Shown one piece after another: positions 1 to 64,000 of a stretch of DNA of 64,000 nucleotides. Each line of letters begins with the position of its first letter. Position 1 is the stretch's first letter. The notes under the pieces were generated by a model. That model did no database searches. It saw only the letters and a list, made by a program, of their open reading frames with translations, and was not told where the DNA came from. The position numbers were made by a program, and so were the translations under genes. The DNA is from a virus (taxonomy: Duplodnaviria; Caudoviricetes), in the IMG/VR virus record IMGVR_UViG_3300037781_000006, positions 11,107 to 75,106 of that record; one strand, given 5' to 3'.

Positions 1-141
1 GCCATAGGCTTCGTCGAGTTCCTTGGTTTCCTCGACGATGAGCGTCTCAGCCCACCAGACGAAATCACGATTGGCATCCATCGCAGCGATGAATTCCCGC
101 TGGGTCTGGAAGAGCGCAGCAGGCAGTTGTTGGGTAAACAT
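1..141 (-). CDS. Partial ORF running off the window start; possible MazG-like/all-alpha NTP pyrophosphohydrolase
   Basis: Manual translation: ATG at 141 after GGAAAGGA RBS gives MFTQQLPAALFQTQREFIAAMDANRDFVWWAETLIVEETKELDEAYG; EExxEL acidic helix typical of MazG-like folds. Confidence 0.4.
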   Translation of the reverse strand, partial: MFTQQLPAALFQTQREFIAAMDANRDFVWWAETLIVEETKELDEAYG

Positions 142-194
142 TGGGGATCCTTTCCGGTTTGTGACAACCCACGAGAGACAAAGTGGTTTGTGTC

Positions 195-425
195 TCATTT
201 GGGCCGATTTATGAGCGACAACGCATCCCACTCATGAATCTTGCACAGAGTTCGAAACTGCTTCTTGGTGCCATACCAAGCGTAGTTCTTGTCTGTGGTC
301 AGCTTCGTGCCAGAAAGGTGGAGATACCGCAAGGGGATGATCTGGGTATCGACTGCATAGTACAGATCGTGAGGCTGGATTCGATCCAGTCTGGTTACTG
401 CTCGAATTGGACTGACTGGACCCAT
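195..425 (-). CDS. Hypothetical protein (76 aa)
   Basis: ORF start overlaps the stop of the upstream fibre gene. Confidence 0.55.
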   Translation of the reverse strand: MGPVSPIRAVTRLDRIQPHDLYYAVDTQIIPLRYLHLSGTKLTTDKNYAWYGTKKQFRTLCKIHEWDALSLINRPK

Positions 426-2746
426 TAGTACCTCATTTGAAAGGTTCGGGACTCAGAGGCAGACCATGTAGAATCATAGCCTCGACGGATGTTTTCCCGA
501 CTGTTCACGTTGAAGACTGTCTCCCAAGTGGTTCCACCATCAAGAGATTTCTGGAAGCTCATGGTACGAGGAGTCTGGTTTGCGAAGCTGTCTGCACGAG
601 CAGATACGACGAATTCTTCGATACGTCGTGCAGTAGCAAAGTTCTGACCAACCCAGTGATTGGCACCAGTTGATACGGAAACACCCCAAGAGTTGTTTCC
701 TGAGATTGTGTCATCGAATGCTTTGGTAGCTTCGAAACCAGAACGCTGATCTCCGGAAATGGCTTCTCCTGTGGTGGTGACATCTGCACCTCCAACAGTT
801 TCTCTCATCTCCAGTTCTGCAACATGCAGGTATGCAGAGTTGTCTCTGAAACCACCTTTCAAACGCCAGTGAGTGGCATCATCCTGAGAGATTGCAGACT
901 CTGGTGCATTGAAGGTGCGAAGCTCATTCTGATCCCAGACAGGCTGGTTGTTGAAAGCCCACTTGGTATTCCAGAGCACGTTGTCATCGGAATACTGAAG
1001 CAAGAAGTGGGATGGACTGTGAAAAAAGAAGCTATCATCCCGAGCACGCATCCGAATCTCAGCAATGGACTGAGGTGTTCCACCGAAGTCTTGTCCAGCC
1101 CATGTAGTTTCGTCCTGAGAGATTGGACTGTTATATTGGGCACTCCATTCAGTGGTAGAGAGTCCATCAAAGAGATGGGAGGCATCGAAACCACTTCGCT
1201 GAGTTCCAAAGATGGTCTGTCCTGTGGTGCAGAGATCAGCCCCTCCGATAGAAGAAGCCATCTCCAGCATCTGGAGGCTCATGTACGAGTCATCGTAGGC
1301 ATCTTGCATGAGGACACGCCAGTAGCGATGAGCGTCGTCAGGGCCTCCCGGAGCGGCTGCCAGCATGAGAGCTTGGATACCATCAGATGTAGGCATGGAA
1401 AGTGTCACATCTGGTTCAGTACCAGAGGTCACTTGTTCTTTGTAGAATATCGCATGACCGATATCACCAGTTGAGAAAGCTGGGGCAGTCTTAGTCAGTC
1501 TTGTCCACCCAGCAGGGGTATCAGGCATAGCATCACCACCATCGGTAGCAGCGATGATGAAGAGAATGCAGTTGTCTTTGGTGGTCGTGACACCGGGAAC
1601 AACCAGACTGTTGCTGATTGCTGTTGCAGCAGTTCCAAGAACATGGACTTCATCACAAGAAGGAATGGAGATCTGAGTGGCTGCAACCTCCAAAGTACCA
1701 TTGTCGATGGTGTCAATGTAGGTACGTTTGGGGATGTGATTGCTGGAACGAGAAGATGCAATGAGCATCTCAGTATCGGTGCCTCCAGCATCTCGTCCTG
1801 TGTAGATGTTGCTGAATCCAAGAATGGATCGAATCTCATGAATAGTACCAGCAGCATCAGTGGTAACGACCATCAACTGAAGATCATTAACTTCAGGTTT
1901 GGGTACTGGATGGAGAACTTCCAGATGATTTCCCACAGCACTGGTGAAGTTGTTGTTCATAGTGGAGTAACTGGCCATAGGTTTTGAATATGGATCTGTT
2001 GCTGCGGAGAAAGAACCAGAGGAACCGTTGGTAATGGTCCCTGCAAATGATCCATTGTTCACAGGTGTATTGATGTTTGCCAGAGTCTGATCACCTCCAA
2101 ACCAGATGTATGGAGTTGGAAGAGTGCTCAGATCTTTTGGTGCGAGAGTGTCTCGATCAATGAAGGCATCAATGCCATTGAATGTGGTAGGGGTATCGAG
2201 CCAAAAGTCTGCGAAAAGACCTTGGTAGTCTTGGAAAGTGGTGCTGTTTCCGAAAAGTTCGATGTCTTCTCCGACAAAACGGATCTCAGTATCTGTATTG
2301 AATGCAGTGATCTCATTGCCTTTGTCATATTCGACTTCTTGGCCGTTGATCATGATTTCACGATCTCCAGACACACAGTCGAAAGAGACATAGATGTGAG
2401 CAATACCTTCAAAGGGTACAGTTTCAAAGGTCTCGAATTGCCAGATGATATTCTCACCCGGTCCTTCGAAACGAATCTTCAGTCGATGGTTCTGAAGAAT
2501 TTGGACATAGGTATCCAAGGAACCTACAGCAAACAGACAGTAGGTTCCTGTGTATGAAGGAAATGTGACAATCCAAGTCGAGAATTCGATCTTGGTTTGG
2601 CCAGTCAATCCGTGATCTGAAGAGGCAATCGAGTAGAAGTTTCCGCCAGAATCTCCATCGAACCATGTAAGAGAATACCCCCCCGGAGTCGGAGGGGCAC
2701 CTGCGCCCATTGCTGCATAGGATACGGAAGCGAGAAGGCTCATCAT
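425..2746 (-). CDS. Adhesin/receptor-binding protein: LamG/ConA-like N-terminal domain plus two C-terminal discoidin (F5/8)-like modules
   Basis: 773 aa, beta-rich; two repeats (HRYWR...LEM...GGADLCTTG...FDG...W.G..F and THWRL...LEM...GGADVTTTG...FDD...W.G..F); coupled to the upstream fibre gene. Confidence 0.7.
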   Translation of the reverse strand: MMSLLASVSYAAMGAGAPPTPGGYSLTWFDGDSGGNFYSIASSDHGLTGQTKIEFSTWIVTFPSYTGTYCLFAVGSLDTYVQILQNHRLKIRFEGPGENIIWQFETFETVPFEGIAHIYVSFDCVSGDREIMINGQEVEYDKGNEITAFNTDTEIRFVGEDIELFGNSTTFQDYQGLFADFWLDTPTTFNGIDAFIDRDTLAPKDLSTLPTPYIWFGGDQTLANINTPVNNGSFAGTITNGSSGSFSAATDPYSKPMASYSTMNNNFTSAVGNHLEVLHPVPKPEVNDLQLMVVTTDAAGTIHEIRSILGFSNIYTGRDAGGTDTEMLIASSRSSNHIPKRTYIDTIDNGTLEVAATQISIPSCDEVHVLGTAATAISNSLVVPGVTTTKDNCILFIIAATDGGDAMPDTPAGWTRLTKTAPAFSTGDIGHAIFYKEQVTSGTEPDVTLSMPTSDGIQALMLAAAPGGPDDAHRYWRVLMQDAYDDSYMSLQMLEMASSIGGADLCTTGQTIFGTQRSGFDASHLFDGLSTTEWSAQYNSPISQDETTWAGQDFGGTPQSIAEIRMRARDDSFFFHSPSHFLLQYSDDNVLWNTKWAFNNQPVWDQNELRTFNAPESAISQDDATHWRLKGGFRDNSAYLHVAELEMRETVGGADVTTTGEAISGDQRSGFEATKAFDDTISGNNSWGVSVSTGANHWVGQNFATARRIEEFVVSARADSFANQTPRTMSFQKSLDGGTTWETVFNVNSRENIRRGYDSTWSASESRTFQMRY

Positions 2747-4398
2747 GTGGTCAGGTTCCCGATCAGGTAGAACGTGTCAGCCACGTCTGTGTCTGGAATG
2801 AGAGTAGCAGAGCCGTACTGATCTGCAATGGTGAGATTGCCACCAGCACTGTGGATGGTCACTCCTGAACCAGCAACGAAGCTCACAGCCCCAGCACCAG
2901 TCTGAACGAAAGTACAGGGCTGTGGATCAGCAGGAGGGGAGTCCACAGTCACAGTGATTGCAGAAGCGTTGTTCATCTTCTTGACGACATTCCCGATCCA
3001 GTCATCATCGACAGTGCTGTACGTGGTTCCTGTCTCTTCTCCTTGGCTCATGCGGCTGCGATTGGCTTTCTCTTGGATATCCAAGAAGCGAGGATCACCA
3101 ACAGTCGCATTGGTATCCAGAGCGAATTCAGCACCAGAAAGACCAAGGATTTCAAGTTCTGCTGATTGTGCAGCAGCAGTGCTGGAGAAGATGTGAAGTT
3201 CCATACAGGAACCATTGAAGGGGCTACCAAGTCCGGGCCAATCACCCCAGTAGTATTTCTGGTTTGCATCGTAGCTGATTCCAGCACCACCATTGATGGT
3301 GACAAAACCATCATAGGAGTTGTTGAAATGCAGGTTCATGTTTCCGTTACGAACAGAGCCATCTTGAACAGCAGTCTGCCATGTACGGGCCACATCAGAA
3401 TTGATGTTCCAATCGGTATTGGGCCAGTCAGTGGCGTTACCACCATTGGCTCGAAGGTGAAGGTCTTGCCATTCCTGCCAAAGACCAAGGTTCATGAAAC
3501 CACCAGAATTGGTAGTACCATGAATGACCTTTAGAGTGCCTTCATCAATACGCTTGAAGGTACTGAGAACCAGAGGATACTCAGTTGCCCATGCAGCAGT
3601 GCTTTCGTCTTCTGTGGAGACAAGCCAGCCGTCTCCAACAGTGGTGCTGAAGTCAATTTGCCAGCAAGTGATACCAGCATTGTCGTCTTCTTCGAGAAGA
3701 GTGATGTTGGCTGCCAGAGTGGCAGTCATGTCGTCACTGCCCCACTGGTCATAGACCGTGATCAGACGAGTGTCTGCACCATAGGGACGAGTTCCTCGAA
3801 CGACACCATCAGCATTGAAGTTCACGTCGGTCTGAGTGCCCGGATTGGCTGCGTCTTCGACTCGAATAGCAGGACCGACGTAGCTGGGGTTTCGAAGAAT
3901 CATGCCACCACCCCAGACAGGAGTGATGTTGGTGAAGGTGGATGGACCCCATTTCGTGTAGGACACAGCATTCTGGAATGGATCTCGGTTGGTCCATTCA
4001 CCGTTGTAAACTGCGAGAAGGTGGTTGTTTTCAGCAGCAGTGACAGCAGGAAGAGAAGCTCCACCACCACCAGACTGATCAACCCATTCGGTGTTGTAGT
4101 CGGTGCCATCGACCTTGGCCAATACCTGACCAGTGGTGCCTCCTACGGGGACACCTTGTCCGTCTGCACCATCAGCCCCCGGAGCACCGTCTTGTCCATC
4201 AGTAGGAGCGTCAATCCATTCCAGAGCATCTCCTGCTCCGTTTACCGCAGGAATTTGACCTGCTGTTCCCAGAGTTCCGGGAGTATCCGAAAGACCAGTG
4301 AAGGCAGTTGCACCTCCACCAGAGCCGGGAGTGGTGTCCCCAGAGGGGAGTTCTTGTACTTGTCCGTCGATTACGACGAGAGGACGACGTTCAGCCAT
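2743..4398 (-). CDS. Fibre protein with short collagen-like segment and common C-terminal fibre-tip domain
   Basis: DGQDGAPGADGADGQG, GGTTGQVLAKVDGTDYNTEW, C-terminal NNASAITVTV...QTGAGAV...GSGVT...QYGSATL...YLIGNL motifs. Confidence 0.75.
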   Translation of the reverse strand: MAERRPLVVIDGQVQELPSGDTTPGSGGGATAFTGLSDTPGTLGTAGQIPAVNGAGDALEWIDAPTDGQDGAPGADGADGQGVPVGGTTGQVLAKVDGTDYNTEWVDQSGGGGASLPAVTAAENNHLLAVYNGEWTNRDPFQNAVSYTKWGPSTFTNITPVWGGGMILRNPSYVGPAIRVEDAANPGTQTDVNFNADGVVRGTRPYGADTRLITVYDQWGSDDMTATLAANITLLEEDDNAGITCWQIDFSTTVGDGWLVSTEDESTAAWATEYPLVLSTFKRIDEGTLKVIHGTTNSGGFMNLGLWQEWQDLHLRANGGNATDWPNTDWNINSDVARTWQTAVQDGSVRNGNMNLHFNNSYDGFVTINGGAGISYDANQKYYWGDWPGLGSPFNGSCMELHIFSSTAAAQSAELEILGLSGAEFALDTNATVGDPRFLDIQEKANRSRMSQGEETGTTYSTVDDDWIGNVVKKMNNASAITVTVDSPPADPQPCTFVQTGAGAVSFVAGSGVTIHSAGGNLTIADQYGSATLIPDTDVADTFYLIGNLTT

Positions 4399-4413
4399 GG
4401 GGACACCTTTCGA

Positions 4414-4920
4414 TCAGACCAGCAGGATGGGATCCTGCGGTTGGAAGTTGATCACAGTCGAAGAGACTGCGAATCCAAGCCGCTGAACGATATTCCCGGT
4501 CGAAGAGGGGGCCACATGGTTCGAGAGACCCGGAGTGGTGGAGAGGAAGTGCATCCCCGGTGTGAGGCCCGTCACTTGGTTGTTCAGACCGCCCCAGTAG
4601 ACAGTGGCGGTTTCGCCAGTCAGGAAGGCTGCAAGAACAAAACCATTGGCAGGAGCCACACCCGAAGAGGCATCTGCCTTCCGGACTTTGGCGACGCCAC
4701 CGTCATTGAAGACGTTGACGAAATCACCGGCTGCGAGAGCACCAAAGGCTTCAATGGCACTGGTTTCAGCGCCAATGCCAGTGGGCATCATGGTGGGGTC
4801 AAGACGGCCAGACAAGTCCAATGCAGGGATCTTGCTGGCCTGACCTGCACCACCCGTAGCAGTGGCTTCCACTTCGCGGAAACCTCCTGCTGCATCGTGT
4901 TGTAGGAACTTATCGGGCAT
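4414..4920 (-). CDS. Virion structural protein, DUF2190/capsid-cement-like
   Basis: LAAGDFVNV...ANGFVL...ATVYWGG...GLTPG...LSTTPG pattern; within the structural cluster. Confidence 0.55.
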   Translation of the reverse strand: MPDKFLQHDAAGGFREVEATATGGAGQASKIPALDLSGRLDPTMMPTGIGAETSAIEAFGALAAGDFVNVFNDGGVAKVRKADASSGVAPANGFVLAAFLTGETATVYWGGLNNQVTGLTPGMHFLSTTPGLSNHVAPSSTGNIVQRLGFAVSSTVINFQPQDPILLV

Positions 4921-4923
4921 CTG

Positions 4924-5427
4924 TTACACTCCTATGATGGGGTATGGATCGAGGTTGATCTGGGTAGCAGAAATTGCCCAGCCGATACGGCGAATGGGGT
5001 TTCCGGCAGAAGGTACGGTCTGAGTTATCACACCGTTGGCTGAAATGAAAATGGGAGCATTGGGAGTCCAATTCCAACCACCTTCAGTTATGAGTCCGGA
5101 ACGGACCACATTCACAGTATCACCGATGGGAGTCGCCATCCGAGTGACACCAGCATAGTTCGACAGGCTGTCTGCATCCATCTGAGTCAGGAGACCATCA
5201 TAACCCACAGCACGGTAGGCGTTGATGATCTCTTGGGCTGTGATGGCCACATCCAGAGTGCCAGTCGAAGCATTTTCGACGTTGTTGAAGCCAGTTCCGA
5301 CATTCAGACGGAGAGGCTCACGCTGACTGAGAGTCAGGTTGAAGTTTTCGTCGATCCCGATCTCGTCATTCGCAATGACGATCTCATATCGAGGACCGAA
5401 AACCGCAGTGAGGTTCACATCGCTCAT
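4924..5427 (-). CDS. Virion structural protein, paralogue of 4414-4920
   Basis: Shared C-terminus: PIRRIGWAISATQINLDPYPII vs IVQRLGFAVSSTVINFQPQDPIL. Confidence 0.55.
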   Translation of the reverse strand: MSDVNLTAVFGPRYEIVIANDEIGIDENFNLTLSQREPLRLNVGTGFNNVENASTGTLDVAITAQEIINAYRAVGYDGLLTQMDADSLSNYAGVTRMATPIGDTVNVVRSGLITEGGWNWTPNAPIFISANGVITQTVPSAGNPIRRIGWAISATQINLDPYPIIGV

Positions 5428-5753
5428 TGGGTCTGATCCTCCGTGCAGTCGATGATGAAGGTCTGAGACGAGACTCGACCCTCAACAGGACGGTCGAACT
5501 GGATGTCGCACTTGAGCTTGCGAACAGGCCAGAGAGCCGTTTGTTCCTTGGGGAGAGAGATGGTGAACTCACCAGCAGCAGCATCTGTGATGGTCACATC
5601 GAGGTCAGAGATGAGCTTGCGAGCGTAGCGGACCTGAGAAGCGATGGTCCAGCCGGTGATATCCACAGCCGAGCCATTGTTGTCAGGGTTGGTGAGAGTC
5701 ATCGGGATGACGAAATCATCGCCCCGGACAAATTCGTATGTGACTTGGGCCAT
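5424..5753 (-). CDS. BppU N-terminal-like structural/adaptor protein
   Basis: MAQVTYEFVRGDDF...AVDITGWTIASQVR...G.FTISL...T..W....KCDIQ pattern; RBS GAAGGA before ATG 5753. Confidence 0.65.
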   Translation of the reverse strand: MAQVTYEFVRGDDFVIPMTLTNPDNNGSAVDITGWTIASQVRYARKLISDLDVTITDAAAGEFTISLPKEQTALWPVRKLKCDIQFDRPVEGRVSSQTFIIDCTEDQTQ

Positions 5754-5832
5754 GTCAGCATCCTTCGGTTTGAACTTGGTCTGTTTTGCTTTACCAGAGT
5801 GAGGTTTGCATGACCATATCAAACTGAATGTC

Positions 5833-5863
5833 AAGAAAAACCCCCGCCCGAAGGCGAGGGTTC
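5833..5863 (-). terminator. Rho-independent terminator
   Basis: Minus strand CCCTCGCC-TTCG-GGCGGGGG followed by TTTTTCTT. Confidence 0.8.
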
Positions 5864-5904
5864 ATTTCGTACCGCTGGATCCGAAGATCTCAGGGAGATG
5901 TGGA

Positions 5905-6018
5905 TCACCTCCCTTCTTCGAACCAGCGGGAATAGAGTTTCTGGACCCATGACGGCTGGGGAAGGACGTTCCAGCCGATCACAAGACCGATCCCTACCCC
6001 TATGAGAAGTTCAAACAT
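5905..6018 (-). CDS. Small membrane peptide (37 aa)
   Basis: MFELLIGVGIGLVIGWNVLPQPSW...; RBS AGGAGG; overlaps the upstream stop. Confidence 0.6.
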   Translation of the reverse strand: MFELLIGVGIGLVIGWNVLPQPSWVQKLYSRWFEEGR

Positions 6019-6223
6019 TCTGCACCTCCTTTGCTTCAACGGTTGCGAAGACTGCCAGATTCTTCGATTCCCAGAGGGAGCGAAGTGCAAGGGTCAGTTC
6101 TGCCGACGGGGGCAGCGTCTGGACCAGTTGCATGGCAAGGTCGTGGAACGGTTTCGAGGCTTCCTGAAGATGAGGCGGAAGGTGCTCGTACCGAAAAAGG
6201 CTTTTCACTTTGGTTTCATCCAT
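6011..6223 (-). CDS. Acb2/Tad1-like helical-hairpin protein, candidate immune-signal sponge
   Basis: FRYEH...LA..LV..LP.S.E..LA...L.ES...A pattern recalls the FxYH...P.SRE..LA.TKLEEA hairpin family; adjacent to Tad2. Confidence 0.55.
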   Translation of the reverse strand: MDETKVKSLFRYEHLPPHLQEASKPFHDLAMQLVQTLPPSAELTLALRSLWESKNLAVFATVEAKEVQNV

Positions 6224-6449
6224 TGGAGACCATCTCCCAGTCTTCGGCCAACAGATCAGTCTGGCTTGCGAGCCATGGGACTTGATGTCCGTCAGCAGTT
6301 TTCATGTAGATGTACGGCAGGGTCATCTTGCTGTGTGCATCAGGAACCTGAAGCTCCAGCCACATACCCTTGCCATTCCATCCTTGACGAGCGACTCGAC
6401 CAGAGCCTGTCTTGAGGATCTCCAGTGCTCGTGAGAATGAAAAGGTCAT
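6216..6449 (-). CDS. tad2: Thoeris anti-defence 2 (DUF2829) sponge protein
   Basis: F..AL..LK.G..VAR.GWNGKGMW...YMKTADG...PWLASQTDLLAEDW is the DUF2829/Tad2 signature. Confidence 0.88.
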   Translation of the reverse strand: MTFSFSRALEILKTGSGRVARQGWNGKGMWLELQVPDAHSKMTLPYIYMKTADGHQVPWLASQTDLLAEDWEMVSNG

Positions 6450-7612
6450 GAGGTTTCTCCAAATACTTGAGAGGCTTTCACCGTGAAACGGGAAGTCTCT
6501 CCTTCGAGTTCATCATAGATGACTGCCTGAGCCATCGCTGTCTCTCCGTAGGCTGAACCATAGAGGTCAGGCTCAGACCAGTTGGAGGCTTGTTCCCAGA
6601 TCACACCGGGGAACTGCTCGACCTTACGGTGGTGCTTGTCTCCTGTCCAGACAGTGATGTGCTCGACATCAGCGATGTCCTTTCGATACCGCTGAAGGAA
6701 TTGCATGACAAGGCGATCAGGCTTGATCTTGTCACCATGGTGTCCGAAGAGGGCCACCTTGCCGAAAATGTGTGCCCAGTAAGCATTGGGATCCATCTCG
6801 ACAGTCACATTGGACTGGTTGAAGTAGCGCCATTTGGCACCTTGCAGCAGACTGAGATAGCTGTCTCCGTCATGGTTTCCTCGCTTGATGACGAGGCGTA
6901 CATCGGAGATTTGTGCAGCGATATCAGTGGTATGGATGATTTGTTCACCCGTGGTATCCACGACTTTGAAGTGACGAGAGTCAACGTCGAGGATGTGGTC
7001 CGATCCGTGAGTGGCAGTCATCGGAACCTGTCCGTTGGCATGGAGAACATCACCGTTGTAGTACAGGATGATCTCTTGGACTTTCTCTTTCTCAACGTGA
7101 TCGAAGAGACGGCAGAGCCAGTCTTCGAGACGTTTCATGGCGATGGGAAGATCCCAGTCTCCGTATCCGGTTTCTGCTCCCCATGCGAGAGCACCAGAAT
7201 GCAAGTCATTGATGGAAATGAAGGCTTTCTTGACCCTGTTGGTCAGTAGAAGTGTGGGGGGTTTGAAGAGTACAGGAGGAGTTCCGATGAAGCGTTGAGC
7301 GATCTCTTCCATTCGCTGTTCTTCGGTCTTGGCCTGTTTGTCTTTCCGTGTGTTGAATTGGAAAGAGTAGGTGCGACCGTGCTTGTCTGGTTTCTGAGAC
7401 TTGACCCATCCAAGTCCGGGGTCTCCGTCAAAACCAAGCTCATCCATTCCGTCGATGATTGCTTGGTCTAGTCCTTCTCGGGTTTCGAGTTTGGCTTCAT
7501 AGGTCTGAATTGACCTTCGAGCAGTGGATTCATTGACTCCGAAATGAGCAGCCACAGACGAAAAGGATGGCTTGCCATTGGAGATCCAATAGTCGTGATA
7601 CTTGTTGGCCAT
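6446..7612 (-). CDS. Calcineurin-like metallophosphoesterase with N-terminal HTH
   Basis: DLH (NDLHSG), GD (NGDVLH), GNHD, HHGD, GDKHH motifs; N-terminal FSSVAAHFGVNESTARR HTH. Confidence 0.75.
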   Translation of the reverse strand: MANKYHDYWISNGKPSFSSVAAHFGVNESTARRSIQTYEAKLETREGLDQAIIDGMDELGFDGDPGLGWVKSQKPDKHGRTYSFQFNTRKDKQAKTEEQRMEEIAQRFIGTPPVLFKPPTLLLTNRVKKAFISINDLHSGALAWGAETGYGDWDLPIAMKRLEDWLCRLFDHVEKEKVQEIILYYNGDVLHANGQVPMTATHGSDHILDVDSRHFKVVDTTGEQIIHTTDIAAQISDVRLVIKRGNHDGDSYLSLLQGAKWRYFNQSNVTVEMDPNAYWAHIFGKVALFGHHGDKIKPDRLVMQFLQRYRKDIADVEHITVWTGDKHHRKVEQFPGVIWEQASNWSEPDLYGSAYGETAMAQAVIYDELEGETSRFTVKASQVFGETS

Positions 7613-7615
7613 AGT

Positions 7616-7648
7616 GGGGATCCCTTCTTGGTGAGGTCAGGGATCCCC
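7616..7648 (-). promoter_or_regulatory. 10-bp hairpin sequestering the metallophosphoesterase RBS
   Basis: GGGGATCCCT (7616-7625) and AGGGATCCCC (7639-7648); on the mRNA the 3' arm holds most of the AAGGGA SD and ends 3 nt before ATG. Confidence 0.5.
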
Positions 7649-7659
7649 TATCATGCTGT

Positions 7660-8577
7660 CTACCCGTGGTAAACTTCATTTGGAATCAGCTTTCGATGCT
7701 GAATCCAGCCGGTGAGATTGCCATGCAGATGCTGAGAGTGCCATCCTTCCGGGTTTCCGGAAGTCGGACACTTGATCCGTTCATCAGGCTTGGCTTGATG
7801 CTCGAACGGTGAAGCATGGACACGCTCATCGTTCATCAGCAGATCTGCACGCTCCAGTTCAGCAGGGATCGAACCATCACCGTTGAACGGCTTGTAGGAG
7901 ATCCGAGCACACCGAGCAGCAGACAGCTTCAGAAGGATGTTCGAGTGGTACTGTGTCATTTCTGCATCAGTGATGTACGGTAGATGCCATTCACCGAGAG
8001 TCAGATTCTGAACATCAGCACGCTCAATGGCCATGGCCACGAGATTGGCCAGATCCTGAAGGTGAGGTTCTGCTGCATGGTGCTGACGAAGCCAGAGGAA
8101 GTTGTCCCACTGAGTCGCTGTGATCAGCGTGTCGATCCACGAGAAAGGCTCCAGCAGACGATTGGGGTTCTGCTTGTGGTAGCCAGCCTCCATGAAGGCT
8201 TCAGCCGTGTCAGCAGCCACGTCACGAGCGTAGAGCCATGCTTTCTCTCGATTGACGAACTCAGGAATCGTGGCTTCTTGGTTCTTCACGTAGGCTTCAC
8301 ACTCTTCGTCAGCCTGCATTCCTCGTTGGTTCTTGCCCCAGTGCCACGGCACATAGGGAGTGTTGCGAACCTCGTTCAGCATCGTTTTCACCGGCACAGC
8401 ACGGGACGAACGAGCATTTCGACCAAAGACCCGGTGGGTCATGATCTCACCATGAATGGGACGCGGGTATCGCATCCGAATGGTGTAGAGATGTGGACAC
8501 CCATTTGCGGCAGAGGCCAAGATGACCTCCACCTGCATCTGAGGTTGTCCGGGATGCGAATACACGACGTTATTCAT
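7660..8577 (-). CDS. thyX: FAD-dependent thymidylate synthase
   Basis: THRVFGRNARSSRAVP variant of the ThyX RHRxxSxxxxSxR motif; SAARCARISY; HASPFEH; RBS GGAGG before ATG 8577. Confidence 0.85.
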   Translation of the reverse strand: MNNVVYSHPGQPQMQVEVILASAANGCPHLYTIRMRYPRPIHGEIMTHRVFGRNARSSRAVPVKTMLNEVRNTPYVPWHWGKNQRGMQADEECEAYVKNQEATIPEFVNREKAWLYARDVAADTAEAFMEAGYHKQNPNRLLEPFSWIDTLITATQWDNFLWLRQHHAAEPHLQDLANLVAMAIERADVQNLTLGEWHLPYITDAEMTQYHSNILLKLSAARCARISYKPFNGDGSIPAELERADLLMNDERVHASPFEHQAKPDERIKCPTSGNPEGWHSQHLHGNLTGWIQHRKLIPNEVYHG

Positions 8578-9121
8578 CGGGAAGCCTCCAGTGGAAACCA
8601 TGGATCATGGTCAGTTGATGGTGGAATTCATCGACTTTCCTCTCCAGATCGGTGAGGGTTCCATCGTTCTTGATGCAGAAGTTCCAGAAGGAACTGTCTT
8701 TGGTGATGTCCATGGATCCCGTCTCAGGAGGAAATCCGGGACGTTCAACCCAGACGATGAAGTCGAAGAGATTTGCCTGACGGCAAGCCTCAAGCTCATC
8801 CTGACGACGCATTCCGACGTACATATCCAGCCCACGAGAGAGCATGGTGGCAGCCGTCTTGGTCTTGTCAGGAGTGTTGTAGGCAGAGATCATCTCCATC
8901 CATGTCACTCGATGGTTGTGACGATCTTCGTACATCTCATCGAACGTGTCGTAGCGATCTTTGCCCCACTGCTCCCAGAGGCATTCTTCGGCTACGAACT
9001 GGGAAGATGACTTGAATCTCAAGCCATAGTTGTCTCGGAGCATTTCTGCTACCGAGTCTTTCCCATGTCGTCCGTAGCCGAGAATGAGGAGCTTGGGTCT
9101 GCGCTCCTCATAATCAGCCAT
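8570..9121 (-). CDS. Deoxynucleoside monophosphate kinase-like P-loop protein
   Basis: LILGYGRHGKDSVAE P-loop; next to thyX. Confidence 0.65.
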   Translation of the reverse strand: MADYEERRPKLLILGYGRHGKDSVAEMLRDNYGLRFKSSSQFVAEECLWEQWGKDRYDTFDEMYEDRHNHRVTWMEMISAYNTPDKTKTAATMLSRGLDMYVGMRRQDELEACRQANLFDFIVWVERPGFPPETGSMDITKDSSFWNFCIKNDGTLTDLERKVDEFHHQLTMIHGFHWRLPDE

Positions 9122-9572
9122 TGAGAACACCCATCGCCCGCTTCACAGCGTCGAGGTCGCCTTCGACATTGCGTTTGGCAGAGTACATCTGCTGAAGCAT
9201 GTTGGCTGTTTCAGCATGATCCATCCGTTCTTCCATGAGAGCGGAGGTCAGTTCACCGATGCGAACCTGCTGTTCCATGGTGGTTTCAGCAGCGATCTCC
9301 ATGACGCCAGCGAGGAATTGCCCCATCTGGTTGGTGAAAGCGATGTGCTGGGTGGCTTTGCGATGTCGCTGCTCCGACTTGGCGAGCAGATCTTGCAGAG
9401 CGATCATGGCACGAGGAATGTCGGTGCCTTCGAAGCCCATCTGGTCGATACGTTTGCCCTGCTTGTGAGCACGAGCAACCATCGTCCGGACTTCTTTCAT
9501 CCGACGCTTCTTGAACTCCTTGGTTTCCTCAGTCGGAACCATGGCAGTCACGTTGGTATTGGCTTTGGTCAT
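9114..9572 (-). CDS. Hypothetical coiled-coil protein
   Basis: 152 aa, RBS GGAGG, coupled to the downstream gene. Confidence 0.65.
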   Translation of the reverse strand: MTKANTNVTAMVPTEETKEFKKRRMKEVRTMVARAHKQGKRIDQMGFEGTDIPRAMIALQDLLAKSEQRHRKATQHIAFTNQMGQFLAGVMEIAAETTMEQQVRIGELTSALMEERMDHAETANMLQQMYSAKRNVEGDLDAVKRAMGVLNG

Positions 9573-9602
9573 GGGATCCTCCTAGAACCAGTTGTAGCCG
9601 AG

Positions 9603-9752
9603 TCATGTGGCCCAGCCGTGAACTACGGCCACAGGGCCGAGAAGTGCTCCAACGATCATGAACACCCATTCCTGTGCTTGGATTGACACAACAAGATGGG
9701 TGATCCAGCCAGCGAAGGCTGCCAGACCGATGAAGGTGAACAGTACACGCAT
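9603..9752 (-). CDS. Small two-TM membrane protein (49 aa), possibly truncated by a TGA
   Basis: Not in ORF track; AAGGAG RBS; MRVLFTFIGLAAFAGWITHLVVSIQAQEWVFMIVGALLGPVAVVHGWAT*LGYNWF*. Confidence 0.65.
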   Translation of the reverse strand: MRVLFTFIGLAAFAGWITHLVVSIQAQEWVFMIVGALLGPVAVVHGWAT

Positions 9753-9770
9753 GATGTTCTCCTTGGTTGA

Positions 9771-10259
9771 TTATTGCAGTTTTGCCTCTTGTGGCTTGTC
9801 TGCTTGGTTCTGGTACTTCCCGTCGTACTGAGCGAGGTCAGTCGTCACATGGAAGACCACTTGAGCGATGCCAACTCCAGCAGGGATCTCAAGGAGACCC
9901 TGACCTTTGAAGGCAAGCTCCAGAGTCAGGAACCCATGCCAACCCGGTTCGATGACCGTGTTGAACACTGAGAGTCCCTGTCTTGCCCACGTAGATTTGT
10001 CATGGACAATGCCGACAAGATTGGTGGGCATCTGGAACCGTTCGATGGCAGAAGCCAAGCAAAAGGTGCCAGAACTGAGGACATCTTCGACCCAGACCAA
10101 ATTTCGGCCTTGGCGATTGTCGAAGATGATCTTCTGCTTGATGCGGATGTCGTATCCAGCTTCGGACATCCCATAGCTGTACCCAGCAAAAGTCTCTTTT
10201 GATGGGCACATATCTGCGATGGGGGAGAGCTTGAGAAGACTGTTTCTGTTGGCGATCAT
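9771..10259 (-). CDS. dcd: dCTP deaminase
   Basis: AGYDIR, VHDKSTWARQGL, VIEPGWHGFLTLEL, YDGKYQNQ motifs. Confidence 0.88.
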   Translation of the reverse strand: MIANRNSLLKLSPIADMCPSKETFAGYSYGMSEAGYDIRIKQKIIFDNRQGRNLVWVEDVLSSGTFCLASAIERFQMPTNLVGIVHDKSTWARQGLSVFNTVIEPGWHGFLTLELAFKGQGLLEIPAGVGIAQVVFHVTTDLAQYDGKYQNQADKPQEAKLQ

Positions 10260-10711
10260 TTGGCCCTCCAGTTTCTGATGCGGTGGCCAATGAGTCCCCA
10301 CCACCATGCTTTGAGCAGACGATGGGGATAGATCACCTTGGTTACGCTTTCGACGTAATAGTCCACGTCGTCGTCAGTGGTCCAACCATCACCACGGGTG
10401 AAGTGAGCAGTGATTCCTTGGACTTCGTAGGTCATCCCGATGTGGAGCTTGCCCACATCGAGAATGCCTTCGTTGACTGCGTACTCGATGCCCAGAGTTT
10501 CATCGAGACCACCGACACAACCAGAATAGTCATCCCAGTCGATCTCGTAGGGACAGTAGGTGCTGGTCGGATCATATGATACGACATGGAAGGTCAGATG
10601 ACCTTCTCCAGCCCAGTAGTCTCGCTCTTCTTCTTCGGTGGGTCGATACAGATCGTCTTCCTCTGCTTCGATGAGGTGTTTGACGAATCCGTCACCTGCT
10701 GCTTCGGTCAT
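10256..10711 (-). CDS. Hypothetical acidic protein (151 aa)
   Basis: Start reassigned to MTEAAG (GGAG RBS), right after the vWA stop. Confidence 0.65.
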   Translation of the reverse strand: MTEAAGDGFVKHLIEAEEDDLYRPTEEEERDYWAGEGHLTFHVVSYDPTSTYCPYEIDWDDYSGCVGGLDETLGIEYAVNEGILDVGKLHIGMTYEVQGITAHFTRGDGWTTDDDVDYYVESVTKVIYPHRLLKAWWWGLIGHRIRNWRAK

Positions 10712-10712
10712 G

Positions 10713-12029
10713 TTATTTCTCCGGGATGAGGTAGACCTCACCGTATGTGACTGCATCGAGGTATCCATCGTAGACGTTCTCATCAGGAACGAACCAGATG
10801 GTCTCCCAGTCAGGTTTGGGGGGAATTGATACACACAGATCGGTGAAGATGACAAGAGCTTCAGGATTGATCTCTGCCACACGCTTGTAAACTGGGTGCA
10901 GAGACGTACCACCACCAGACATCACATGGATGTTGTCGAGAGTCTCATCCTCACGGAAGACTTTCTCGAATTGGATCTGGGTGTCCCACAAGATGACAGT
11001 CATCAGAGTGGGATTCAGCTTCTCTTTCAGTGTCTTAGCGGAAGCCAAGAACTGACGCTTCTGTGTGCTCGTGATGGAACCAGACACATCCAGTGCGTAA
11101 ACCAGATGAGTCAGACGGTTCTTCCGGCCACGCTTCGGGTACTTACCCTTGAGCCGAAGTTCACCTTTCCGTTCACGACGAGAGGGACGCATGAAGGTAC
11201 GTTTCCCACCACTCAGAGGATCGGTGAGGTAGTCTTCGAAGATCTCCTCGTAGCTGGCCTTCTTGATCCAGACAGTTTTCCCTTCGGTTCTCAGGATCTC
11301 CTGAGTTCCTCCGGGCTGATCACCAGCCAGCTTGCCATTCTTGACAGCTTCTTGGCGTTCTTGCTCGTTCTCTTGGATCTGCTGCTGAAGGTCTTTGCCA
11401 GTCCCTTCAAGGGCTTGCTTGACCAGATCTTCGATCTGATCGGTGCTGGGAGCACCACTGGAACCATGGGAATTGGGATCCTTCTTCCGTTCTTTGTGGA
11501 CGATGGCGTAGATGGCATCGGTCCCCATTCCACGGAAGCGTTCGTCGATCTGCATACCCTTGCCACCGAAGTCAGTGGGAGCACCACCCCTTAGAGTGGT
11601 AACAAACCCATCTTCATCACAGGTCAGGTTGATCACATGATCACCTGCGATGTTGTAGGATTCAGGATCTTTCTCCTTGCCTCGTTCGAGGTGGTTCAGG
11701 ATCAGGTGCCAGATCTCATGTGCGATCACGGTCTTCCGTTCTTCATGGGCCAGTTGGTCCCACCACTGAGGGTTGAAGAAGATGAAGCCGTGACCAGCAC
11801 AGGCTGTCGGTATTGCAGAGACCCAGTAGAAGGAGATGTCGAACACGTAACGACTCATGCCTTTGAAGCGTTTGTCTGTGATCAACATCTCCTCCACATA
11901 GCTCCTCAATGTGTCGTCAGCACTGAGAAGATCACCGCCAGAGGCCGTCGAGGTCATCCCCGTCGAGATCTGGGTCATGTCCGGTTGGTTGGACGTATTT
12001 CCCCCAACCTGATTCGACGTGGTTTCCAT
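10713..12029 (-). CDS. DUF2201-type metallopeptidase-vWA protein (N4 gp25-like)
   Basis: AHEIWH HExxH; MIDAS DVSGS; GGGTS; downstream of the MoxR-type ATPase. Confidence 0.85.
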   Translation of the reverse strand: METTSNQVGGNTSNQPDMTQISTGMTSTASGGDLLSADDTLRSYVEEMLITDKRFKGMSRYVFDISFYWVSAIPTACAGHGFIFFNPQWWDQLAHEERKTVIAHEIWHLILNHLERGKEKDPESYNIAGDHVINLTCDEDGFVTTLRGGAPTDFGGKGMQIDERFRGMGTDAIYAIVHKERKKDPNSHGSSGAPSTDQIEDLVKQALEGTGKDLQQQIQENEQERQEAVKNGKLAGDQPGGTQEILRTEGKTVWIKKASYEEIFEDYLTDPLSGGKRTFMRPSRRERKGELRLKGKYPKRGRKNRLTHLVYALDVSGSITSTQKRQFLASAKTLKEKLNPTLMTVILWDTQIQFEKVFREDETLDNIHVMSGGGTSLHPVYKRVAEINPEALVIFTDLCVSIPPKPDWETIWFVPDENVYDGYLDAVTYGEVYLIPEK

Positions 12030-12091
12030 AGGATTTTCCTTTTCCAGTCAATGGGTTGCCCTTCTTCTTCCAGCGGTCTTTCGACTGCTTG

Positions 12092-13273
12092 TCAAAAGGG
12101 ATTACTCCCGGAGGAGTCACCTCCTTTCGGAGCACTCCCGAGAAGAGGGTCGATGTTCAGACGTTCGGAGACATCCTGAACGAGACGTTTGTCGCTCGGA
12201 GTCTCTCCGGTCTTGCTCTTGATCTCACTCAGGAACAGTTCGCTGTACTCGCCACCGACACGGTTGACGTAGATCAGGCAGTTGTCACGGGTCTGGTTGT
12301 CAGACTCCATGAAATACTTGGCCAGATCGGTCATGAGACGTGCCTTTTGCACACCACCACCGGGGATCCGAGTCGATGCAGGACTCTGAGCGATCTCCCA
12401 CGGGTAGGGCAGTTGGATGTTCTCGTCGTACTCTTCCTTGAAGGAACGAGCAGCCATGGTGCCCACAGCAGCGGACATGAGGTTGAAGCACATGGCACTG
12501 ATGGGCTGACCAGTCGTGACCATCTGACCAGTCGGAACACCAGCGTTGTCCACGCCTTCTTCTTCCTTCATGGTTTCACGCTCGTGCATGTTGACGTGAG
12601 CGAACACCTTCTCCCAACCACGAGGGGTCGGATAGGTCTCCAGTTCCTCACGTTCCTTGGCCTTGGTCGGAGCGTAGAGCATCTTCGCGTTCTTCGTGAT
12701 GAAGTCCACGACTGCATCATTCCGCTTCGGATGTTGCTTGGCCCAGCGGATCCAGTCCTTGGAAGAGACTTTCATCTCGCAGGGCAGCATCCGGGTGATC
12801 AGGGTGTCAGGCAGTTCCCGAGCGATGGCAGAGTCACTGGCACGGTTGCCAGCAGCCACGACCACACACTTCGGATGGAGCTTCTTGCCACCAACCATGC
12901 GATCAAGGATGATCGAGTAGGCAGCAGCGAGCACCTCTTCGGTGGCACTGGAGAGTTCGTCGAGGAACAGCAGCCAGCCGGAGTATCCATCAGGGATGGG
13001 ATCTCCTTCGAGGGGGAAAGTGTCGAACGGGAGATAGTAGGCTTTGCCACGCTTATCATCACGTTCGGGCAGGCCGGTCATGTCCTCACTGAGCATCTGG
13101 CTCAGACGAAGGTCGATCATCAGAGCATTGGCATCTTCTGCCACCTGATGAATGACTTGGGACTTCCCGATTGCAGGAGGACCAGCCACATACGGAACCT
13201 GACGACAGGCGAGAGCAGCGGTCACGAATTCGTAGGTCTCCGCTGGAGACAGTTGCATAATTGACGACGACAT
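12092..13273 (-). CDS. MoxR-type AAA+ ATPase (N4 gp24-like)
   Basis: Walker A GPPAIGKS, Walker B LFLDE, AAGNR, PTPRGW. Confidence 0.88.
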   Translation of the reverse strand: MSSSIMQLSPAETYEFVTAALACRQVPYVAGPPAIGKSQVIHQVAEDANALMIDLRLSQMLSEDMTGLPERDDKRGKAYYLPFDTFPLEGDPIPDGYSGWLLFLDELSSATEEVLAAAYSIILDRMVGGKKLHPKCVVVAAGNRASDSAIARELPDTLITRMLPCEMKVSSKDWIRWAKQHPKRNDAVVDFITKNAKMLYAPTKAKEREELETYPTPRGWEKVFAHVNMHERETMKEEEGVDNAGVPTGQMVTTGQPISAMCFNLMSAAVGTMAARSFKEEYDENIQLPYPWEIAQSPASTRIPGGGVQKARLMTDLAKYFMESDNQTRDNCLIYVNRVGGEYSELFLSEIKSKTGETPSDKRLVQDVSERLNIDPLLGSAPKGGDSSGSNPF

Positions 13274-13315
13274 TTGGGTTTCCTCTTGGTTGAATACAAA
13301 ACCAAAGAGAAAGAG

Positions 13316-13516
13316 TCAGGGAAGTGGCTTGATCTTGTATCCGTAGACTTGATCCATATCCTTGGCCATGACAGCCACAGTCATCCGATGGTTGGGGTTC
13401 ATAGACGATCCCATGAACATGAGGTCAGGTCTGTCTTCCACCAGTTCAGGTGAGTGAAAAACAGTCCTTGTCTCCTCTTGGAAGTAGTAGTAGGTCTCTG
13501 TCTGCGGCTTGGTCAT
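13316..13516 (-). CDS. Hypothetical protein (66 aa)
   Basis: RBS GAGGAG before ATG 13516. Confidence 0.65.
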   Translation of the reverse strand: MTKPQTETYYYFQEETRTVFHSPELVEDRPDLMFMGSSMNPNHRMTVAVMAKDMDQVYGYKIKPLP

Positions 13517-13538
13517 GACGCTCTCCTCTTGGTTGGTC

Positions 13539-13575
13539 AAAAAAGATTCCCCTCTCCATAGCTGGAGAGGGGTTT
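13539..13575 (-). terminator. Rho-independent terminator after RNAP2
   Basis: CCCCTCTCCA-GCTA-TGGAGAGGGG followed by AATCTTTTTT on the minus strand. Confidence 0.75.
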
Positions 13576-13587
13576 CTTGTCACTGTA

Positions 13588-14784
13588 TCAGGACAGCGTG
13601 TAGTTCGCGTTGAGGATGACATCCCGAGGGATAACACCCACTTTGCGTGCCTTGATGTCCTGCTCTGCCACCTGAGATGCGATGAACTTCAGGATGGTGC
13701 TTTCACACAGGTCAGCAAGGATGGTGTTGTACTGCCGACGCAGATCGTCACCGTAGTTCGGATGGCAGCGGAAGCAGTCATGCACACAGACCAGTTCGAA
13801 ACTCTGGTTCGGCAGAGACTGGATGAGCTTGGCAATCACGAGAGGATCGACAAGTCCGATGGTATCTTCGAACAGGTAGTCGAGGATCCTCACACTCAGG
13901 AAGCCACACTCTTCGTAGTGGCTCCAGAGAGTCTGAACCATGTCAGCAGACTTGCCATCCGTACCATTGGCACCTTCGATGATCAGGTTCGCCACTCGTG
14001 CAGTCACACGCTGGTCGAACTGACAACGACGGTACATCTCACGGACGATCATGCCATCGACACTGTGGATCAGGTTCGGACCCAGACCCTTGTGGAACCG
14101 AGGACGTTCATTCACCTTCTGAACCACTTGGAACTCTTGATCCAAGAAGTGGAAGGGGATGATCTCCTTGTCGTGCGTCTCGATGCACGCATAGAAGTTG
14201 TCCGGAAGGATCCAGTCGTAGGTCGTACCGTCGATCTCGTCCCACAGTTCCTGAATGCCAAGATTCAGATCCCATGCTCCGGGTGCCAGCATCTCCATGG
14301 TTTCGTAGAACACGTCCACATCTTCACCGAAGACGGCTTTGGGTGTGGCAGTGGAACCATAGAGAGCAGTCATGATCGACTGCTTCACATCCTTCCGGTC
14401 GATGTTCAGACCAGTGTGCATGTGCTGGAAGATCTCTGCATAGGCGTCGAGGATGTTCTCGTCACCACCGCACAGCTTCCAGCTTGTCGGGCAGGAAACC
14501 AGCAGAGACAGCAGTTGCAGTCCCGACGATGCAGCGTCGAGGCTGATCATGTAGCCACTGGGTCGTCCCATCATGGCATCTTCCATGGCCAGATAGGCTG
14601 CACGCAGTCCCACAGGGTTGGATGCTTCCTTGAAGGTCTGCTTGTCTTGGAAGTCGATTTCCGCGAAATGTGCGAGCCGTTCGTCCCAGCCTTTCTTCTC
14701 ATAGGCTTTGTCGTGTTTGCACGCGATGTCAGCCATGAGGTATTCCTTGCCGGTCAGCGAGCGAAACTCTTGGACCTTCAGCAT
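13588..14784 (-). CDS. RNA polymerase II subunit RNAP2 (N4 gp16-like)
   Basis: T7-type motif A LDAASSGLQ, motif B RKDVKQSIMTALYG, motif C VHDCF; AAGGAG RBS before ATG 14784. Confidence 0.92.
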   Translation of the reverse strand: MLKVQEFRSLTGKEYLMADIACKHDKAYEKKGWDERLAHFAEIDFQDKQTFKEASNPVGLRAAYLAMEDAMMGRPSGYMISLDAASSGLQLLSLLVSCPTSWKLCGGDENILDAYAEIFQHMHTGLNIDRKDVKQSIMTALYGSTATPKAVFGEDVDVFYETMEMLAPGAWDLNLGIQELWDEIDGTTYDWILPDNFYACIETHDKEIIPFHFLDQEFQVVQKVNERPRFHKGLGPNLIHSVDGMIVREMYRRCQFDQRVTARVANLIIEGANGTDGKSADMVQTLWSHYEECGFLSVRILDYLFEDTIGLVDPLVIAKLIQSLPNQSFELVCVHDCFRCHPNYGDDLRRQYNTILADLCESTILKFIASQVAEQDIKARKVGVIPRDVILNANYTLS

Positions 14785-14990
14785 GATACTTCTCCTTCGG
14801 TTGCTTGAATGTGTTCTTGGACAGTGAGTGGAGCGATGACGCCGCATCTCCACCAGACGTTGAGCCAGTAGCCTTGATCGTCTTTGTGGATTTCAGCTTT
14901 GGTGGCGTACTCAGGTACGATCAGAAGTCTTGCGGCGTTGGCTTCTGCCCACCACAGGAAGGTTTCCCTGTTGTCTGATGGTCTTGGCAT
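14778..14990 (-). CDS. Hypothetical protein (70 aa)
   Basis: AAGGAG RBS before MPRPSD. Confidence 0.5.
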   Translation of the reverse strand: MPRPSDNRETFLWWAEANAARLLIVPEYATKAEIHKDDQGYWLNVWWRCGVIAPLTVQEHIQATEGEVSC

Positions 14991-15273
14991 AACGAGGGTT
15001 GCTCCTTCGTTTGTGAAGCTCACGTTCGATCAGACGCACCTGTTCGTTCCAGATGAGAGATTTCATCAGGTACTCTTCTTTGAGGATGGTTGATCGGAGA
15101 TTCTTGAGCTTCTTGGTTGTAGCCTTTGTGATGGGATGCGGTTTCGCATCACCATCAAGAAAGCAGTTGTTCGCCAAGGCTTCTGCGAACGCTTTGTATT
15201 CTGGGATGGTCAGGCACAGATAGTGCCTGTCCTCCAGAGCAGAGGTTGGAGCGTCAGTCACGGATCCAGCCAC
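14911..15273 (-). CDS. Hypothetical protein (120 aa, GTG start)
   Basis: Fills a coding gap; overlaps the next gene by 80 nt. Confidence 0.45.
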   Translation of the reverse strand: MAGSVTDAPTSALEDRHYLCLTIPEYKAFAEALANNCFLDGDAKPHPITKATTKKLKNLRSTILKEEYLMKSLIWNEQVRLIERELHKRRSNPRYAKTIRQQGNLPVVGRSQRRKTSDRT

Positions 15274-15503
15274 GTCTCATTCACTTCGTCATAGGTCGTG
15301 CAGACACGATCAATCTGAAGGTCTGTGGTCTGGTTCAGGATGAGTGCTGCACATTCCGCACGACACTCAGCACTGTTGACGAACTCTTCGGGATCCATGT
15401 CAGCAGGGATCTCGAACTCGAAGAACTGCATGGTGTCAACGACAACCAGCTTTCTGCCTTGCTTTTCGTCTTTGCAACGCTCGATGTCTTCACCCGTGAT
15501 CAT
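15258..15503 (-). CDS. Hypothetical acidic protein (81 aa)
   Basis: GAGGAG RBS before MITGED. Confidence 0.65.
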   Translation of the reverse strand: MITGEDIERCKDEKQGRKLVVVDTMQFFEFEIPADMDPEEFVNSAECRAECAALILNQTTDLQIDRVCTTYDEVNETWLDP

Positions 15504-15612
15504 TGGGAATTTCTCCTCTGAATTGAGCACCCAGAATGAGAACTTTCTGGGCGAAATGGTTGGCTGCCATTGGATCCACTTTGTCGGTGTAGACCAAGAG
15601 CATCTTGTTCAT
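15490..15612 (-). CDS. Small hypothetical protein (40 aa)
   Basis: Manual translation MNKMLLVYTDKVDPMAANHFAQKVLILGAQFRGEIPNDHG; fills the gap between neighbours. Confidence 0.4.
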   Translation of the reverse strand: MNKMLLVYTDKVDPMAANHFAQKVLILGAQFRGEIPNDHG

Positions 15613-15617
15613 GAAGA

Positions 15618-15887
15618 TCATTTGTATGCCCTCTGAACTGGTGTGATGAACTTCGCGTTCTCTGCGATGTCCCAGATCTTCAGGAGATCGTCATAAGGAA
15701 CGACAACATGGTCTTTGACAGGCAGACCTCTTCCGAGTTCTGCTTTCTTCATGTTCTCGTTGGCGATTCGCATGATGGCATTCATGCGAGTGTCGAATGC
15801 TGCTTGGTCTTCACGCTGATAGCGTTCGAACTGAGCACGACGACGTTGCTCTTTCTTCGAAATGAAGAGTTTCATGAATCCGTTCAT
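15618..15887 (-). CDS. Hypothetical protein (89 aa)
   Basis: ATGA coupling with the upstream gene; GGAGGA RBS. Confidence 0.65.
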   Translation of the reverse strand: MNGFMKLFISKKEQRRRAQFERYQREDQAAFDTRMNAIMRIANENMKKAELGRGLPVKDHVVVPYDDLLKIWDIAENAKFITPVQRAYK

Positions 15888-16066
15888 TTGGAATCATCCT
15901 CCATGATGCTGTCACCGACGTAGAAAAGCATGAAGAGCCAGATCAGTTCATAGATTGCCTGACTGTAGTCTCCTGATTCTTTGGCAAGTCCTTCAGCATG
16001 GACCACCATGAAGAACTGATAGATGACACAGGCGATGAGAATGATGACTTTGATGAAAGTCCACAT
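15884..16066 (-). CDS. Two-TM membrane protein (60 aa)
   Basis: Two hydrophobic segments; GAGG RBS. Confidence 0.65.
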   Translation of the reverse strand: MWTFIKVIILIACVIYQFFMVVHAEGLAKESGDYSQAIYELIWLFMLFYVGDSIMEDDSK

Positions 16067-16069
16067 GGT

Positions 16070-16174
16070 TCAGTACCTCACTGTCGAGATGCGGATGTAG
16101 TGGGATTTCATGTGGTCGCTTCCGAGGACTTTTTCCCAGAAGTCGTACCAGAGAGCACTCAGAGGGATTTTCAT
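16070..16174 (-). CDS. Small hypothetical protein (34 aa)
   Basis: Manual translation MKIPLSALWYDFWEKVLGSDHMKSHYIRISTVRY; ATGA overlap with the upstream gene. Confidence 0.45.
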   Translation of the reverse strand: MKIPLSALWYDFWEKVLGSDHMKSHYIRISTVRY

Positions 16175-16404
16175 GACAGGGTATCCTTTCCTTGTCCCAT
16201 TGCTGCGAGGATGTCGGTGAGATCCTTCTTGTAGAACTTCATCCGTGTCATCAGACGTTGCTGGATGTCATGGAGACGATCCATCTCAGCAACGATGTCG
16301 TCAGCACTGAGGATCATGTCGTTCTGGAAGAGATCTCCCAGAGAGTCATCAATGGAGCGTGCCTTGAAGAAGGCATACTGCCTTTGTTCAGGAGTCAGTT
16401 TCAT
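16171..16404 (-). CDS. Hypothetical protein (77 aa)
   Basis: AAGGA RBS; in-line gene. Confidence 0.65.
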   Translation of the reverse strand: MKLTPEQRQYAFFKARSIDDSLGDLFQNDMILSADDIVAEMDRLHDIQQRLMTRMKFYKKDLTDILAAMGQGKDTLS

Positions 16405-16407
16405 GGT

Positions 16408-16737
16408 TCAGTCCTTTTCGGTGAAGATGGTTTTCGCACGAGTGCGATTCTGGTTGGAACGAAGGTCTTCCACTTCTTCGGTGAGTTTGGCCACCTGACG
16501 CTGGAGTTCTTGGAACTCAGGACAGTCAGTGATGAGAGTCTCCACCTGTTTGGGTGGTTGTCTCTCACCGTTGACGAAATGGATCCACTCCTGTTCGAAG
16601 AAGTCTTTTGCCTCCTTCAGACCAAGACCTGTCATCGCACGGATGTGCTTGATGCAGTTGATCTTGCTCTTGTTGACGAACTCCACATCCATAAGTTCGC
16701 GGAGATCTTCGACAGGGAAGAACACACGTTCGGTCAT
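16408..16737 (-). CDS. Ribosomal protein bL12 (L7/L12) C-terminal-domain-like protein with coiled-coil tail
   Basis: SKINCIKHIRAMTGLGLKEAKDFFE matches the bL12 CTD motif K..VIK.VR..TGLGLKEAK..VE. Confidence 0.8.
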   Translation of the reverse strand: MTERVFFPVEDLRELMDVEFVNKSKINCIKHIRAMTGLGLKEAKDFFEQEWIHFVNGERQPPKQVETLITDCPEFQELQRQVAKLTEEVEDLRSNQNRTRAKTIFTEKD

Positions 16738-16904
16738 TTCAGCACCAAATCAGCCGACGAGCGGCTGCCTCTTCTTGACGTGCAACATATCCTCCATCGA
16801 AGGGCTTACCTTGACGAAAGTCTCCGTTTGGGTCATCTCCTGTGAACATATACAGAAATCGACCAAGCATGGCTCCTTCAGCCACACGACGTTGGTACAA
16901 TGGC

Positions 16905-17696
16905 CTAACCATTGATCAGTTCCTTCTTGCTGAGTTCGAGCACTGCCTTGTTGTAGTCAGTGCCTTGGCTGTTGACGTGATAGCCGACGCAGTAGGTGCG
17001 ACCACGACGGTCATACTTGTGGGTCAGCCAGAACTCGTTTCCGAGAGTGAGCAGACCCTGCATGACATTCATGGAATTCTCGTAGAAGACTTTCGCCTGC
17101 TTCTGACGCTTCTGGAAGTCTTCGAACGGTTCACCCACCTTTCTCTTGGGAAGGATCATGTGACCTTCTTCAGAGGCGATGACGTTCATGTTGAGGGTGA
17201 GACCGACGCTGTTGGCTCGGTTGATGTGGTCGAGACACACGTCTTCTTCGTCGAAGACATCAGATCCGTTGAGGATGATTCTCCCACGACGGTCGATGTA
17301 GCCACTGCCCATGTGGTTGTTCTCCACCTTGCGAGGAGGAACGATCATTGGCAGAGGGAACTGGTAGTTGGCCAGTTGCTCTTCGACATCAGCAGTGATC
17401 TCGTACTTCAACACGAACTTCATGGATTCCATGTCGAAGTCGATGAGGTCATCCTCCACCACTTCCTTGAGCATCTCAGCCACTTCCTGTGGTGTTCCCC
17501 ACTTCGGGCTGAACAGTCCCACCATGGTCGGAACATCAGCCTGCTTGTGCAGGTAGATCTGCACCACACAGTCGAGCTTGAACGGGTCATCGGTCAGTGG
17601 CTCGAACTGTTCACGCAGCACATCGAGAAGCTGATTGCGGTGGAAAAGCTCCTCAAGGTTACGCTGGGTTTCGACCATGTTTTTGTCCATTTCCAT
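16905..17696 (-). CDS. RNA polymerase II subunit RNAP1 (N4 gp15-like)
   Basis: QFPLPMIVPP, HKYDRRGRTYCVGYHVNSQGTDYNKA (DxRGRxY); AGGAG RBS before ATG 17696. Confidence 0.9.
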   Translation of the reverse strand: MEMDKNMVETQRNLEELFHRNQLLDVLREQFEPLTDDPFKLDCVVQIYLHKQADVPTMVGLFSPKWGTPQEVAEMLKEVVEDDLIDFDMESMKFVLKYEITADVEEQLANYQFPLPMIVPPRKVENNHMGSGYIDRRGRIILNGSDVFDEEDVCLDHINRANSVGLTLNMNVIASEEGHMILPKRKVGEPFEDFQKRQKQAKVFYENSMNVMQGLLTLGNEFWLTHKYDRRGRTYCVGYHVNSQGTDYNKAVLELSKKELING

Positions 17697-17799
17697 GGTG
17701 GTTTCTCCTGTGGTTAGGGTTGTGCTTGGTTTAGTCACTTTGGCTACAAAACCGAACTTTCAGTTTATAGAGGTTGAACTCGGCAGTTGAGCGCAAAGC

Positions 17800-17818
17800 G
17801 CAGGAGCGGCGGAGCCGC
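17800..17818 (-). promoter_or_regulatory. vRNAP hairpin promoter driving the RNAP1 unit
   Basis: Template (+) strand GCAGGA-GCGGC-GGA-GCCGC; N4-type C:G-closed GGA triloop; predicted +1 at C17801. Confidence 0.7.
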
Positions 17819-17883
17819 CCACAGGTCAATCTGTTGTGGGATGAAAGGTCTATCTGCCAAGGAAAAGCAAAAAAGAGAGTAGG

Positions 17884-17925
17884 AAAAAAAGAACTGACCT
17901 CCCAACATGAAGTTGAGAGGCCAGT
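17884..17925 (-). terminator. Rho-independent terminator after the gp2-like gene
   Basis: 14-bp stem with two G.U pairs (ACTGGCCTCTCAAC/GTTGGGAGGTCAGT) followed by TCTTTTTTT. Confidence 0.75.
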
Positions 17926-17938
17926 CTTTAGTCGGGAG

Positions 17939-18343
17939 TTACCCGAACAGGGAGTCGAGGTCCACGGCGACCTCCGGAGCAGCGACGGATTCGACCTGCT
18001 CCTGACGACGGTAGAGTTGGACCGACAGATGGAGCGGCATCGACTCGCCTTCCTTCAGTTCAGCCGACTTCTCGCGGATCTTGTTGATCAGCGCGTTCAC
18101 GATCTGAGCCTCTTCGGCCCATTCGGGATTCCGCTCATGCGAGTTGGCGTAGATCCGGTGCTCGGTCAGATCCGAGACAGCGATGCCACGCGGCAGCCGG
18201 TTGAACTTGGCAGTGGATTCGTCGTCCTCGTCAGCGGTGACGAGACCCACGTTGATCCACAGTCCAGCGAACTCGTCTTCGTCAGCCTTGACGGTACGCT
18301 TGGTGGTGGAGACGGTCTTCGAAGCGGCAGGTTTGAAAGCCAT
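17939..18343 (-). CDS. N4 gp2-like ssDNA-binding RNAPII coactivator
   Basis: 134 aa; LWINVG, LPRGIA and LSVQLYRR motifs; position just upstream of RNAP1. Confidence 0.75.
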   Translation of the reverse strand: MAFKPAASKTVSTTKRTVKADEDEFAGLWINVGLVTADEDDESTAKFNRLPRGIAVSDLTEHRIYANSHERNPEWAEEAQIVNALINKIREKSAELKEGESMPLHLSVQLYRRQEQVESVAAPEVAVDLDSLFG

Positions 18344-18385
18344 TGGAGTAGTTCCTTCGTTTGGTTTGGTTGATGATGTTTGGCG

Positions 18386-18520
18386 TTATCGCCAAGACCG
18401 GCGGAGCCGGTTTCTCAGGTTGATGGTGAATTGAATCCACCGGGAACGAAGAGTCATGGATGCGTTAGCATCTAGCTCTTCTTGGCTCACGAGATCAGGG
18501 AAGAGATGAGCTTTGGACAT
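18386..18520 (-). CDS. Small early protein (44 aa)
   Basis: Manual translation MSKAHLFPDLVSQEELDANASMTLRSRWIQFTINLRNRLRRSWR; TGATG coupling. Confidence 0.5.
   Translation of the reverse strand: MSKAHLFPDLVSQEELDANASMTLRSRWIQFTINLRNRLRRSWR
18391..18411 (-). promoter_or_regulatory. vRNAP hairpin promoter driving the gp2-like gene
   Basis: Template (+) strand GCCAAG-ACCGGC-GGA-GCCGGT; predicted +1 at C18393. Confidence 0.85.
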
Positions 18521-18639
18521 CAGCTTCTCCATCTCTCGATGAGATGCCAAATGGCAAAGATCAGTGCGATCCCTGCCAGTATGACGATGAGGTTGGAGTC
18601 ACCATTGGTGACTGAGAATGCCACGTTCGAGGGATCCAT
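18520..18639 (-). CDS. Small early membrane peptide (39 aa)
   Basis: MDPSNVAF...LIVILAGIALIFAIWHLIERWRS; TGATG coupling. Confidence 0.55.
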   Translation of the reverse strand: MDPSNVAFSVTNGDSNLIVILAGIALIFAIWHLIERWRS

Positions 18640-18776
18640 CAGCGCACACTCCAGTAGCACACGGCCATGAGGGTCATGACCATTGCGAAGTAGAATGCGA
18701 GAGGATTGGCTTGTGCCCACAGTTGTGCTGTGGACATCAAGCAGTCGAGGCTTTGGTTGGTGCAGATGGTTTTCAT
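18639..18776 (-). CDS. Small early membrane peptide (45 aa)
   Basis: Manual translation MKTICTNQSLDCLMSTAQLWAQANPLAFYFAMVMTLMAVCYWSVR. Confidence 0.55.
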   Translation of the reverse strand: MKTICTNQSLDCLMSTAQLWAQANPLAFYFAMVMTLMAVCYWSVR

Positions 18777-18777
18777 T

Positions 18778-19008
18778 TCAGTGAGTCCTTCCGGGATGTT
18801 CAGGGTAGTCGAAGCACATGCAGTAAACTGGGCTTTTCAGTTGCATGACTTCTTCCAGAGTGTCGAGTTCAGCACTCATGTCTTCGAGTTCAGAGATCAG
18901 TTCGTCCTGATCCTCCCAGTTGTCTGGGTCGATCATGTTGTCACAGACTGTGATGTCACGCATGAGGGTTGCATGACGCTCACGGAGGCTGGTGGAATCG
19001 GTCAACAT
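18778..19008 (-). CDS. Early hypothetical protein (76 aa, acidic coiled coil, C-terminal CxC...H)
   Basis: AGGAG RBS. Confidence 0.65.
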   Translation of the reverse strand: MLTDSTSLRERHATLMRDITVCDNMIDPDNWEDQDELISELEDMSAELDTLEEVMQLKSPVYCMCFDYPEHPGRTH

Positions 19009-19165
19009 GAGAGTTCTCCTGTGGTTGTGGTGAGTTGAGGTAGAAGTACAGATCAGTTACCGAGGTAGACTTTAGGAAAACCTTAGTCAGATGAGAGGTC
19101 CATCTGTCTGTCTATCTGGGTAACGGTTCCGCTCTACCCCACGGTTGGTGAGGTAGAGCAGTTGG

Positions 19166-19453
19166 TCAGTTGCGAGGACGCTGGCGTTCGGCACGGCGTT
19201 GTTCCATGCGAGCGATGAGGTCGTTGTAGATCTCGGTTGCATCCTCGTCGGCTTCCAGTTCACGCTTGAGTTCAGCTTGGCGTTTCGCAGAAGCAGTAGC
19301 AACGATGGCAGCATCTTCATCTTCGAAGACGAATGCCCTGTTGTCCACATAGGTGGTTGCCATTCCAACGGTTTTGCCTGCGGTATCGGCAACGTCGGTC
19401 ACAGTGTCCAGCACTGCACAGATGGCGTCACGGGTCGAGCTAAAGATTCCCAT
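19166..19453 (-). CDS. First early gene (N4 gp1-like, 95 aa)
   Basis: MGIFSSTRDAICAVLDTV...; GGAG RBS; directly downstream of the first hairpin promoter. Confidence 0.7.
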   Translation of the reverse strand: MGIFSSTRDAICAVLDTVTDVADTAGKTVGMATTYVDNRAFVFEDEDAAIVATASAKRQAELKRELEADEDATEIYNDLIARMEQRRAERQRPRN

Positions 19454-19491
19454 GGTAGTGGTACTCCGTATGATTGAGGTGAGGCAGAGAT

Positions 19492-19512
19492 GCCAAGACA
19501 TGCGGAGCATGT
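19492..19512 (-). promoter_or_regulatory. vRNAP hairpin promoter (first early promoter)
   Basis: Template (+) strand GCCAAG-ACATGC-GGA-GCATGT; same prefix as 18391; predicted +1 at C19494. Confidence 0.85.
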
Positions 19513-19620
19513 GTGTAGTGTAATGGGTGGAGTGTAATGCGTGTGTAATTAAGGGGGGGATATCAAAGGGTGTAATATATTTGATGGGGGGGTGGGGTGG
19601 AGGTAGGGGTGTAGGTGTAG
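19513..19620. repeat. Iterated GTGTAAT heptamers and G-tracts
   Basis: GTGTAAT at 19518, 19532, 19543 and 19570; G7, G3, G7, G4, G4 runs. Confidence 0.75.
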
Positions 19621-20130
19621 AAAGAAACAACAAAAAAAGACCTTCAACCCTCGACAGAGATCTCAAAATTTACATATGAAATTTTCCCCTTATGGCGGAT
19701 TTTCGAACAGATCTCCGGCCCTGAGTTTTGCAGCTTCGAGTCTGTCATGTAGACGAAGTTCAGCAGTAGCTCTTTCCCTCCATTCGTAGATCTGGTTCAG
19801 CAGATCTTCCATTGATGGACGAGTGGGTTTCTTCTTTGGTTCAGTGGACATGATTCATCTCCTCGATTTGGCCGGGGCCAAATCTCGTCGATACCCGTTG
19901 GATATGGGTAGATCGGTTGCAGGAATGTGTAGGATGGGGAGAAGGCCCAGCTTATGGGCTACGGGTGAGCGCAGCGGGGCGGGTATGGTTGGAACGTAAG
20001 TGAGAACGGATTGATCCCGGTACGGCCCCCAGAAGCCGCAGCTTCCGCCTTCGGAGTTAGATTTTCCGATGACCCCTGTCAAGATCTGCATTTCTGCACA
20101 CAGAGGTCTGCACAGATGCACAACTCTGCT
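19520..20130. other. Non-coding region, probable physical genome end (collapsed direct terminal repeat)
   Basis: About 600 bp without a credible ORF, between the first early promoter and the last late gene, where N4-like termini lie. Confidence 0.6.
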
Positions 20131-20139
20131 AACTACCTG

Positions 20140-20586
20140 TTAGGACAGAGGTTTCAGAAGGATCCATGTCTGAAACTCATCAGAATCCTCCAGCAACACA
20201 CCACCCGGTTTCAGGAGGATGTGTGTGCTCTCAGGAACAGGTGAGACTGTGATTCGTTCGTGTGAATCAAACTCCCGGCCAAGGGTTTCGACCTGAAGCA
20301 TGAGCATTCTGGTTCCCTGATACCAGATCCCGAGACCCTCAGTTGCGTTGGAGCATGAGGCTTCGTTGTTCAGGTACTGGAAGACGAGGATCCCCGGCCC
20401 ATAGACAGCAAGCTCTTCTTCTGTTGGTTCACGCACACCCCAGCGGTCAGCGTTCTTGGGGTTCTCGCAGGATGTAGGCCATGTCATAGCCTCATAATCA
20501 TCGACATCCTGTTGGGTCCAGAGAGCATCAGCTTGGGTCTGTGCAGGGATGAACAGAAACCAGAGAAGAAGAGCAAGTCTGTGCAT
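20140..20586 (-). CDS. Exported protein with Sec signal peptide (148 aa)
   Basis: MHRLALLLWFLFIPAQTQA-DA: basic n-region, hydrophobic h-region, small-x-A cleavage site; two Cys. Confidence 0.65.
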   Translation of the reverse strand: MHRLALLLWFLFIPAQTQADALWTQQDVDDYEAMTWPTSCENPKNADRWGVREPTEEELAVYGPGILVFQYLNNEASCSNATEGLGIWYQGTRMLMLQVETLGREFDSHERITVSPVPESTHILLKPGGVLLEDSDEFQTWILLKPLS

Positions 20587-20598
20587 TGGTGCAGTCCT

Positions 20599-20934
20599 TC
20601 ATTCGTACCAGATGGTGAGTCCCAGACACTTGGCCAGAGTCCATTCTGCCATGGCACCCTTCGAGTTCTCCCAGCCCTTGAGCATGTAGAGGTGGGTGGC
20701 GTGCTTGCAGATCCAGTCACAGTCGATGGCCATACACATCCGGTAGGCTTCCTGAGTGTCCCGGACGAGGCCCTCCTGAACCATGAGAGAAGCCTCGTGG
20801 TTGATCGGGTTGAAGATCTCCTTGTCTTCTCCCTGAAGCATGGACCGGACTTGGATCTCAGCTTCGATGAATGCAGGCTTGTTGTGGTCCGGAATCCCGC
20901 TCATGGGACCGGCAATGTAAACCTTATATGACAT
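20599..20934 (-). CDS. DUF4406 nucleoside 2-deoxyribosyltransferase-like protein
   Basis: VYIAGPMSG...NP...M..D...LYMLKGWENSKGAMAEW.LAK.LGL signature. Confidence 0.8.
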   Translation of the reverse strand: MSYKVYIAGPMSGIPDHNKPAFIEAEIQVRSMLQGEDKEIFNPINHEASLMVQEGLVRDTQEAYRMCMAIDCDWICKHATHLYMLKGWENSKGAMAEWTLAKCLGLTIWYE

Positions 20935-21013
20935 GGGTGGTTTTCCTTTCTCTAGGAGTAGAACCATCGTATTGATGGCCCAGAAGCCACCAAAAAGGAA
21001 GGGTCATTCTGCC

Positions 21014-21211
21014 ATGCTGGATCTTCTTGAACGACTCGGAATCGACTTCGATGGCCTCGATGGTGGCCTGTCTGTGAAACTGCATGGAATGCTGTTCAGG
21101 AACCACAAGCCCCAGTCCCTGTGTGCGTATCTGGTGCATACTGGTCAGAGACGGCTGGTGCGTCTGATTGGTATTCGTCACTGTCTTCGGTCGTATGACA
21201 GATACTACTAA
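21014..21211 (+). CDS. Isolated plus-strand hypothetical protein (65 aa)
   Basis: AGGAAGGG purine tract before MLDLLERLGIDFDGLDGGLS; fills an otherwise empty gap. Confidence 0.45.
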   Translation: MLDLLERLGIDFDGLDGGLSVKLHGMLFRNHKPQSLCAYLVHTGQRRLVRLIGIRHCLRSYDRYY

Positions 21212-21227
21212 AGACACCCTAAATCCC

Positions 21228-21259
21228 AAAAAAGAAGGCGTCGCTTCGCAACGACGCCT
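21228..21259 (-). terminator. Rho-independent terminator
   Basis: AGGCGTCG/CGACGCCT stem followed by TCTTTTTT on the minus strand. Confidence 0.75.
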
Positions 21260-21288
21260 CCTCTCATCCTACCTGACACGGGGGAACG

Positions 21289-22263
21289 TCAGGCTTTGGA
21301 TTTGAACCCAAATTCGACATTCACGAGATCGGTGGCAGCCCAAGGAAGGGACGTGGCCGGGTTCTCGTTCCAGTCGGTGATCTGGTAGTCCTTTTCGAAC
21401 GGCACAGCGAAGGTCGGAGTGAGATAGTCCACACCAGACATCCGGATCAGGTGCTGAAGACCGGTCGGAGAGTTGATCCCGCGAACCGAAGTCGTGACCT
21501 GTACGATGTTCGAGATGTTGTTCACACCCGTGTAGGGCGTGAGAATCGTGGACTGGTTCTGTTCCGGAGAGACCGTGGTCATACCCGTGGTCGGATCGTC
21601 GTCCGACAGCGAGATGACTGGACCCTGCCAGTTCCCGTAGGCACCCACAGCAACCGGACGAAGCAGATCGAGACGAGCGTTCCGTGTGTCGTCATCAGCC
21701 ACGATGATCTCGGAGAAGTATTGGTACTCCTCACCGCCACCGCCGTTGATCGAACGAGAAGCACCCAGACGGAAATACTTCGGATGGTTCCAGCCAGCAG
21801 CCGAATAGACCTGAGTGAGAATCAGGATCTCATCGACATAGACACGAGCTTCGACCGACAGACCACCAAACTTCAACTGCACGTCGTAGGTACGAAGAGC
21901 GTTTGCAGCTTTCGGAAGGAACCGAGCCAGTTCGTATTCGGTGTCATCGACGAACAACCGACCATGATACCCTTCGGTGTCACGGCTGTGATACGACAGT
22001 TGAAAGATCCGAGCACCATCGGCGTCCACAACCTCAATGAGCGGGTTGTCGTTGTTGATGTACCAGAGATCCGAGCCATTCCGGAAATGGAACCAGTATT
22101 CATCAGTTCCAGACTGAGGAATCTCTGGAGAACCCACTGTCATCAAGGGGTCCACTTGGATCGAGTATGGGACTCGGTTGGAGTCGTAACTCCACGCTGG
22201 GGCACCAATCGAGGATCCCGGAAAGTGGGATACCGAATTGGAAGCAAAGAGGATATTGGGCAT
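21289..22263 (-). CDS. Virion structural/tail-associated protein with LamG-like beta domain
   Basis: 324 aa, beta-rich; C-terminal NPATSLPWAATDLVNVEFG motif common in phage tail proteins. Confidence 0.55.
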   Translation of the reverse strand: MPNILFASNSVSHFPGSSIGAPAWSYDSNRVPYSIQVDPLMTVGSPEIPQSGTDEYWFHFRNGSDLWYINNDNPLIEVVDADGARIFQLSYHSRDTEGYHGRLFVDDTEYELARFLPKAANALRTYDVQLKFGGLSVEARVYVDEILILTQVYSAAGWNHPKYFRLGASRSINGGGGEEYQYFSEIIVADDDTRNARLDLLRPVAVGAYGNWQGPVISLSDDDPTTGMTTVSPEQNQSTILTPYTGVNNISNIVQVTTSVRGINSPTGLQHLIRMSGVDYLTPTFAVPFEKDYQITDWNENPATSLPWAATDLVNVEFGFKSKA

Positions 22264-22293
22264 TGTGCTTTCCTTTCTGGGATCGAGACCTGT

Positions 22294-24603
22294 TTAGAAC
22301 ACTGAACCGTTGAAATCCACCGAATAGGTGAACCCCTCGCTGACACCCCCAGTAGAGATGTCACCAATGGCCATGGCAGATTTGGTTCCTGCCCATGGAG
22401 AAATCCGTTCCACCACCCGACGGCAGAGCTTGTCAGGGAAATCGTTGACACTCGTGAGCACAACAGTTCGACCCTCACCGGCATGTTCAGGGTTCGTGGC
22501 TGCATCTTGATCGAAGAAGTAGATCAAGAAGAGATCATCCACTTCGAATTCGTAAGGACCATTCACCAGAGAGTGATCTACCCAAGTCAGACCACCATTC
22601 AGACCAGCAGACGTGGCCGAGATGATCTCCAATGGTTCAGTGACCATACCAATCGACCGGAAGCCAGACTTTTGGGTGTTCAACCGACAAAGCTGAATGG
22701 TGTAGTCGAACTGGACATTCTGATCTTGGATCAGAACACTCAGATTCGAGATGTCCACCCGAGACAGACACTTGAAGACTGTACCTTTGCCAGCGAAGTT
22801 GTCTTCACCACCTCCAGTTCGACCCCAGACAGCATTGTAGTTCGGGGCGTCCCGGAAGTAAGGAATGTTGCCTTTCGGAACAAGAATGGCACGACTCTCA
22901 GCCGAGTTGTAGTCACCACCGTGCATCTCCGAATCAACGAAGTGAACCGGAGTCCAGCGGATCCCATCATCAGAGCCTTCGATGTAGAATTCCTGTGGAA
23001 CCTGAAGGGCATCCGAACCGGGACGAGCAGTGAGTTCGATCTCACCCGGATGTTGGGGTGCTCCGAAATTGTACCCCACCCACGACGTACCTTCTGAGAT
23101 GCTGTTTTCAGCACCAGCCCAGTAGTTCGTGTTCTTGGCATCATCGAACAACGCATCAGCGTTGGAAGTCCCCAGACCAGCAGAACCGAAGATCGGAGAT
23201 CCACCAGTACAGAGGTCAATGGTTCCGGGAGTGTTTCGCATCTCGATTTCAGACAGAGCACCACCAGTCCAAGTGTTCGCTCGAACGAAGCGAAGACGCC
23301 ACTGTTCGAAATTCGGACCAAAGGAGCGATCCACATTCGGAAGACCCTTGGAGATCTTCATGCTCACAGAATCCACCAAGGTGTTGTTGTCTTCACCCAC
23401 TTGAAGATTCCATTCGATGTAGATCCGAACGTACCGAGTCCCAGCAGGGATGTTGTCGGTGAAAGTCCGATAGAAGTAGATTCCTTCAGGGGAGGAGAAC
23501 AAACCGGGACCAGAATCGAAACCCAACTGAGTATCGTTCGCGGAGTAATACTCCACTCGGATGTTTGCTTGGTTTCCGATAGTCTGAACCCGCTGATGCC
23601 AGCTTACCGTAAGGAAGCAACCACCAGCATCAACATCGACTTCCCAGACCGGAAAGATTTCAACATCTTGCCAGATGTAGGAGTATGGGACGTTGGCCTG
23701 AGCAGGATCCACATCGTTCCCACCATCCCACCAAATTGCACCTGCCTGAGCAGGTTGGTTGAAGTCATTGAAGATGGAATAGGTTCCGCCATAGGTGGCA
23801 GCCCCAAAGACATCCCACCCAGCCATACCGATTTCAGCACCGGGGTTTTTCAGGTTCATGAGTTGAGGGACACCATCAACCAGAGGCTCACCAGTATCCC
23901 AACTGATGACACTGATTCCGATATCCCTGTCGTAGATCCCCAGAGTCTGGCTTTGACTGACACCAACAACGAAACCACAGTTCATGGCGTTGATATCAGA
24001 ACGCTGATCGGCAGACGTGCCAGTTGTGAAGTAAGCAACGGCTCGCTGAGTATCGAAACGGTTCGGAGCACTGATCCCAGAAGTGATCATGTTGCTTTGA
24101 TGACGGTTCGTCTGAGCTTTCTCGCCTTGGTGCAAACCAGTCAGGAAATAGTCTTCCTGTTCCCAGATTTCGATTGGTTCAGTCAGAGAGATTGCGATCT
24201 GGTTCGAAGTGAGAGCGTAGGCTTCACCCAGATAGTTCCAACCTCGGACTTCACAGGTGATCACGGTATTGTCGTATTCTTCCGTGCTCATCCATGTGGA
24301 TTCGTTGGCTCCGGGAATGTCTGCACCGTCTGCCATCCACTGATAGAAAAGGACCGCACTCGGAGAGGCATCCCACTGACCAGCGTTACAGGTCAGAAGG
24401 TTCGGAATTTGAGCATCCCCAGTGAGGTACGGGGGAAAGGTGTTGACGGGCGGATACCGATACAGAGGCGCTGAAGCCAGCGGTCCATAAAGGCTGGAAA
24501 CCAGATGAACACCTTCCCGAATCGACGGTTCGATATGAACCAAGTCGATAGACCGAGTTTGGTCGTCATCCTGAGTTCCGTAATATACGATGGGATGAGG
24601 CAT
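22294..24603 (-). CDS. Multidomain host-recognition protein (Ig-like, repeat shaft, CBM-like, discoidin-like)
   Basis: PVNTFPPYLTG...YQW.ADG Ig-like; about 19-aa xYFxTG repeats; NPGAE.G..GW CBM-like; QWRL...EIEM...DLCTGG module. Confidence 0.65.
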   Translation of the reverse strand: MPHPIVYYGTQDDDQTRSIDLVHIEPSIREGVHLVSSLYGPLASAPLYRYPPVNTFPPYLTGDAQIPNLLTCNAGQWDASPSAVLFYQWMADGADIPGANESTWMSTEEYDNTVITCEVRGWNYLGEAYALTSNQIAISLTEPIEIWEQEDYFLTGLHQGEKAQTNRHQSNMITSGISAPNRFDTQRAVAYFTTGTSADQRSDINAMNCGFVVGVSQSQTLGIYDRDIGISVISWDTGEPLVDGVPQLMNLKNPGAEIGMAGWDVFGAATYGGTYSIFNDFNQPAQAGAIWWDGGNDVDPAQANVPYSYIWQDVEIFPVWEVDVDAGGCFLTVSWHQRVQTIGNQANIRVEYYSANDTQLGFDSGPGLFSSPEGIYFYRTFTDNIPAGTRYVRIYIEWNLQVGEDNNTLVDSVSMKISKGLPNVDRSFGPNFEQWRLRFVRANTWTGGALSEIEMRNTPGTIDLCTGGSPIFGSAGLGTSNADALFDDAKNTNYWAGAENSISEGTSWVGYNFGAPQHPGEIELTARPGSDALQVPQEFYIEGSDDGIRWTPVHFVDSEMHGGDYNSAESRAILVPKGNIPYFRDAPNYNAVWGRTGGGEDNFAGKGTVFKCLSRVDISNLSVLIQDQNVQFDYTIQLCRLNTQKSGFRSIGMVTEPLEIISATSAGLNGGLTWVDHSLVNGPYEFEVDDLFLIYFFDQDAATNPEHAGEGRTVVLTSVNDFPDKLCRRVVERISPWAGTKSAMAIGDISTGGVSEGFTYSVDFNGSVF

Positions 24604-24923
24604 TACCGAAGCGGTCCTTCAACGTAGAAAGTGGCATCCGAAGTGGCGATGATCCGGATATCGGGCATGTTGGCACGCGGAAGACGAACGAGGTTCGAGT
24701 CGTTCACCGTGTACGAGGCTTCCGACGGAGTGAACCAGTTTCCCTGTTCGTCTTTCACCTGAAACTGGATGGTTCCGGTTTTGACGACACAGGTCACGTT
24801 CAGATCTTGGGCGTAGGGACCAGCAGCCTTGGCCACAACATCCTCGCCCCCGTTTTCAGTCATGTCAGCCGACGTGTACCAGATGGGGACGCATTCATAA
24901 TTCGTGGAGCATGTTTGAGGCAT
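24603..24923 (-). CDS. Hypothetical structural protein (106 aa)
   Basis: First gene of the divergent late unit; coupled to the 769-aa gene. Confidence 0.6.
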   Translation of the reverse strand: MPQTCSTNYECVPIWYTSADMTENGGEDVVAKAAGPYAQDLNVTCVVKTGTIQFQVKDEQGNWFTPSEASYTVNDSNLVRLPRANMPDIRIIATSDATFYVEGPLR

Positions 24924-24952
24924 TTGCTTTCCAGTCTTGGTTCAGGTTATAG
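24924..24952 (+). promoter_or_regulatory. Candidate host sigma70-type late promoter
   Basis: TTGCTT-N18-TATAGG upstream of the terminase small subunit. Confidence 0.35.
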
Positions 24953-24995
24953 GGCGTGGTGTGACTGCATTACCACAACAACGGAGCCACGAGCA

Positions 24996-25688
24996 ATGCT
25001 TACACTGAAAGAGGTCCAAGACAGCCTGCCCGCTGGCCAAAAAGGTCACATCACGCAGGATATGGTCGATCAACTCAACAACCTGTCCAAAGATCCCGAA
25101 GAGGCCCGGTACATCCGGGAAAACTTCATTTCGTTCAGTCAGGTACTGTCTGAGGGTCGGTTCAAGCTCGGAGACTACGTGCGTGCAGTCATGTACGTGT
25201 CACACAAGGTCATGGGGAAGTCGAATCTGGAAGCCTACAAGGCGACGTTCCCGGATCGACATCAGCAGATGGTGGCTGACGGTCGTGCCCCGAAAGATAT
25301 CGCCAGTTACGTTGCAGCCTACAACAAGGGCAAGCTGGTGAACCTCGTCTACGAACGAGCCATGATTCCGACATGGGTTCTGAATCAGGATATGTTCCAG
25401 TCTGCTCTGAACACCCAGTACGAGATCATGAACGACACGAGCGTGAGTGACAAAGTGCGTGTGGAAGCAGCGAACTCGATTCTGACTCACCTGAAGAAGC
25501 CGGAAGTGAACAAAGCTGAACTGAAGGTCGATATCGGACTCAATGACGGCATGAAAGCTCTGGAACAGCGACTGGCTGAGATGGCAGAGATGCAGATGAA
25601 AACCATCGAAGGAAACGCCATGTCTGTGCAAGATGTGGCTGCTCTGCCACTGAATGTTCCGGAAGCAGAGGTTGTCGAGGATGAGTAA
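24996..25688 (+). CDS. N4 gp69-like protein, putative terminase small subunit
   Basis: MLTLKEVQDSLP...YVRAVMYVSHK...YNKGKLVN...SDKVRVEAANSILTHLK; directly upstream of TerL. Confidence 0.75.
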   Translation: MLTLKEVQDSLPAGQKGHITQDMVDQLNNLSKDPEEARYIRENFISFSQVLSEGRFKLGDYVRAVMYVSHKVMGKSNLEAYKATFPDRHQQMVADGRAPKDIASYVAAYNKGKLVNLVYERAMIPTWVLNQDMFQSALNTQYEIMNDTSVSDKVRVEAANSILTHLKKPEVNKAELKVDIGLNDGMKALEQRLAEMAEMQMKTIEGNAMSVQDVAALPLNVPEAEVVEDE

Positions 25689-27294
25689 GTTCTTCGGAAA
25701 CAAGACGGTAGACGACTACCTGAACGAAGTGGATTTCGACTGGCTGAACAACGGGGGGTACATTCCTTCGAAGTTCAGCCTCGAATTCATGAACTTCATC
25801 AAGCTGTGCAACGATGGCCGGGGAGAAGACAACAAGACCCCGGTCATGCACTTGGCTATGCTCGACAAGCTGCCAACCAAGAAGAAGAAGATCACCAACC
25901 TCTGTGCTCGTGGTACTGCGAAGACCACACTGATGGCTGAATACCTGACTCTGTATCTGGCGATGTTCAACAAGATTCCCGGATTCGGAAACGTCCCCGG
26001 AATGCTCTACATCTCGGATTCGATGGACAACGGTGTGAAGTCGATGCGGGAATCGGTGAAGTCTCGGTACTACTCGTCTGAGTTTCTTCAGCACTGGCTT
26101 CCGGAAGAGGGAGTTCGATTCACCGAGAACTACATGGAATTCTTCAATCGAAATGGTGGTCGTTTCGGTGTGAAGATGTTCGGTGCAAAGTCTGGTATCC
26201 GGGGTACGAAGATTTTCAACCGTCGTCCTGTTCTGGCTGTGATGGACGACTTGATCTCTGATGCTGACTCGAAGTCACCCACTGCGATGGAAGCAATCAA
26301 CGATACGGTCTACTCCGGTGTTCAGTACGCTCTGGATCCGACTCGTCACAAGATGATCCTCAACGGAACCCCGTTCAACAAAGACGACATCGTGTACCAA
26401 GCAATCGAGTCTGGTGCATGGGAAGTGAACGTCTGGCCGGTCTGCAAAGAGTTCCCTTGTGAACGGGAAGAGTTCTCTGGAGCTTGGGAAGACCGATTCA
26501 CCTACGATTACGTCAAAGAGATGTACGATGCGGCTGTGATGGAAGGCAAAGAGAAGTCGTTCCGTCAGGAGCTTATGCTTCGGATCACCAGTGATGAATC
26601 TCGCTTGGTTCAGGAGAATGAGATCGGATGGAGGTCTCGTCAGGAAATCCTTCAGAAGCGGAAGGACTACAACTTCTACATCACCACTGACTTTGCCACT
26701 TCGTCTAAGCAAACCGCTGATTACACTGTGATTTCTGTGTGGGCTTACGACAAGGATGGCCATTGGACATGGGTCGATGGTCTGTGCGAACGTCAACAGA
26801 TGGGCAAAACTATCAATGATCTGTTCGCATTTGCACAGGAGTACCAGCCTCAAGGTGTGGGAATTGAGGTCACTGGTCAGCAGGGTGGTTTCATCCCTTG
26901 GGTGATGGCGGAAATGGATCGTCGAGGTGTGTACTTCAATCTCGCTCACGACCCGAAAACGAAGAAACCGGGGATCCGTCCGATGACAGACAAACTGTCA
27001 CGGTTCAATCTCGTGGTTCCATTCTTCAAGGCTGGGAAGATTCATTTCGCTCGTGAGATGAAAGAGACCAAGACGGTCGGTCTGTTCATGGAGCAGATCA
27101 GTCTTGCAACTCGGGATGGTATTATGGGCAAAGACGACTGCCTAGATACGATCTCCATGCTGACGGTCATGAACCCTTGGAAACCAAACCCAGAAGAAGA
27201 CCAAACACCGGAAGAGGTATCGACTGTTGACCCTATCTGGGGTACAGAGGCCGAGACCGACGAAGAAGTTGGAATTGATGCCTACGTGGTATGA
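25681..27294 (+). CDS. Terminase large subunit (N4 gp68-like)
   Basis: Walker A RGTAKTT, Walker B VMDD, RNase H-like TTDFA, KDDCLD. Confidence 0.93.
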   Translation: MSKFFGNKTVDDYLNEVDFDWLNNGGYIPSKFSLEFMNFIKLCNDGRGEDNKTPVMHLAMLDKLPTKKKKITNLCARGTAKTTLMAEYLTLYLAMFNKIPGFGNVPGMLYISDSMDNGVKSMRESVKSRYYSSEFLQHWLPEEGVRFTENYMEFFNRNGGRFGVKMFGAKSGIRGTKIFNRRPVLAVMDDLISDADSKSPTAMEAINDTVYSGVQYALDPTRHKMILNGTPFNKDDIVYQAIESGAWEVNVWPVCKEFPCEREEFSGAWEDRFTYDYVKEMYDAAVMEGKEKSFRQELMLRITSDESRLVQENEIGWRSRQEILQKRKDYNFYITTDFATSSKQTADYTVISVWAYDKDGHWTWVDGLCERQQMGKTINDLFAFAQEYQPQGVGIEVTGQQGGFIPWVMAEMDRRGVYFNLAHDPKTKKPGIRPMTDKLSRFNLVVPFFKAGKIHFAREMKETKTVGLFMEQISLATRDGIMGKDDCLDTISMLTVMNPWKPNPEEDQTPEEVSTVDPIWGTEAETDEEVGIDAYVV

Positions 27295-27304
27295 GGAGTG
27301 AGCC

Positions 27305-27973
27305 ATGCTATTCACAGATTTCACTGCCAAGCTGGCTCGGGGCCAACTCAAGAACACGGCAGCCGTGGATGATCAAGATCTTGGAGAACTGAACCCCGGA
27401 CACGAGGATCAGATTCTCGAACTGACGAATCAGGGGCTGGTGGATATCAGCACCAAGCTCAAGCTGTTCGAGACGACGTTCGCCCTGTCCTTTGTCCCCG
27501 GACAGAACATCTACACTCTCGACGACACGCTCGACCCGATTTTCACCGATTATGTACGGCTCTTGTCCGTACATGCTGTTCCGGTTGGCCAAGCTGTCAT
27601 CCCGGAAAACGAGAAAACCTTCGTTCCGAAGAGCAACAACCAGATCACGTTGCCTTCGCCAAACACTGTCCGATTCACAGATGCCTTCATGCGAGACTAT
27701 GGTCCAGCGGCAGATCTGAAGTTTCAGACTCGTCATCCGCAGATCACTCTCACAGATGCGATGCAACTTCCGTATCATCTGTATGAAGCTCTGGCATTGT
27801 ACGTTTCGGGCCTGTATCTCAACCACATGGGTGGGGAAGAAAACACAGGACGCGGAAATGCTTACTACGGCCTTTATCTGAAGATGATGGGTGAAGATGT
27901 TCGAGAGAACAAATCCCAGACATCAGAGGTCGTGGACGAGGATACTCGCTTCCAAGATCGAGGATTCGTCTGA
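27305..27973 (+). CDS. Head-tail adaptor/structural protein (N4 gp67-like)
   Basis: 222 aa after TerL; LP...EALALYVSG, FQDRGFV terminus. Confidence 0.65.
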   Translation: MLFTDFTAKLARGQLKNTAAVDDQDLGELNPGHEDQILELTNQGLVDISTKLKLFETTFALSFVPGQNIYTLDDTLDPIFTDYVRLLSVHAVPVGQAVIPENEKTFVPKSNNQITLPSPNTVRFTDAFMRDYGPAADLKFQTRHPQITLTDAMQLPYHLYEALALYVSGLYLNHMGGEENTGRGNAYYGLYLKMMGEDVRENKSQTSEVVDEDTRFQDRGFV

Positions 27974-28347
27974 TGAGCAACCAAGATCCAAACCTTCTGA
28001 CTGAGGTTTTCAACCAACGGGCTGCAATCCTGACGTTCTTCGGAGCGTTGGGCGGTTCTGTGCGTGCTGCTGTCCTAAAGACTTCTTGGAAGGAAGGGCT
28101 TCGTGTCGTATTCGTGGGGGGTGCCGTAGCGTTCGGCGTTGGCGTACTTGGACCTGTGATCATGAAACCTTGGATTGGAGATCTTCCTGACGAGATGGCT
28201 GGAGCAATGGGAACACTCACTGCTGCATCCTTTCTTATTGGCTTGGTTGCCGTGACTCTGGTCGAGCGTTTCATTTCGGGGGAATCAATCGAACCGACTG
28301 AACCAAAGCCTCGGGAATACGGTCCCGAACCGGAGGAAAACCAATGA
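27973..28347 (+). CDS. Putative holin
   Basis: About three hydrophobic segments with a charged C-tail, upstream of the endolysin. Confidence 0.6.
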   Translation: MSNQDPNLLTEVFNQRAAILTFFGALGGSVRAAVLKTSWKEGLRVVFVGGAVAFGVGVLGPVIMKPWIGDLPDEMAGAMGTLTAASFLIGLVAVTLVERFISGESIEPTEPKPREYGPEPEENQ

Positions 28348-28904
28348 CCAATCAGTATGTCCCGCAACTGCGTGTGGAGAAGACGACACGTAATCGAGAC
28401 GATCTTCGAGTGATGATCGCAGGGTCGGTTTTCTGCATCCTCATGATCATGGTTCAAGGTGCGTACACCAAGTTCCATGACGCTTTCATCGCTGAACGTC
28501 CATTCGTCAGTGCCACTGTGCAACTCATCTATGTGGATGAGGGTCTTCCGCCTATGGTTTTGTACGATGCCGATGCCAATCAGCCTGTGGCTGGAACGTG
28601 GACGGCTTCGATCTACACCGAAAATGATGTTCGTCTGAATTCCCGGAAAGGAAACGGGAACTACAACGACAACGAAGACGAATCCAAGCTCTGGAGTTGG
28701 AGTGGATGGTTCGACAATGAGCAATCAGATCCTCCTCCGATTCCTGCTGAACCGTTTTATGTATGTGTGCGGTACGATGTGGCCGCAAACGACTCCGGAG
28801 TAGACGACTCCACAGAGAAGTTCTGTTCTGAACCGTTCTATCCCGGAGAGCCAACGCGCAATATCCACATCGACACTCTCGTGAACAAGGAAATGGTCGA
28901 ATGA
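28344..28904 (+). CDS. Single-TM protein with periplasmic domain, in lysis cassette (antiholin-like candidate)
   Basis: TM VMIAGSVFCILMIMV followed by a soluble domain with two Cys. Confidence 0.5.
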   Translation: MTNQYVPQLRVEKTTRNRDDLRVMIAGSVFCILMIMVQGAYTKFHDAFIAERPFVSATVQLIYVDEGLPPMVLYDADANQPVAGTWTASIYTENDVRLNSRKGNGNYNDNEDESKLWSWSGWFDNEQSDPPPIPAEPFYVCVRYDVAANDSGVDDSTEKFCSEPFYPGEPTRNIHIDTLVNKEMVE

Positions 28905-29560
28905 GCATCACAGTTCGAGACTACCAAGGTCGAGTGAACGGTATCCTACGGGGTGCCGTTCTTGAGGTTGATGGGATCATGGGTCCGAAGACCCGTGCAG
29001 GCATCGAAAAAGCCATGCGAAAGCGAGGTGTTCGCCGTCGTCAGGATCTCTTTGATCGAGGGGTTCGTGGCATCGTCTGGCACTGGACAGCAGGAGCCAA
29101 AGGTTTCATCGAGATGGAACGGGAAGCCTACAACTTCCTGCACTCTGTCGATGGTGACACCATCCAAGGCGAATCCACCGTGGCTGAACAGGTCATGTAC
29201 GACTGGCGTCGTGGTATCGGTGCTTCTCACTGCAAGTCGATGAACACTGGCTGGATCGGTCAATCGGTCGATGCGATGGCAGGATCGAAGCAAGCGAATC
29301 CCATGGTTTGGGGTCCGAATCCCATCACATGGAAAGGTATCGACGCGATGCTGGAACAGTCCGCTGAACTGGTCGAGGAATACAACATTCCTGTGTCCCG
29401 GTGGACGACTCTTACCCATGCTGAAGTCGAACCGACTCTGGGTGTGAAGCAACGCTGGAAGTGGGACTATACCTGTCTTCCGGGTGACACCAATGGTTTC
29501 CAAGACCCTGTTGCTGTCGGCAACATTCTCCGGGAACGTCTGCTGGAGCGTTTCGTATGA
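28901..29560 (+). CDS. Endolysin, N-acetylmuramoyl-L-alanine amidase (Amidase_2) with N-terminal PG-binding segment
   Basis: VDGIMGPKTR; Zn ligands VWHWTAG, SHC, THAEV, KWD. Confidence 0.8.
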   Translation: MSITVRDYQGRVNGILRGAVLEVDGIMGPKTRAGIEKAMRKRGVRRRQDLFDRGVRGIVWHWTAGAKGFIEMEREAYNFLHSVDGDTIQGESTVAEQVMYDWRRGIGASHCKSMNTGWIGQSVDAMAGSKQANPMVWGPNPITWKGIDAMLEQSAELVEEYNIPVSRWTTLTHAEVEPTLGVKQRWKWDYTCLPGDTNGFQDPVAVGNILRERLLERFV

Positions 29561-29892
29561 TCGGTCAACGACAACTCATCGTTCTGGGTGTCAGCCTCTC
29601 CCTAATGGGAGGGGCTTTCGCCTATGGTGTCCACAAAGGAACCGTCTGGGAAGTCCAGCGGAATGTGGAAAAGAAGCAGGAGCTTCAAGAAGAAATCCTT
29701 GATCTGAACCTCACTCTCAACGAAAAGAACGCTGAGATTCTGAGGCTCAATCGTGAGAGGGAAGGACTGATCCATGAACTCGAAACTCAAGCTGTTGAAG
29801 CTGACGGTGCTGGGAATCCCGGCGTTGCTGCTACTGGGGGGTTGCGCCGGTTGGAGCAGCGATGGGGTCCAAGTCCAACCTCTTCCGACTAA
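29557..29892 (+). CDS. Inner-membrane spanin (Rz-like)
   Basis: N-terminal TM plus coiled coil, after the endolysin. Confidence 0.75.
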   Translation: MIGQRQLIVLGVSLSLMGGAFAYGVHKGTVWEVQRNVEKKQELQEEILDLNLTLNEKNAEILRLNREREGLIHELETQAVEADGAGNPGVAATGGLRRLEQRWGPSPTSSD

Positions 29893-30064
29893 CGTCTCGG
29901 AACCCTGTGATCATCCTCTGGATGTCATCAGTACCGTCCGTGGTACTTCCGTTGGTTCAGATGAAATCCGGATGGGCCGTCTTGGTGATGCTCTGATCGA
30001 GTGTGGCCAAGAAAAAGATATTGCTGTACAGGGTTACGAAGCATTGACCGAAATCCTGAAGTAA
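29774..30064 (+). CDS. Outer-membrane lipoprotein spanin (Rz1-like), overlapping
   Basis: Lipobox LLGGC; overlaps the i-spanin 3' end in another frame. Confidence 0.75.
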   Translation: MNSKLKLLKLTVLGIPALLLLGGCAGWSSDGVQVQPLPTNVSEPCDHPLDVISTVRGTSVGSDEIRMGRLGDALIECGQEKDIAVQGYEALTEILK

Positions 30065-30074
30065 GGGTCCACAC

Positions 30075-32450
30075 ATGGAAATGAATGACGAATACAAGGA
30101 CCAGTCTGGGAACCGGAATGAAATGTCCGGTTCTCAGGATGTGGACCCCGAAAAACTCGACACGGTTCAAGCAAAGCCCAAGCTGACCGAGTGGAAGAAA
30201 GAACCTGACCTTGCAGATCTGCGTCAGGATCTCGAATTTGCACGTCAGGAGACTGACGACCAGAAGAGCAACGTCGAGGGATGGCTGGACCTCCGGAACG
30301 CAACCGGGGCAGAAGCCCCGAAGAAAGCGAAACCGGGTCGATCCGCTGTCCAACCGAAGCTCATTCGCAAGCACAACGAATGGCGGTATCCGGCTCTGAG
30401 TGAGCCGTTCCTGAACACCGACCGGATGTTCCAAGTGCTGCCTCGTACCCACGAAGATGCAGCCAAAGCCAAGCAGAACCAGATTCTGCTGAACTGGCAA
30501 TTCGACACGAAGATCAACAAGGTGGACTTCATTGACCGCTATGTTCGGACTGCTGTCGATGAAGGTTCTGTGGTGGTTCGTGTCGGCTGGGAACAGGAAT
30601 ACCGGACGGAGAAAGTCGAAACCACGAACTTCAACTTCTACCCGGTGAGTGATGAGCAGGAAGCTCAGTTGATCATGCAAGCTGTGCAGATGATGCAAGC
30701 TGGTGTGCCTGACTGGGAGTCTCTGCCTGAGTCTCTCAAGGCTTCTGCGGAGAAGAGCTTGGAACTCAATCAGCTTGTCACTGCTGAACCTGATGGTGTG
30801 ATCGAAACCGTTGAAGAACGGATGGTGAAGAACTGCCCGTCTGTTCGGATCATCAACGTGGCCAACCTGTTCGTCGATCCGTCGTGTGATGGTGACTGGG
30901 AGAATGCCCAGTACATGATCCACACATACGAAGCCACTCCGTCGGAACTGAAAGCTCGGAAGGGTCAGTACCAGAATCTCGAACAGGTGAACTGGGAATC
31001 TGCCAAGATCCAGTCTCAGCACGGAAATCCGGACCATGAGTCCAGCACTCCGAACAACGACATGCGTACTGGCTCTGGTTCAGGGTCTGCTGACAAGCAG
31101 AAGGTTCTGGTCTACGAATACTGGGGTTTCTACGACATCTACGAAACTGGTGTCATGGTTCCCATCGTCGTGACATGGGTGGGTGAAACCATCATCGAAA
31201 TGCGGGAAAACCCGTTCCCGGACAGCAAGCCTCCGTTCGTCATCGTTCCGTATATGCCCATTCTCAAGTCGGTCTTTGGTGAGGCCGACGCATCGCTGCT
31301 CCAAGACAACCAGCGGATCATTGGTGCTGTCACTCGTGGGGTCATTGACCTCATGGGTCGCTCTGCCAATGCTCAGACTGGTTACGCCAAAGGCTTCCTC
31401 GATCCGATCAACAAGCGTCGGTTCGTGAACGGGGAAGACTTCGAATTCAACCCGAATGGGGATCCGAAAGCCAACATCCGTCAAATGGAATACCCGGAGA
31501 TTCCTCGGAGTGCTCATGAAACGATTCAGATGCAGAATGCGGAAGCTGAAGCTCTTACCGGAGTCAAGAGCTTCTCGGGTGGTATTTCTGGCGACGCTTA
31601 CGGTAGTGTTGCTACCGGCATCCGTGGTGCTCTGGACAGTGCTGCTACTCGTGAGATGAGCATCCTCCGTCGTCTTGCCAAAGGTATGCAGGACATCGGA
31701 ACCAAGATCATCGCCATGAACGCCAAGTTTCTGTCGGAGAAGGAAATTGTCCGAGTCACGAACGAAGAGTTCGTTGAGGTTTCTCGTGATGAACTGGAAG
31801 GTCAGTTCGATCTGAAAGTGGACATCTCGACTGCTTCTGTCGATGAACAGAAAGCGAATGATCTCGGTATGGTTCTCCAGACTGTTGGTCCGGATATGGA
31901 TCCGAGTCTTCGTCAGATCGTTCTCGGAAAGATCGCAGATCTCAAGCGGATGCCTGATCTCGCTGAACAGATCCGTTCCTACCAGCCGCAGCCTGATCCG
32001 ATTGCAGTGGAAACTGCGAAGATGGAACTTCAGAAGCTCAAGAGTGATATCGCTCTCGACGATGCTCGTGCAGAAGAAGCCCGTGCTCGTGCTGCGAAAC
32101 TGCTGGAAGAAGTCACCAACGATGTGTCTGGTGTCACTCATCAGCGTGAAGTCGAGAAGATGGGTGCTCAAGCTGCTGGGAACCGGAGTCTGGAAGTCAC
32201 CAAAGCCCTGTTGGGTGGTGAATCTCCTCTTCCGAATATCGAAGCTGCTGTCGGGTACAATGCTCTGGCCGATGCCAAGGATGACGTGAAGGCGAATGCA
32301 AACATCATCCCGCCTGTGGCCACTGGTCCTGCACCGGGTCAGCCTTCAGGTGCTCCTTCACTTGGTTCAGGGTTTTCAGACCCTTCCATGGTTCCGGAGT
32401 TCAGTGGGGGTGGACAAAGAGTCCCGATTGGTCCATTGAGCAGCCAGTAA
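30075..32450 (+). CDS. Portal protein (N4 gp59-like)
   Basis: 791 aa; VQPKLIRKHNEWRYPALSEPFL, ENPFPD.KPPFV, EAEALTGVKSF motifs. Confidence 0.92.
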   Translation: MEMNDEYKDQSGNRNEMSGSQDVDPEKLDTVQAKPKLTEWKKEPDLADLRQDLEFARQETDDQKSNVEGWLDLRNATGAEAPKKAKPGRSAVQPKLIRKHNEWRYPALSEPFLNTDRMFQVLPRTHEDAAKAKQNQILLNWQFDTKINKVDFIDRYVRTAVDEGSVVVRVGWEQEYRTEKVETTNFNFYPVSDEQEAQLIMQAVQMMQAGVPDWESLPESLKASAEKSLELNQLVTAEPDGVIETVEERMVKNCPSVRIINVANLFVDPSCDGDWENAQYMIHTYEATPSELKARKGQYQNLEQVNWESAKIQSQHGNPDHESSTPNNDMRTGSGSGSADKQKVLVYEYWGFYDIYETGVMVPIVVTWVGETIIEMRENPFPDSKPPFVIVPYMPILKSVFGEADASLLQDNQRIIGAVTRGVIDLMGRSANAQTGYAKGFLDPINKRRFVNGEDFEFNPNGDPKANIRQMEYPEIPRSAHETIQMQNAEAEALTGVKSFSGGISGDAYGSVATGIRGALDSAATREMSILRRLAKGMQDIGTKIIAMNAKFLSEKEIVRVTNEEFVEVSRDELEGQFDLKVDISTASVDEQKANDLGMVLQTVGPDMDPSLRQIVLGKIADLKRMPDLAEQIRSYQPQPDPIAVETAKMELQKLKSDIALDDARAEEARARAAKLLEEVTNDVSGVTHQREVEKMGAQAAGNRSLEVTKALLGGESPLPNIEAAVGYNALADAKDDVKANANIIPPVATGPAPGQPSGAPSLGSGFSDPSMVPEFSGGGQRVPIGPLSSQ

Positions 32451-32503
32451 GACTGAAGGGGGACTGAAACCTCGGTCCCCCGGTCCAATACTGGAGACTG
32501 TGA

Positions 32504-32893
32504 ATGGATCTGTACAACGCATCCATGGGGAACGAAGAAGAGTCCCCAATCGAACTCACCCTCGAACAATACGAAGAAGCCAAAGCGCATTACGGCACGA
32601 TCATCGAACGTGCTGATGCTGCCCGTCGTCTGGCCGACAATGACGACTTCAAGGCTCTCGTGATGTCTGGGTATCTCACCGACGAACCCCAACGACTGGC
32701 AGAACTCATTGCCTCTGGTCGGCTGAATGAGAAAGTCCGTGAAGACTGTTCTCGTCAGTTGGTTTCCATCGGTGACTTCCGTGGCTACATGAAGAACATC
32801 ATCGAACAGGGTCAGATGGCCCGTGATGAACTGGCCTCGCTGGAAGAAGCTCGTGACGAAGCAATCAAGAATGAAGAAGCGGCAGCCGGGTAA
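32504..32893 (+). CDS. N4 gp58-like protein
   Basis: Synteny between portal and gp57-like; L..N.DFKAL...GYL motif. Confidence 0.7.
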   Translation: MDLYNASMGNEEESPIELTLEQYEEAKAHYGTIIERADAARRLADNDDFKALVMSGYLTDEPQRLAELIASGRLNEKVREDCSRQLVSIGDFRGYMKNIIEQGQMARDELASLEEARDEAIKNEEAAAG

Positions 32894-32939
32894 TCCCGGC
32901 TTTCGCCATTTCCCCTAAGCCCAATGATGGAGAAGAATC

Positions 32940-34310
32940 ATGGCTGATACCCCCAAGACCCGAAGCGATTTCGAGAACATGAGTGATGAGGACTTTCTCG
33001 CACTGGATCCTGAAGACTATTCCGGAGATGTTCCGGAAGGAGAAACTTCACTGACCAGCGAGGAAGACGATCATGCAGTACAAGGTTCGAACGACCCGGA
33101 AGACGGAAACCAAGAAGAAGGCAATGATGGCGACGATCCTGACGGGTCTGACACATCTGCTGACGGTGGTGAGTCTGGCGAGTCCGACGATGGTTCTGCT
33201 TCCGGCTCCGATGACGAAGGCGAAGAAGGTTCGGAAGGTTCCGAAAACCAAGCTGACCCCATGGCCGGTGAAGGAACGGACACTTCCGGAGAGGAAGATC
33301 CGTCGAAAGGTGAGCAATCCGAAGCAGACGCCGGGGAAGAAGGGAAGACTCCCGATGCCGAAACCGGAGACGGAAAAGATCTGAAGGGGAAGGAAACCCC
33401 AGCGAAAGCTGGGTACTACAAGCTCCCCGACGGCATGGACACTGCTCAGGTGGATGCTGCTCTTGGTTTCTATTCCAAGATCACTGCTCCGTTCAAAGCT
33501 GACGGTCGGGACTTCACTGTCCGGTCTCCGGAAGACGCCATTCGTCTCATGCAGCAAGGCGTGAACTACTCTCGCCGGATGCAAGAGATCAAGCCGATGA
33601 AGCAACTGAATCGGATGCTTTCGGACCAAGGTCTGGACGATCCGAACAAGCTGAACTTCCTCATCGACTTGGCGAAAGGCGACAAGGGTGCGATCACACA
33701 GTTGCTGAAAAGCCACAAAATCGACCCGATGGACCTTGATCCGGAAAATCATTCGGGTTATCAGGCCAATAACTACGCTGGGAACCCCCAGTCGAACGAG
33801 TTTCGAGAAGCACTGGATGTGGCTGTAGCATCTCCCGAAGGGGCAGCACTGGTCACTCACATCCACGAATCTTGGGATGACGTTTCGAAGCGGAAACTTC
33901 GTGAAAACCCCGGTATTCTGGGCAATTTGACCGAAATGAAAGCAGCGGGGGTTTACGACAAGGTAGTCGAGGAGTTGAACTACCAACGCTCGATTGGCTA
34001 CTTGCAAGGGATTCCATTCCTGCAAGCCTTCGATCAAGTCGGAGAAGCCATGAAGAACGCTGGAGTGTTCAATCAACCTCAACCGAATCCCTCGCAAGGT
34101 GGTTCTATGGCTCCGCTTCAGTCGGGCCAACCTCAGAATCAGCCAGTTGCACAGGGGGCGAGGAAGCAGACGGGTACGAAGAAGCCTGTTGCCAATCCAC
34201 ATCTTTCTTCGACACCTCCCTCGAAGCAGACCGGGAACACGACCCCGAAAGAACCTGACTTCGATAAAATGTCGGATGAGGAATTCCTGAAGATGGCTCC
34301 TCCCGAGTGA
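32940..34310 (+). CDS. N4 gp57-like protein (scaffold; often annotated tape measure)
   Basis: Highly acidic N-terminal half; ITAPFKADG, LMQQGVNY; MSDE(D/E)F motif at both ends. Confidence 0.8.
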   Translation: MADTPKTRSDFENMSDEDFLALDPEDYSGDVPEGETSLTSEEDDHAVQGSNDPEDGNQEEGNDGDDPDGSDTSADGGESGESDDGSASGSDDEGEEGSEGSENQADPMAGEGTDTSGEEDPSKGEQSEADAGEEGKTPDAETGDGKDLKGKETPAKAGYYKLPDGMDTAQVDAALGFYSKITAPFKADGRDFTVRSPEDAIRLMQQGVNYSRRMQEIKPMKQLNRMLSDQGLDDPNKLNFLIDLAKGDKGAITQLLKSHKIDPMDLDPENHSGYQANNYAGNPQSNEFREALDVAVASPEGAALVTHIHESWDDVSKRKLRENPGILGNLTEMKAAGVYDKVVEELNYQRSIGYLQGIPFLQAFDQVGEAMKNAGVFNQPQPNPSQGGSMAPLQSGQPQNQPVAQGARKQTGTKKPVANPHLSSTPPSKQTGNTTPKEPDFDKMSDEEFLKMAPPE

Positions 34311-34338
34311 AACTCTGAGACACTGAAAGGAACACACC

Positions 34339-35781
34339 ATGGCTCAGATCTACAATGCACCCGAGGTCAACAAGGCTGGCAACCAGTCGTCTGTTGGTCC
34401 TCAGTTCAACACCCACTACTGGGATCGCAAATCGCTGATCGACGCCGCCGAAGAGATGTATTTCTCGCCGCTGGCTGATGCGAAGTCCATGCCGAAGCAC
34501 TACGGCAAAGAACTGCGCGTGTACTACTACGTGCCGCTTCTGGACGAACTGAACGTCAACGACCAAGGCATCGACGCCAATGGTGTGGCCCGTGTCCCCG
34601 GCACGTTCACTGTGACGTTCCCCAACCCGCTGACTGTCGCCAACGCTGGCTCGGCTGCTGCCGTGACTGCGATCAACGACAACGTGAACTCGGCCACTGG
34701 CACGGCAGAAACGGTTGCGACCGATGCTGCTGACGACACTGGTGGTACTGGTCTGACCCTCATCGGCATGACCGACTACGTGGTTCACTACGCGAACGAA
34801 ACCGATGCTGACGCTGCCATCACTGCGGCTGGCGCTGGTGTGAAGATGGAGAACGCTGGTTCTCTGTACGGTGGTTCGCGTGACGTGGGTACGATCCTCG
34901 GCAAGATGCCGACCCTGACGGAACAAGGTGGTCGCGTGAACCGCGTCGGCTTCACCCGTCTGGAGCGGAAGGGTGAAATCCAAGAGCACGGTTTCTTCAT
35001 GGAATGGACCGAAGACTCGCTGATGTTCGACACCGACTCGGATCTCTACGGCCACCTGAGCCGTGAGATGCTGCGTGGTGCGAACGAGATCTACGAAGAT
35101 CTGCTTCAGGCTGACCTCCTGTCGGCTGCTGACGTGAAGATCTTCCCCGGTGCCGCAACTGCGGTGGCGGAGATCTCTGGTGAGTCTGGCTCTGTCACGG
35201 CCCTCGATGTCGGTGATCTGAAGCGTCTGAGCGTCATCCTCGATGACAACCGCACGCCGAAGAAGACCCGCATCATCAAGGGTTCGCGGATGACCGACAC
35301 TCGCGTCATCTCGGCCTCGCGCATCGCTTACATCGGTTCCGAACTCCAGATCATGATCAGTGACTGGGCTGACTTCGTGCCCGTTGAGAAGTATGCGGAT
35401 GCTGCGACGATCATGAACGGTGAGATCGGTGCGATTCCGACTGCTCACCTCCGGATCATCGTGGTTCCGCAGATGATGCGCTGGCAGGGTGTCGGTGCTG
35501 CTGAGTCGAGCAATGGTGGCTACCAAGCCACTGGTGGTCGCTACGACGTGGCTCCGCTGCTGGTCATCGGTGACGAAGCGTTCGCAACCATCGGCCTTCA
35601 GGGCATGGGCGGAAAGGGCAAGTCCAAGTTCCGCATCATCGTCAAGAAGCCGGGTGAGAAGACCGCTGACCGGACTGACCCCTACGGCAAGATCGGGTTC
35701 TCCTCGATCAAGTTCTTCTACGGCTTCATCAAGCTGCGTGGGGAACGGATGGCCGTGGCCTACAGCCCCATCCCTGAGTAA
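34339..35781 (+). CDS. Major capsid protein (N4 gp56-like) with insertion domain
   Basis: MPKHYGKELRVYYYVPLLD.LNVNDQGIDA, LPTLTE.GGRVNRVGF, DPYGKIGFSSIKFFYG. Confidence 0.95.
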   Translation: MAQIYNAPEVNKAGNQSSVGPQFNTHYWDRKSLIDAAEEMYFSPLADAKSMPKHYGKELRVYYYVPLLDELNVNDQGIDANGVARVPGTFTVTFPNPLTVANAGSAAAVTAINDNVNSATGTAETVATDAADDTGGTGLTLIGMTDYVVHYANETDADAAITAAGAGVKMENAGSLYGGSRDVGTILGKMPTLTEQGGRVNRVGFTRLERKGEIQEHGFFMEWTEDSLMFDTDSDLYGHLSREMLRGANEIYEDLLQADLLSAADVKIFPGAATAVAEISGESGSVTALDVGDLKRLSVILDDNRTPKKTRIIKGSRMTDTRVISASRIAYIGSELQIMISDWADFVPVEKYADAATIMNGEIGAIPTAHLRIIVVPQMMRWQGVGAAESSNGGYQATGGRYDVAPLLVIGDEAFATIGLQGMGGKGKSKFRIIVKKPGEKTADRTDPYGKIGFSSIKFFYGFIKLRGERMAVAYSPIPE

Positions 35782-35803
35782 TCTCAGGCACATACCACTG
35801 ATT

Positions 35804-35830
35804 GAGGCACCTTCGGGTGCCTCTTTCATT
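35804..35830 (+). terminator. Rho-independent terminator after MCP
   Basis: GAGGCACC-TTCG-GGTGCCTC followed by TTTCATTT. Confidence 0.8.
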
Positions 35831-35894
35831 TCTTGCTCTGGTTTTTAGGCTGTGTTAAGCGACACGCACCATGGTAACTCAAAGGATCAACCCA

Positions 35895-36620
35895 ATGGAT
35901 GATATCTCCAACAAAACCACCGAAGAGCTTCTGGAAATCGTGGACAACACGGATGACAAGGAAGTGCTCCGGTACATCGCCAATGAACTCGAAGTCTCGT
36001 TCTCCGGCAACACGGGTGTAGGAACTCTGAAGGAGAAGATTCTCCCCGTCCTTCTGGAACGACAAGCTGCTGAAAACGAACCCAGCACCGAAGTCGATGA
36101 AGACCTGATGGGAGCACTGACGAACAAGACCACGACAGAGACTGCCGAAGTCCTGAAGAAGAAGTCCGTCATGGATCTTCCCCGGACTGCTCAGGCTCTG
36201 CTGAATCCCCACACTCCCGGACTGACCCATGCTGAACAGCGTGCCATCGTTCGTGCGAAGGCAATGCGTCTTCATCGTGTGCGGATCACGAATCTCGACC
36301 CGAACGATGCAGCCCTGCCGGGTGCCATCAAGACCGTCTACAACAAGTTCTGTGGCAAGGTCTCGAAGTACATCCCCTTCGGTGAAGAGAACGAACTGGG
36401 CTACCACGTCCCCGAGATCCTTCTCAACTCGATGCGTGAAGAACGCTATCCGATGCGGAAGGAGATCAAGCAGCGTGGTCAGAGCTTCGGTGTGAAGCAG
36501 TACAAGACCGTGCTGATGCCTCGTTTCGCCATCGAAGAACTTCCTCCGCTGTCGAAGGAAGAAGTCGAATCGCTGGCCAAAGACCAGAAGGCTCGTGGAG
36601 CCGTGGACGCTCACGACTAA
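35895..36620 (+). CDS. N4 gp55-like protein
   Basis: RVRITNLDPN, KYIPFGE, YHVPEIL, LPPLS..E...LA..Q motifs; synteny. Confidence 0.78.
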   Translation: MDDISNKTTEELLEIVDNTDDKEVLRYIANELEVSFSGNTGVGTLKEKILPVLLERQAAENEPSTEVDEDLMGALTNKTTTETAEVLKKKSVMDLPRTAQALLNPHTPGLTHAEQRAIVRAKAMRLHRVRITNLDPNDAALPGAIKTVYNKFCGKVSKYIPFGEENELGYHVPEILLNSMREERYPMRKEIKQRGQSFGVKQYKTVLMPRFAIEELPPLSKEEVESLAKDQKARGAVDAHD

Positions 36621-36632
36621 ACCCGCTATATC
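36604..36632 (+). promoter_or_regulatory. Candidate host sigma70-type late promoter
   Basis: TGGACG-N17-TATATC upstream of the gp54-like gene. Confidence 0.45.
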
Positions 36633-36659
36633 GGGTGAGAAAGCAAGGAGATCGGTGCA

Positions 36660-38012
36660 ATGAGCAATACCTTCGAAAACACTGACAACTCGTCCACGTT
36701 GGCGAATGGTCTGTTCACTGCACTTACGGCGGGGGTTACGATCCCCGCCTCTCCTGACTTCAGTGATTCCAAGTATGATTTCACTGCGGATCCAACATCT
36801 GATCTCTACAAAGACATCGTTGGAGCCACCGTTTCAGAGGTGACGGCTGGTGAAGGCACTCTGGAAGGTCCGGGTGCTTTTGACGTGTTCATGACTGCCA
36901 TGGACAAACACCTCGAACGAGAATTCAAAGGCAATCGCATCACTGGTTCACAGTACGCAGAGGTCTATACCGCTGTGGCAAACCAAGTGATGGGACAGGC
37001 CGTCTCCTTCACTCTCCAGAAGGACCAAGCGAAATGGGCTGCCGTCACCGCACAGATGCAGGCCCGTATCACTGAGATTCAGGCAACTCAGGCTCTGGTG
37101 GAGCTTGAACGAGCCAAGATCGAAGCTGCGAATGCGAACTTCCAACTGAACCTGACTGCTGCTCAGTATGGTTTGACGAAGATGCAGATCGCCACCGAAG
37201 AAGCAAAGCATGACTCTGTGACTGCTGATGTGGCCATCAAGCAATTCCAGCGGAACTACCAGCAACCGGCTGATCTTTCTGTCACGCACTACGAGCGTAC
37301 TGCTGTGATGCCTTCCACTGTGGCCATGAATGAGATGCAGACGGATCGGATCCTTCCTGCACAGGCTGCGATTGCTGAGTACCAGAACCAAGTGCTTCAG
37401 CCTCTGGAAGCTGATCTTCAGAAGCTGCAACGGGATCGTATCGTTCCTGTGGCTGCTGATATCGAAGAGTTCCGTCGTGACAACATGCTGCCTGTGGAAC
37501 TGGCACAGCAACAGCACATCCTGAACCAACGTCAGCCTGCTGAAACCAAGCTGGTGGAAGAACAGGTCGAGACGCAACGTGCCAACACTCTGGACACTCG
37601 TCAGGATGGTCTCACTCCGATCTCTGGTGTCATCGGTCTCCAGAAACGGAACCTCGTCTCTGATGCAGACATCAAGGACTACAACCTTGGGAACACGCTG
37701 CCTCGTCAGGTCGAGTTGGTTGGTGAACAGATCAAGCTCACCGAAGAACAGACCGAAGCAGAACGGGCCAAGACTCTGGATACCCGGAGCGATGGTGCGA
37801 CTGTCGAAGGTTCTGTTGGGAAGCAGAAAGATCTCTACGATCAGCAGATCGACTCGTTCATCAAGGATGCACAGCACAAGACTGCGAAGATGTATCTGGA
37901 CTCGTGGATCACTCGGAAAACTCTGGATATCGGTGTTCCGGTTCCGGCTGAGTTCTCTGAAGCCAATGTCTCCAGCGTCTTTGGGAACGTGAAGACGAAC
38001 AACAACCTGTAA
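36660..38012 (+). CDS. N4 gp54-like structural protein
   Basis: G.FDVFM..M..HL..EF...RITG; repeated (T/A)(Q/E)RA.TLDTR.DG; QQIDSFIKDAQHK. Confidence 0.78.
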   Translation: MSNTFENTDNSSTLANGLFTALTAGVTIPASPDFSDSKYDFTADPTSDLYKDIVGATVSEVTAGEGTLEGPGAFDVFMTAMDKHLEREFKGNRITGSQYAEVYTAVANQVMGQAVSFTLQKDQAKWAAVTAQMQARITEIQATQALVELERAKIEAANANFQLNLTAAQYGLTKMQIATEEAKHDSVTADVAIKQFQRNYQQPADLSVTHYERTAVMPSTVAMNEMQTDRILPAQAAIAEYQNQVLQPLEADLQKLQRDRIVPVAADIEEFRRDNMLPVELAQQQHILNQRQPAETKLVEEQVETQRANTLDTRQDGLTPISGVIGLQKRNLVSDADIKDYNLGNTLPRQVELVGEQIKLTEEQTEAERAKTLDTRSDGATVEGSVGKQKDLYDQQIDSFIKDAQHKTAKMYLDSWITRKTLDIGVPVPAEFSEANVSSVFGNVKTNNNL

Positions 38013-38024
38013 GGAGACTACCAT

Positions 38025-40751
38025 ATGGGTCTGTTCTCCTCGAAGAAGATCATCACCGTCTCCAGTACCTTGTACAACATGGCTGGGGACGAGGATGATC
38101 GCCCAGACTTTCTGAAGGGCACGATGTTCGGTGCAGTGATGGCGGATGCTCCATCTCTGGCCGATGAAATCACTGGTGCTTACTTCAATGGTCCGGGACA
38201 GAAACAGCTTCAGTTCTTCCGATACTGTCAGCAGGTGGATTACTCCATCATGCCGACGGCTTCTATCGTCAACTCTGCTTCTGTGGATGCCACAGTGGTG
38301 GCTGGAGAGATCCCTCTGACTTCTGTTCCTCCTGCTCCTGCTGGTTTGGAGATCGCAGTCTTTGAAGCGTTCGTGAGTGATGGTGATTTCGAACCATGGA
38401 TTGAGAAGTACATTCTTGCCAACATGCCTGAACGGATGGGTGAAGAATACCTTGGGGAATACGAACCCAACACTGACGAGTTCTCAATCGAGTTCCCGAA
38501 CAATGACTTCTTCTCGTTTGCGAACGATGGAACCTATGGTCCTATCTTCAATTCCGGAAACCGATACATCATCGCAAAGTACATCGAGTTTTCGGAAAGT
38601 TCTGAAGGGGATCTGGTTGAAGGAACTCCGGTCACAGTGAACACTCTTCCGGATGTCACTGACTTCGATCTGCAATCGAATACTCCGGGTTTTGCTCCTG
38701 CGACTCTTCAGCGGACTCGAACGACGACGTACAGCTACAACAACGGTGATCCGGATGAGATCATTGAAGATGCAGTGGATGCTGACGTTGCTGTGGAATT
38801 GAACCGTGATGTGGATGTCTACCAGCGAGAAGTGACGGTTGCTCAGAATGGTTTGTCTGTCGAAGGTGAACGTCAGACCTATACCTTCACTGGGGCAGAT
38901 GCAGTCATTGGTGGGTACTCTGACACCGTGGTGACGACCACAGATATGGGTGGTGGTGTGATCCGTACAGAAACCTCTGTTACCACTGGTGAGCAGGTGG
39001 ATGTTCTCTGGGACAGCAAGTACGACACACAGGCTCTCTACATCGGTGAGCAGTATGGTCCTGAGCAGATCTTTATCTATGAGGTGGGGACTGGGAATGC
39101 GACTCTGGATGATTTGGTAGGAGAGGTTGATGCTTCTGGTTTTCAGGAGTTTTTCCCCTTCGTTCCGGTACGAATCAACAACGTATCCATCGAAGAACCT
39201 CAGTATTCGGATCTGCTGGCTGAAAACGAAGCCATCTATCGTCGAGCATTCCCCGGCAAACGATTTGGAGAACTGGTTGAGACTGTCGAGGAAAACCCAT
39301 CCATCGACGACATCGACTATGCGTACCTGTGCTGGGGTGCTTCTCTGAATGCGAAAGACAATTCAGCGAAGATCTATGCCTATGACTTCTTCAAGAAGAT
39401 GATCCCATTCCAGAATTCTGGTTCTGGTTCAGCCATGTCTGATCATGAGGCTCGAATTGCTGCCTATGATCAAGCTGTGGCAGATCTTGCTGCATGGGAA
39501 GCTCAGTACGGAGACAATGACGGGAACGGGTTCAACTTCAATTTTGGAGAGATTCCTCCTCGTCCTGTGGTTCCTTCTTTGGCTCCTCCTCCGACGACAA
39601 CCATCAAGCTGAAAGACAGCAGCATTGGTATCGACTACCGTCTGACATGGGTTCACATCGAAGAAGAGCAGTTCACTGGGACGTTCGAAGTCGTCACTGG
39701 GATTCAGTCGAAGATCAAAGACTGCAAGATGGAAGTCGGTCCTGATGTGAATTGGGAAACCAAGCAATCCTTCAATGACAGGGAAGATTGGGACTGGAAC
39801 CGTGTGAATCAGAACTCGATTCCGTCGATGAAGATCTATCGTCAGATCGACGAGAACACATATCGAGTGCTGACAATCTGGGGACTGGTTTCTCAGAACT
39901 ACATCTATGGTGGTAAGGCAGTAACGATCACTTCCAAGCAAGCTCTTCAGGACGATGAAGAGTCTGGTTTCTTGGTTCCGCTGCACTACCCGACCATGCT
40001 CGAAATGAACATCATCGACTACACTCAACTGTGTACGTCAAACTCTCACATCCTTTTCAACTCGTATGAGGTGACGAAACAGAAATGGTGGCAACGAGGG
40101 ATCTTCAAGATCCTTCTGGTCATCGCAATCATCATCGTAGCAGTAGTGGTGTTTCCGGGTGCATTCGCAGCCGGGGGCGGGATTCTGGGAGGGAATCTGG
40201 CCATTGGCACTGCTCTGGGCCTCACAGGTACAGCCGCCATTGTGGCGGGCGTTGTGGCCAACTACATCGCGTCGATCATCATCGCAGAGGTGCTCAAGAT
40301 CGTTGGCACTGAACTGTTTGGTGAGAAGTGGGGTGCTCTCTTTGCAGCACTGGCCACCTTCGCCATCGGTATGGCCATCTCTGGTACATCTCTCTTCAGT
40401 GCAGAGGGTCTTCTTGGTTTGGGGAATGCTCTGGCAAACGGCTATGCTGGCTGGGTGCAGGGTGACATTGCCGAGATGCAAGCTGATCTGGAAGATGACC
40501 GAAGTGAGTATGAGGATCGTATGGAGTACATTCAGAATCTCATCGACGATCTGGACGGTGAAAGTAATTTGAATTTCAATCCGATGTCCCTTACAAGGGC
40601 CAAAGAACGTGGCAATTCTCGTGGATACCTCCCGGAAACCGCAGAACAGTACATCCGTCGAACCACAATGACGGGCACGCAGATCGTAGAACTCACCCAT
40701 GACATGGTGTATGAATACGTGACCATCGCCCGTACACTGCCGAGGAATTGA
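38025..40751 (+). CDS. N4 gp53-like structural protein
   Basis: MGLFSSKK..VSS.LYN.AG; KWWQRG.FK..L followed by hydrophobic segments. Confidence 0.78.
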   Translation: MGLFSSKKIITVSSTLYNMAGDEDDRPDFLKGTMFGAVMADAPSLADEITGAYFNGPGQKQLQFFRYCQQVDYSIMPTASIVNSASVDATVVAGEIPLTSVPPAPAGLEIAVFEAFVSDGDFEPWIEKYILANMPERMGEEYLGEYEPNTDEFSIEFPNNDFFSFANDGTYGPIFNSGNRYIIAKYIEFSESSEGDLVEGTPVTVNTLPDVTDFDLQSNTPGFAPATLQRTRTTTYSYNNGDPDEIIEDAVDADVAVELNRDVDVYQREVTVAQNGLSVEGERQTYTFTGADAVIGGYSDTVVTTTDMGGGVIRTETSVTTGEQVDVLWDSKYDTQALYIGEQYGPEQIFIYEVGTGNATLDDLVGEVDASGFQEFFPFVPVRINNVSIEEPQYSDLLAENEAIYRRAFPGKRFGELVETVEENPSIDDIDYAYLCWGASLNAKDNSAKIYAYDFFKKMIPFQNSGSGSAMSDHEARIAAYDQAVADLAAWEAQYGDNDGNGFNFNFGEIPPRPVVPSLAPPPTTTIKLKDSSIGIDYRLTWVHIEEEQFTGTFEVVTGIQSKIKDCKMEVGPDVNWETKQSFNDREDWDWNRVNQNSIPSMKIYRQIDENTYRVLTIWGLVSQNYIYGGKAVTITSKQALQDDEESGFLVPLHYPTMLEMNIIDYTQLCTSNSHILFNSYEVTKQKWWQRGIFKILLVIAIIIVAVVVFPGAFAAGGGILGGNLAIGTALGLTGTAAIVAGVVANYIASIIIAEVLKIVGTELFGEKWGALFAALATFAIGMAISGTSLFSAEGLLGLGNALANGYAGWVQGDIAEMQADLEDDRSEYEDRMEYIQNLIDDLDGESNLNFNPMSLTRAKERGNSRGYLPETAEQYIRRTTMTGTQIVELTHDMVYEYVTIARTLPRN

Positions 40752-40753
40752 CC

Positions 40754-41200
40754 ATGCAATTCAACAACTACAACAACGCGACGACCAACGGTGCTCAACT
40801 GAACACCACTCAGATGGGTATGAACCAAGTGGCAACTGGTGGTGCTCCCATGGGACAAGTGGGTGGCGCTGGAATCTCTGATGTCACAGTTCAGTCTCCC
40901 CAAGTCCCACAAGTCGGTGGGATGCAAGGACAGCAAGGATCCGGCTTCTTCTCTCCGCAGGGTGGTGCTGGTCTGATTCTGGGTGGGATTCAGGTTCTGG
41001 GGAACCTGTGGTCCAGCTTCCAAGCTCACAAGATGGCAAAGGAACAGATGGCCTTTGCTCGTGAGCAGTGGGACACAAACCTCGCAAACCAGACTCAAAC
41101 CTACAACACCGCTCTGGAAGATCGGATCCGTGGTCGGTATGCGACTGGGACACGCTCTGAAGAACAGCTTCAGGGTGAGATCGACCAGCACAGCCTGTAA
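40754..41200 (+). CDS. N4 gp52-like virion (ejection) protein
   Basis: G/Q-rich; YNTALEDRIR.R motif; synteny. Confidence 0.7.
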   Translation: MQFNNYNNATTNGAQLNTTQMGMNQVATGGAPMGQVGGAGISDVTVQSPQVPQVGGMQGQQGSGFFSPQGGAGLILGGIQVLGNLWSSFQAHKMAKEQMAFAREQWDTNLANQTQTYNTALEDRIRGRYATGTRSEEQLQGEIDQHSL

Positions 41201-41210
41201 GGAATAGATC

Positions 41211-41873
41211 ATGGCATATGGACCCGGATGGAAATCCCTACAGGTTGCAAACCCCAACGTGAGTGGACTGATGTCTCTCACCCAAGAGGGGTTCAACAAC
41301 GCTGGGGAAGCAGGACAGAATGTTCTAGCAAACTACGACGCAGGACAGAAGCTCAAGAATGATGCTGCTGTCGCTCAGGAACTGGCTGGGATCGAAACCC
41401 CGGAACAGTTGGATGCGTGGTTGAAACAGGGTGGTCTGAACGGACGAAACGTCTCTGGAGCCTCCATCGAAGCCATGATGGGACACCAACAGCGTGTTCG
41501 AGCGGCTGCTGCTGCACTGGCCTCAGAAGAACGGGCTGCTGCTCGTTCTGCAAGCTCTGGTGCATCCCGTTCTCGCTCTGGCGCTTCTCGGAGTCGTTCT
41601 GGTTCAGGGACTGGAACCACGACTGAAGAGGGTGTTTCGACTGATGCTCTGCTTCGTCTGGCTCTGGGTGAACCTGCTACGGCTCCTGCACCTGTTGCTG
41701 GGGAAACCACTGCTGTGGTTCGTCCTCAAGCTCGACCGACACAAACTGCACCTGTACCGTCTGGACCTGCTCCGTTCGTTCCGGGAGCAACATCTACGGC
41801 TGATTCTCCGGACCTCACCAGTCTGAGTGATGCAGATCTTGCGGCTGAAATCGCTGCACTCCAAGGAGGTTGA
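41211..41873 (+). CDS. gp51-like ejection protein, N-terminal part (220 aa)
   Basis: W..LQVANPN.SG start; Cys-free; in the gp51 position; AAGGA RBS. Confidence 0.55.
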   Translation: MAYGPGWKSLQVANPNVSGLMSLTQEGFNNAGEAGQNVLANYDAGQKLKNDAAVAQELAGIETPEQLDAWLKQGGLNGRNVSGASIEAMMGHQQRVRAAAAALASEERAAARSASSGASRSRSGASRSRSGSGTGTTTEEGVSTDALLRLALGEPATAPAPVAGETTAVVRPQARPTQTAPVPSGPAPFVPGATSTADSPDLTSLSDADLAAEIAALQGG

Positions 41874-41876
41874 ACC

Positions 41877-43196
41877 ATGACCGAAGAAGAGAAACAGGCT
41901 CGCCTCCAAGCTCTGCTGGCAGAACAGGCACGTCGTCAGCAAGCTGCACCCGCTGCTGCCCCTCAAGCGGCTCCTGCTGCTGCACCTTCTGCATCGGTGG
42001 CTCCTCCGCCCCAACGTGACATTGGTGCTGTGGTTTCGGCACTGGTGGCCAATGGTGGTATGGATACCGACCAGAACCGTGCAGTGAACTTCGCTTTCGA
42101 GCTTCAGGATCGTGATCGTGAAGCACAAGAACGTGCTCGTCGGGAACAGGAACGTCTGGCTGAAGAAGCTCAGTCTGAAGGCGTGGCTGATCTTGCTCTT
42201 GGTTTGGCTCTGAACCCGGAAGCTGATCCTGACAATCGTGCTGCTCTTTTGACTGATCCTGCTCTGGCGAACATGAGCGCGAATGATCGTCTGAATGCTC
42301 TGATCCGGACTGGTGAGATCTTTGATGGTCCTCTGGCTGATGTGGTCAATCCTGAAGTCGAACCTGATGCAATCTCTCGTTCTGCTGCTGAAGCGTATCG
42401 AGCACGGGAGAGTGCTCGTATCGAGAACTCTCTGCAAGCACGTCTGCTTGAGCAAGCACAGGAATTCCAAGGGGATCCGGTGAATGCACTGATCCGTGAT
42501 CTGGAAATCGGTCGTGATGGGGAAACCCGTGACGACTTTGATCGTCTGGATCTAGAACGTCGGATCGAAGCCATCTCCACGGAGTATGGTATTCCGCCTG
42601 AGCGAGTTGCTGTGGCAATGCACCAGAACTTCATTCGGGATCCAGACAATGACTGGGTGCCCTTCTTCGACATGACGCGGAACACCATCGAAAACCGTTT
42701 CCCGGAAGACAAGGTTCGAGACTTCATTGAGACGAACCTGAGTCCTGAAGCGATTGATGCTCATTACAATCGTGTCCGTTCGAATCAAGAGAACTCTCGT
42801 CGTCTGGGTCAGCTTGAGACTGAACTGACAGATCTTCGTGTCACTGCTGAACGGTATCGTCAGATTGGTCAGGAAATTCCTCCTGAACTCGAAGTGGCGA
42901 TTGCTGACACCCAGTCTCGCATTCGGACTTTCGGACAACTTCCTCCGGAACCAGAGCCAGAACCTGAACGTGATCCGAACCCGAGTGCTGAAGTCAGTGA
43001 TGACCGTATTCGGGAAGCGATCATCTTCGGGAACAACTACTTCACGCAAGCTGGGATCATGCCTCATGTCATTCACATGCGTCAGAACCCTGATCAGCGT
43101 GCTGCGACTCTGGAACGGATCCAAGCCCACATCCAGAATGACCAGAATCTGACGGCAGACCAGAAGAACATCCTCTGGGCAGTTGCCAACCAGTGA
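41877..43196 (+). CDS. gp51-like ejection protein, C-terminal part or separate ejection protein (439 aa)
   Basis: Same frame as the previous ORF, with its own AAGGAGG RBS; Cys-free. Confidence 0.55.
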   Translation: MTEEEKQARLQALLAEQARRQQAAPAAAPQAAPAAAPSASVAPPPQRDIGAVVSALVANGGMDTDQNRAVNFAFELQDRDREAQERARREQERLAEEAQSEGVADLALGLALNPEADPDNRAALLTDPALANMSANDRLNALIRTGEIFDGPLADVVNPEVEPDAISRSAAEAYRARESARIENSLQARLLEQAQEFQGDPVNALIRDLEIGRDGETRDDFDRLDLERRIEAISTEYGIPPERVAVAMHQNFIRDPDNDWVPFFDMTRNTIENRFPEDKVRDFIETNLSPEAIDAHYNRVRSNQENSRRLGQLETELTDLRVTAERYRQIGQEIPPELEVAIADTQSRIRTFGQLPPEPEPEPERDPNPSAEVSDDRIREAIIFGNNYFTQAGIMPHVIHMRQNPDQRAATLERIQAHIQNDQNLTADQKNILWAVANQ

Positions 43197-43206
43197 TACG
43201 AAGAGT

Positions 43207-43243
43207 AAACAGTCCTTCAGAACCTCACACTGAAGGACTGTTT
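43207..43243 (+). promoter_or_regulatory. Perfect 14-bp hairpin sequestering the vRNAP RBS
   Basis: AAACAGTCCTTCAG-9 nt-CTGAAGGACTGTTT, then C-ATG; SD GAAGGA lies in the 3' arm. Confidence 0.7.
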
Positions 43244-43244
43244 C

Positions 43245-46200
43245 ATGACAGACTCCCTTAAAAAAGTGTTGGCGTCGGTTCCAGAGAATGCTCTGAATCC
43301 GAATGCTACTCCTGCTGCTCCCTCAGTTGAGGAGGTTCTGACGTATCAGCAGAATGCTCCCACTCCAGTGGAGATGGAACTTCAAGGGATCCGGGATCGG
43401 TATCGTTCGGAAGTGGACGATACTGTGGTCAATCCGGAACTGGTGGAACGTCTTCGAGATCCTGATTTCGTCGAAGCTCTTGCTGTCTCTCGTCGAGAAG
43501 GCAACGATCTGACCAATGAAGGTTTCGGTCGTGACCTCTTCGAGATGGACTATGCTGGTTTGTATGATCGGTATGGTCGAGATGTGGCCAATGAAGCATG
43601 GCGAGTCCAACAGGGTCGTGCATCTGACTATGATGCACGGACTGGTGAACGAACCACTGGTCAGAAAATCGGAGATACTGCTCTCGATTTCATCTCTGGT
43701 TTCACTTCGATGTCTGGCAACACATTTGGTCAGGCATTCTCTGCTGGTATCTCTGCACTGGATCCCAATCGAACTGTTCGTGAAGGTGCTGTGGCAACTG
43801 CTCAGACCACTCAGGATTTGTCGGACTGGATCACCAGTTTCCAGTCTGATGAGCGTCAGGCTTTCGACCGGATCATGAACATTGAGTCTGGTCTGGACAG
43901 CAACGACAACGATGATCGGTTTCAGCAAGACATTGAGAACGGTGACTCTGTGTTCGCTGCTTCTCTGAAGAACATTGGTCGGGACATCCTCAGTACGACT
44001 GAACGTCTGATCGACAACCCATCGACGATTGCACCTTTGGTGGCTGAGAGCCTTGGTTCACTTGGACCTTCTGCCAAGATCGCTTCTGGTGGTTCCCGTC
44101 TGCTCAGTGGTGCTACGGCTCGTGCTGGAGGCAGTCAGACTGCCCAGCGTACTGCTGGGACTCTCGGTGCTGTAAGTGGTATCGGTCTTTCTGAAGCCTC
44201 TGGGGCCTATTCTCAGACCGTGAATGAAGTCATGGCAATGCCATTCGACTCTCTGGCTGAGAACTCTGATACCTATCGTCAACTTGTGGCAGATGGGATG
44301 TCTCCTGAAGATGCTCGAACTCAGGTAGCCGGTATGGCTGGTGAACGGACGTTTGTCCGTCAACTTCCCACTGCTGCTCTCATTGGTTTGGTTTCGTCGA
44401 AGTTTGAAACTGGACCGATGCGTTCGTTCCAAGGTGTTCCTGTCACTCAGAACCTTCGGACCATGGCATCTCAAGCTCTCGAAGAATCTCTTCAGGGTGG
44501 CACTGGGACTTTCAACACCAACGTGGGTGTTCGAGACTTTGCTGATGAGAACCGGAACCTGAGCCAAGGTGTCGGATCTGACATGGTGACTGGTGCCATC
44601 GCAGGTGCTGGTATGGCTGGTGTCACTGGTGCTCCGAGCACGACTGTGAATGCTCTCCGTGGTTTGCTGGGTGAGACCCAGTACAACGATCCTCTGCGTC
44701 AGGACATCGTTGGTGCATCCCCTGCTCGTAGGGCTGTACAGACGGCAGGAGAGGCTCTCTCGCCCATCGTGGATGCTGCTGCACCTGTGGTGAATGCTGC
44801 TCGTGAGCGGACCTCTGCTCTTGCTGGACGGGTATCTGAAGGTGTTCAGGAATATGCAGCCCGTCCGTCGTCCAAGGAAGTCACCCAGTCTGTGGAAGCT
44901 GCGGTGAACATTACCGAGGGTTTGCGTGAAGCGGTGGCAACAGGACAGCTTGAGGATACGGTTGCACAGATCGTATCACAGCCTGATACAGACGTTCCGT
45001 CTGCCAGCTTCACTGATGTGGCTGGTGGAAACCGGAGCCTGATGGACAACATCACTGGGATCACTGCGAAACTGGGATCGAAGAAGTTCCGTCCTTCGAC
45101 TGCTGACACTGCATATGCTGCTGCTCAGTATCAGAAGCTGCGTTCTGTGGTGGGTGCTCTTCCGAAAGATCTCCAGACTGAAGCTGGTCGTATCCTGTCT
45201 TCCAAACTGGTTCAGGAACTCTCTGCCAAGGCTGAGAAGCTCGATCTGAACCGGAACCCGGAAGATGCAGATCCGATCACGACTCTGAATGTGGCAAAGA
45301 CGAACCCTGCTAACGTCAATCCTGATGTGGCTGACAAGATCCTTGAGGAGTCTGGTGAAAACCTCACTCCGGAAGAAGCACGGTATGTTCGTGTGGCTTC
45401 GAAGATCGGTCGTATCGTCAACCGGAACGTCGAAAAGCAGGTTGAGATCCGGACCAATGAGAACATCAATCTCACTCAGGCGTCCCGTCCGAAGAAACAG
45501 GATCTGACCGTGGAAGGAGTATCACGGCAGATCCATGCTGAAGGGAAGACCGATGCCAATCTTCGGGCAAAGTATCGTTCCATCAACGACTTCGCACGGG
45601 ACATCCTGAGTGCTGTGCAATCCGGAGAACAGACCGGGGCCTATCCTCCGGACGCTACAGTCATCAACCAAAAAGGACAGGTAGTGCCTGTTCGTCAGGT
45701 CATCCAAGAGATGGCCAACTTTGCCCAGCACATGAAGAACAAGGTGCAGGCACTGAACGAGTCTATCGCTGATGGTTACACCACTCAGGGTGGACTTCGT
45801 GGTGGTAAGCTCAAGGACTTCGATGGTTTGGTGAACGGGAAGTTCCAGAACTCTTCGTTGTCTTCCAATGGTTTGCGTGGTGTTCGGTATTCCCCGGACA
45901 ACGCCAACAGTGTTGCATTTGCGCAACAGGTTGCTCAGGACCAGAACGATCTGATCGAGGTCTACAATACCCTGCTGCAAGAGTTCCCTGAGACCTTCGA
46001 AGGTTTTGAAGCTATCGAGCCTGTTGTTCTCACTCCAGCAACAGTTTCTGGGGAAACTACCCAAAATGACACTGATTCGTCCGTGGAAACAGACGAGCAA
46101 CCAACGGGTGTCGAGGAGTCTTCCGACGCCCCGGCGGAGGAAGCGACGAGCACCAGCGAGGATCTTCAAAACCCAACGGCTGACGAAGAGGTGAGCAGTT

Positions 46201-49200
46201 CCGAAGACGGAGTAGACGAGACCGGAGCGCAAGCGACGGACGAGACTACGACGGGTGAGGAAGTGGGAACCGATGAGTTGGCTGATGCCACTCAGGAAGA
46301 CCGTGACCTGTTCAACCTGCTGAGTGATTCCAAGAACTGGGATCCGATTGAACGTGTTCGTGTGAAGGCTATCACGAACCAAGGACGTACTCAGACCCGT
46401 GATCTCATCGAGAAGAACTTCGGACCCAAGCTGCTGAAGCGTGTCCGTCAGGTGACGATCTATCCGAAGTCTGTGGATGATGGATGGGGTTACGCATGGA
46501 CTCCTGAAGGTCAAAGGACAGGTCAGATCTTCCTGTCTGAAGCCATGTTCGATGCTGAAGGCAATCTGACCAAGGAAGGTCGGAATGTGGTGATCCATGA
46601 GATGGGTCACATCGTTGACTTCACCAATCGTTTCTACAGTGACGATCCGGGATCCATCTCGGAACGCAATGCTTTCCAGATCGGTGGAGTCATCGACCAA
46701 GAATGGCAGGCGATGGATCACAACGGGAATGAATTCCGTCAGAAACGGTACGAATACGTGGAGAGTTTTGGTCAGGAAGGTGATACTGATCAACGTGCAG
46801 CGGAACTGTTCGCTGTTCTGGGTGAATACTTCTTCGCCCCGAACTCTCCGATGCTGGATAATGCACCGGAAACCCTTGCTCTGATGGAGGAACTATATGG
46901 CCCGCGCCCCCAAGCAACTCGAACTCCCGCTGAGTCCACCAGTACCGAAGACGCCAGTACCTCCGACGGAGGAGATACCAGCATCGAAGGACAATCCGAC
47001 GAAGTAACGGAAGCTGGTCTGGGTGAGACCACTGGAGCAACTCCGGTGGTTACTCATCCCATGCTGGATGAGCACTTCGAACGTGGACAAGAAGCACCTC
47101 TGGACAGCATTACTGATCTGGAGAATGCTGAATTCAATCAGGAACATGCTTCGATCATTCGTGAACTGCTGCCTGAAGTGGCAGAAACCATGAACCAACG
47201 CCTTCAGAAGAAGGTACGTGATGGTGGAATGGTGAAGAAGATCGTCGATCACATCCGTGATGGACGTGTCATGTTCAAGCGTTTCAAAGCTGGTGTCTTT
47301 GTGAACCCAGAGACTGGCACATACGATGCTCGTGTGCTGGATATGGCTGCCGTCGTACTGACGGATTTCATCGCCACTGCGGCTCCCAAAGATCCCAACA
47401 AGCTGGAAGACACTCTGGAAGCACTGGGGGTTACGATCAACGAGATCTCCGATGGTTCCCTGAATGCTGCTCTGAACGGCATTCCTCCGAGCCAACTGAA
47501 GGATCAACTGGCTTCGGACTTCATGCGTCTCATGAACCTGCGTGAGAAAGAAACCTCTGGTGTGGGTGATCTGGAAGGGATCGCACAAGGTTTCGCTGCT
47601 GAGATGATCACTGTGATGGATCAGATGGGTATCGTGGATGTCACGACTCTGGATCTGAACCGTGATGCTGTGGAATCCGAGGCCACCACTGTTCTGGTGA
47701 ATACGGATCGTCTGAAGACTTTTCAGAAGCGGATCCGGTCTGGAACTCGTCAGGGTGTTCCCAACACTGTCCGGGAAGGGATCTTCCAAGACAAACGTGA
47801 GACCTACTCCATCGGTGAGAAGATCAAGGGTGTCTCCTCTCGTCAGTCTCGTGGCAACGTGGCTCTCTCTGAGCTTGAGCAACGTGCTCTGAAGAAGATG
47901 CAGGATACCCCGCATTACGTGAACGAAGCTCGTCTCCGCCTTCTGGAAGCTCTGGGAGATGGTCCTCTGATGCGGATGCTGGGATGGACTGATGGTGTGG
48001 AAGAGATGGGTCATCCTGTCCTGCGTCGCTCTGCACTGGGCAAGAACGCCTCCATCGACAAGAACATCCGGGAAGTCATCGAGATGATCGGTGCTCTGGC
48101 TGGAGATGTGTCTCAGGCCATCTACTATCCTGTGGGGATCACGAAGGTGGGTCGTCACCAGTATCAGGGACCGAACCCCCAATCGAACAAGCTGCTGCGT
48201 TTCCTCGCCACTCCGACGTGGAGTAACCTGAACATGGAATCCAAGGAAGACATGGATGCCTTCTGGCTCGGTGTTGCTCAGGCTTCTGGTTTGGCGAAGG
48301 TGGAGAAGGTGGATCAGGCTGCACTGCTTGAAACCATCAAGGAAGACTTTGCAGAGGATTTCGGTCCTGCTGTGGTCATGATGAAGGAACTCTTGGAAGG
48401 AGGTGCTTTCGATGCAGATGCTTTCGCAACTGCTGTGGGAACTGTCGGCCCTGAAGTCTTGGGTGCAATCGAGGCTGTTGCCTCTATGGAGATTGCTCAG
48501 GAAAACGGCCAGACGGAATTCAGTACATCTCTCAGCTTTGAACTGGATGGTTTGACCAACGGTGCAGCCAACATGATGGTCAACTTCGGCCATGGTCTGT
48601 TCACTCCTGATGAGTGGCAGAACCTGCGTCGTGTGGGTCTGTACCTTGGTGAGAAGGGGATGACCGTCAACCAGTTCTTCAAGGACAAAACCAACCTCGA
48701 TCTTTACGAAACCGTGGGTAAGGTCGGTGATCGGATGCTGGCTTTGGGTGGTAATCGCCTGAAACCATGGCAGAAAGAACAGCGTGCTGCTGCACAACGT
48801 CTGGCTGCATCCATCGGTAACTTCGAGATGGTGAAGAACTCCGACGGAACCTACGACTACAAGATGACCCGGAACACGGCCAAGAACCCGATGACGAAAG
48901 TCAACTATGGTTCTGGTGTGCTGGGTGTTGCTGTCGGTGTGGCAGATGACATGCTGCTGGCCTTCTATGAGAAGCTCCAGACTCTGGGTGAAGAGACCAC
49001 CATGGACGATGTGTTCTATGCTGGTTTCGAGGCAGACATGAAAACCATGGGTCTGGAACTGCCTGCCAATTTCGATCAGAACTTCGTCTTCCCGAACGAT
49101 CAGGTGGAGGCTTTCCGGAAGTCCATCATGTTCACGATTGGTCGTGTACTGACTGACTCGACTCGTGAAGTGCTGGGGAACCGGATCCAAGAACTGAATG

Positions 49201-52200
49201 ACATGCTGGTTCTCTCGACCAACATCCAGAACAACTACCTTCAGAAACTCTTCGACAAGAAAGTCGATGAGATGGCAGAACGTCTGGCTCGTGAAGGTGT
49301 CATCAAGCGGAACAAGAAAGGTGTCCCGAACAAGGGTGAGATCCCTCGTGCAGAGTGGAAGAAGCTGGAAGATGAACTGGGTCAACTGGGACCGATCTTC
49401 CGGTCAGATGACCAGACTCTGGCAATCGGTGGCTTCGAGAAGAAGCTGACTGATTTGTTCCTGTCGTCGAACTATGACGAAGAACTCCGCCAGCCTGCAA
49501 GGATGCGTCGTCCTGATGAGGTGGGTGTGAAAGCCATTCCGTTCTCTGTGATCGGTACTGGCGACGCCATGATGATGAACCTCATCTTCGGTTCTGAAGG
49601 AGCACCCAACGATGTGCTGGGTATTTTCGATGGTTTGGATGTCCCAGTCGGGAAGGTGAAGGAATACGCTCCCTTCGTGAACCAGCAGGTTCTGAAGTCG
49701 TGGGATCGTGATGTCCTCTCGATGCCGATTGCGAACTTCCAAGGTTTCCTGAATTCTGTGGAAGATCAGGCACTTCTGAAAGAAGCTGAAGCTGAAGTGA
49801 TCGGGAACTTCAAGAAAGAGACCGTTCAGACTTCCAGTGCAGCAGATCTCCTGAGCCAGATGGAACGTCGTCTGCGTGAGAACCGTGCTCGGAAGAAAGT
49901 CATGAAGCAGATGGCTGTGTCTGTCGATCAGATGGGTGGTTCTGACGTTGGTTTCACTCGTGATGGTGAGACTTGGGACTTCCATACTGTGAACCAGCGG
50001 ATCGACCGTGAGATGGAAGGCCGGGATCCTGATGCCCAAGAGCAAGTGACTGCTCCTGTCCGTGTTCTGTCTGGTAAAGCTGTGTTGGAAAACACTCGTT
50101 GGACTCAGGCTCAGAAGAAGGTGGTGGAGATCCTGAAGCCTCTCATGGGTGATACCCGTGTGGTCTTCGGTACTCTGGACCAACTGAACCAGTGGCGTGC
50201 AGATCATGTCGCTCAGGATGGTGTCGTCCTGAAAGCCAAGGGTCAGTACGATGCAGCGAACGATATCGTCTTCATGACGAAATCCTCTGGTGAAACCCTG
50301 CTTCACGAGATGGTTCACGCTGCCACGTACAACAAGGTTCTGGCTCACTACCAAGGTCAGCCCAACGATGCTGTGGCACGTCTGGAAGATCTTATGGCTC
50401 AGTTCTTGGAACTGGATGGTGGTCAGAAGATCCGGGAAGCACAAGCTGCCATCAACCGTCGTCTGGTGAAGAATACTCCTGTGGCAAATGCCAATGCTCT
50501 CAATGAGTTCATGGCCTATGCTCTGTCGTCTTCTCAGGTCCGTCAGAAGCTGGAAGGGACGCAAGCGAATATGCTTGCAAACCTGAAAAGCAAGGTAATT
50601 CGCTTGCTGCGTCGGATGATGGGTGGCGTTCCGGAGGATATGTTCTCTCATGTGGTCTTCAACACTCGGGTTCTTGGTGGACCTCCGAGTGATGGTGGAG
50701 GCAATGGTTCTGGTGGAGATGATGGAGGGGACGGTGGTCCGTCTGAGTCTTCGGATCCGTTCGGTGAATTCACCAACTACTGGATCCAGAACATCCGGGA
50801 GTACATGGAGGGTCTTGGTCAGACTGGTGATCCGAAACTGATGAAAACCTCGCTCGATCTGTCTCGTGCGAAGAAGGTTATGGAAAACCTCCGTCAAGCT
50901 GGGATGCTTCGGAACAACAAGGACAAGGCCACGTTCAAGGCGATCTACGGTATCGTGCTGTCTGACATGAAGCTGGACAGCAATGCTCTGATCGGTCTGA
51001 CGAAGGTCTTTGGTCATGTGGAAGAGAATCTGACTGCTGAGATGTTCGGTGACGGCTCTGAAGCTGGTAACACCTACTCTGCTGTGCTGAATGCTCTGCG
51101 TGAGTCCAAGGAACCGAGCCATGCTGTGGCTGTCCTGTTTGCTCTGAGCCAGACCTCTCAGAAATTCCGGGATGCTCTGGAGCAGATCCCTGCACCGGAA
51201 GGTGGTCCTGTTGGTGATGGTTCCATCAATGACTTCCTGACCAAAGCTGCTGCATTCTCGATGCAGAAGCTCACTGGTTCGATGGACACGAACAAGGTTC
51301 CGGCAGATGTTTTGGCCACGGTTGCTGGTACGATCATCGACCATGATGTCGAGCGTGAATTCCGAGTGCTGAAAGGTGCTACGGAAACTCTCACTGCCAT
51401 GGATGATTACGTCTCTGGGAAGTTCACCCAGACGGCAGAGATGATGCGTGCAAAGAACCGTGAGGTTCAGGCTTCGACCCGTTCGGATACTCGGAAATAC
51501 CTCGTGGCTGCTGCTACGTTTGCCACGAACTATCTGGACAAGCCGGGTACGGATCTGACGAACCAAGCCATCAAGAAGGTCACTCACATGGGGATTCCGT
51601 TCCTCTCCATGGTTCCTGTCCGGGAATTGGTGGCTGAGATGATCGGTACGGATGCTCAGAACAAGAATGTGGTGGCTCTGCTGGACCGTGTGAACGCCTC
51701 TGTGTCTGGTATGCGTCAGGCTTTCCGGGAAGATCTTCCGGGAATCTTGGATCGTTCGTTCAAGGAGTCTCCGACCAAGGAACAGTGGACTTCCATGTTC
51801 AGGACTCTGGCGAAGACTGATTTCACCAGCATCGTGGATCTGGAGAACATGCAGGGTTCCATGAAGTATCTGGAAGAGTCGGGTACTCGTCAGGCTGAGA
51901 TGCAGCGGATCGAGACCCAGCTTCAACAGTCTCTCACTGGTTCGAACTTCCAAGATGCCATCGAGAAAGGTCGTCAACTGGCTGCCTTCATGAACGGAAA
52001 GTCTGTCGGTAAGCTCTTGGTTCGGAACGCATATGCGATTGGGAAGAACCTCGAAGGTGATGTCGATCAGGCAACGATTGATCTGCTGGATCGGTGGATC
52101 ACTCTGGAAGCTGTGAATCAGATGGATCCTCAGACTCGGGAAGAGACTGTCCGTCTGTGGCAGGAAGATCCTGTGGGCATCCTCGGTATTGTGGCATATC

Positions 52201-54002
52201 TGCAACAGTTGAACGAGGCTGAAGAGGCCAAGACCATCTCGGAGCAAGCCCGACTGAACGGCTACAAGGGGTATATCCCCAACGAAGGAGCCAAGAACGT
52301 CCACATCACTGTGGCGATGGATGAAGCTGAAGGTGACATGGAGCGGAAGGGCTACAAGAAGCTCAACGTGCCGTACACTGGGGAGACTGACTCGATCTTC
52401 CCCCGGTCCTACTACGTGTCCACTGTACGTCGTCAGGGGATCTATTCTCAGGGTGTGGTGCAGAACGTGGCCATGACCTATCGCGGTGTGGACATGAACA
52501 CGGGTCTGACCGTGAAGAATGACACTGCTGGTTTCATCTCTGGTGAAGATGGTTCGGTTCAGCGGATCATGGAGAACCAACTGGATGACTCTGTGGAACT
52601 GGAGAACGATCAGGAAGCCCTGATGCCTGTCTTTGGTCCTGATGGTGACATCATTGGTTTCGAGCGGTCCATCTCTCAGGAGATGATCGACACTCATCTG
52701 GGTCGTGAAGAGAACCTTGCTGTGATGCTGGGTGCTTGGCAGGGTCGTCAGATCGAAGAAGGTCTGGCTGACCAGTACAACAAGCAGTTGTCTGATGAAC
52801 TGAAGCGGATCTGGGACAACCGGGAAGCTGGTGATGAGGCAACCTTCATCGACCTGAGCAAGTCGGATGATCCGATCTACAAGGACTCGTGGAACATCAT
52901 CCCTCAGTCCACCAAGATGTACATGGAAAGCATCTTCGGTGAAGATGGAGTGATGGTGCCCAAGTCGATGGTGAACCTCTCCGTGGGCTACAGGGAGTTC
53001 TCCATGGCTGATATGTGGTCTGGGAAGACTCGCCTACCCAAGCCTGTACAGGCTGCTGTGAAGGGCACCACAGAGCGTCTGCTGGGGACCAAGGCTATGC
53101 GTGTGCTGACTGGTGGTGAAGAGATCCTTCAGGGTGTCGTATCGACGGCCAAGGATATCATCGTCATTCGGTCTCTCGTGGTTCCTGCTGCAAACCTCCA
53201 TGCCAACGTCATTCAGTTGGCTACTCGGGGTGTGCCTACGAAAACCATCCTGAAGAGTTTCCGGAACAAGCTCTCGGAAGTGGAGGAGTACAACAAGAAC
53301 CGGACGAAAGTCATTGAACTGGAAGCGAAAAAGATGCTTCTGGCGAAGAATGATCGTCAGCGTCAGATCATTGATGACAAGATCCGAGTGATCGAAGACC
53401 TGAACCAGAAGATGAGCATTGCTCCTATGCTGGAAGCTGGTGCCTACAAGCAGTTGTCTGAGGGTATCACTGACATGGACGTGGATATCTCGTCTGGTCG
53501 TCTGGGTGACTACATGGAAGCTCTGGCGAACCGAGTTCATCCGAAGCTGGGTGGTCTGGCTGAAGTGGGATTGGTGTCGAAGTCCACGAAGATGTATCAG
53601 GTGGCGAACCGTGCCACTCAGTATGGGGACTTCTTGGCTAAGTCGATCTACTACGACCACCTGATTTCTCAGGGACTTAGCGAGGATCAAGCTCTGGCTC
53701 AGATGAACGAGGAATTCGTCAACTTCAGTGCTCTTCCGGGTCGTACTCGCTCCGCTTTGGAGGGATATGGTCTGATGTGGTTCATGGCCTTCAAGCTCCG
53801 GATCACGAAGATTGCTTTGCAGCAACTTCGTGATAACCCGGTTCGTGCTCTGGCAGTGAATACGTTCACCGACGTTGGATCTCCGGTTGGAGACAACATT
53901 CTGTCGGTGATCGCTGGAGGTCGTTTGGATTACGCCACGGGCTTCGAGATGCTGTTCGATGCTCCCGAACTGAACCCGTGGGTAAACCTGATGAGCGACT
54001 AA
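43245..54002 (+). CDS. Virion-encapsidated RNA polymerase (N4 gp50-like, 3585 aa)
   Basis: No Cys seen; TKVGR, motif A FELDGLTNG (D1768), motif B RNTAKNPMTKVNYGSG, motif C IFDG (D2129). Confidence 0.97.
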   Translation: MTDSLKKVLASVPENALNPNATPAAPSVEEVLTYQQNAPTPVEMELQGIRDRYRSEVDDTVVNPELVERLRDPDFVEALAVSRREGNDLTNEGFGRDLFEMDYAGLYDRYGRDVANEAWRVQQGRASDYDARTGERTTGQKIGDTALDFISGFTSMSGNTFGQAFSAGISALDPNRTVREGAVATAQTTQDLSDWITSFQSDERQAFDRIMNIESGLDSNDNDDRFQQDIENGDSVFAASLKNIGRDILSTTERLIDNPSTIAPLVAESLGSLGPSAKIASGGSRLLSGATARAGGSQTAQRTAGTLGAVSGIGLSEASGAYSQTVNEVMAMPFDSLAENSDTYRQLVADGMSPEDARTQVAGMAGERTFVRQLPTAALIGLVSSKFETGPMRSFQGVPVTQNLRTMASQALEESLQGGTGTFNTNVGVRDFADENRNLSQGVGSDMVTGAIAGAGMAGVTGAPSTTVNALRGLLGETQYNDPLRQDIVGASPARRAVQTAGEALSPIVDAAAPVVNAARERTSALAGRVSEGVQEYAARPSSKEVTQSVEAAVNITEGLREAVATGQLEDTVAQIVSQPDTDVPSASFTDVAGGNRSLMDNITGITAKLGSKKFRPSTADTAYAAAQYQKLRSVVGALPKDLQTEAGRILSSKLVQELSAKAEKLDLNRNPEDADPITTLNVAKTNPANVNPDVADKILEESGENLTPEEARYVRVASKIGRIVNRNVEKQVEIRTNENINLTQASRPKKQDLTVEGVSRQIHAEGKTDANLRAKYRSINDFARDILSAVQSGEQTGAYPPDATVINQKGQVVPVRQVIQEMANFAQHMKNKVQALNESIADGYTTQGGLRGGKLKDFDGLVNGKFQNSSLSSNGLRGVRYSPDNANSVAFAQQVAQDQNDLIEVYNTLLQEFPETFEGFEAIEPVVLTPATVSGETTQNDTDSSVETDEQPTGVEESSDAPAEEATSTSEDLQNPTADEEVSSSEDGVDETGAQATDETTTGEEVGTDELADATQEDRDLFNLLSDSKNWDPIERVRVKAITNQGRTQTRDLIEKNFGPKLLKRVRQVTIYPKSVDDGWGYAWTPEGQRTGQIFLSEAMFDAEGNLTKEGRNVVIHEMGHIVDFTNRFYSDDPGSISERNAFQIGGVIDQEWQAMDHNGNEFRQKRYEYVESFGQEGDTDQRAAELFAVLGEYFFAPNSPMLDNAPETLALMEELYGPRPQATRTPAESTSTEDASTSDGGDTSIEGQSDEVTEAGLGETTGATPVVTHPMLDEHFERGQEAPLDSITDLENAEFNQEHASIIRELLPEVAETMNQRLQKKVRDGGMVKKIVDHIRDGRVMFKRFKAGVFVNPETGTYDARVLDMAAVVLTDFIATAAPKDPNKLEDTLEALGVTINEISDGSLNAALNGIPPSQLKDQLASDFMRLMNLREKETSGVGDLEGIAQGFAAEMITVMDQMGIVDVTTLDLNRDAVESEATTVLVNTDRLKTFQKRIRSGTRQGVPNTVREGIFQDKRETYSIGEKIKGVSSRQSRGNVALSELEQRALKKMQDTPHYVNEARLRLLEALGDGPLMRMLGWTDGVEEMGHPVLRRSALGKNASIDKNIREVIEMIGALAGDVSQAIYYPVGITKVGRHQYQGPNPQSNKLLRFLATPTWSNLNMESKEDMDAFWLGVAQASGLAKVEKVDQAALLETIKEDFAEDFGPAVVMMKELLEGGAFDADAFATAVGTVGPEVLGAIEAVASMEIAQENGQTEFSTSLSFELDGLTNGAANMMVNFGHGLFTPDEWQNLRRVGLYLGEKGMTVNQFFKDKTNLDLYETVGKVGDRMLALGGNRLKPWQKEQRAAAQRLAASIGNFEMVKNSDGTYDYKMTRNTAKNPMTKVNYGSGVLGVAVGVADDMLLAFYEKLQTLGEETTMDDVFYAGFEADMKTMGLELPANFDQNFVFPNDQVEAFRKSIMFTIGRVLTDSTREVLGNRIQELNDMLVLSTNIQNNYLQKLFDKKVDEMAERLAREGVIKRNKKGVPNKGEIPRAEWKKLEDELGQLGPIFRSDDQTLAIGGFEKKLTDLFLSSNYDEELRQPARMRRPDEVGVKAIPFSVIGTGDAMMMNLIFGSEGAPNDVLGIFDGLDVPVGKVKEYAPFVNQQVLKSWDRDVLSMPIANFQGFLNSVEDQALLKEAEAEVIGNFKKETVQTSSAADLLSQMERRLRENRARKKVMKQMAVSVDQMGGSDVGFTRDGETWDFHTVNQRIDREMEGRDPDAQEQVTAPVRVLSGKAVLENTRWTQAQKKVVEILKPLMGDTRVVFGTLDQLNQWRADHVAQDGVVLKAKGQYDAANDIVFMTKSSGETLLHEMVHAATYNKVLAHYQGQPNDAVARLEDLMAQFLELDGGQKIREAQAAINRRLVKNTPVANANALNEFMAYALSSSQVRQKLEGTQANMLANLKSKVIRLLRRMMGGVPEDMFSHVVFNTRVLGGPPSDGGGNGSGGDDGGDGGPSESSDPFGEFTNYWIQNIREYMEGLGQTGDPKLMKTSLDLSRAKKVMENLRQAGMLRNNKDKATFKAIYGIVLSDMKLDSNALIGLTKVFGHVEENLTAEMFGDGSEAGNTYSAVLNALRESKEPSHAVAVLFALSQTSQKFRDALEQIPAPEGGPVGDGSINDFLTKAAAFSMQKLTGSMDTNKVPADVLATVAGTIIDHDVEREFRVLKGATETLTAMDDYVSGKFTQTAEMMRAKNREVQASTRSDTRKYLVAAATFATNYLDKPGTDLTNQAIKKVTHMGIPFLSMVPVRELVAEMIGTDAQNKNVVALLDRVNASVSGMRQAFREDLPGILDRSFKESPTKEQWTSMFRTLAKTDFTSIVDLENMQGSMKYLEESGTRQAEMQRIETQLQQSLTGSNFQDAIEKGRQLAAFMNGKSVGKLLVRNAYAIGKNLEGDVDQATIDLLDRWITLEAVNQMDPQTREETVRLWQEDPVGILGIVAYLQQLNEAEEAKTISEQARLNGYKGYIPNEGAKNVHITVAMDEAEGDMERKGYKKLNVPYTGETDSIFPRSYYVSTVRRQGIYSQGVVQNVAMTYRGVDMNTGLTVKNDTAGFISGEDGSVQRIMENQLDDSVELENDQEALMPVFGPDGDIIGFERSISQEMIDTHLGREENLAVMLGAWQGRQIEEGLADQYNKQLSDELKRIWDNREAGDEATFIDLSKSDDPIYKDSWNIIPQSTKMYMESIFGEDGVMVPKSMVNLSVGYREFSMADMWSGKTRLPKPVQAAVKGTTERLLGTKAMRVLTGGEEILQGVVSTAKDIIVIRSLVVPAANLHANVIQLATRGVPTKTILKSFRNKLSEVEEYNKNRTKVIELEAKKMLLAKNDRQRQIIDDKIRVIEDLNQKMSIAPMLEAGAYKQLSEGITDMDVDISSGRLGDYMEALANRVHPKLGGLAEVGLVSKSTKMYQVANRATQYGDFLAKSIYYDHLISQGLSEDQALAQMNEEFVNFSALPGRTRSALEGYGLMWFMAFKLRITKIALQQLRDNPVRALAVNTFTDVGSPVGDNILSVIAGGRLDYATGFEMLFDAPELNPWVNLMSD

Positions 54003-54190
54003 CTCTCAGTCACTGCGGCATAGATCAGGAATGCAATCCCGAACATGATGCAGATTCCGAGGATTCCCCAGAAGAGGAAATAGCCGACGAACATCATGAG
54101 GACGCCGAAAGCGGCGAGGATGAGCAGGACAGCAAGGACCAAGATGGTCCCTGCTGCTGCTTGGATGAAGCCTTTGATCTTAGTCCACAT
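53999..54190 (-). CDS. Two-TM membrane protein (63 aa)
   Basis: Very hydrophobic; its stop overlaps the vRNAP stop (CTAA). Confidence 0.7.
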   Translation of the reverse strand: MWTKIKGFIQAAAGTILVLAVLLILAAFGVLMMFVGYFLFWGILGICIMFGIAFLIYAAVTES

Positions 54191-55118
54191 CGAAGATGCT
54201 CGACTTCTTGGTTGGCTTCACAACCGTTTTGGGCTTGGGGGAATCACCTTCAGCTTTCGCTGAGTCCGAGGATTGCTCGTCCTCGTCCCCGAAAAGGTTT
54301 CCCTTCGAGGTTTTCCCTTTGGCTTCGGTGTCGGGTTTCGCTTCGTCAGCAGTGTCTTTCGTTCCTGCTTCAGATTCGCCCTCCGTCTCTGCACTTCCTC
54401 CGCTATCAGCGTCAGAGCCGCTTCCTTCGTCGCTGCCAGAATCAGTGCTTTCCACATCGGTGTCCTCCTTCTTGGTCGGAGTTTTCCGAGTGGTTGTGGT
54501 CTTGCGAGGACGCCCGCCTTTGTTCTTCGGCTTGGCTTCACCCATGATCACCTCTGCGACGATCTCATCGTCTTCGACGCTCAGATCCACCTCTGCCTGT
54601 TCGGCATTGGGGAAGTTCAGCGTCTTGACGTAGGCGTTCAGAGCGTTCTGGATGTCCTCTTGGTCGAGAATGATCCGCATATCTTCGGACTCCTTCAGAA
54701 TGTTGACTGTTGCGATGGCATGGCCGTCCATTGGAACGACACCACCAAAGGAAAAAGTAGACAGGACAATATGATCCATGTTGTCATCAGGGATCTTTCC
54801 TGCTTCCACCATCGTGTCACTGAAATACTTGTCAGTGATGGACCCGACGTTCATGGTGTCGAGTCTGCCATTCCGAGGGGCGAAGATTGTGTAGTGGATC
54901 CACACTCTTTCTGCTCGTGGCTTATCCCTCAGAAGTGGTTTCACCTCATCTGCGAAGTTTTTCTTTTGTGTGTTGAGATGATGGTGATGGAGATTTCGAT
55001 AGACGTTCAGGTTGACTGCTTTTTGGTTCTTCTTGCTGACATGAACGTAGGTAGGGACTCGCACGCTGTACGAGTCCACCACCTGATCGAAAAGCTCCTC
55101 GAAGTCAGTCCGAATCAA
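54180..55118 (-). CDS. RusA-like Holliday junction resolvase fused in frame to a gp46-like acidic protein
   Basis: LNVYRN, D.MN, KYFSD...G.IPDDN RusA-type residues; internal AAGGAG RBS and ATG at 54680. Confidence 0.6.
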   Translation of the reverse strand: MIRTDFEELFDQVVDSYSVRVPTYVHVSKKNQKAVNLNVYRNLHHHHLNTQKKNFADEVKPLLRDKPRAERVWIHYTIFAPRNGRLDTMNVGSITDKYFSDTMVEAGKIPDDNMDHIVLSTFSFGGVVPMDGHAIATVNILKESEDMRIILDQEDIQNALNAYVKTLNFPNAEQAEVDLSVEDDEIVAEVIMGEAKPKNKGGRPRKTTTTRKTPTKKEDTDVESTDSGSDEGSGSDADSGGSAETEGESEAGTKDTADEAKPDTEAKGKTSKGNLFGDEDEQSSDSAKAEGDSPKPKTVVKPTKKSSIFDVD

Positions 55119-55930
55119 TCGTCAAACAGACTGGACTTCTGCTTCTTCTCGCCTCCACCTGACGAGCCGGAACCACCCTTGAAGGCTTTGCCTTCCTTCT
55201 TGCCGGTGGACTTGTCGTAGGTCTCGCCACGGTTCTTCTCCAGCCACTTGGCTGCATAGTCACCGTCTTCTTCCATCTTGGCGATGGCTTTGCCGAGATC
55301 CCCATCGGACAGGACTTCTTCGAAGTCACCGCCGAGGCTCTTGACGAAGTGAGCGACCTCGCTGATGGTCACGAGACGATCTTCCGGGAAGAACTTGATG
55401 AACTCGTTCTGGTCGCGGGTCTCACCCGTGGGTTCGTACTCGCCAGTCGATTCGTTCTTCTCGGTCTTGTCCACGGTCTGCCGTTGGATGGCGACTTGGA
55501 TCTTCTCACCATGCAGTTCGGTGAAGCAGTCCACAGCTTGGGGGACTTCCTTCTGTGCGTCGAAGTCGTAGAGGTTCAGGGTCTTCTCCTCCACGTCCAT
55601 GTCACCCACCTCTTTCGAGCAGATGAGCATACACAGGCCGTTGACCTGATTGAAGCCGGGAAGGTTCTTCTCTTCACCAGTCCGTTTGTCCTTGTAGGTC
55701 ACGTCACCGTTCCGGTTGGTCATCCAGATTTGACGGGTGATTTCCGTCTTGCCGTTGACCTTCAGGCAGAGAGTCAGGTTGCGAGCATCGCTGCTGGCAG
55801 CCTTTCCGATGTAGGCGTACTTGATTTCCGCCGGGTAGATATCCGTATCGAGGATACCACCGCCACCGAGGAAGTCGTCTTCGACTTCAGCCTTGGCAGC
55901 GGGTTTCGCTTTCGAGAAAATGTTGCTCAT
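55115..55930 (-). CDS. Single-stranded DNA-binding protein (N4 gp45-like)
   Basis: D.LGGGG.LDTDIY, K.LPGF, C-terminal KSSLFDD. Confidence 0.85.
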   Translation of the reverse strand: MSNIFSKAKPAAKAEVEDDFLGGGGILDTDIYPAEIKYAYIGKAASSDARNLTLCLKVNGKTEITRQIWMTNRNGDVTYKDKRTGEEKNLPGFNQVNGLCMLICSKEVGDMDVEEKTLNLYDFDAQKEVPQAVDCFTELHGEKIQVAIQRQTVDKTEKNESTGEYEPTGETRDQNEFIKFFPEDRLVTISEVAHFVKSLGGDFEEVLSDGDLGKAIAKMEEDGDYAAKWLEKNRGETYDKSTGKKEGKAFKGGSGSSGGGEKKQKSSLFDD

Positions 55931-55984
55931 GGTTTGTCCTTCTTCAGTTCATGAGTTGGCTTGGTCGAAACCAAGAAGAGAAAG

Positions 55985-56725
55985 TCAGTCCTCGTAGTAT
56001 TTGAGGAGTCGCTTGATCACGGGACCGAGATCGTTGTCGATGTAGAGTTCGGAACGATCCCACATCCCCATGGGTGAGCGAATGCGATCACCGACGGTTT
56101 TCTTGGTGGTTCGGGTTTGGAAGACGTGCTTGAAGCCCAGTTCTTCTTCTTCCTCCGTGATGGTCAGCATGTCATTGGACGGATGCTTCTGGAGATCCTT
56201 GATGGTTTCCTTGCTGACGTTGATCACGGTGGTGAAGTAGGCTTCGAGGCCCTTCTTCTTCAGGGCACCCTTGACGGGAACGCTGGTACGGAACACACCC
56301 GCTTCCTCATCCAGTTCACGGTCCAAGTGACCGATGAAGATGAAGAAGGCGTCCACCTTCGACGAGGCGTTGATGAGACGCTTGAAGAACTGGGAGTAGT
56401 TGCCCCATGCCTTCTGGGTGTTTGCAGAGTCGATCACATGGACCGTCTCGTACATATCCATCATGAAACTGATGGTGTCGATCACCACGAAGTTGTAGGG
56501 GTTTTCGGACCCCAGTTCTTCCAGTTGGTCGAGCCAGTCGATGATGTCTTCTGGATCGGTGATGACCTTGTTCTTGAACTTGTTCTTGAAGGGCAGGGGT
56601 TTCCCGCCCTCACAGTTCAAGTACAGCACGTCTGTGCGATCTCGCAGGGAGAACAGGGACATGGACTTGCCAGCCCCTGACTCCCCACAGATCAGGATGC
56701 TGTGGGGGTTGTTGGCGTCAGACAT
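55985..56725 (-). CDS. AAA_24/Sak4-like ATPase (N4 gp44-like)
   Basis: GESGAGKS, VIDTISFMMD, GLEAYFTTV, RIRSPMGMW. Confidence 0.85.
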   Translation of the reverse strand: MSDANNPHSILICGESGAGKSMSLFSLRDRTDVLYLNCEGGKPLPFKNKFKNKVITDPEDIIDWLDQLEELGSENPYNFVVIDTISFMMDMYETVHVIDSANTQKAWGNYSQFFKRLINASSKVDAFFIFIGHLDRELDEEAGVFRTSVPVKGALKKKGLEAYFTTVINVSKETIKDLQKHPSNDMLTITEEEEELGFKHVFQTRTTKKTVGDRIRSPMGMWDRSELYIDNDLGPVIKRLLKYYED

Positions 56726-56743
56726 TGAGTCTCCTTCGGATGG

Positions 56744-58900
56744 TTATGGCATCTTCGATGCGACGGATTTCAGGACTGTCGAGTAGATCTCGTCCCTCTT
56801 GAGAGGAGAGTCCGAACTGGCGTTGAGAGCGAGAACTTTCTTCTCCAGTTCGTCGTAGCCCATGCCTGCATCCTTGAGCATCATGGCGTAGTTGAGCAGG
56901 GTGTTATTCCTACCTCCAACCTCCATGTTGTTCAAGAACCAACGCTCCAGATTCTCAAGGTTTCCGAGGTCTGTCACTTGCTGGACATACTCGGAGTTGG
57001 CCTTGGTCTTCGGGATAAACGGAAGGACATCAATGACTTGCGGGCCACGGTTGATGTGAACCACAGAGTTCTCATTGGTTTGCCACTTCTTGGATCGCTG
57101 GTTCGCAGACTGGTCGGACTCGAACGGCAGCCACAGAAGGAAGGAATTCATGAACTCCTTGTAGTCGTCCTTCTCCAAGTGCAGGAGATAGTTCGATGGC
57201 ATGATGAGCCTGAAGCGATTCTCCTCGTCTGTGTGACGCTTGGTTGTGGCTGTGATGAAGGTGTAGTCAGCCAGAAGCTGATGGACAGCATCGAGCTTGA
57301 TGCCACCGTCTACGTCTACCACCAGCATGTTGAAGCCGGGGATCACCTTGTCCTCACTGCGATGGCCATTCTCGAAAGAGTGGTTGCACCAGTGAAGGTT
57401 CGGCTGCTTGAGCAGGATCTCCAGCTTCTCAAGAGGCTGTTCCTGATCCTCGTAGTCATAGGCGAAGTGATCGCTGAAGCTGAACTTCAGCTTGTTCAGA
57501 TCCGTCTCTGAGAGAGTCGAACCAGAGAAGAACTCCACCTGTTGCACCACGTTCTTGGTGATGACCACATGGTTGCTCACACCCCATGCCATGGCCAAGT
57601 CCATCATCTCCTTACGAGCGACAGTCGAGGTCGGGTAGTAGGGCAGATCCTCAACCAAGTCTGCGTGAGTGAGGTTGTCCGGGCTGGTGGCGATGTATTT
57701 CGCCAATCGAACGAAGTTTCGTTCCCGCTTCAGGAGTTTCTGAAAGCTGAGACCTGACTCCTCCGCGACCTTGATGGCTTGACGGAGATGCTGGATCTGG
57801 ATTTCACTCGACTCGTCGAGGAAAGCGTACACTCCAGCGAGTTTCAGGGATTTGAAGTACCTGTGTGCCAGTTCAGCCTTTCGGATTTCCTCGTGCTCAG
57901 GCATCTCGTTCGCCATTGCCTCACACTGGAGACGATAGCTGATGAGTTCGATGCCCACATCCTTCGGCACGGCCAACGTGTGGTTGTAGTACCGAGGGTC
58001 GGCAAACTTGGTGAGGAATGTCTGCCAACGGGTGAGTGCCGCAGATTGGTTCTTGGACACCAGCCCGTTGTAGACATCTTCAGGATTGATGGCTGCGAAC
58101 TTGGTTTCGCTCTTGCCCATCCCGAAGAAGCAGCGTCGAGCGTAGCCAGTGGCGAGGAAGGAATAGAACTCCTCTTCGATCTTGGCTCCGTCGAAGAGCT
58201 TGGAACTGGTTCCGAACATCAGGACATTGGCAGGTGTGGAACCAGCAATGTCGAGACCCCGTTCGTTGTCCGGGGTGTTCTTCACCAGCTTGGCCTTGAT
58301 CTTGCCAAGGTCGTAAAGCTCCAGCAGTGTGTTGAGAACTTCGTTGTTTCCCAACAAGTTGGAACCCATCTCATCCATCTGGAAGTTGATGGAACCCACT
58401 CCTGAGAGCAGGAGCTTGTAGCGAAGCTGCTTCACAGCAGGACCAGTGCCCGAGTCGAAGATGAATGGTGCATGTCCCTGCTTCTTGAAGTCAGACTCCA
58501 GAGCTTCAAGCTCTTTCTGTTCGTCGCCACCCTTGGCAGCAGCGATGTCCACGGCCAGATCGAAGAGGTTCTGTTCAGCAAGCTGACCGAAGGTGTTCTT
58601 CATGTACATCTCTCTGAAACCAGAGAGCACCTCTTCGAGAAGATTCACGGAATGGCCTTTGCCGAAGCCACTGGTGGCCAGACCGATGGAATAGATGTTC
58701 ACGGGCAAGACACCACGTTCAGGTGACTGGATCTTGCACCGCATTGCGGACGGTATCAGGCCAAGGAAATACGCCACTTCAGCCTGAAAGAAGTCCCGAT
58801 TGACCTGCCCTGTACGGTGACAGAGAAGGTCAGTCAGTTCCTGCATTGCATGGTGATGCGGTGTGTTCTCGATGACGCTGATGTCATAGAAGTTAGACAT
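56744..58900 (-). CDS. DNA primase (N4 gp43-like)
   Basis: TSGFGKGHS, DEMGSNL, VVDVDGG, C-terminal GGRNNTLLNYA (PriCT-like). Confidence 0.88.
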   Translation of the reverse strand: MSNFYDISVIENTPHHHAMQELTDLLCHRTGQVNRDFFQAEVAYFLGLIPSAMRCKIQSPERGVLPVNIYSIGLATSGFGKGHSVNLLEEVLSGFREMYMKNTFGQLAEQNLFDLAVDIAAAKGGDEQKELEALESDFKKQGHAPFIFDSGTGPAVKQLRYKLLLSGVGSINFQMDEMGSNLLGNNEVLNTLLELYDLGKIKAKLVKNTPDNERGLDIAGSTPANVLMFGTSSKLFDGAKIEEEFYSFLATGYARRCFFGMGKSETKFAAINPEDVYNGLVSKNQSAALTRWQTFLTKFADPRYYNHTLAVPKDVGIELISYRLQCEAMANEMPEHEEIRKAELAHRYFKSLKLAGVYAFLDESSEIQIQHLRQAIKVAEESGLSFQKLLKRERNFVRLAKYIATSPDNLTHADLVEDLPYYPTSTVARKEMMDLAMAWGVSNHVVITKNVVQQVEFFSGSTLSETDLNKLKFSFSDHFAYDYEDQEQPLEKLEILLKQPNLHWCNHSFENGHRSEDKVIPGFNMLVVDVDGGIKLDAVHQLLADYTFITATTKRHTDEENRFRLIMPSNYLLHLEKDDYKEFMNSFLLWLPFESDQSANQRSKKWQTNENSVVHINRGPQVIDVLPFIPKTKANSEYVQQVTDLGNLENLERWFLNNMEVGGRNNTLLNYAMMLKDAGMGYDELEKKVLALNASSDSPLKRDEIYSTVLKSVASKMP

Positions 58901-59888
58901 CGGGGAAATACTCCTTGCGTTGTTCACAAACCGAGAAAGCAGGGCAATACTCGCAGGCTTTCACTTCACCTTTGACGGTGACGATGGTGCCTTTGCCCTT
59001 CTCCCGGAGGTGGAGTTCAGCATCTGCCATGTTGGCAAATGTCTTCTGAGCACGCCCACCCTTCTTGGCAGTCTCCGGGTTGGCGTAATACTTGTACTGG
59101 TCAGGCTGCTTCCACAGTTCCTCATCAGTGCAGCGAACCATCTTGTCCTGCTGGTTCGCATGTCTGGCGTTCTTCTTGATGTGGTCGAGCTTATCGAGAA
59201 CCCACTGCTCAGTCTCTTCCATCGACATGAGAGGGAACTCTTTGTGAGCCACCTTCGCTTGAGGGTAGTTCGGATCAGCCTTGGCCCGGAACTTCTGCCA
59301 GTCGGTGAAGATGAACTCGATCCTCATGGTATCCTGCCAGATGAGTTCTGGCATGATGTAGCGATACATGGAGCCTTGGAGGATGTAGTCCTTGTCCTTG
59401 GATCCAGAGGTATAGCTGAAGGTCGAGGTGGTCTTCACGTCCCGGTATGCACCGTTGATGGCGAAGTCCAGTTGGCCGGTGAGAACAATACCCCCGATTT
59501 CCTTGAATCGGCGCTGCTCCAAGAAGATGGGAATATCGTTCCCACCGACCTCAGAGGGATCTGGATTGATCTTGACACGATCAATCACTGACTGGGGATA
59601 GTGGAGACGCCGCATCGCCCCCTCCCAGTCGCCCTCTGTCCACGCTCGCTCAATGGAATCATGGAGTCCATGTCCCACCCGCGAGGCAATCAGATCAGAT
59701 ACGTCCATCACCTCTTGGCTCTGGTCTACCTGACGTTCGAGGATGAGCCGACGAGTCGGCTTCATCAGTGTTGTCACACTGATCAACTCACCTTCAGGAG
59801 CGACATCTGCTCCAGAATAGTAGCCCTGCTGGAGAAGCCAGACTGCAATGGGCAGGTCGATCTGATGGTTGTTGGTCAGCTTTTTCAT
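58893..59888 (-). CDS. PD-(D/E)XK nuclease (N4 gp42-like)
   Basis: GQLDF...RDVKTTS, YILQGSMY, terminal CEYC...C.Q. Confidence 0.85.
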   Translation of the reverse strand: MKKLTNNHQIDLPIAVWLLQQGYYSGADVAPEGELISVTTLMKPTRRLILERQVDQSQEVMDVSDLIASRVGHGLHDSIERAWTEGDWEGAMRRLHYPQSVIDRVKINPDPSEVGGNDIPIFLEQRRFKEIGGIVLTGQLDFAINGAYRDVKTTSTFSYTSGSKDKDYILQGSMYRYIMPELIWQDTMRIEFIFTDWQKFRAKADPNYPQAKVAHKEFPLMSMEETEQWVLDKLDHIKKNARHANQQDKMVRCTDEELWKQPDQYKYYANPETAKKGGRAQKTFANMADAELHLREKGKGTIVTVKGEVKACEYCPAFSVCEQRKEYFPDV

Positions 59889-60031
59889 GAAAGCATCTCC
59901 TTGAGTTCGGAAAGAAGTGTTTCAGCACGGTTGCCATGATACAGAGAAGATCTGTAATCCTGCATCATGTCAGCCTCTGCTTCCTTGTAGCGATGGTGTT
60001 TGATCTTCCAGACCAGAAGATAGGCTTTCAT
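59885..60031 (-). CDS. Small hypothetical protein (48 aa)
   Basis: Manual translation MKAYLLVWKIKHHRYKEAEADMMQDY...; GAGGTG RBS; ATGA overlap. Confidence 0.55.
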   Translation of the reverse strand: MKAYLLVWKIKHHRYKEAEADMMQDYRSSLYHGNRAETLLSELKEMLS

Positions 60032-60034
60032 GGT

Positions 60035-60226
60035 TCACACCTCTTCGACTGTGCTGACGATCTCAGCGATGCGTGATGCGTTGATGGAAACGACTTCCTC
60101 TTTCTCGACCCAGATGAAGAGAACCCATCCGGGATTCTCATAGTTGATCTGATCGTAACCACGCATCTCTTGGTAGCCCTCCTCACCGATGTAACGGATG
60201 TGAGAGACGTTGATGGTATTGTTCAT
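60035..60226 (-). CDS. Hypothetical protein (63 aa)
   Basis: ATGA overlap with the polymerase stop. Confidence 0.6.
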   Translation of the reverse strand: MNNTINVSHIRYIGEEGYQEMRGYDQINYENPGWVLFIWVEKEEVVSINASRIAEIVSTVEEV

Positions 60227-62838
60227 GCTGCTATGCCTTTCTCTTTCAGGTCAGCAAGGTGTTCACGGATCTTGTCTTTGATCGTGTTCTCGTTGGCTGC
60301 GTTGGGGATATCGAAGCCATGGTTCCAGTTCGGATAGAAGATCTCCACCGAACCAGACAGCTTCACTTCATCGTGCCAGATCTCAGGATCATCTTGCCAC
60401 GAGACTTCCTTGGGAAGCTCGGTGTTCAGATACATGAGTGCTTCATACGCCCCGTCACGAACGAGGTAATACTGAGCGTCATGGATGTGAGCACATGGCT
60501 TGATGTCCAGTCGATGCTTGGAGACTCGGACCTTCTTCATGAAGGCGCTGGCAGCCCGTGAGTTGAGCATACAGTAGCTCTGACCCATGGCGTTACCTGC
60601 TGTCCTCCCCTCTGCTGCTGCCTCCTTGGGGGTCTTCCCTGTGCCAAGGATGGTCTGTTTGAGAAGAGGAGTCCGGACTCGGAGACCGAAGGCCACTGTG
60701 ATGTAGCCATCGTGAGTCGCTTGCTCCAGTTTCTGGTTCACGTAGTCAATCGAGACCTTGTACATCTTACGATATTTGGCCTCGATCATCTGAGCTTTCT
60801 CCTTGCTGAAACCACAGTTCGCCATCAGCGTGTGGAATGTACCCTGATAGGTCAGGGCGAAGGTAGGAGCTTTCGACTCCTGTCGCAGTGGCTTGTACTT
60901 CTTGGCGATGCTGTTGATGCTTTCCACCGACGTAGGGTCGATGTCTGGCATCTGATCACCGAAGTACCCGTAGGCTCTGAGAGAGTGACCATCGTAGCCG
61001 TCGGTGTAGACCTTCAGCTTCTCAGGATCCTTTGTCTGCAATGCAGAGATCCGGTCTTCGAGAGAGTCGAAGTCCAGACCCACAAAGAGCCATCCGGGAG
61101 GGGCTTCAAAGCATTCTTTGATCAGCTTGGCAAGTCTGCTCTTGAGCGGACCACCTGCACTGCTCGGAATGTTCTGGAGATTGGGGTTGTTGGATGACAA
61201 CCGCCCAGAAAGAGTACCACCTAGCCGGAAGTTTCCGAATAGGTAGTGCCACCCATCTGGTCCCGGACATGCTTTCAGGAATGCCGGGATGAAGGTGCTG
61301 ATGATGATCGCACTGGCCTTGTACTCCAGCAGGATGTTCAGGAAGTCCTTCACATCTTCAGTGATGTTCTGCTGAAGCAGTTTCTCCAGTGTGTCAGCAC
61401 CTGTGGATGGAAGCCCAGAGTCTGTCAGATCGAGCACTGGCAAACCAAGGAACTCCTTGGAATACAGCAGTCTTTGAAGCTGTGGAGCAGATCCGGGGTT
61501 GAACTCAACCACCAGATCTTTGGTCTTTCCAAGGTCAGCACGAGTGACAACCTTGGTCTTCAGCTTCTCGTTCTTCTTCTTGAGAGCATCTTCCTCAAGC
61601 TGATAGACGAACCCTTGGACGATCTTCGTCTGGTTCATCTTCCAGACACAGTGGTCTGATTCTTGGTTCAGTTGCTTGTCGAGAGCTTCGACCTTCTGCA
61701 TGTTCACCGGCAAGCCGGTCAACTGCATCTGGATGATGTCCACAGCCCACTCTTTGAAGTGCTGGTAGGTCTCCATCTGCTGGTCAGCAACCATGGTCGG
61801 ATAGTGCTTGTTGTACACGTACCATGTGCTGAGACCATCGACGAGATTGTACCTCAACAGATCATCGAGAGGGATCTGAGTGATGTCGTTGATCTCTTCC
61901 ACAGCATAGTTGCCAGCGAACTCCTGTGCTTGAGCTTTGAGACCTAACTCATTGCCAGCACAGGAGTTCGTCGCAAGATAGGTGATGAGTTGGGAGTCTT
62001 CCCAGTTCTTCAGCATCACCTTCAGACCTTCGAGGAGTCCATCCTGATCCAAGATGTCATCCATGAACAACTGGAAGATCAACACGTACACGTCGTAGCA
62101 GGCATTATGATAGATCATCCTGCGCTTGAAGTTCTCGAAGAACCTCCGCAGTGCCTGTCGAATGACTGGATCTTCTTTCTTGGTTCGGGTGTTGTCCACC
62201 TCGAAGGCTATGCCGTTGTGTTCATCCCAGCAGAACGTGATCGTTCCGATCCCTGCATCGTAGTGCTTCAGAGAGAAGCCTTCGATGTCACAGGAGAGAT
62301 CCACATCCATCTTGATCAGCTTGTCGAGCCAATCGAGCTTGTCTTTCAGCGTAGATGGATACGTGGCTCCATGGATGATATCAGATCCGACCTTCTTGTG
62401 GGATCCTCCGAAGTAGTGGGTAACGGCCCGGAGTGATTGATCAATCTTTCCCTTGGTTTTTTCCGGATCGTAGAAAACACGGGCGTAGTTGGGGCAGTAG
62501 GTTGCCTTGAAACCAGCGACCGAATCAAAGATATCACCGATGTTCGCATCTGTTTTTCCCTGCTTTGTCAGTACCTTGAAGTAGTCTGGCTGGGTGACAA
62601 CGAGCATCTCGATACCAGCTTGAGCCAGATTGGGAAGGAGATCATCCAGATACTCCTTGATGTCGGAGTTGGATGTCTTCTTCTTCTTTCGGTCGAGGAA
62701 GAGGTCACAGATCATGACCTCCTCATTCATCTGCGAAAGCACTGGCATGTAGTGTTTGATCACCTCGTTCTTCTGGATGCGTGGAACCAAGATAGCGATT
62801 CTGGCGGGACCACCTTTGCCAATGATTTCGTAGTGCAT
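60223..62838 (-). CDS. Family A DNA polymerase (N4 gp39-like)
   Basis: Exo I DIEGFS, TLSGRLSSNNPNLQN, motif A LDFDSLE, motif B RQESKAPTFALTY, motif C IHDA. Confidence 0.93.
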   Translation of the reverse strand: MHYEIIGKGGPARIAILVPRIQKNEVIKHYMPVLSQMNEEVMICDLFLDRKKKKTSNSDIKEYLDDLLPNLAQAGIEMLVVTQPDYFKVLTKQGKTDANIGDIFDSVAGFKATYCPNYARVFYDPEKTKGKIDQSLRAVTHYFGGSHKKVGSDIIHGATYPSTLKDKLDWLDKLIKMDVDLSCDIEGFSLKHYDAGIGTITFCWDEHNGIAFEVDNTRTKKEDPVIRQALRRFFENFKRRMIYHNACYDVYVLIFQLFMDDILDQDGLLEGLKVMLKNWEDSQLITYLATNSCAGNELGLKAQAQEFAGNYAVEEINDITQIPLDDLLRYNLVDGLSTWYVYNKHYPTMVADQQMETYQHFKEWAVDIIQMQLTGLPVNMQKVEALDKQLNQESDHCVWKMNQTKIVQGFVYQLEEDALKKKNEKLKTKVVTRADLGKTKDLVVEFNPGSAPQLQRLLYSKEFLGLPVLDLTDSGLPSTGADTLEKLLQQNITEDVKDFLNILLEYKASAIIISTFIPAFLKACPGPDGWHYLFGNFRLGGTLSGRLSSNNPNLQNIPSSAGGPLKSRLAKLIKECFEAPPGWLFVGLDFDSLEDRISALQTKDPEKLKVYTDGYDGHSLRAYGYFGDQMPDIDPTSVESINSIAKKYKPLRQESKAPTFALTYQGTFHTLMANCGFSKEKAQMIEAKYRKMYKVSIDYVNQKLEQATHDGYITVAFGLRVRTPLLKQTILGTGKTPKEAAAEGRTAGNAMGQSYCMLNSRAASAFMKKVRVSKHRLDIKPCAHIHDAQYYLVRDGAYEALMYLNTELPKEVSWQDDPEIWHDEVKLSGSVEIFYPNWNHGFDIPNAANENTIKDKIREHLADLKEKGIAA

Positions 62839-62841
62839 GGT

Positions 62842-63171
62842 TTACCTCATGTCTTCGGGCCTCACGCTGAAGAAGCGAGTCTCCTCTGGATCTTCGATGG
62901 TGAAGGACTGCTGGTGTAGACCGATTCGAAGCCTCTCTGCAAGATTTTCTGCATGAATCTTGAGATCTGCTGGGTCTTTGGGGAATCTGGCGTAGTTGAT
63001 CAGAGTCACGCAAACACCAGATTCCTCTCCACCTGTGTAGATGTAGTTGGCACGAACCACAGAAACACAGTAGCCCTGCTCACAGTATTCCCGGCAGATT
63101 TCCTCTGCACGGTCGTAGTTTCCAGCGATCCAGATTCGAATCGTGAAGCTCGGGGCTGTCTTGACGATCAT
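62842..63171 (-). CDS. Conserved hypothetical protein (N4 gp38-like position)
   Basis: YIYTGGEESG...LINYARFP motif; between helicase and polymerase. Confidence 0.7.
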   Translation of the reverse strand: MIVKTAPSFTIRIWIAGNYDRAEEICREYCEQGYCVSVVRANYIYTGGEESGVCVTLINYARFPKDPADLKIHAENLAERLRIGLHQQSFTIEDPEETRFFSVRPEDMR

Positions 63172-64000
63172 TTGAAGAACCTCTCAGGGAGCTTGCCTCG
63201 GATGTAGAGGCGGTTCTTGGGACGAGTGAGAGCCACGTACTGGAGACGGGCTGCCATCTCGTTCTGAGTACACTTCCCGATGTCAGCAAGGTCCACGATG
63301 ACTTCATCGTAGGTGGAACCCTGTGCCTTGTGGGTCGTGCTGGCTGCCACAGAACGAAGATCCGGATGGTTGTCACGGAACTTGAAGAACCGATCCCACT
63401 TCTTCCGGGACTTCCAGTATTTCAGGACTTCCTCACGGTCGTTGGGATCTGCTGTGACAGTCACCTCGTAGACAGCGAAGGTCTCAGGATCCCGAACCAC
63501 GAGATCAATCATGTCGATGACATGACCCGGAACCAGTTGGTCGTTCTGATACTCGTCACCTCGTTCGATCACCTCCACAACCTGATCGGTGTAGAGGCGA
63601 GTCTTGTCCACCAGTTCAGCACTGGAGTTGTTGGTGAGCATCTCACCCACCTCGTAGTGCTGCGTGTAGCCACGAAGCTGACGGACGTAGAGGTTGTAGT
63701 CCCGGACTCTCTCGTTGGTGTAGCAGAGAATCCGACGTTTGGGATCTTCCTGATGGTAATCCCGTTCGAGGATCCCTTTCATCTGGTTCCCATTCACGAA
63801 GTCGATCACACCGGGGACTTCTTCGATCTTGAAGAACTCACCAGTCAGGACTGTCTGCTTGGCCATCTCTGCCAGATCCATGAGAGCTTGCTGACCCTCC
63901 TGACGGACAGGCTGAATCAGAAGACTCTCGCTCTTGTTCAGAGCATACACCGGGGAGATGTTTTCCTTAACCGGGGCAAGCTGATTTTTGTCACCGACGA
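63168..64000 (-). CDS. SF1 (Dda/RecD-like) DNA helicase, 5'-partial
   Basis: Frame is open to the window end (VGDKNQLAPV motif III); TTHKAQGSTYD, QYVALTRP. Confidence 0.88.
   Translation of the reverse strand, partial: VGDKNQLAPVKENISPVYALNKSESLLIQPVRQEGQQALMDLAEMAKQTVLTGEFFKIEEVPGVIDFVNGNQMKGILERDYHQEDPKRRILCYTNERVRDYNLYVRQLRGYTQHYEVGEMLTNNSSAELVDKTRLYTDQVVEVIERGDEYQNDQLVPGHVIDMIDLVVRDPETFAVYEVTVTADPNDREEVLKYWKSRKKWDRFFKFRDNHPDLRSVAASTTHKAQGSTYDEVIVDLADIGKCTQNEMAARLQYVALTRPKNRLYIRGKLPERFFK

Follow-up and report, generated by a model that had tools for sequence, protein, structure and literature searches.

A minimal Tad2/DUF2829 homologue apparently inserted into a conserved metallophosphoesterase, helical-hairpin and membrane-peptide gene trio of an N4-like marine roseophage

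A run of four co-directional genes in a 64,000-nucleotide stretch of phage DNA (the window) is probably the 3' end of a middle-gene transcription unit, consisting of a conserved trio of genes into which a tad2 homologue has been inserted. The trio encodes an HTH-metallophosphoesterase (MPE), a helical-hairpin protein of 70 aa (p70) and a membrane peptide of 37 aa (p37); the Tad2 homologue of 77 aa lies between MPE and p70. The source phage, whose record comprises 75,106 bp with direct terminal repeats, is apparently an N4-like marine roseophage (Schitoviridae, Rhodovirinae). In blastn, it shared 75-80% identity over 82-88% of the region with DSS3phi2, EE36phi1, R2C, DFL12phi1 and others. The four minus-strand ORFs, of 388, 77, 70 and 37 aa, and the flanking RNA hairpins were delimited as follows.

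7616..7648, minus strand: perfect 10-bp hairpin GGGGAUCCCU...AGGGAUCCCC in the thyX-MPE spacer (RNA fold)
6446..7612, minus strand: HTH-metallophosphoesterase (MPE), 388 aa (phrog_704, motifs, fold)
6216..6449, minus strand: minimal Tad2/DUF2829 sponge homologue, 77 aa (PF11195, matches to solved Tad2)
6011..6223, minus strand: p70 helical-hairpin protein, 70 aa (phrog_1761, AF2 model)
5905..6018, minus strand: p37 single-pass membrane peptide, 37 aa (phrog_20849, codon pattern)
5834..5863, minus strand: intrinsic terminator (terminator scan and RNA fold)

Consecutive genes overlap by 4 nt (ATGA) at the MPE/Tad2 junction, by 8 nt (ATGGATGA) at the Tad2/p70 junction and by 8 nt (ATGTTTGA) at the p70/p37 junction. 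A Shine-Dalgarno-like motif lies 6-10 nt 5' of each start in the run (GGAG for Tad2, GGGAG for p70 and a strong AAGGAGGT for p37); the start of p37 is an internal ATG of a 61-aa TTG ORF. Each of the four ORFs matched a PHROG family (E 1e-24 to 1e-92), and the same 388/77/70/37 gene set was obtained when genes were called independently on 8 other contigs. Codon-position differences in p37 among six relatives numbered 253 at third positions versus 95 at first and 47 at second positions, which indicates that the peptide is under purifying selection. Because of the PHROG matches, the repeated gene calls and the codon pattern of p37, all four ORFs are real genes, not chance frames. None of the four proteins had a match in NCBIfam, and we found no paper on phrog_704, phrog_1761, phrog_20849 or the function of the T1-like phosphoesterase.

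About 45 nt beyond the stop codon of p37, the last in the run, there is a terminator with an 11-bp G+C-rich stem, a 4-nt loop and a U5 tract, that is, a GC-rich hairpin followed by a U-tract past the last stop, as in Rho-independent terminators. Its fold had a free energy of -30.8 kcal/mol (z -3.15), and 0 of 200 shuffles folded as well. The ORFs, the junctions and the RNA fold thus confirmed the first-pass annotation in its description of four genes with overlapping start/stop junctions closed by a terminator. Upstream of MPE lies thyX (the gene that older annotations call 'N4 gp30-like', a label that does not refer to MPE), separated from it by a 47-nt spacer. The hairpin in this spacer (-20.7 kcal/mol, z -3.38) abuts the ribosome-binding site of MPE with its 3' arm. 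Since the spacer contains no promoter-like site and its hairpin is not followed by a U-tract, the four genes are not a self-contained operon; they conclude, at its 3' end, a longer series of nucleotide-metabolism genes on the same strand. The middle-gene unit that they would terminate appears to be devoted to nucleotide metabolism and replication. No tRNA genes were found in the window.

The 77-aa protein matched PF11195 over profile positions 2-73 of 73 (E 5.1e-25, 88.3 bits against a cut-off of 25). Among solved structures, it matched SptTad2 (5.6e-14), SPO1 Gp34.65 (1.6e-13), HgmTad2 (3.6e-13), Tad2 of entry 8v3e (7e-12) and ModTad2 (7.3e-12), with E values ranging up to ~9e-12. In the alignment to solved Tad2 proteins, W24-N25-G26 correspond to W21/N22/G23 of HgmTad2 and W59-L60-S62-T64-D65 to W87/L88/S90/T92/D93. 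The GWNG and WLASQTD motifs are kept, and all gcADPR-pocket residues, whose roles were described for HgmTad2 (10.1101/2023.11.15.567273), are present. The segment from beta2 to the next conserved strand is ~12 residues long, compared with 24 in SPO1 Tad2 and 41 in HgmTad2, and the CDN-pocket insertion (35-41 residues, beta2-beta5) is absent from the alignment; this long insertion defines only the CDN-binding subset of Tad2. Judged by homology, the 77-aa protein is a genuine but minimal Tad2/DUF2829 homologue, and the first-pass assignment of a Tad2 (DUF2829) gene is supported by PF11195, the solved-structure matches and the conserved gcADPR pocket.

The activity of this protein can be predicted from its pocket. 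A tetramer of the usual Tad2 kind is its most likely form, and its GWNG/WLASQTD pocket most likely sequesters the ADP-ribose-derived Thoeris signals made by TIR proteins, gcADPR (2'/3'cADPR). The ligands of Tad2 homologues vary widely, including 3'cADPR, His-ADPR, N7-cADPR, cGAMP and cUMP (10.1101/2025.08.24.671296). Binding of CBASS dinucleotides in the manner of HgmTad2 and SptTad2 is not expected, because the 24-41-residue insertion that these proteins use for CDNs is lacking.

In cultured Rhodovirinae (DSS3phi2, R2C, EE36phi1 and others), MPE, p70 and p37 directly abut without Tad2; in DSS3phi2 and R2C, MPE overlaps p70 directly, and p37 follows. PF11195 had no match in any of five complete cultured Rhodovirinae genomes searched, and a Tad2 gene was found near a viral MPE at just 1 of 79 loci, the near-twin of the window. 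Because of these three observations, Tad2 appears to have entered an older MPE-p70-p37 trio recently, by insertion, in this lineage only. The insertion would have taken place precisely at the MPE/p70 junction, with translational coupling re-created on both sides, and the trio would be conserved across the subfamily Rhodovirinae. The closest relatives of this Tad2 are found in unrelated phages (71% in Acinetobacter phage XC38, 68% in Mycobacterium phage Curiosium), and in XC38 the gene likewise lies among nucleotide-metabolism genes. This is the first Tad2 seen in Rhodovirinae, as judged from the five genomes. A recent gain of Tad2 in a marine roseophage lineage means that TIR/Thoeris-type signalling immunity is probably active on marine Roseobacter hosts.

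The largest protein of the run matched phrog_704, 'DNA repair exonuclease' (E 1e-92). An HTH at its N-terminus (residues ~1-60) is joined to a binuclear MPE domain at the C-terminus (~126-385) by a linker that was modelled poorly (~60-125). Pfam gave weak matches to HTH_28/HTH_23 and to Metallophos (PF00149, 15.6 bits, below the cut-off of 21.5). The five metal-binding motifs (DxH, GD, GNH[DE], H and GHxH-like) are all present, and D136, H138, G187-D188, G245-N246-H247, H291-H292 and H327 are invariant among 44 homologues down to 26% identity. The AF2 model (pLDDT 83) had the alpha/beta sandwich fold, with 214 matches in the PDB at E<=1e-3 by Foldseek. Motifs and fold therefore bear out the earlier label of calcineurin-like phosphoesterase. 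In VIA, PolD DP1 ranked first (Z 15.3 over 222 residues), followed by Mre11, SbcD, LpxH, MJ0936 and GpdQ (Z 12.6-14.4). In Foldseek and VIA, PolD DP1, Mre11, SbcD, MJ0936, LpxH and Rv0805 ranked together at Z 12.6-15.3, Rv0805, MJ0936, GpdQ and LpxH being within ~2 Z units of the nucleases. By fold score, nucleases could not be told from small-molecule phosphodiesterases, so hydrolysis of immune signals is chemically possible; as a decider of the MPE substrate, the fold ranking was discarded as non-discriminating.

Members of the MPE family were found in 2,006 phage records. At the 79 viral loci inspected, p70 was present in 6, p70 and p37 were both absent from 73, and Tad2 was absent from 78. 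The neighbours are thyX in Rhodovirinae and also MazG-like genes; neither a Rad50/SbcC partner gene nor a nuclease capping domain of the Mre11/SbcD type was found for this MPE (its neighbours being thyX and Tad2/p70), and no SbcC-like gene adjoined MPE at any of the 79 loci. We infer that MPE acts as a metal-dependent phosphodiesterase, anchored to nucleic acid through the HTH. Most likely, it would serve as a DNA nuclease or end-processing enzyme in host-DNA breakdown, nucleotide salvage or the processing of replication intermediates, a role in keeping with its neighbours (thyX, dCMP deaminase and MazG-like genes) and more probable than the hydrolysis of small immune signals. The proposal of a sponge array with a co-evolving phosphoesterase and peptide presupposed that MPE is linked to sponges in other phages. 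Such linkage was not seen, as Tad2 was missing from 78 and p70 from 73 of the 79 loci. The proposal was therefore not supported: Tad2 appears to be a late insertion, and neither MPE nor p70 is linked to sponges elsewhere.

The possibility that Tad2 and p70 are both sponges, p70 being a divergent or new hairpin family with another ligand and MPE and p37 being bystanders, is unlikely. p70 matched phrog_1761 (E 2.4e-30). Its AF2 model, a small and confident helical hairpin (pLDDT 94.8; helices 3-9, 17-36 and 41-69), is compatible with a sponge, as is the existence of tandem-duplicated forms in the family, which suggests an oligomeric unit. The family is huge (at least 4,990 clusters at 50% identity, E<=1e-3), is present in 281 phage records, extends over phages of Proteobacteria, Actinobacteria and Cyanobacteria and has no fixed neighbours, as is typical of counter-defence genes. 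Among 80 homologue loci, with 785 ORFs clustered and 147 immediate neighbours searched against Pfam, no recurrent partner was found; the neighbours were scattered portal, terminase and replication genes. MPE was near p70 at 3 of the 80 loci. Tad2, inserted right beside p70 in the window, was near it at just 2 of the 80, which argues against a two-sponge pairing.

The sequence of p70 also argues against it. We found no match to a natural protein family in Pfam, NCBIfam or PDB sequences; against the latter, the p70 HMM recovered only designed repeat proteins and no solved sponge. Even at E<=1, p70 did not match PF24729 (cut-off 27 bits), for which T4 Vs.4, the positive control, scored 71 bits. 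PF24729 was the commonest Pfam match in the p70 family, but it was sub-threshold and found in 6 of 139 members (best E 0.0058). Employing hhalign, we compared a p70 profile (80 sequences) with the T4 Vs.4 family (30 sequences) and the PaMx33-type Acb2 family (68 sequences) and obtained probabilities of 2.1% and 0.3%, respectively. The field's inclusion criterion for Acb2 is an HHpred probability >0.9 to 7UQ2 (T4 Vs.4) or 8H39 (PaMx33). As a control for homology, the Vs.4 HMM found PaMx33 Acb2 at 1.4e-9. The profile comparison covered these two Acb2 branches, as distinct from Tad1 (7UAW). Based on the two alignments, p70 was rejected as Acb2.

Structural searches with the p70 model pointed both ways. 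Foldseek against the PDB returned nothing at E<=0.001; together with a wide VIA search it gave generic helical hairpins (Z<=8 in VIA), and Acb2/Tad1 was not among the matches listed, which is no proof of absence. In BFVD, p70's own family was followed by many entries annotated 'Acb2/Tad1 hairpin domain' (E 0.06-1, TM 0.57-0.74), and in the nearest ESM-Atlas clusters 14-18% of members carry PF24729; these two results favour a second sponge. An Atlas search with PF24729 excluded gave no usable match. The earlier reading of p70 as an 'Acb2/Tad1-like hairpin' was not supported beyond a generic, hairpin-level resemblance, and we obtained no positive evidence for p70 as a nucleotide sponge. Presumably a mobile, widely scattered phage hairpin protein, it may act on a host factor. 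Quite improbably, p70 represents an unrecognised phage counter-defence family, which in Rhodovirinae would form with p37 and MPE a fixed counter-defence module recruiting further sponges such as Tad2; p70 could then be a small-molecule sponge of a new hairpin type, or it could inhibit a host immune protein directly. The position of the anti-defence gene Tad2 exactly beside p70 and the mobile, cross-phylum spread of p70 also fit an anti-defence island.

p37 matched phrog_20849 (E 1.2e-24) and is confined to Rhodovirinae (23 records). It has a hydrophobic N-terminus and a conserved motif, GWN-x-x-PQP-x-WV-x-x-LYSRWF; the 37-aa membrane peptide of the first-pass annotation was thus borne out as a conserved single-pass membrane peptide. 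In L100, a 70%-identical relative, p70 and p37 are replaced by a TM protein and a lipoprotein-like ORF. With p70, p37 is presumed to be a small accessory protein.

The arrangement in L100 and the single-pass nature of p37 are consistent with a late or lysis trio, in which MPE would degrade host or unpackaged DNA as infection ends, p37 would be a membrane lysis regulator and Tad2 an unrelated passenger. At 38 of 79 distant loci, as in T1-like and Chi-like phages, MPE comes after an endolysin/spanin cassette (the spanin being Rz-like) encoded on its own strand, an arrangement also found in Escherichia phage aaroes and Rhodobacter phage RcPutin. However, the Rhodovirinae block lies in the early/middle replication arm by thyX, far from structural and lysis genes, the synteny with lysis genes may merely mirror an end-of-operon position, and p37 matched no holin or spanin family in Pfam or PHROG. 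We consider this reading very unlikely.

A co-translated four-part anti-immune cassette, the model of the first-pass annotation, in which MPE hydrolyses second messengers and p37 blocks a membrane effector alongside the sponges, is highly improbable: the gene junctions overlap tightly, Rhodovirinae keep MPE, p70 and p37 together as a unit and class III cyclic-nucleotide phosphodiesterases (e.g. Rv0805, Foldseek E 1.6e-6) belong to the MPE superfamily, but MPE occurs without p70 and p37, and nearly always without Tad2, at the loci counted above, its homologues adjoin thyX/MazG-like genes or endolysin-spanin cassettes instead, its conserved N-terminal HTH suggests that the substrate is a nucleic acid, start/stop overlaps are commonplace in gene strings of the phage genome, Tad2 apparently joined the block only recently and p37 is limited to one phage subfamily.

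The reading of the locus as a conserved trio with an inserted Tad2 corrects a case of guilt by adjacency: the neighbours overlapped by Tad2 would be an older unit with different affinities. The 77-aa Tad2, with a gcADPR pocket and no insertion domain, offers a clean test of binding by the core fold, and systematic assays would be well spent on the HTH-phosphoesterase, widespread in ~2,000 phage genomes, and on the very large p70 family.

Compared with known systems, the catalytic domain of MPE most resembles Mre11, SbcD and PolD DP1, its best structural matches (Z 13-15, ~200-225 aligned residues), with which it shares the metal ligands. Unlike these enzymes, to which its identity is 12-16%, it has no adjacent Rad50/SbcC-type partner gene; LpxH and small-molecule phosphodiesterases score nearly as well. 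A different phage MPE, Gp48 of mycobacteriophage A10ZJ24, damages host DNA and acts in counter-defence (PMC12287305). With Gp48 and its cluster-A relative Bxb1 gp47, the MPE of the window shares the superfamily, the five motifs, a phage origin and a location in the replication gene arm, whereas its length of 388 aa and its extra N-terminal HTH and linker domain set it apart. A specific relationship to Bxb1 gp47 was rejected (hhalign probability 0.7%), and the members of its family, phrog_704, come chiefly from T1-like, Chi-like, Vibrio and marine phages.

p70 resembles the Acb2 (PaMx33 ORF24; T4 Vs.4)/Tad1 hairpin (PF24729) in its size of ~70 aa, its all-helical hairpin and its patchy, wide distribution in phages, and the resemblance at the level of fold and language model is weak. 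Its motifs (F-x-Y-x-H-L-P...S-x-P-F...L-x-E-x-K-[ND]-x-A-V) are unlike those of Acb2 (K-G-Y-R-D-L-S...W-x-x-I-x-K-T-D-x-Q-T-G).

The Tad2 homologue of the window is found in an N4-like podovirus whose host clade is the marine Rhodobacterales. Coliphage N4 gp49 is likewise Tad2-like (DUF2829; PF11195 E 8e-24) and encoded in a Schitoviridae genome, but it is 160 aa long, 82 of which form an N-terminal extension unlike p70, and its gene is located elsewhere, just before the virion RNA polymerase gene. A link of N4 gp49 to Acb2 was considered and rejected; it is a Tad2-like fusion. Unlike SPO1 Tad2 and HgmTad2, the protein of the window has only 77 aa and lacks the CDN-binding insertion domain. 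Like the solved Tad2 sponges (SPO1 Gp34.65, HgmTad2/AcrIIA7, SptTad2 and ModTad2), it comprises the full-length domain, with ~45-50% identity over the aligned parts, and carries the gcADPR-contact motifs GWNG and W-L-x-S-x-T-D.

The viral record holding the window is 75,106 bp long with direct terminal repeats, and region 5800-7700 shows 75-80% DNA identity to N4-like roseophages (subfamily Rhodovirinae), including DSS3phi2, EE36phi1, vBDshPR2C (R2C), DFL12phi1 and Roseovarius podoviruses. Four genes overlap one another in this region:

7612..6446, minus strand, HTH-metallophosphoesterase (MPE), 388 aa
6449..6216, minus strand, DUF2829/PF11195 protein (Tad2), 77 aa
6223..6011, minus strand, hairpin protein (p70), 70 aa
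6018..5905, minus strand, membrane peptide (p37), 37 aa

The junctions, read from the sequence, are ATGA, ATGGATGA and ATGTTTGA in order; a Shine-Dalgarno-like motif is present 5' of each of the four starts, and a terminator-type hairpin (11-bp GC-rich stem followed by U5; z -3.15) lies about 45 nt past the last stop. Eight other contigs from several samples gave the identical set of four gene calls. The overlapping four-gene run closed by a terminator, as described in the first-pass annotation, was thus confirmed. Upstream of the MPE gene lies thyX, separated by a spacer of just 47 nt in which no promoter-like site was found. The spacer contains an inverted repeat with perfectly matched 10-bp arms, GGGGATCCCT / AGGGATCCCC, around a 13-nt loop (7616-7648, minus strand). 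This repeat stops 3 nt short of the MPE start codon, is not followed by a U-tract and could act on translation or RNA stability or serve as a signal for a phage polymerase. Because of the short spacer, the hairpin without a U-tract and the lack of a promoter-like site, the four genes resemble the end section of a longer nucleotide-metabolism unit of co-directional genes, not a separate operon.

Two neighbouring paralogous ORFs (168 and 167 aa; 4414-5427, minus strand) with similar C-termini are kept across Rhodovirinae and preceded by a conserved 109-aa ORF with an RGDDF motif (within 5424-5834). One of the paralogues gives a faint match to Phage_cement_2, and the products of the pair and the 109-aa ORF are decoration-like proteins located in the replication arm. 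The gap after p37 in both R2C and DFL12phi1 (5577-5729 in our DFL12phi1 sequence, L096) holds an ORF of spurious appearance; translated, it looks like read-through of a tRNA-like sequence. No tRNA genes were found in the window.

The MPE belongs to phrog_704 (E 1e-92), with an HTH at its N-terminus and a C-terminal domain in which every MPE metal-binding motif is invariant in 44 homologues. In structure comparison, PolD-DP1, Mre11 and SbcD came first (Foldseek E 2e-8 to 1e-5; VIA Z 13-15), with LpxH, MJ0936, GpdQ and Rv0805 close behind, so that the fold ranking does not discriminate between substrate classes. We infer, loosely, a nucleic-acid-directed phosphodiesterase. Another phage MPE, A10ZJ24 Gp48, damages host DNA and thus blunts defence (PMC12287305), but a comparison run against Bxb1 gp47 indicated no kinship with the window MPE beyond the superfamily.

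Homologues of the MPE occur in 2,006 phage records, chiefly of T1-like, Chi-like, Vibrio and marine phages. The proposed linkage of MPE to sponges failed when checked on 79 loci: p70 and p37 lie beside the MPE gene in only six, the closest Rhodovirinae, and Tad2 adjoins it in a single viral contig, the near-twin of the window. Relatives at 58-72% identity have different downstream genes. In 38/79 loci the MPE gene lies on the same strand directly 3' of endolysin and an Rz-like spanin; these homologues are distant (28-33% identity; viral contigs L106-L174), and the same order is found in Escherichia phage aaroes (L007) and Rhodobacter phage RcPutin (L008). Because of the rarity of p70/p37, the other downstream genes and the endolysin-spanin synteny, the gene context argues against a sponge partnership. 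The lysis-cassette synteny spans T1-like and Chi-like phages. In comparison sequence L100 (1635-2512; MPE 70% identical), p70 and p37 give way to two ORFs that resemble a spanin pair, one for a TM protein of 105 aa and one of 185 aa bearing a lipoprotein-like signal (VAAC).

The 70-aa protein had been called an Acb2/Tad1-like hairpin. Its AlphaFold model is a confident hairpin (pLDDT 94.8; helices 3-9, 17-36 and 41-69), which in BFVD matched 'Acb2/Tad1 hairpin' proteins weakly (Foldseek E 0.06-1); among the matches listed, fold searches of the PDB showed generic helical hairpins only. PF24729, a weak lead, appeared in 14-18% of members of neighbouring Atlas clusters and below threshold in 6/139 members of the p70 family. 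In the field, inclusion requires an HHpred probability >0.9 to 7UQ2 or 8H39. Employing hhalign, we obtained probabilities of 2% for the p70 profile against the T4 Vs.4 family alignment and 0.3% against the PaMx33-type Acb2 family (aligned from 67 viral-contig homologues); the Vs.4 HMM, run as a positive control, recovered PaMx33 Acb2 at 1.4e-9. Both profile-profile tests rule against membership, and p70 is not demonstrably Acb2/Tad1-like. Searches of Pfam, NCBIfam and PDB sequences gave no match to p70.

The p70 family comprises 4,990 50%-identity clusters at E<=1e-3 (1,508 at E<=1e-10) and is found in 281 phage records with hosts including Vibrio, Erwinia, Acinetobacter, Gordonia, Mycobacterium and Microcystis; p70 covers positions 79-142 of the 148-position phrog_1761 profile. 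Across 80 p70 neighbourhoods no common partner was found, with MPE in three, Tad2 in two and otherwise scattered portal, terminase and replication genes. By behaviour, p70 is a mobile accessory gene, for which a counter-defence role is plausible; the boldest reading still standing, held at low probability, would make p70 the founder of a new counter-defence family. Family members P0159, P0163, P0166, P0168 and P0169 show a tandem double hairpin or long N-terminal extensions, a hint that the protein may work as a dimer of hairpins or a four-helix bundle. The peptide p37 (phrog_20849, E 1e-24) is limited to Rhodovirinae (23 records), combines a hydrophobic N-terminal helix with a conserved GWN..PQP.WV..LYSRWF and shows a substitution pattern typical of coding sequence.

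Neighbourhood conservation and family tests do not support a coupled anti-immune-signalling operon or sponge array, both of which would be unlikely but biochemically conceivable readings; a role of MPE, p70 or p37 in immune signalling would be hypothetical. Judged by sequence, the locus appears to hold one bona fide anti-Thoeris-type sponge, Tad2, newly gained inside an older conserved MPE-p70-p37 trio. In DSS3phi2 and R2C, the MPE gene runs directly into the p70 homologue, its stop overlapping that gene's start, with p37 next in line; in five complete genomes of cultured Rhodovirinae, PF11195 had no match anywhere. Unrelated phages carry the closest relatives of this Tad2 (Acinetobacter XC38, 71%; Mycobacterium Curiosium, 68%; also Aeromonas phages and Pseudomonas PaBG). 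Tad2 is most probably a recent insertion here. In XC38, another member of Schitoviridae, the genes around Tad2 encode thymidylate synthase, ribonucleotide reductase and an exonuclease, again with an overlap of 8 nt; this placement suggests that the nucleotide-metabolism block of N4-like phages repeatedly receives minimal Tad2 genes. The XC38 product has 74 aa; its gene is flanked by that for the beta subunit of ribonucleotide reductase and by the exonuclease gene (L176:3492-3716).

The assignment of the 77-aa protein to Tad2 was upheld by a whole-domain match to PF11195 (E 5e-25), homology to the solved SptTad2, SPO1 Gp34.65, HgmTad2/AcrIIA7 and ModTad2 (E 6e-14 to 9e-12) and alignment of the gcADPR-contact residues. 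Tad2 homologues bind 3'cADPR, His-ADPR, N7-cADPR, cGAMP or cUMP (10.1101/2025.08.24.671296), and family membership alone cannot give the exact ligand. In coliphage N4, gp49 carries a C-terminal Tad2-like domain (PF11195 E 8e-24) in a 160-aa fusion at a different locus (L006:404-886); its 82-aa N-terminal region matched neither a Pfam family nor p70. In HgmTad2, gcADPR is contacted by W21/N22/G23 and W87/L88/S90/T92/D93, and a 41-residue segment forms the cyclic-dinucleotide pocket (10.1101/2023.11.15.567273). The contact positions align with W24-N25-G26 and W59-L60-S62-T64-D65 of the window protein, whereas its two conserved blocks are separated by only about 12 residues, compared to 24 in SPO1 Tad2 and 41 in HgmTad2. 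Given these aligned residues and the short segment, the window protein is a minimal Tad2, which should lack the HgmTad2-type dinucleotide site while retaining the ADPR-signal pocket.

Follow-up and report, generated by a model that had tools for sequence, protein, structure and literature searches.

The virion RNA polymerase (vRNAP) of a marine, N4-like phage (genome of 75,106 bp with direct terminal repeats) carries a zinc-metallopeptidase module of the MtfA/lethal-factor type in the tether between its N-terminal domain (NTD) and its polymerase domain, and this module has been exchanged horizontally between polymerase lineages. The zincin identity of the module is far beyond chance, and we consider it likely to be an accessory, exchangeable M90/LF-type peptidase that is delivered at the onset of infection and directed at the host. 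The fusion of metallopeptidases to RNA polymerases has been a known theme since 2017; what is newly documented is the exchange slot, and the value of the observations lies in this slot and its dynamics, the peptidase itself being no new kind. Coordinates are listed in Table 1 and refer to the window, the whole 64,000-nt stretch of phage DNA that was analyzed.

Table 1. Features of the vRNAP gene and its product, in window coordinates
Feature	Position (nt)	Strand	Basis
vRNAP gene, N4 gp50 type, 3585 aa	43245..54002	+	ORF list and translation
N-terminal domain (NTD), aa 1-925	43245..46019	+	Homologous to N4 NTD
Linker 1, aa 926-1012, acidic, Ser/Thr-rich	46020..46280	+	Composition
MtfA/lethal-factor-like zinc-metallopeptidase module, aa ~1013-1219	46281..46901	+	Pfam PF06167, AF2 model
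HEMGH (H1118, E1119, H1122), predicted zinc-binding/catalytic helix	46596..46610	+	Aligned with MtfA HExxH
ELFA (E1187...A1190), gluzincin ExxA, predicted third zinc ligand	46803..46814	+	Aligned with MtfA motif AECFAVLSEYFF
Linker 2, aa 1220-1274, disordered, ~50 aa	46902..47066	+	AlphaFold2 pLDDT 28-40
Polymerase domain, aa 1275-2235	47067..49949	+	phmmer to N4 mini-vRNAP 2po4, E=1.3e-66
Motif A Asp D1768	48546-48548	+	Motif position
C-terminal zincin (CTD-C1), HEMVH aa 2354, NEFMA aa 2420	49992..50684	+	phmmer to N4 vRNAP

The vRNAP gene is an unbroken ORF whose product contains no cysteine, the module included. It has the characteristics of N4-type vRNAPs, namely a giant protein with a central T7-like single-subunit RNA polymerase, motif A and motif C aspartates (the latter being D2129), and a location in the late/structural block beside ejection-protein genes. 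PHROG 2206, 'virion RNA polymerase', matches aa 70-3584 (E=0), and the Pfam matches include vRNAP_dom (E=3e-43), vRNAP_dom_2 and N4_RNAP_helical. ORFs upstream of the gene match phrog_14527, 2646, 2220 and 2050; in relatives, the upstream ejection gene bears a cell-wall hydrolase domain. The end of the conserved NTD was placed via BLAST and HMM comparison over 97 homologues, a word-seeded set in which relatives of this phage are over-represented, and the role of the NTD is assigned by homology with that of N4, which inserts in the inner membrane (PMC13434306). In N4 the same NTD-polymerase tether is a bare linker of ~100 residues (PMC13434306, PMC13492108). D1768 aligns with the N4 motif A aspartate, D1556 in full-length N4 numbering, confirming both positions given in the original prediction.

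That prediction had proposed an extra zincin at 46041-47040 (aa 933-1265), a span that covers linker 1, the domain and linker 2; the narrower limits of the module in Table 1 were drawn from a second AF2 model. All of the features it described are present, with HEMGH (H1118) and AELFA, which begins at aa 1186 so that its glutamate is E1187, lying between two acidic linkers. The module matches Pfam Peptidase_M90 (MtfA, PF06167; E=2.4e-11, 44.1 bits versus a cut-off of 26.2), a match that reaches 48.2 bits in a six-frame scan of the phage's own genome and covers positions ~120-242 of the 243 in the profile, corresponding to its catalytic half. The N-terminal half of the profile is unmatched by the module sequence, and a direct comparison with the sequence of solved MtfA yields no more than marginal similarity (E 0.07). 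The AF2 model of the module (pLDDT 92.6, pTM 0.90) was aligned by VIA-align with the catalytic domain of anthrax lethal factor (LF; Z 10.8, rmsd 3.1 Å, 152 residues), PPEP-2 (Z 9.7), PPEP-3 (Z 9.1) and MtfA (Z 8.5, rmsd 3.8 Å, 146 residues; model 8-201 versus 3dl1 54-244), values that are middling for nearest solved folds; the top Foldseek matches are all LF, with E only about 4e-3. Because LF and the PPEPs score slightly above MtfA, the fold match backs the fold class and not M90 specifically. Pfam, the MtfA alignment and the structural neighbors agree on a zincin fold, as had been anticipated, and place it in the LF/MtfA type.

With MtfA/Peptidase_M90 (3DL1, 3KHI, 9SRW) the module shares HExxH and the downstream glutamate of ExxA, the latter within the motif AE(L/C)FAVLxEYFF, at a similar H-to-E spacing (69 residues in the module versus 63 in MtfA); in MtfA, 211-ExxA-214 is a zinc ligand (PMC13482132). 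Whereas MtfA is a stand-alone, cytoplasmic bacterial protein of ~265 aa, the module is a bead of ~205 aa in a 3585-aa ejected phage protein, and the cysteine of the MtfA motif is replaced in it. The module subfamily is almost confined to vRNAPs, with only three matches in 1.84 billion representatives, two of which are vRNAPs. The gluzincin HExxH helix and downstream glutamate helix are also shared with the LF catalytic domain (M34) and PPEP-1/2/3, but the structural alignments have 14-18% identity and indicate a likeness of fold class only, and the module is without toxin delivery or receptor domains. No M34 or PPEP Pfam match occurs in the vRNAP at E<=1, and membership of the LF family was rejected, the likeness being structural only. 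A SprT-like identity (PF10263) was likewise rejected, as the sole match in the vRNAP lies at the C-terminal HExxH and scores 17.7 bits versus a threshold of 25.6; in one homologue (P0065), divergent modules of the slot barely reach that threshold at 25.9 bits.

The second HEMVH...NEFMA zincin noted at aa 2354 is present as well, and is the universal N4 domain rather than a special feature of this phage. The region aa 2269-2477 aligns to N4 2130-2370 (phmmer, E=8.6e-15) with HExxH and NEFMA both kept, the C-terminal HExxH is found at the same place in nearly all 97 homologues, and the CTD-C1 zincin of N4 (residues ~2124-2375) has already been described (Iyer et al., 2017, PMC5512222; PMC13434306). 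By profile-profile comparison, the inserted module is no copy of this domain, the probability of the match being 33% with the HExxH helix alone aligned.

The tether position occupied by the module is variable. Across the 97 homologues, this slot ranges in length from 71 to 877 aa and is either empty or contains M90, an ADP-ribosyltransferase (ART), ART-M90, an M90-M90 tandem, X-M90 or unidentified modules; M90 is present in 47 homologues and ART in 34, and the beads include two or more further HExxH modules and about ten uncharacterized ones. In all carriers the M90 module is the last bead, ~50 aa ahead of the polymerase, and in most of them it is the sole bead of the tether, while some vRNAPs carry duplicate modules of divergent subtypes. 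Among 323 phage records with a vRNAP core, 23 contain the module, all of them roseobacter phages, and in seven other Schitoviridae genera the representatives have a single HExxH and are not matched by the module HMM. The domain is an insert relative to N4, as had been claimed. Neither of the outcomes named beforehand as contrary to that claim, a module universal at this position or a domain without a zincin fold, was found.

Exchange of the module between polymerase lineages is evident from several comparisons. Its presence and absence on the polymerase tree require at least nine changes, and the trees of module and polymerase disagree (AU p=6.9e-58 and 3.6e-6, for groups picked after viewing the trees, which were quick LG+G4 trees). 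One homologue with a 79% identical core (P0003) has kept the linkers and carries two different modules in the slot. The swappable character ascribed to the domain at the outset is thus upheld by the homologue comparison. In a small phylogenetic test, gain and loss of ART are independent of M90 (14 independent pairs); the raw table shows a negative association (Fisher odds ratio 0.34), and ART occurs without the M90 module in 20 of 80 proteins.

All 49 module copies, which are only 16-40% identical overall, share six residues without exception (H1118, E1119, H1122, E1153, E1187 and A1190), and the module is under purifying selection (dN/dS 0.18, versus 0.13 for the polymerase). With its motifs intact and invariant and its dN/dS low, the peptidase is probably active. 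For MtfA, which exerts its effect through binding of the repressor Mlc, no physiological substrate is known (PMC13482132), and the presence of intact motifs is thus no proof of host-protein proteolysis. The account of delivery and topology is an extrapolation from what holds for coliphage N4, itself without the module: by this homology, the module would travel as part of the ejected vRNAP polypeptide. Since the NTD-Pol tether ends on the cytoplasmic side of the inner membrane in the N4 model (PMC13434306), the prediction is that the module regains its fold in the cytoplasm of the host, next to the point where the DNA enters, and would act there as a peptidase at the very start of infection. 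A host-directed role in trans is more likely than obligatory self-processing, because the module is dispensable for the family and mostly the sole bead of its tether, shows no positive association with neighboring cargo, and is sometimes duplicated in divergent subtypes, turning over like a conflict effector.

Such self-processing, which we regard as unlikely, would have the module act in cis as a protease that cuts its own acidic linkers after ejection, detaching the polymerase, along with the C-terminal domain, from the NTD anchored in the membrane, or releasing cargo such as ART. Autoproteolysis was proposed as the main role of metallopeptidases (MPTases) in polyvalent proteins (Iyer et al., 2017, PMC5512222). 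In every carrier the module keeps a fixed place as the last bead, 32-72 aa ahead of the polymerase, which would also be apt for an action in cis on the tether, as would a semi-conserved stretch that follows the MEExYG end of the domain. However, N4 and most Schitoviridae function without the module, and the N4 vRNAP is packaged unprocessed and remains tethered in the N4 model (PMC5512222; PMC13434306). There is no cargo to release in the majority of carriers, in which the module stands alone, and any processing could be done by the C-terminal zincin found in nearly all vRNAPs; AF2 shows no linker segment docked on the domain, a weak negative. Given the independence of ART from M90, we favor the view that the module is no cargo-releasing helper.

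It is improbable that the module is a binding domain and not a protease, sequestering a host regulator or defense protein at the entry site in the way that MtfA titrates Mlc. Anti-repressor binding is what the family nearest in sequence, M90/MtfA, is known for (PMC13482132), and among the structural neighbors are LF-like domains that are catalytically inactive (Certhrax, Z 9.0; LF N-terminal domain, Z 7.8-8.1). Nevertheless, unless metal binding or catalysis is under selection, it is difficult to account for the invariance of HExxH...ExxA in copies this divergent. Least credible is a role in virion assembly, packaging or envelope passage, such as the trimming, at the time of ejection, of proteins in the virion or the periplasm: the vRNAP polypeptide crosses the periplasm, its lack of cysteine fits transit through an oxidizing compartment, and the hydrolase domain in the ejection gene of relatives implies that envelope-active enzymes travel with the set, but most family members assemble and eject normally without the module, and we know of no M90/LF-type enzyme that cuts peptidoglycan. 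The N4 model, moreover, puts the NTD-Pol linker on the cytoplasmic side (PMC13434306).

A host-directed peptidase in this slot is compatible with a broader reading, which we put forward tentatively: the NTD-Pol tether of roseobacter-type N4-like vRNAPs might be a dedicated effector-display locus, in which Cys-free enzyme beads may be inserted, duplicated, deleted and swapped among disordered acidic linkers and in which the linker-coding DNA may serve as the recombination junction. Linker 1 is devoid of K+R (0.00), with D+E and S+T at 0.30 each, and D/E/S/T/G/P/A/Q make up 87-90% of aa ~931-1010 and ~1221-1250. The DNA encoding linker 1 shows unusual conservation of its silent sites (dS 0.13 versus 0.53-0.76 in folded regions), with third-position identity of 0.93-0.97 and nucleotide identity of 92-93% to one other sequence (L001) and 90-92% in patches of another (L014); a codon-shuffle control for this conservation gave no matches. 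Linker 2 follows the module in all carriers and is 32-72 aa long, with 44-65 aa in most. If the effector-display reading is true, the ejected polymerase would carry 'time-zero' effectors aimed at the host as polymorphic parts of its own gene, much as polymorphic toxins carry variable toxin tips.

Because proteins injected along with the DNA are at work ahead of all phage gene expression, they are the phage's only tools against pre-existing defenses and for immediate takeover. In a widespread group of marine phages, the tether of the giant polymerase that is ejected is modular, bearing a probably active peptidase, ART and many uncharacterized domains swapped between lineages, which makes this tether a defined, tractable place to seek early effectors and their host targets in cultivable roseobacter phage-host pairs, as well as a natural example of foreign enzymes threaded through a phage tail within an ejected protein. 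T4 Alt and similar capsid-packaged enzymes modify the host after injection, and the module would resemble them in being virion-borne, released with the DNA and acting before phage gene expression. Alt is a separate internal protein, whereas the module belongs to the ejected polymerase as one of its domains, and Alt is an ADP-ribosyltransferase whereas the module is a peptidase, although ART modules fill the same slot in sister vRNAPs.

The nearest viral structural neighbors of the module are MuF-like minor capsid and polyvalent proteins (weak, E ~1e-3). When the entire vRNAP was scanned against Pfam at E<=1, M90 and the sub-threshold SprT-like match were the only zincin families listed, and neither zincin matched a family that we would assign to the polyvalent MPTase clade. 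The module has in common with polyvalent-protein MPTases, as described by Iyer et al. (2017, PMC5512222), that it is a zincin inside a multidomain protein delivered with phage DNA. By domain context it would be a zincin of this type, its transfer with the DNA being inferred from the ejection of the N4 vRNAP (PMC13434306). According to that paper (PMC5512222), N4-like RNAPs occur in fusion with ART and with 'one or more' MPTases, and both functional proposals, self-processing and host-directed, already appear there; the tether location, patchy distribution and lineage exchange of the module are not described in the passages covered here. The example given there is the vRNAP of Roseovarius Plymouth podovirus 1 (P0022 among our homologues), which carries an ART and an M90 module.

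The virion RNA polymerase (vRNAP) of this phage is encoded by an unbroken ORF, seen in both the ORF list and the translation. The PHROG family 'virion RNA polymerase' covers nearly its full length (E=0), three Pfam vRNAP families match it, and its centre aligns with the sequence of the N4 mini-vRNAP crystal structure (E=1.3e-66). This alignment pairs the aspartate within FELDG with the N4 motif A aspartate (1556, full-length numbering), confirming the offset that the original prediction had taken to match an inserted domain. The metagenomic virus record is a complete genome of 75,106 bp with direct terminal repeats, typical Schitoviridae ejection and structural genes lie upstream of the vRNAP gene, and the closest isolates, with ~60% identity in the polymerase core, are N4-like phages that infect bacteria of the Roseobacter group.

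Coordinates of the vRNAP gene, its peptidase motifs and related features (window nucleotides, or amino acids of the protein named)
Feature	Sequence	Position	Remark
vRNAP ORF	window	43245-54002 (+)	3585 aa
Gene at N4 gp51 position	window	41211-43196	two same-strand ORFs, 220 and 439 aa
High silent-site identity within NTD	window	45342-45614	aa 700-790
Inserted module	this vRNAP	aa ~1013-1219	between linkers 1 and 2
Peptidase_M90 match	this vRNAP	aa 1081-1218	
HEMGH	this vRNAP	aa 1118-1122	equivalent of MtfA HExxH
AELFA	this vRNAP	aa 1186	ELFA, 1187-1190, equivalent of MtfA ExxA
Motif A aspartate	this vRNAP	D1768	
HEMVH	this vRNAP	aa 2354	second zincin
NEFMA	this vRNAP	aa 2420	second zincin
Module X1	P0003 (DNA L001)	L001:4833-5261	aa ~945-1087; globular
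Module X2	P0003 (DNA L001)	L001:5403-5846	aa ~1135-1282; globular
Tandem peptidase module	P0013	aa 991-1198	
Tandem peptidase module	P0025	aa 1134-1341	

All four motifs on which two zincin domains had been proposed are present, and the linkers on both sides of the inserted module are, as described, strongly acidic and rich in Ser/Thr; they are also almost free of basic residues, and AlphaFold2 predicts them to be disordered. The module matches Pfam Peptidase_M90, the MtfA family, at 44.1 bits (E=2.4e-11; curated cut-off 26.2 bits), and a six-frame scan of the phage genome recovers the M90 domain at 48.2 bits with no second copy in the phage. Among sequences of solved structures, two MtfA sequences were the sole matches, marginal at E 0.07, in an alignment that pairs HExxH and AE(L/C)FAVLxEYFF. 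The zinc ligands of E. coli MtfA reside in 148-HExxH-152 and 211-ExxA-214 (PMC13482132), both of which have equivalents in the module.

The structural model of the module, built from a 12-sequence alignment, is confident (pLDDT 92.6, pTM 0.90). Its top neighbour among 48,161 chains is the catalytic domain of anthrax lethal factor (LF; Z 10.8, rmsd 3.1 A over 152 residues), followed by the Pro-Pro endopeptidases PPEP-2 (Z 9.7) and PPEP-3 (Z 9.1), the LF-like domain of Certhrax (Z 9.0) and MtfA (Z 8.5); Foldseek also ranks lethal factor first, weakly (E 3.6e-3). Because LF, PPEP, Certhrax and MtfA form one structural group of gluzincins, these neighbours support the predicted zincin fold and do not separate types finely inside that group. 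Among predicted viral structures, MuF-like minor capsid proteins and 'large polyvalent' proteins come nearest, again in weak matches. Folding the module together with its linkers to find a docked segment, auto-inhibitory or substrate, yielded disorder only.

With an iterated HMM, 49 copies of the module were found in 47 of the 97 vRNAP homologues compared, those sampled being 16-40% identical to the copy in this phage. Residues H1118, E1119, H1122, E1153, E1187 and A1190 are invariant among all 49, and D1125 and F1189 are conserved in 48. [quoted passage not shown] At the level of sequence, this invariance and low dN/dS point to a metal site that has been maintained, short of proof of proteolysis.

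In N4, the NTD (to ~907-919) and the polymerase (from ~1007) are joined by a bare linker of ~100 residues (PMC13434306), and the module is therefore an insert relative to N4. The proposal that this slot is variable was borne out when its limits, the end of the conserved NTD and the start of the polymerase, were mapped in the homologues: the tether ranges from 71 to 877 aa and has many alternative occupants. Its architectures comprise linker only; M90 alone; an ART-PolyVal ADP-ribosyltransferase (ART, in 34 proteins); ART then M90; an M90-M90 tandem; one or more unknown modules followed by M90 or ART; and two unknown modules. Rough clustering suggests ~13 further module families, two with their own HExxH. 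These two clusters (P0073, P0074, P0079 and P0082; P0040 and P0066) lack an M90 HMM match and may represent additional types of zincin carried by the tether. M90, where present, is always the last folded domain, or bead, and the polymerase follows after 32-72 aa (44-65 aa in most carriers). The upstream copy of the tandems is a distinct subtype common to P0013, P0025 and P0042, the polymerases of which fall in different clades.

When mapped on a tree of 80 polymerase cores, the presence of M90 must have changed at least 9 times and that of ART at least 17 times, and slot content differs even between near-identical cores (P0025/P0030, P0048-50, P0035/P0040). P0003, the next relative after P0002 and the closest one without the peptidase, has a core 79% identical to this polymerase and keeps linkers that are recognisably the same in sequence, with one unknown module (X1) within linker 1 and another (X2) replacing M90. 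Neither these nor the extra modules of P0048 matched Pfam, and an Atlas search with X2 found no match; X1 recurs in P0079. In the module tree, the M90 of this phage pairs with that of P0034, which belongs to another polymerase clade, and other pairs are equally discordant. AU tests on quick LG+G4 searches, with groups picked post hoc from the trees, reject congruence (p=6.9e-58 for module data, 3.6e-6 for polymerase data). Judged from these phylogenies, modules are exchanged between lineages, beyond mere loss.

The linker DNA bears on how such exchange might occur. Relative to P0002, linker 1 has a dS of 0.13, against 0.53-0.76 for folded regions, and a third-position identity of 0.93-0.97, where the median for the gene is 0.70. 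Linker pieces common to this phage and P0003 are 92-97% identical in DNA, compared with 69-79% for flanking coding sequence, and pieces of this linker DNA recur between the modules of P0048 (90-92% over 30-62 nt), the core of which has merely 48% protein identity. Codon-shuffled linkers gave no matches; composition therefore does not explain the shared DNA. Across all distant gene pairs, high-identity patches are ~3.5-fold enriched in slots, confined to certain pairs. We take these sequence patterns to indicate that recombination has recently occurred within or close to the linkers, and a role for linkers as recombination junctions is compatible with the data, short of proof. A universal conserved junction is only partly borne out, the patches being pair-specific and mosaic patches occurring elsewhere in the gene too. 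A second stretch of very high silent-site identity to P0002, with third-position values up to 0.93, lies within the NTD, and a 230-nt segment of the vRNAP gene, at its 5' end, is 89% identical between P0003 and P0048. The gene is mosaic outside the slot as well.

A single-sequence scan of IMG/VR with the module found no match, and a profile scan found 7 loci, six of them identical, on which dN/dS is uninformative. A search of 1.84 billion protein representatives returned 3 matches, one of them a non-vRNAP protein of 711 aa with Ig-like domains (P0098) that is probably spurious, and a profile search aimed at free-standing proteins about as long as the module returned one 160-aa fragment; no cellular donor was found in either search. 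Among 323 GenBank phage records with the polymerase core, the M90 module is detectable in 23, all roseobacter phages. Cultivated carriers are DFL12phi1 of Dinoroseobacter shibae, vB_RpoP-V13 and DSS3phi2 of Ruegeria pomeroyi, and Roseovarius Plymouth podovirus 1. In seven other Schitoviridae genera, the vRNAPs taken as representatives contain one HExxH each, and neither the module HMM nor the ART HMM matches them even at E<=10.

Public precomputed annotations already place PF06167 on several of these proteins, and the module is expected within the framework of polyvalent proteins as presented in the main text of Iyer et al. (2017; PMC5512222). That text describes N4-like RNAPs fused to one or more metallopeptidases and takes Roseovarius Plymouth podovirus 1 as its example; the vRNAP of this podovirus (P0022) carries ART and the M90 module. 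In the literature searched, including that main text, we found no MtfA/M90 assignment of the module, exact place for it in the NTD-polymerase tether, range of alternative occupants, conflict between module and polymerase phylogenies or silent-site conservation of linkers; nor did we find a paper that discusses M90/MtfA domains in virion proteins of phages.

The second zincin of the original prediction is present and is not special to this phage: residues 2130-2370 of the N4 vRNAP are its homologue and keep both motifs, it occurs in nearly all of the 97 homologues, and it is universal in N4-type vRNAPs. It is described in the main text of Iyer et al. (2017; PMC5512222) and corresponds to the domain CTD-C1 of the N4 structure published in 2026 (PMC13434306).

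In the N4 model, the NTD lies in the inner membrane while the polymerase and C-terminal domain refold in the cytoplasm, held by the linker (PMC13434306). Homology with N4 would place the beads of the tether in the cytoplasm, near the DNA entry point, from the onset of infection. As a source of early-acting phage effectors, the slot is concrete and open to test. Both the main text of Iyer et al. (PMC5512222) and the original prediction propose two roles for such peptidases, self-processing and attack on host proteins, and for this module we favor the latter. The vRNAP family works without it; usually the module is the sole bead, with no cargo beside it to be released; every vRNAP already carries the C-terminal zincin; some tethers hold divergent tandem copies; and the module turns over horizontally as fast as conflict effectors tend to. 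ART, moreover, occurs without M90 in 20 of 80 proteins, its turnover is unrelated to that of M90 in 14 phylogenetically independent pairs (a test too small for significance), and the raw 2x2 association is negative (Fisher odds ratio 0.34). Cutting by the module of its own tether in cis is nonetheless kept alive by its fixed position beside the polymerase. By analogy with MtfA's own biology, the module might also act by binding instead of proteolysis. An origin as a duplicate of the C-terminal zincin is rejected, the hhalign probability being 33% and the alignment limited to the HExxH helix. The original prediction of an inserted zincin is supported in its testable parts, and we infer from these comparisons that the module probably acts on host proteins.

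The 3585-aa vRNAP contains no cysteine, and the MtfA motif AECFAV reads AELFAV in the module. Cysteine is likewise absent from 91 of the 97 homologues, inserted modules included, and from the vRNAPs of all 8 other isolates in the comparison (Shigella phage pSb-1 and 7 with full-length proteins), a character for which we found no mention in the 2026 N4 structure paper and which may reflect passage of the unfolded protein across the oxidising periplasm. In pSb-1 (L019), the vRNAP is annotated as three successive 'hypothetical protein' CDS (gp103, gp102 and gp101), representing either a split gene or frameshift errors in the record. The gene at the N4 gp51 position in our phage is split, its two ORFs matching phrog_14527 (673 positions) at N-terminal 9-158 and C-terminal 328-627; relatives have one gene of 637-669 aa at this position, and one of these carries a cell-wall hydrolase domain.
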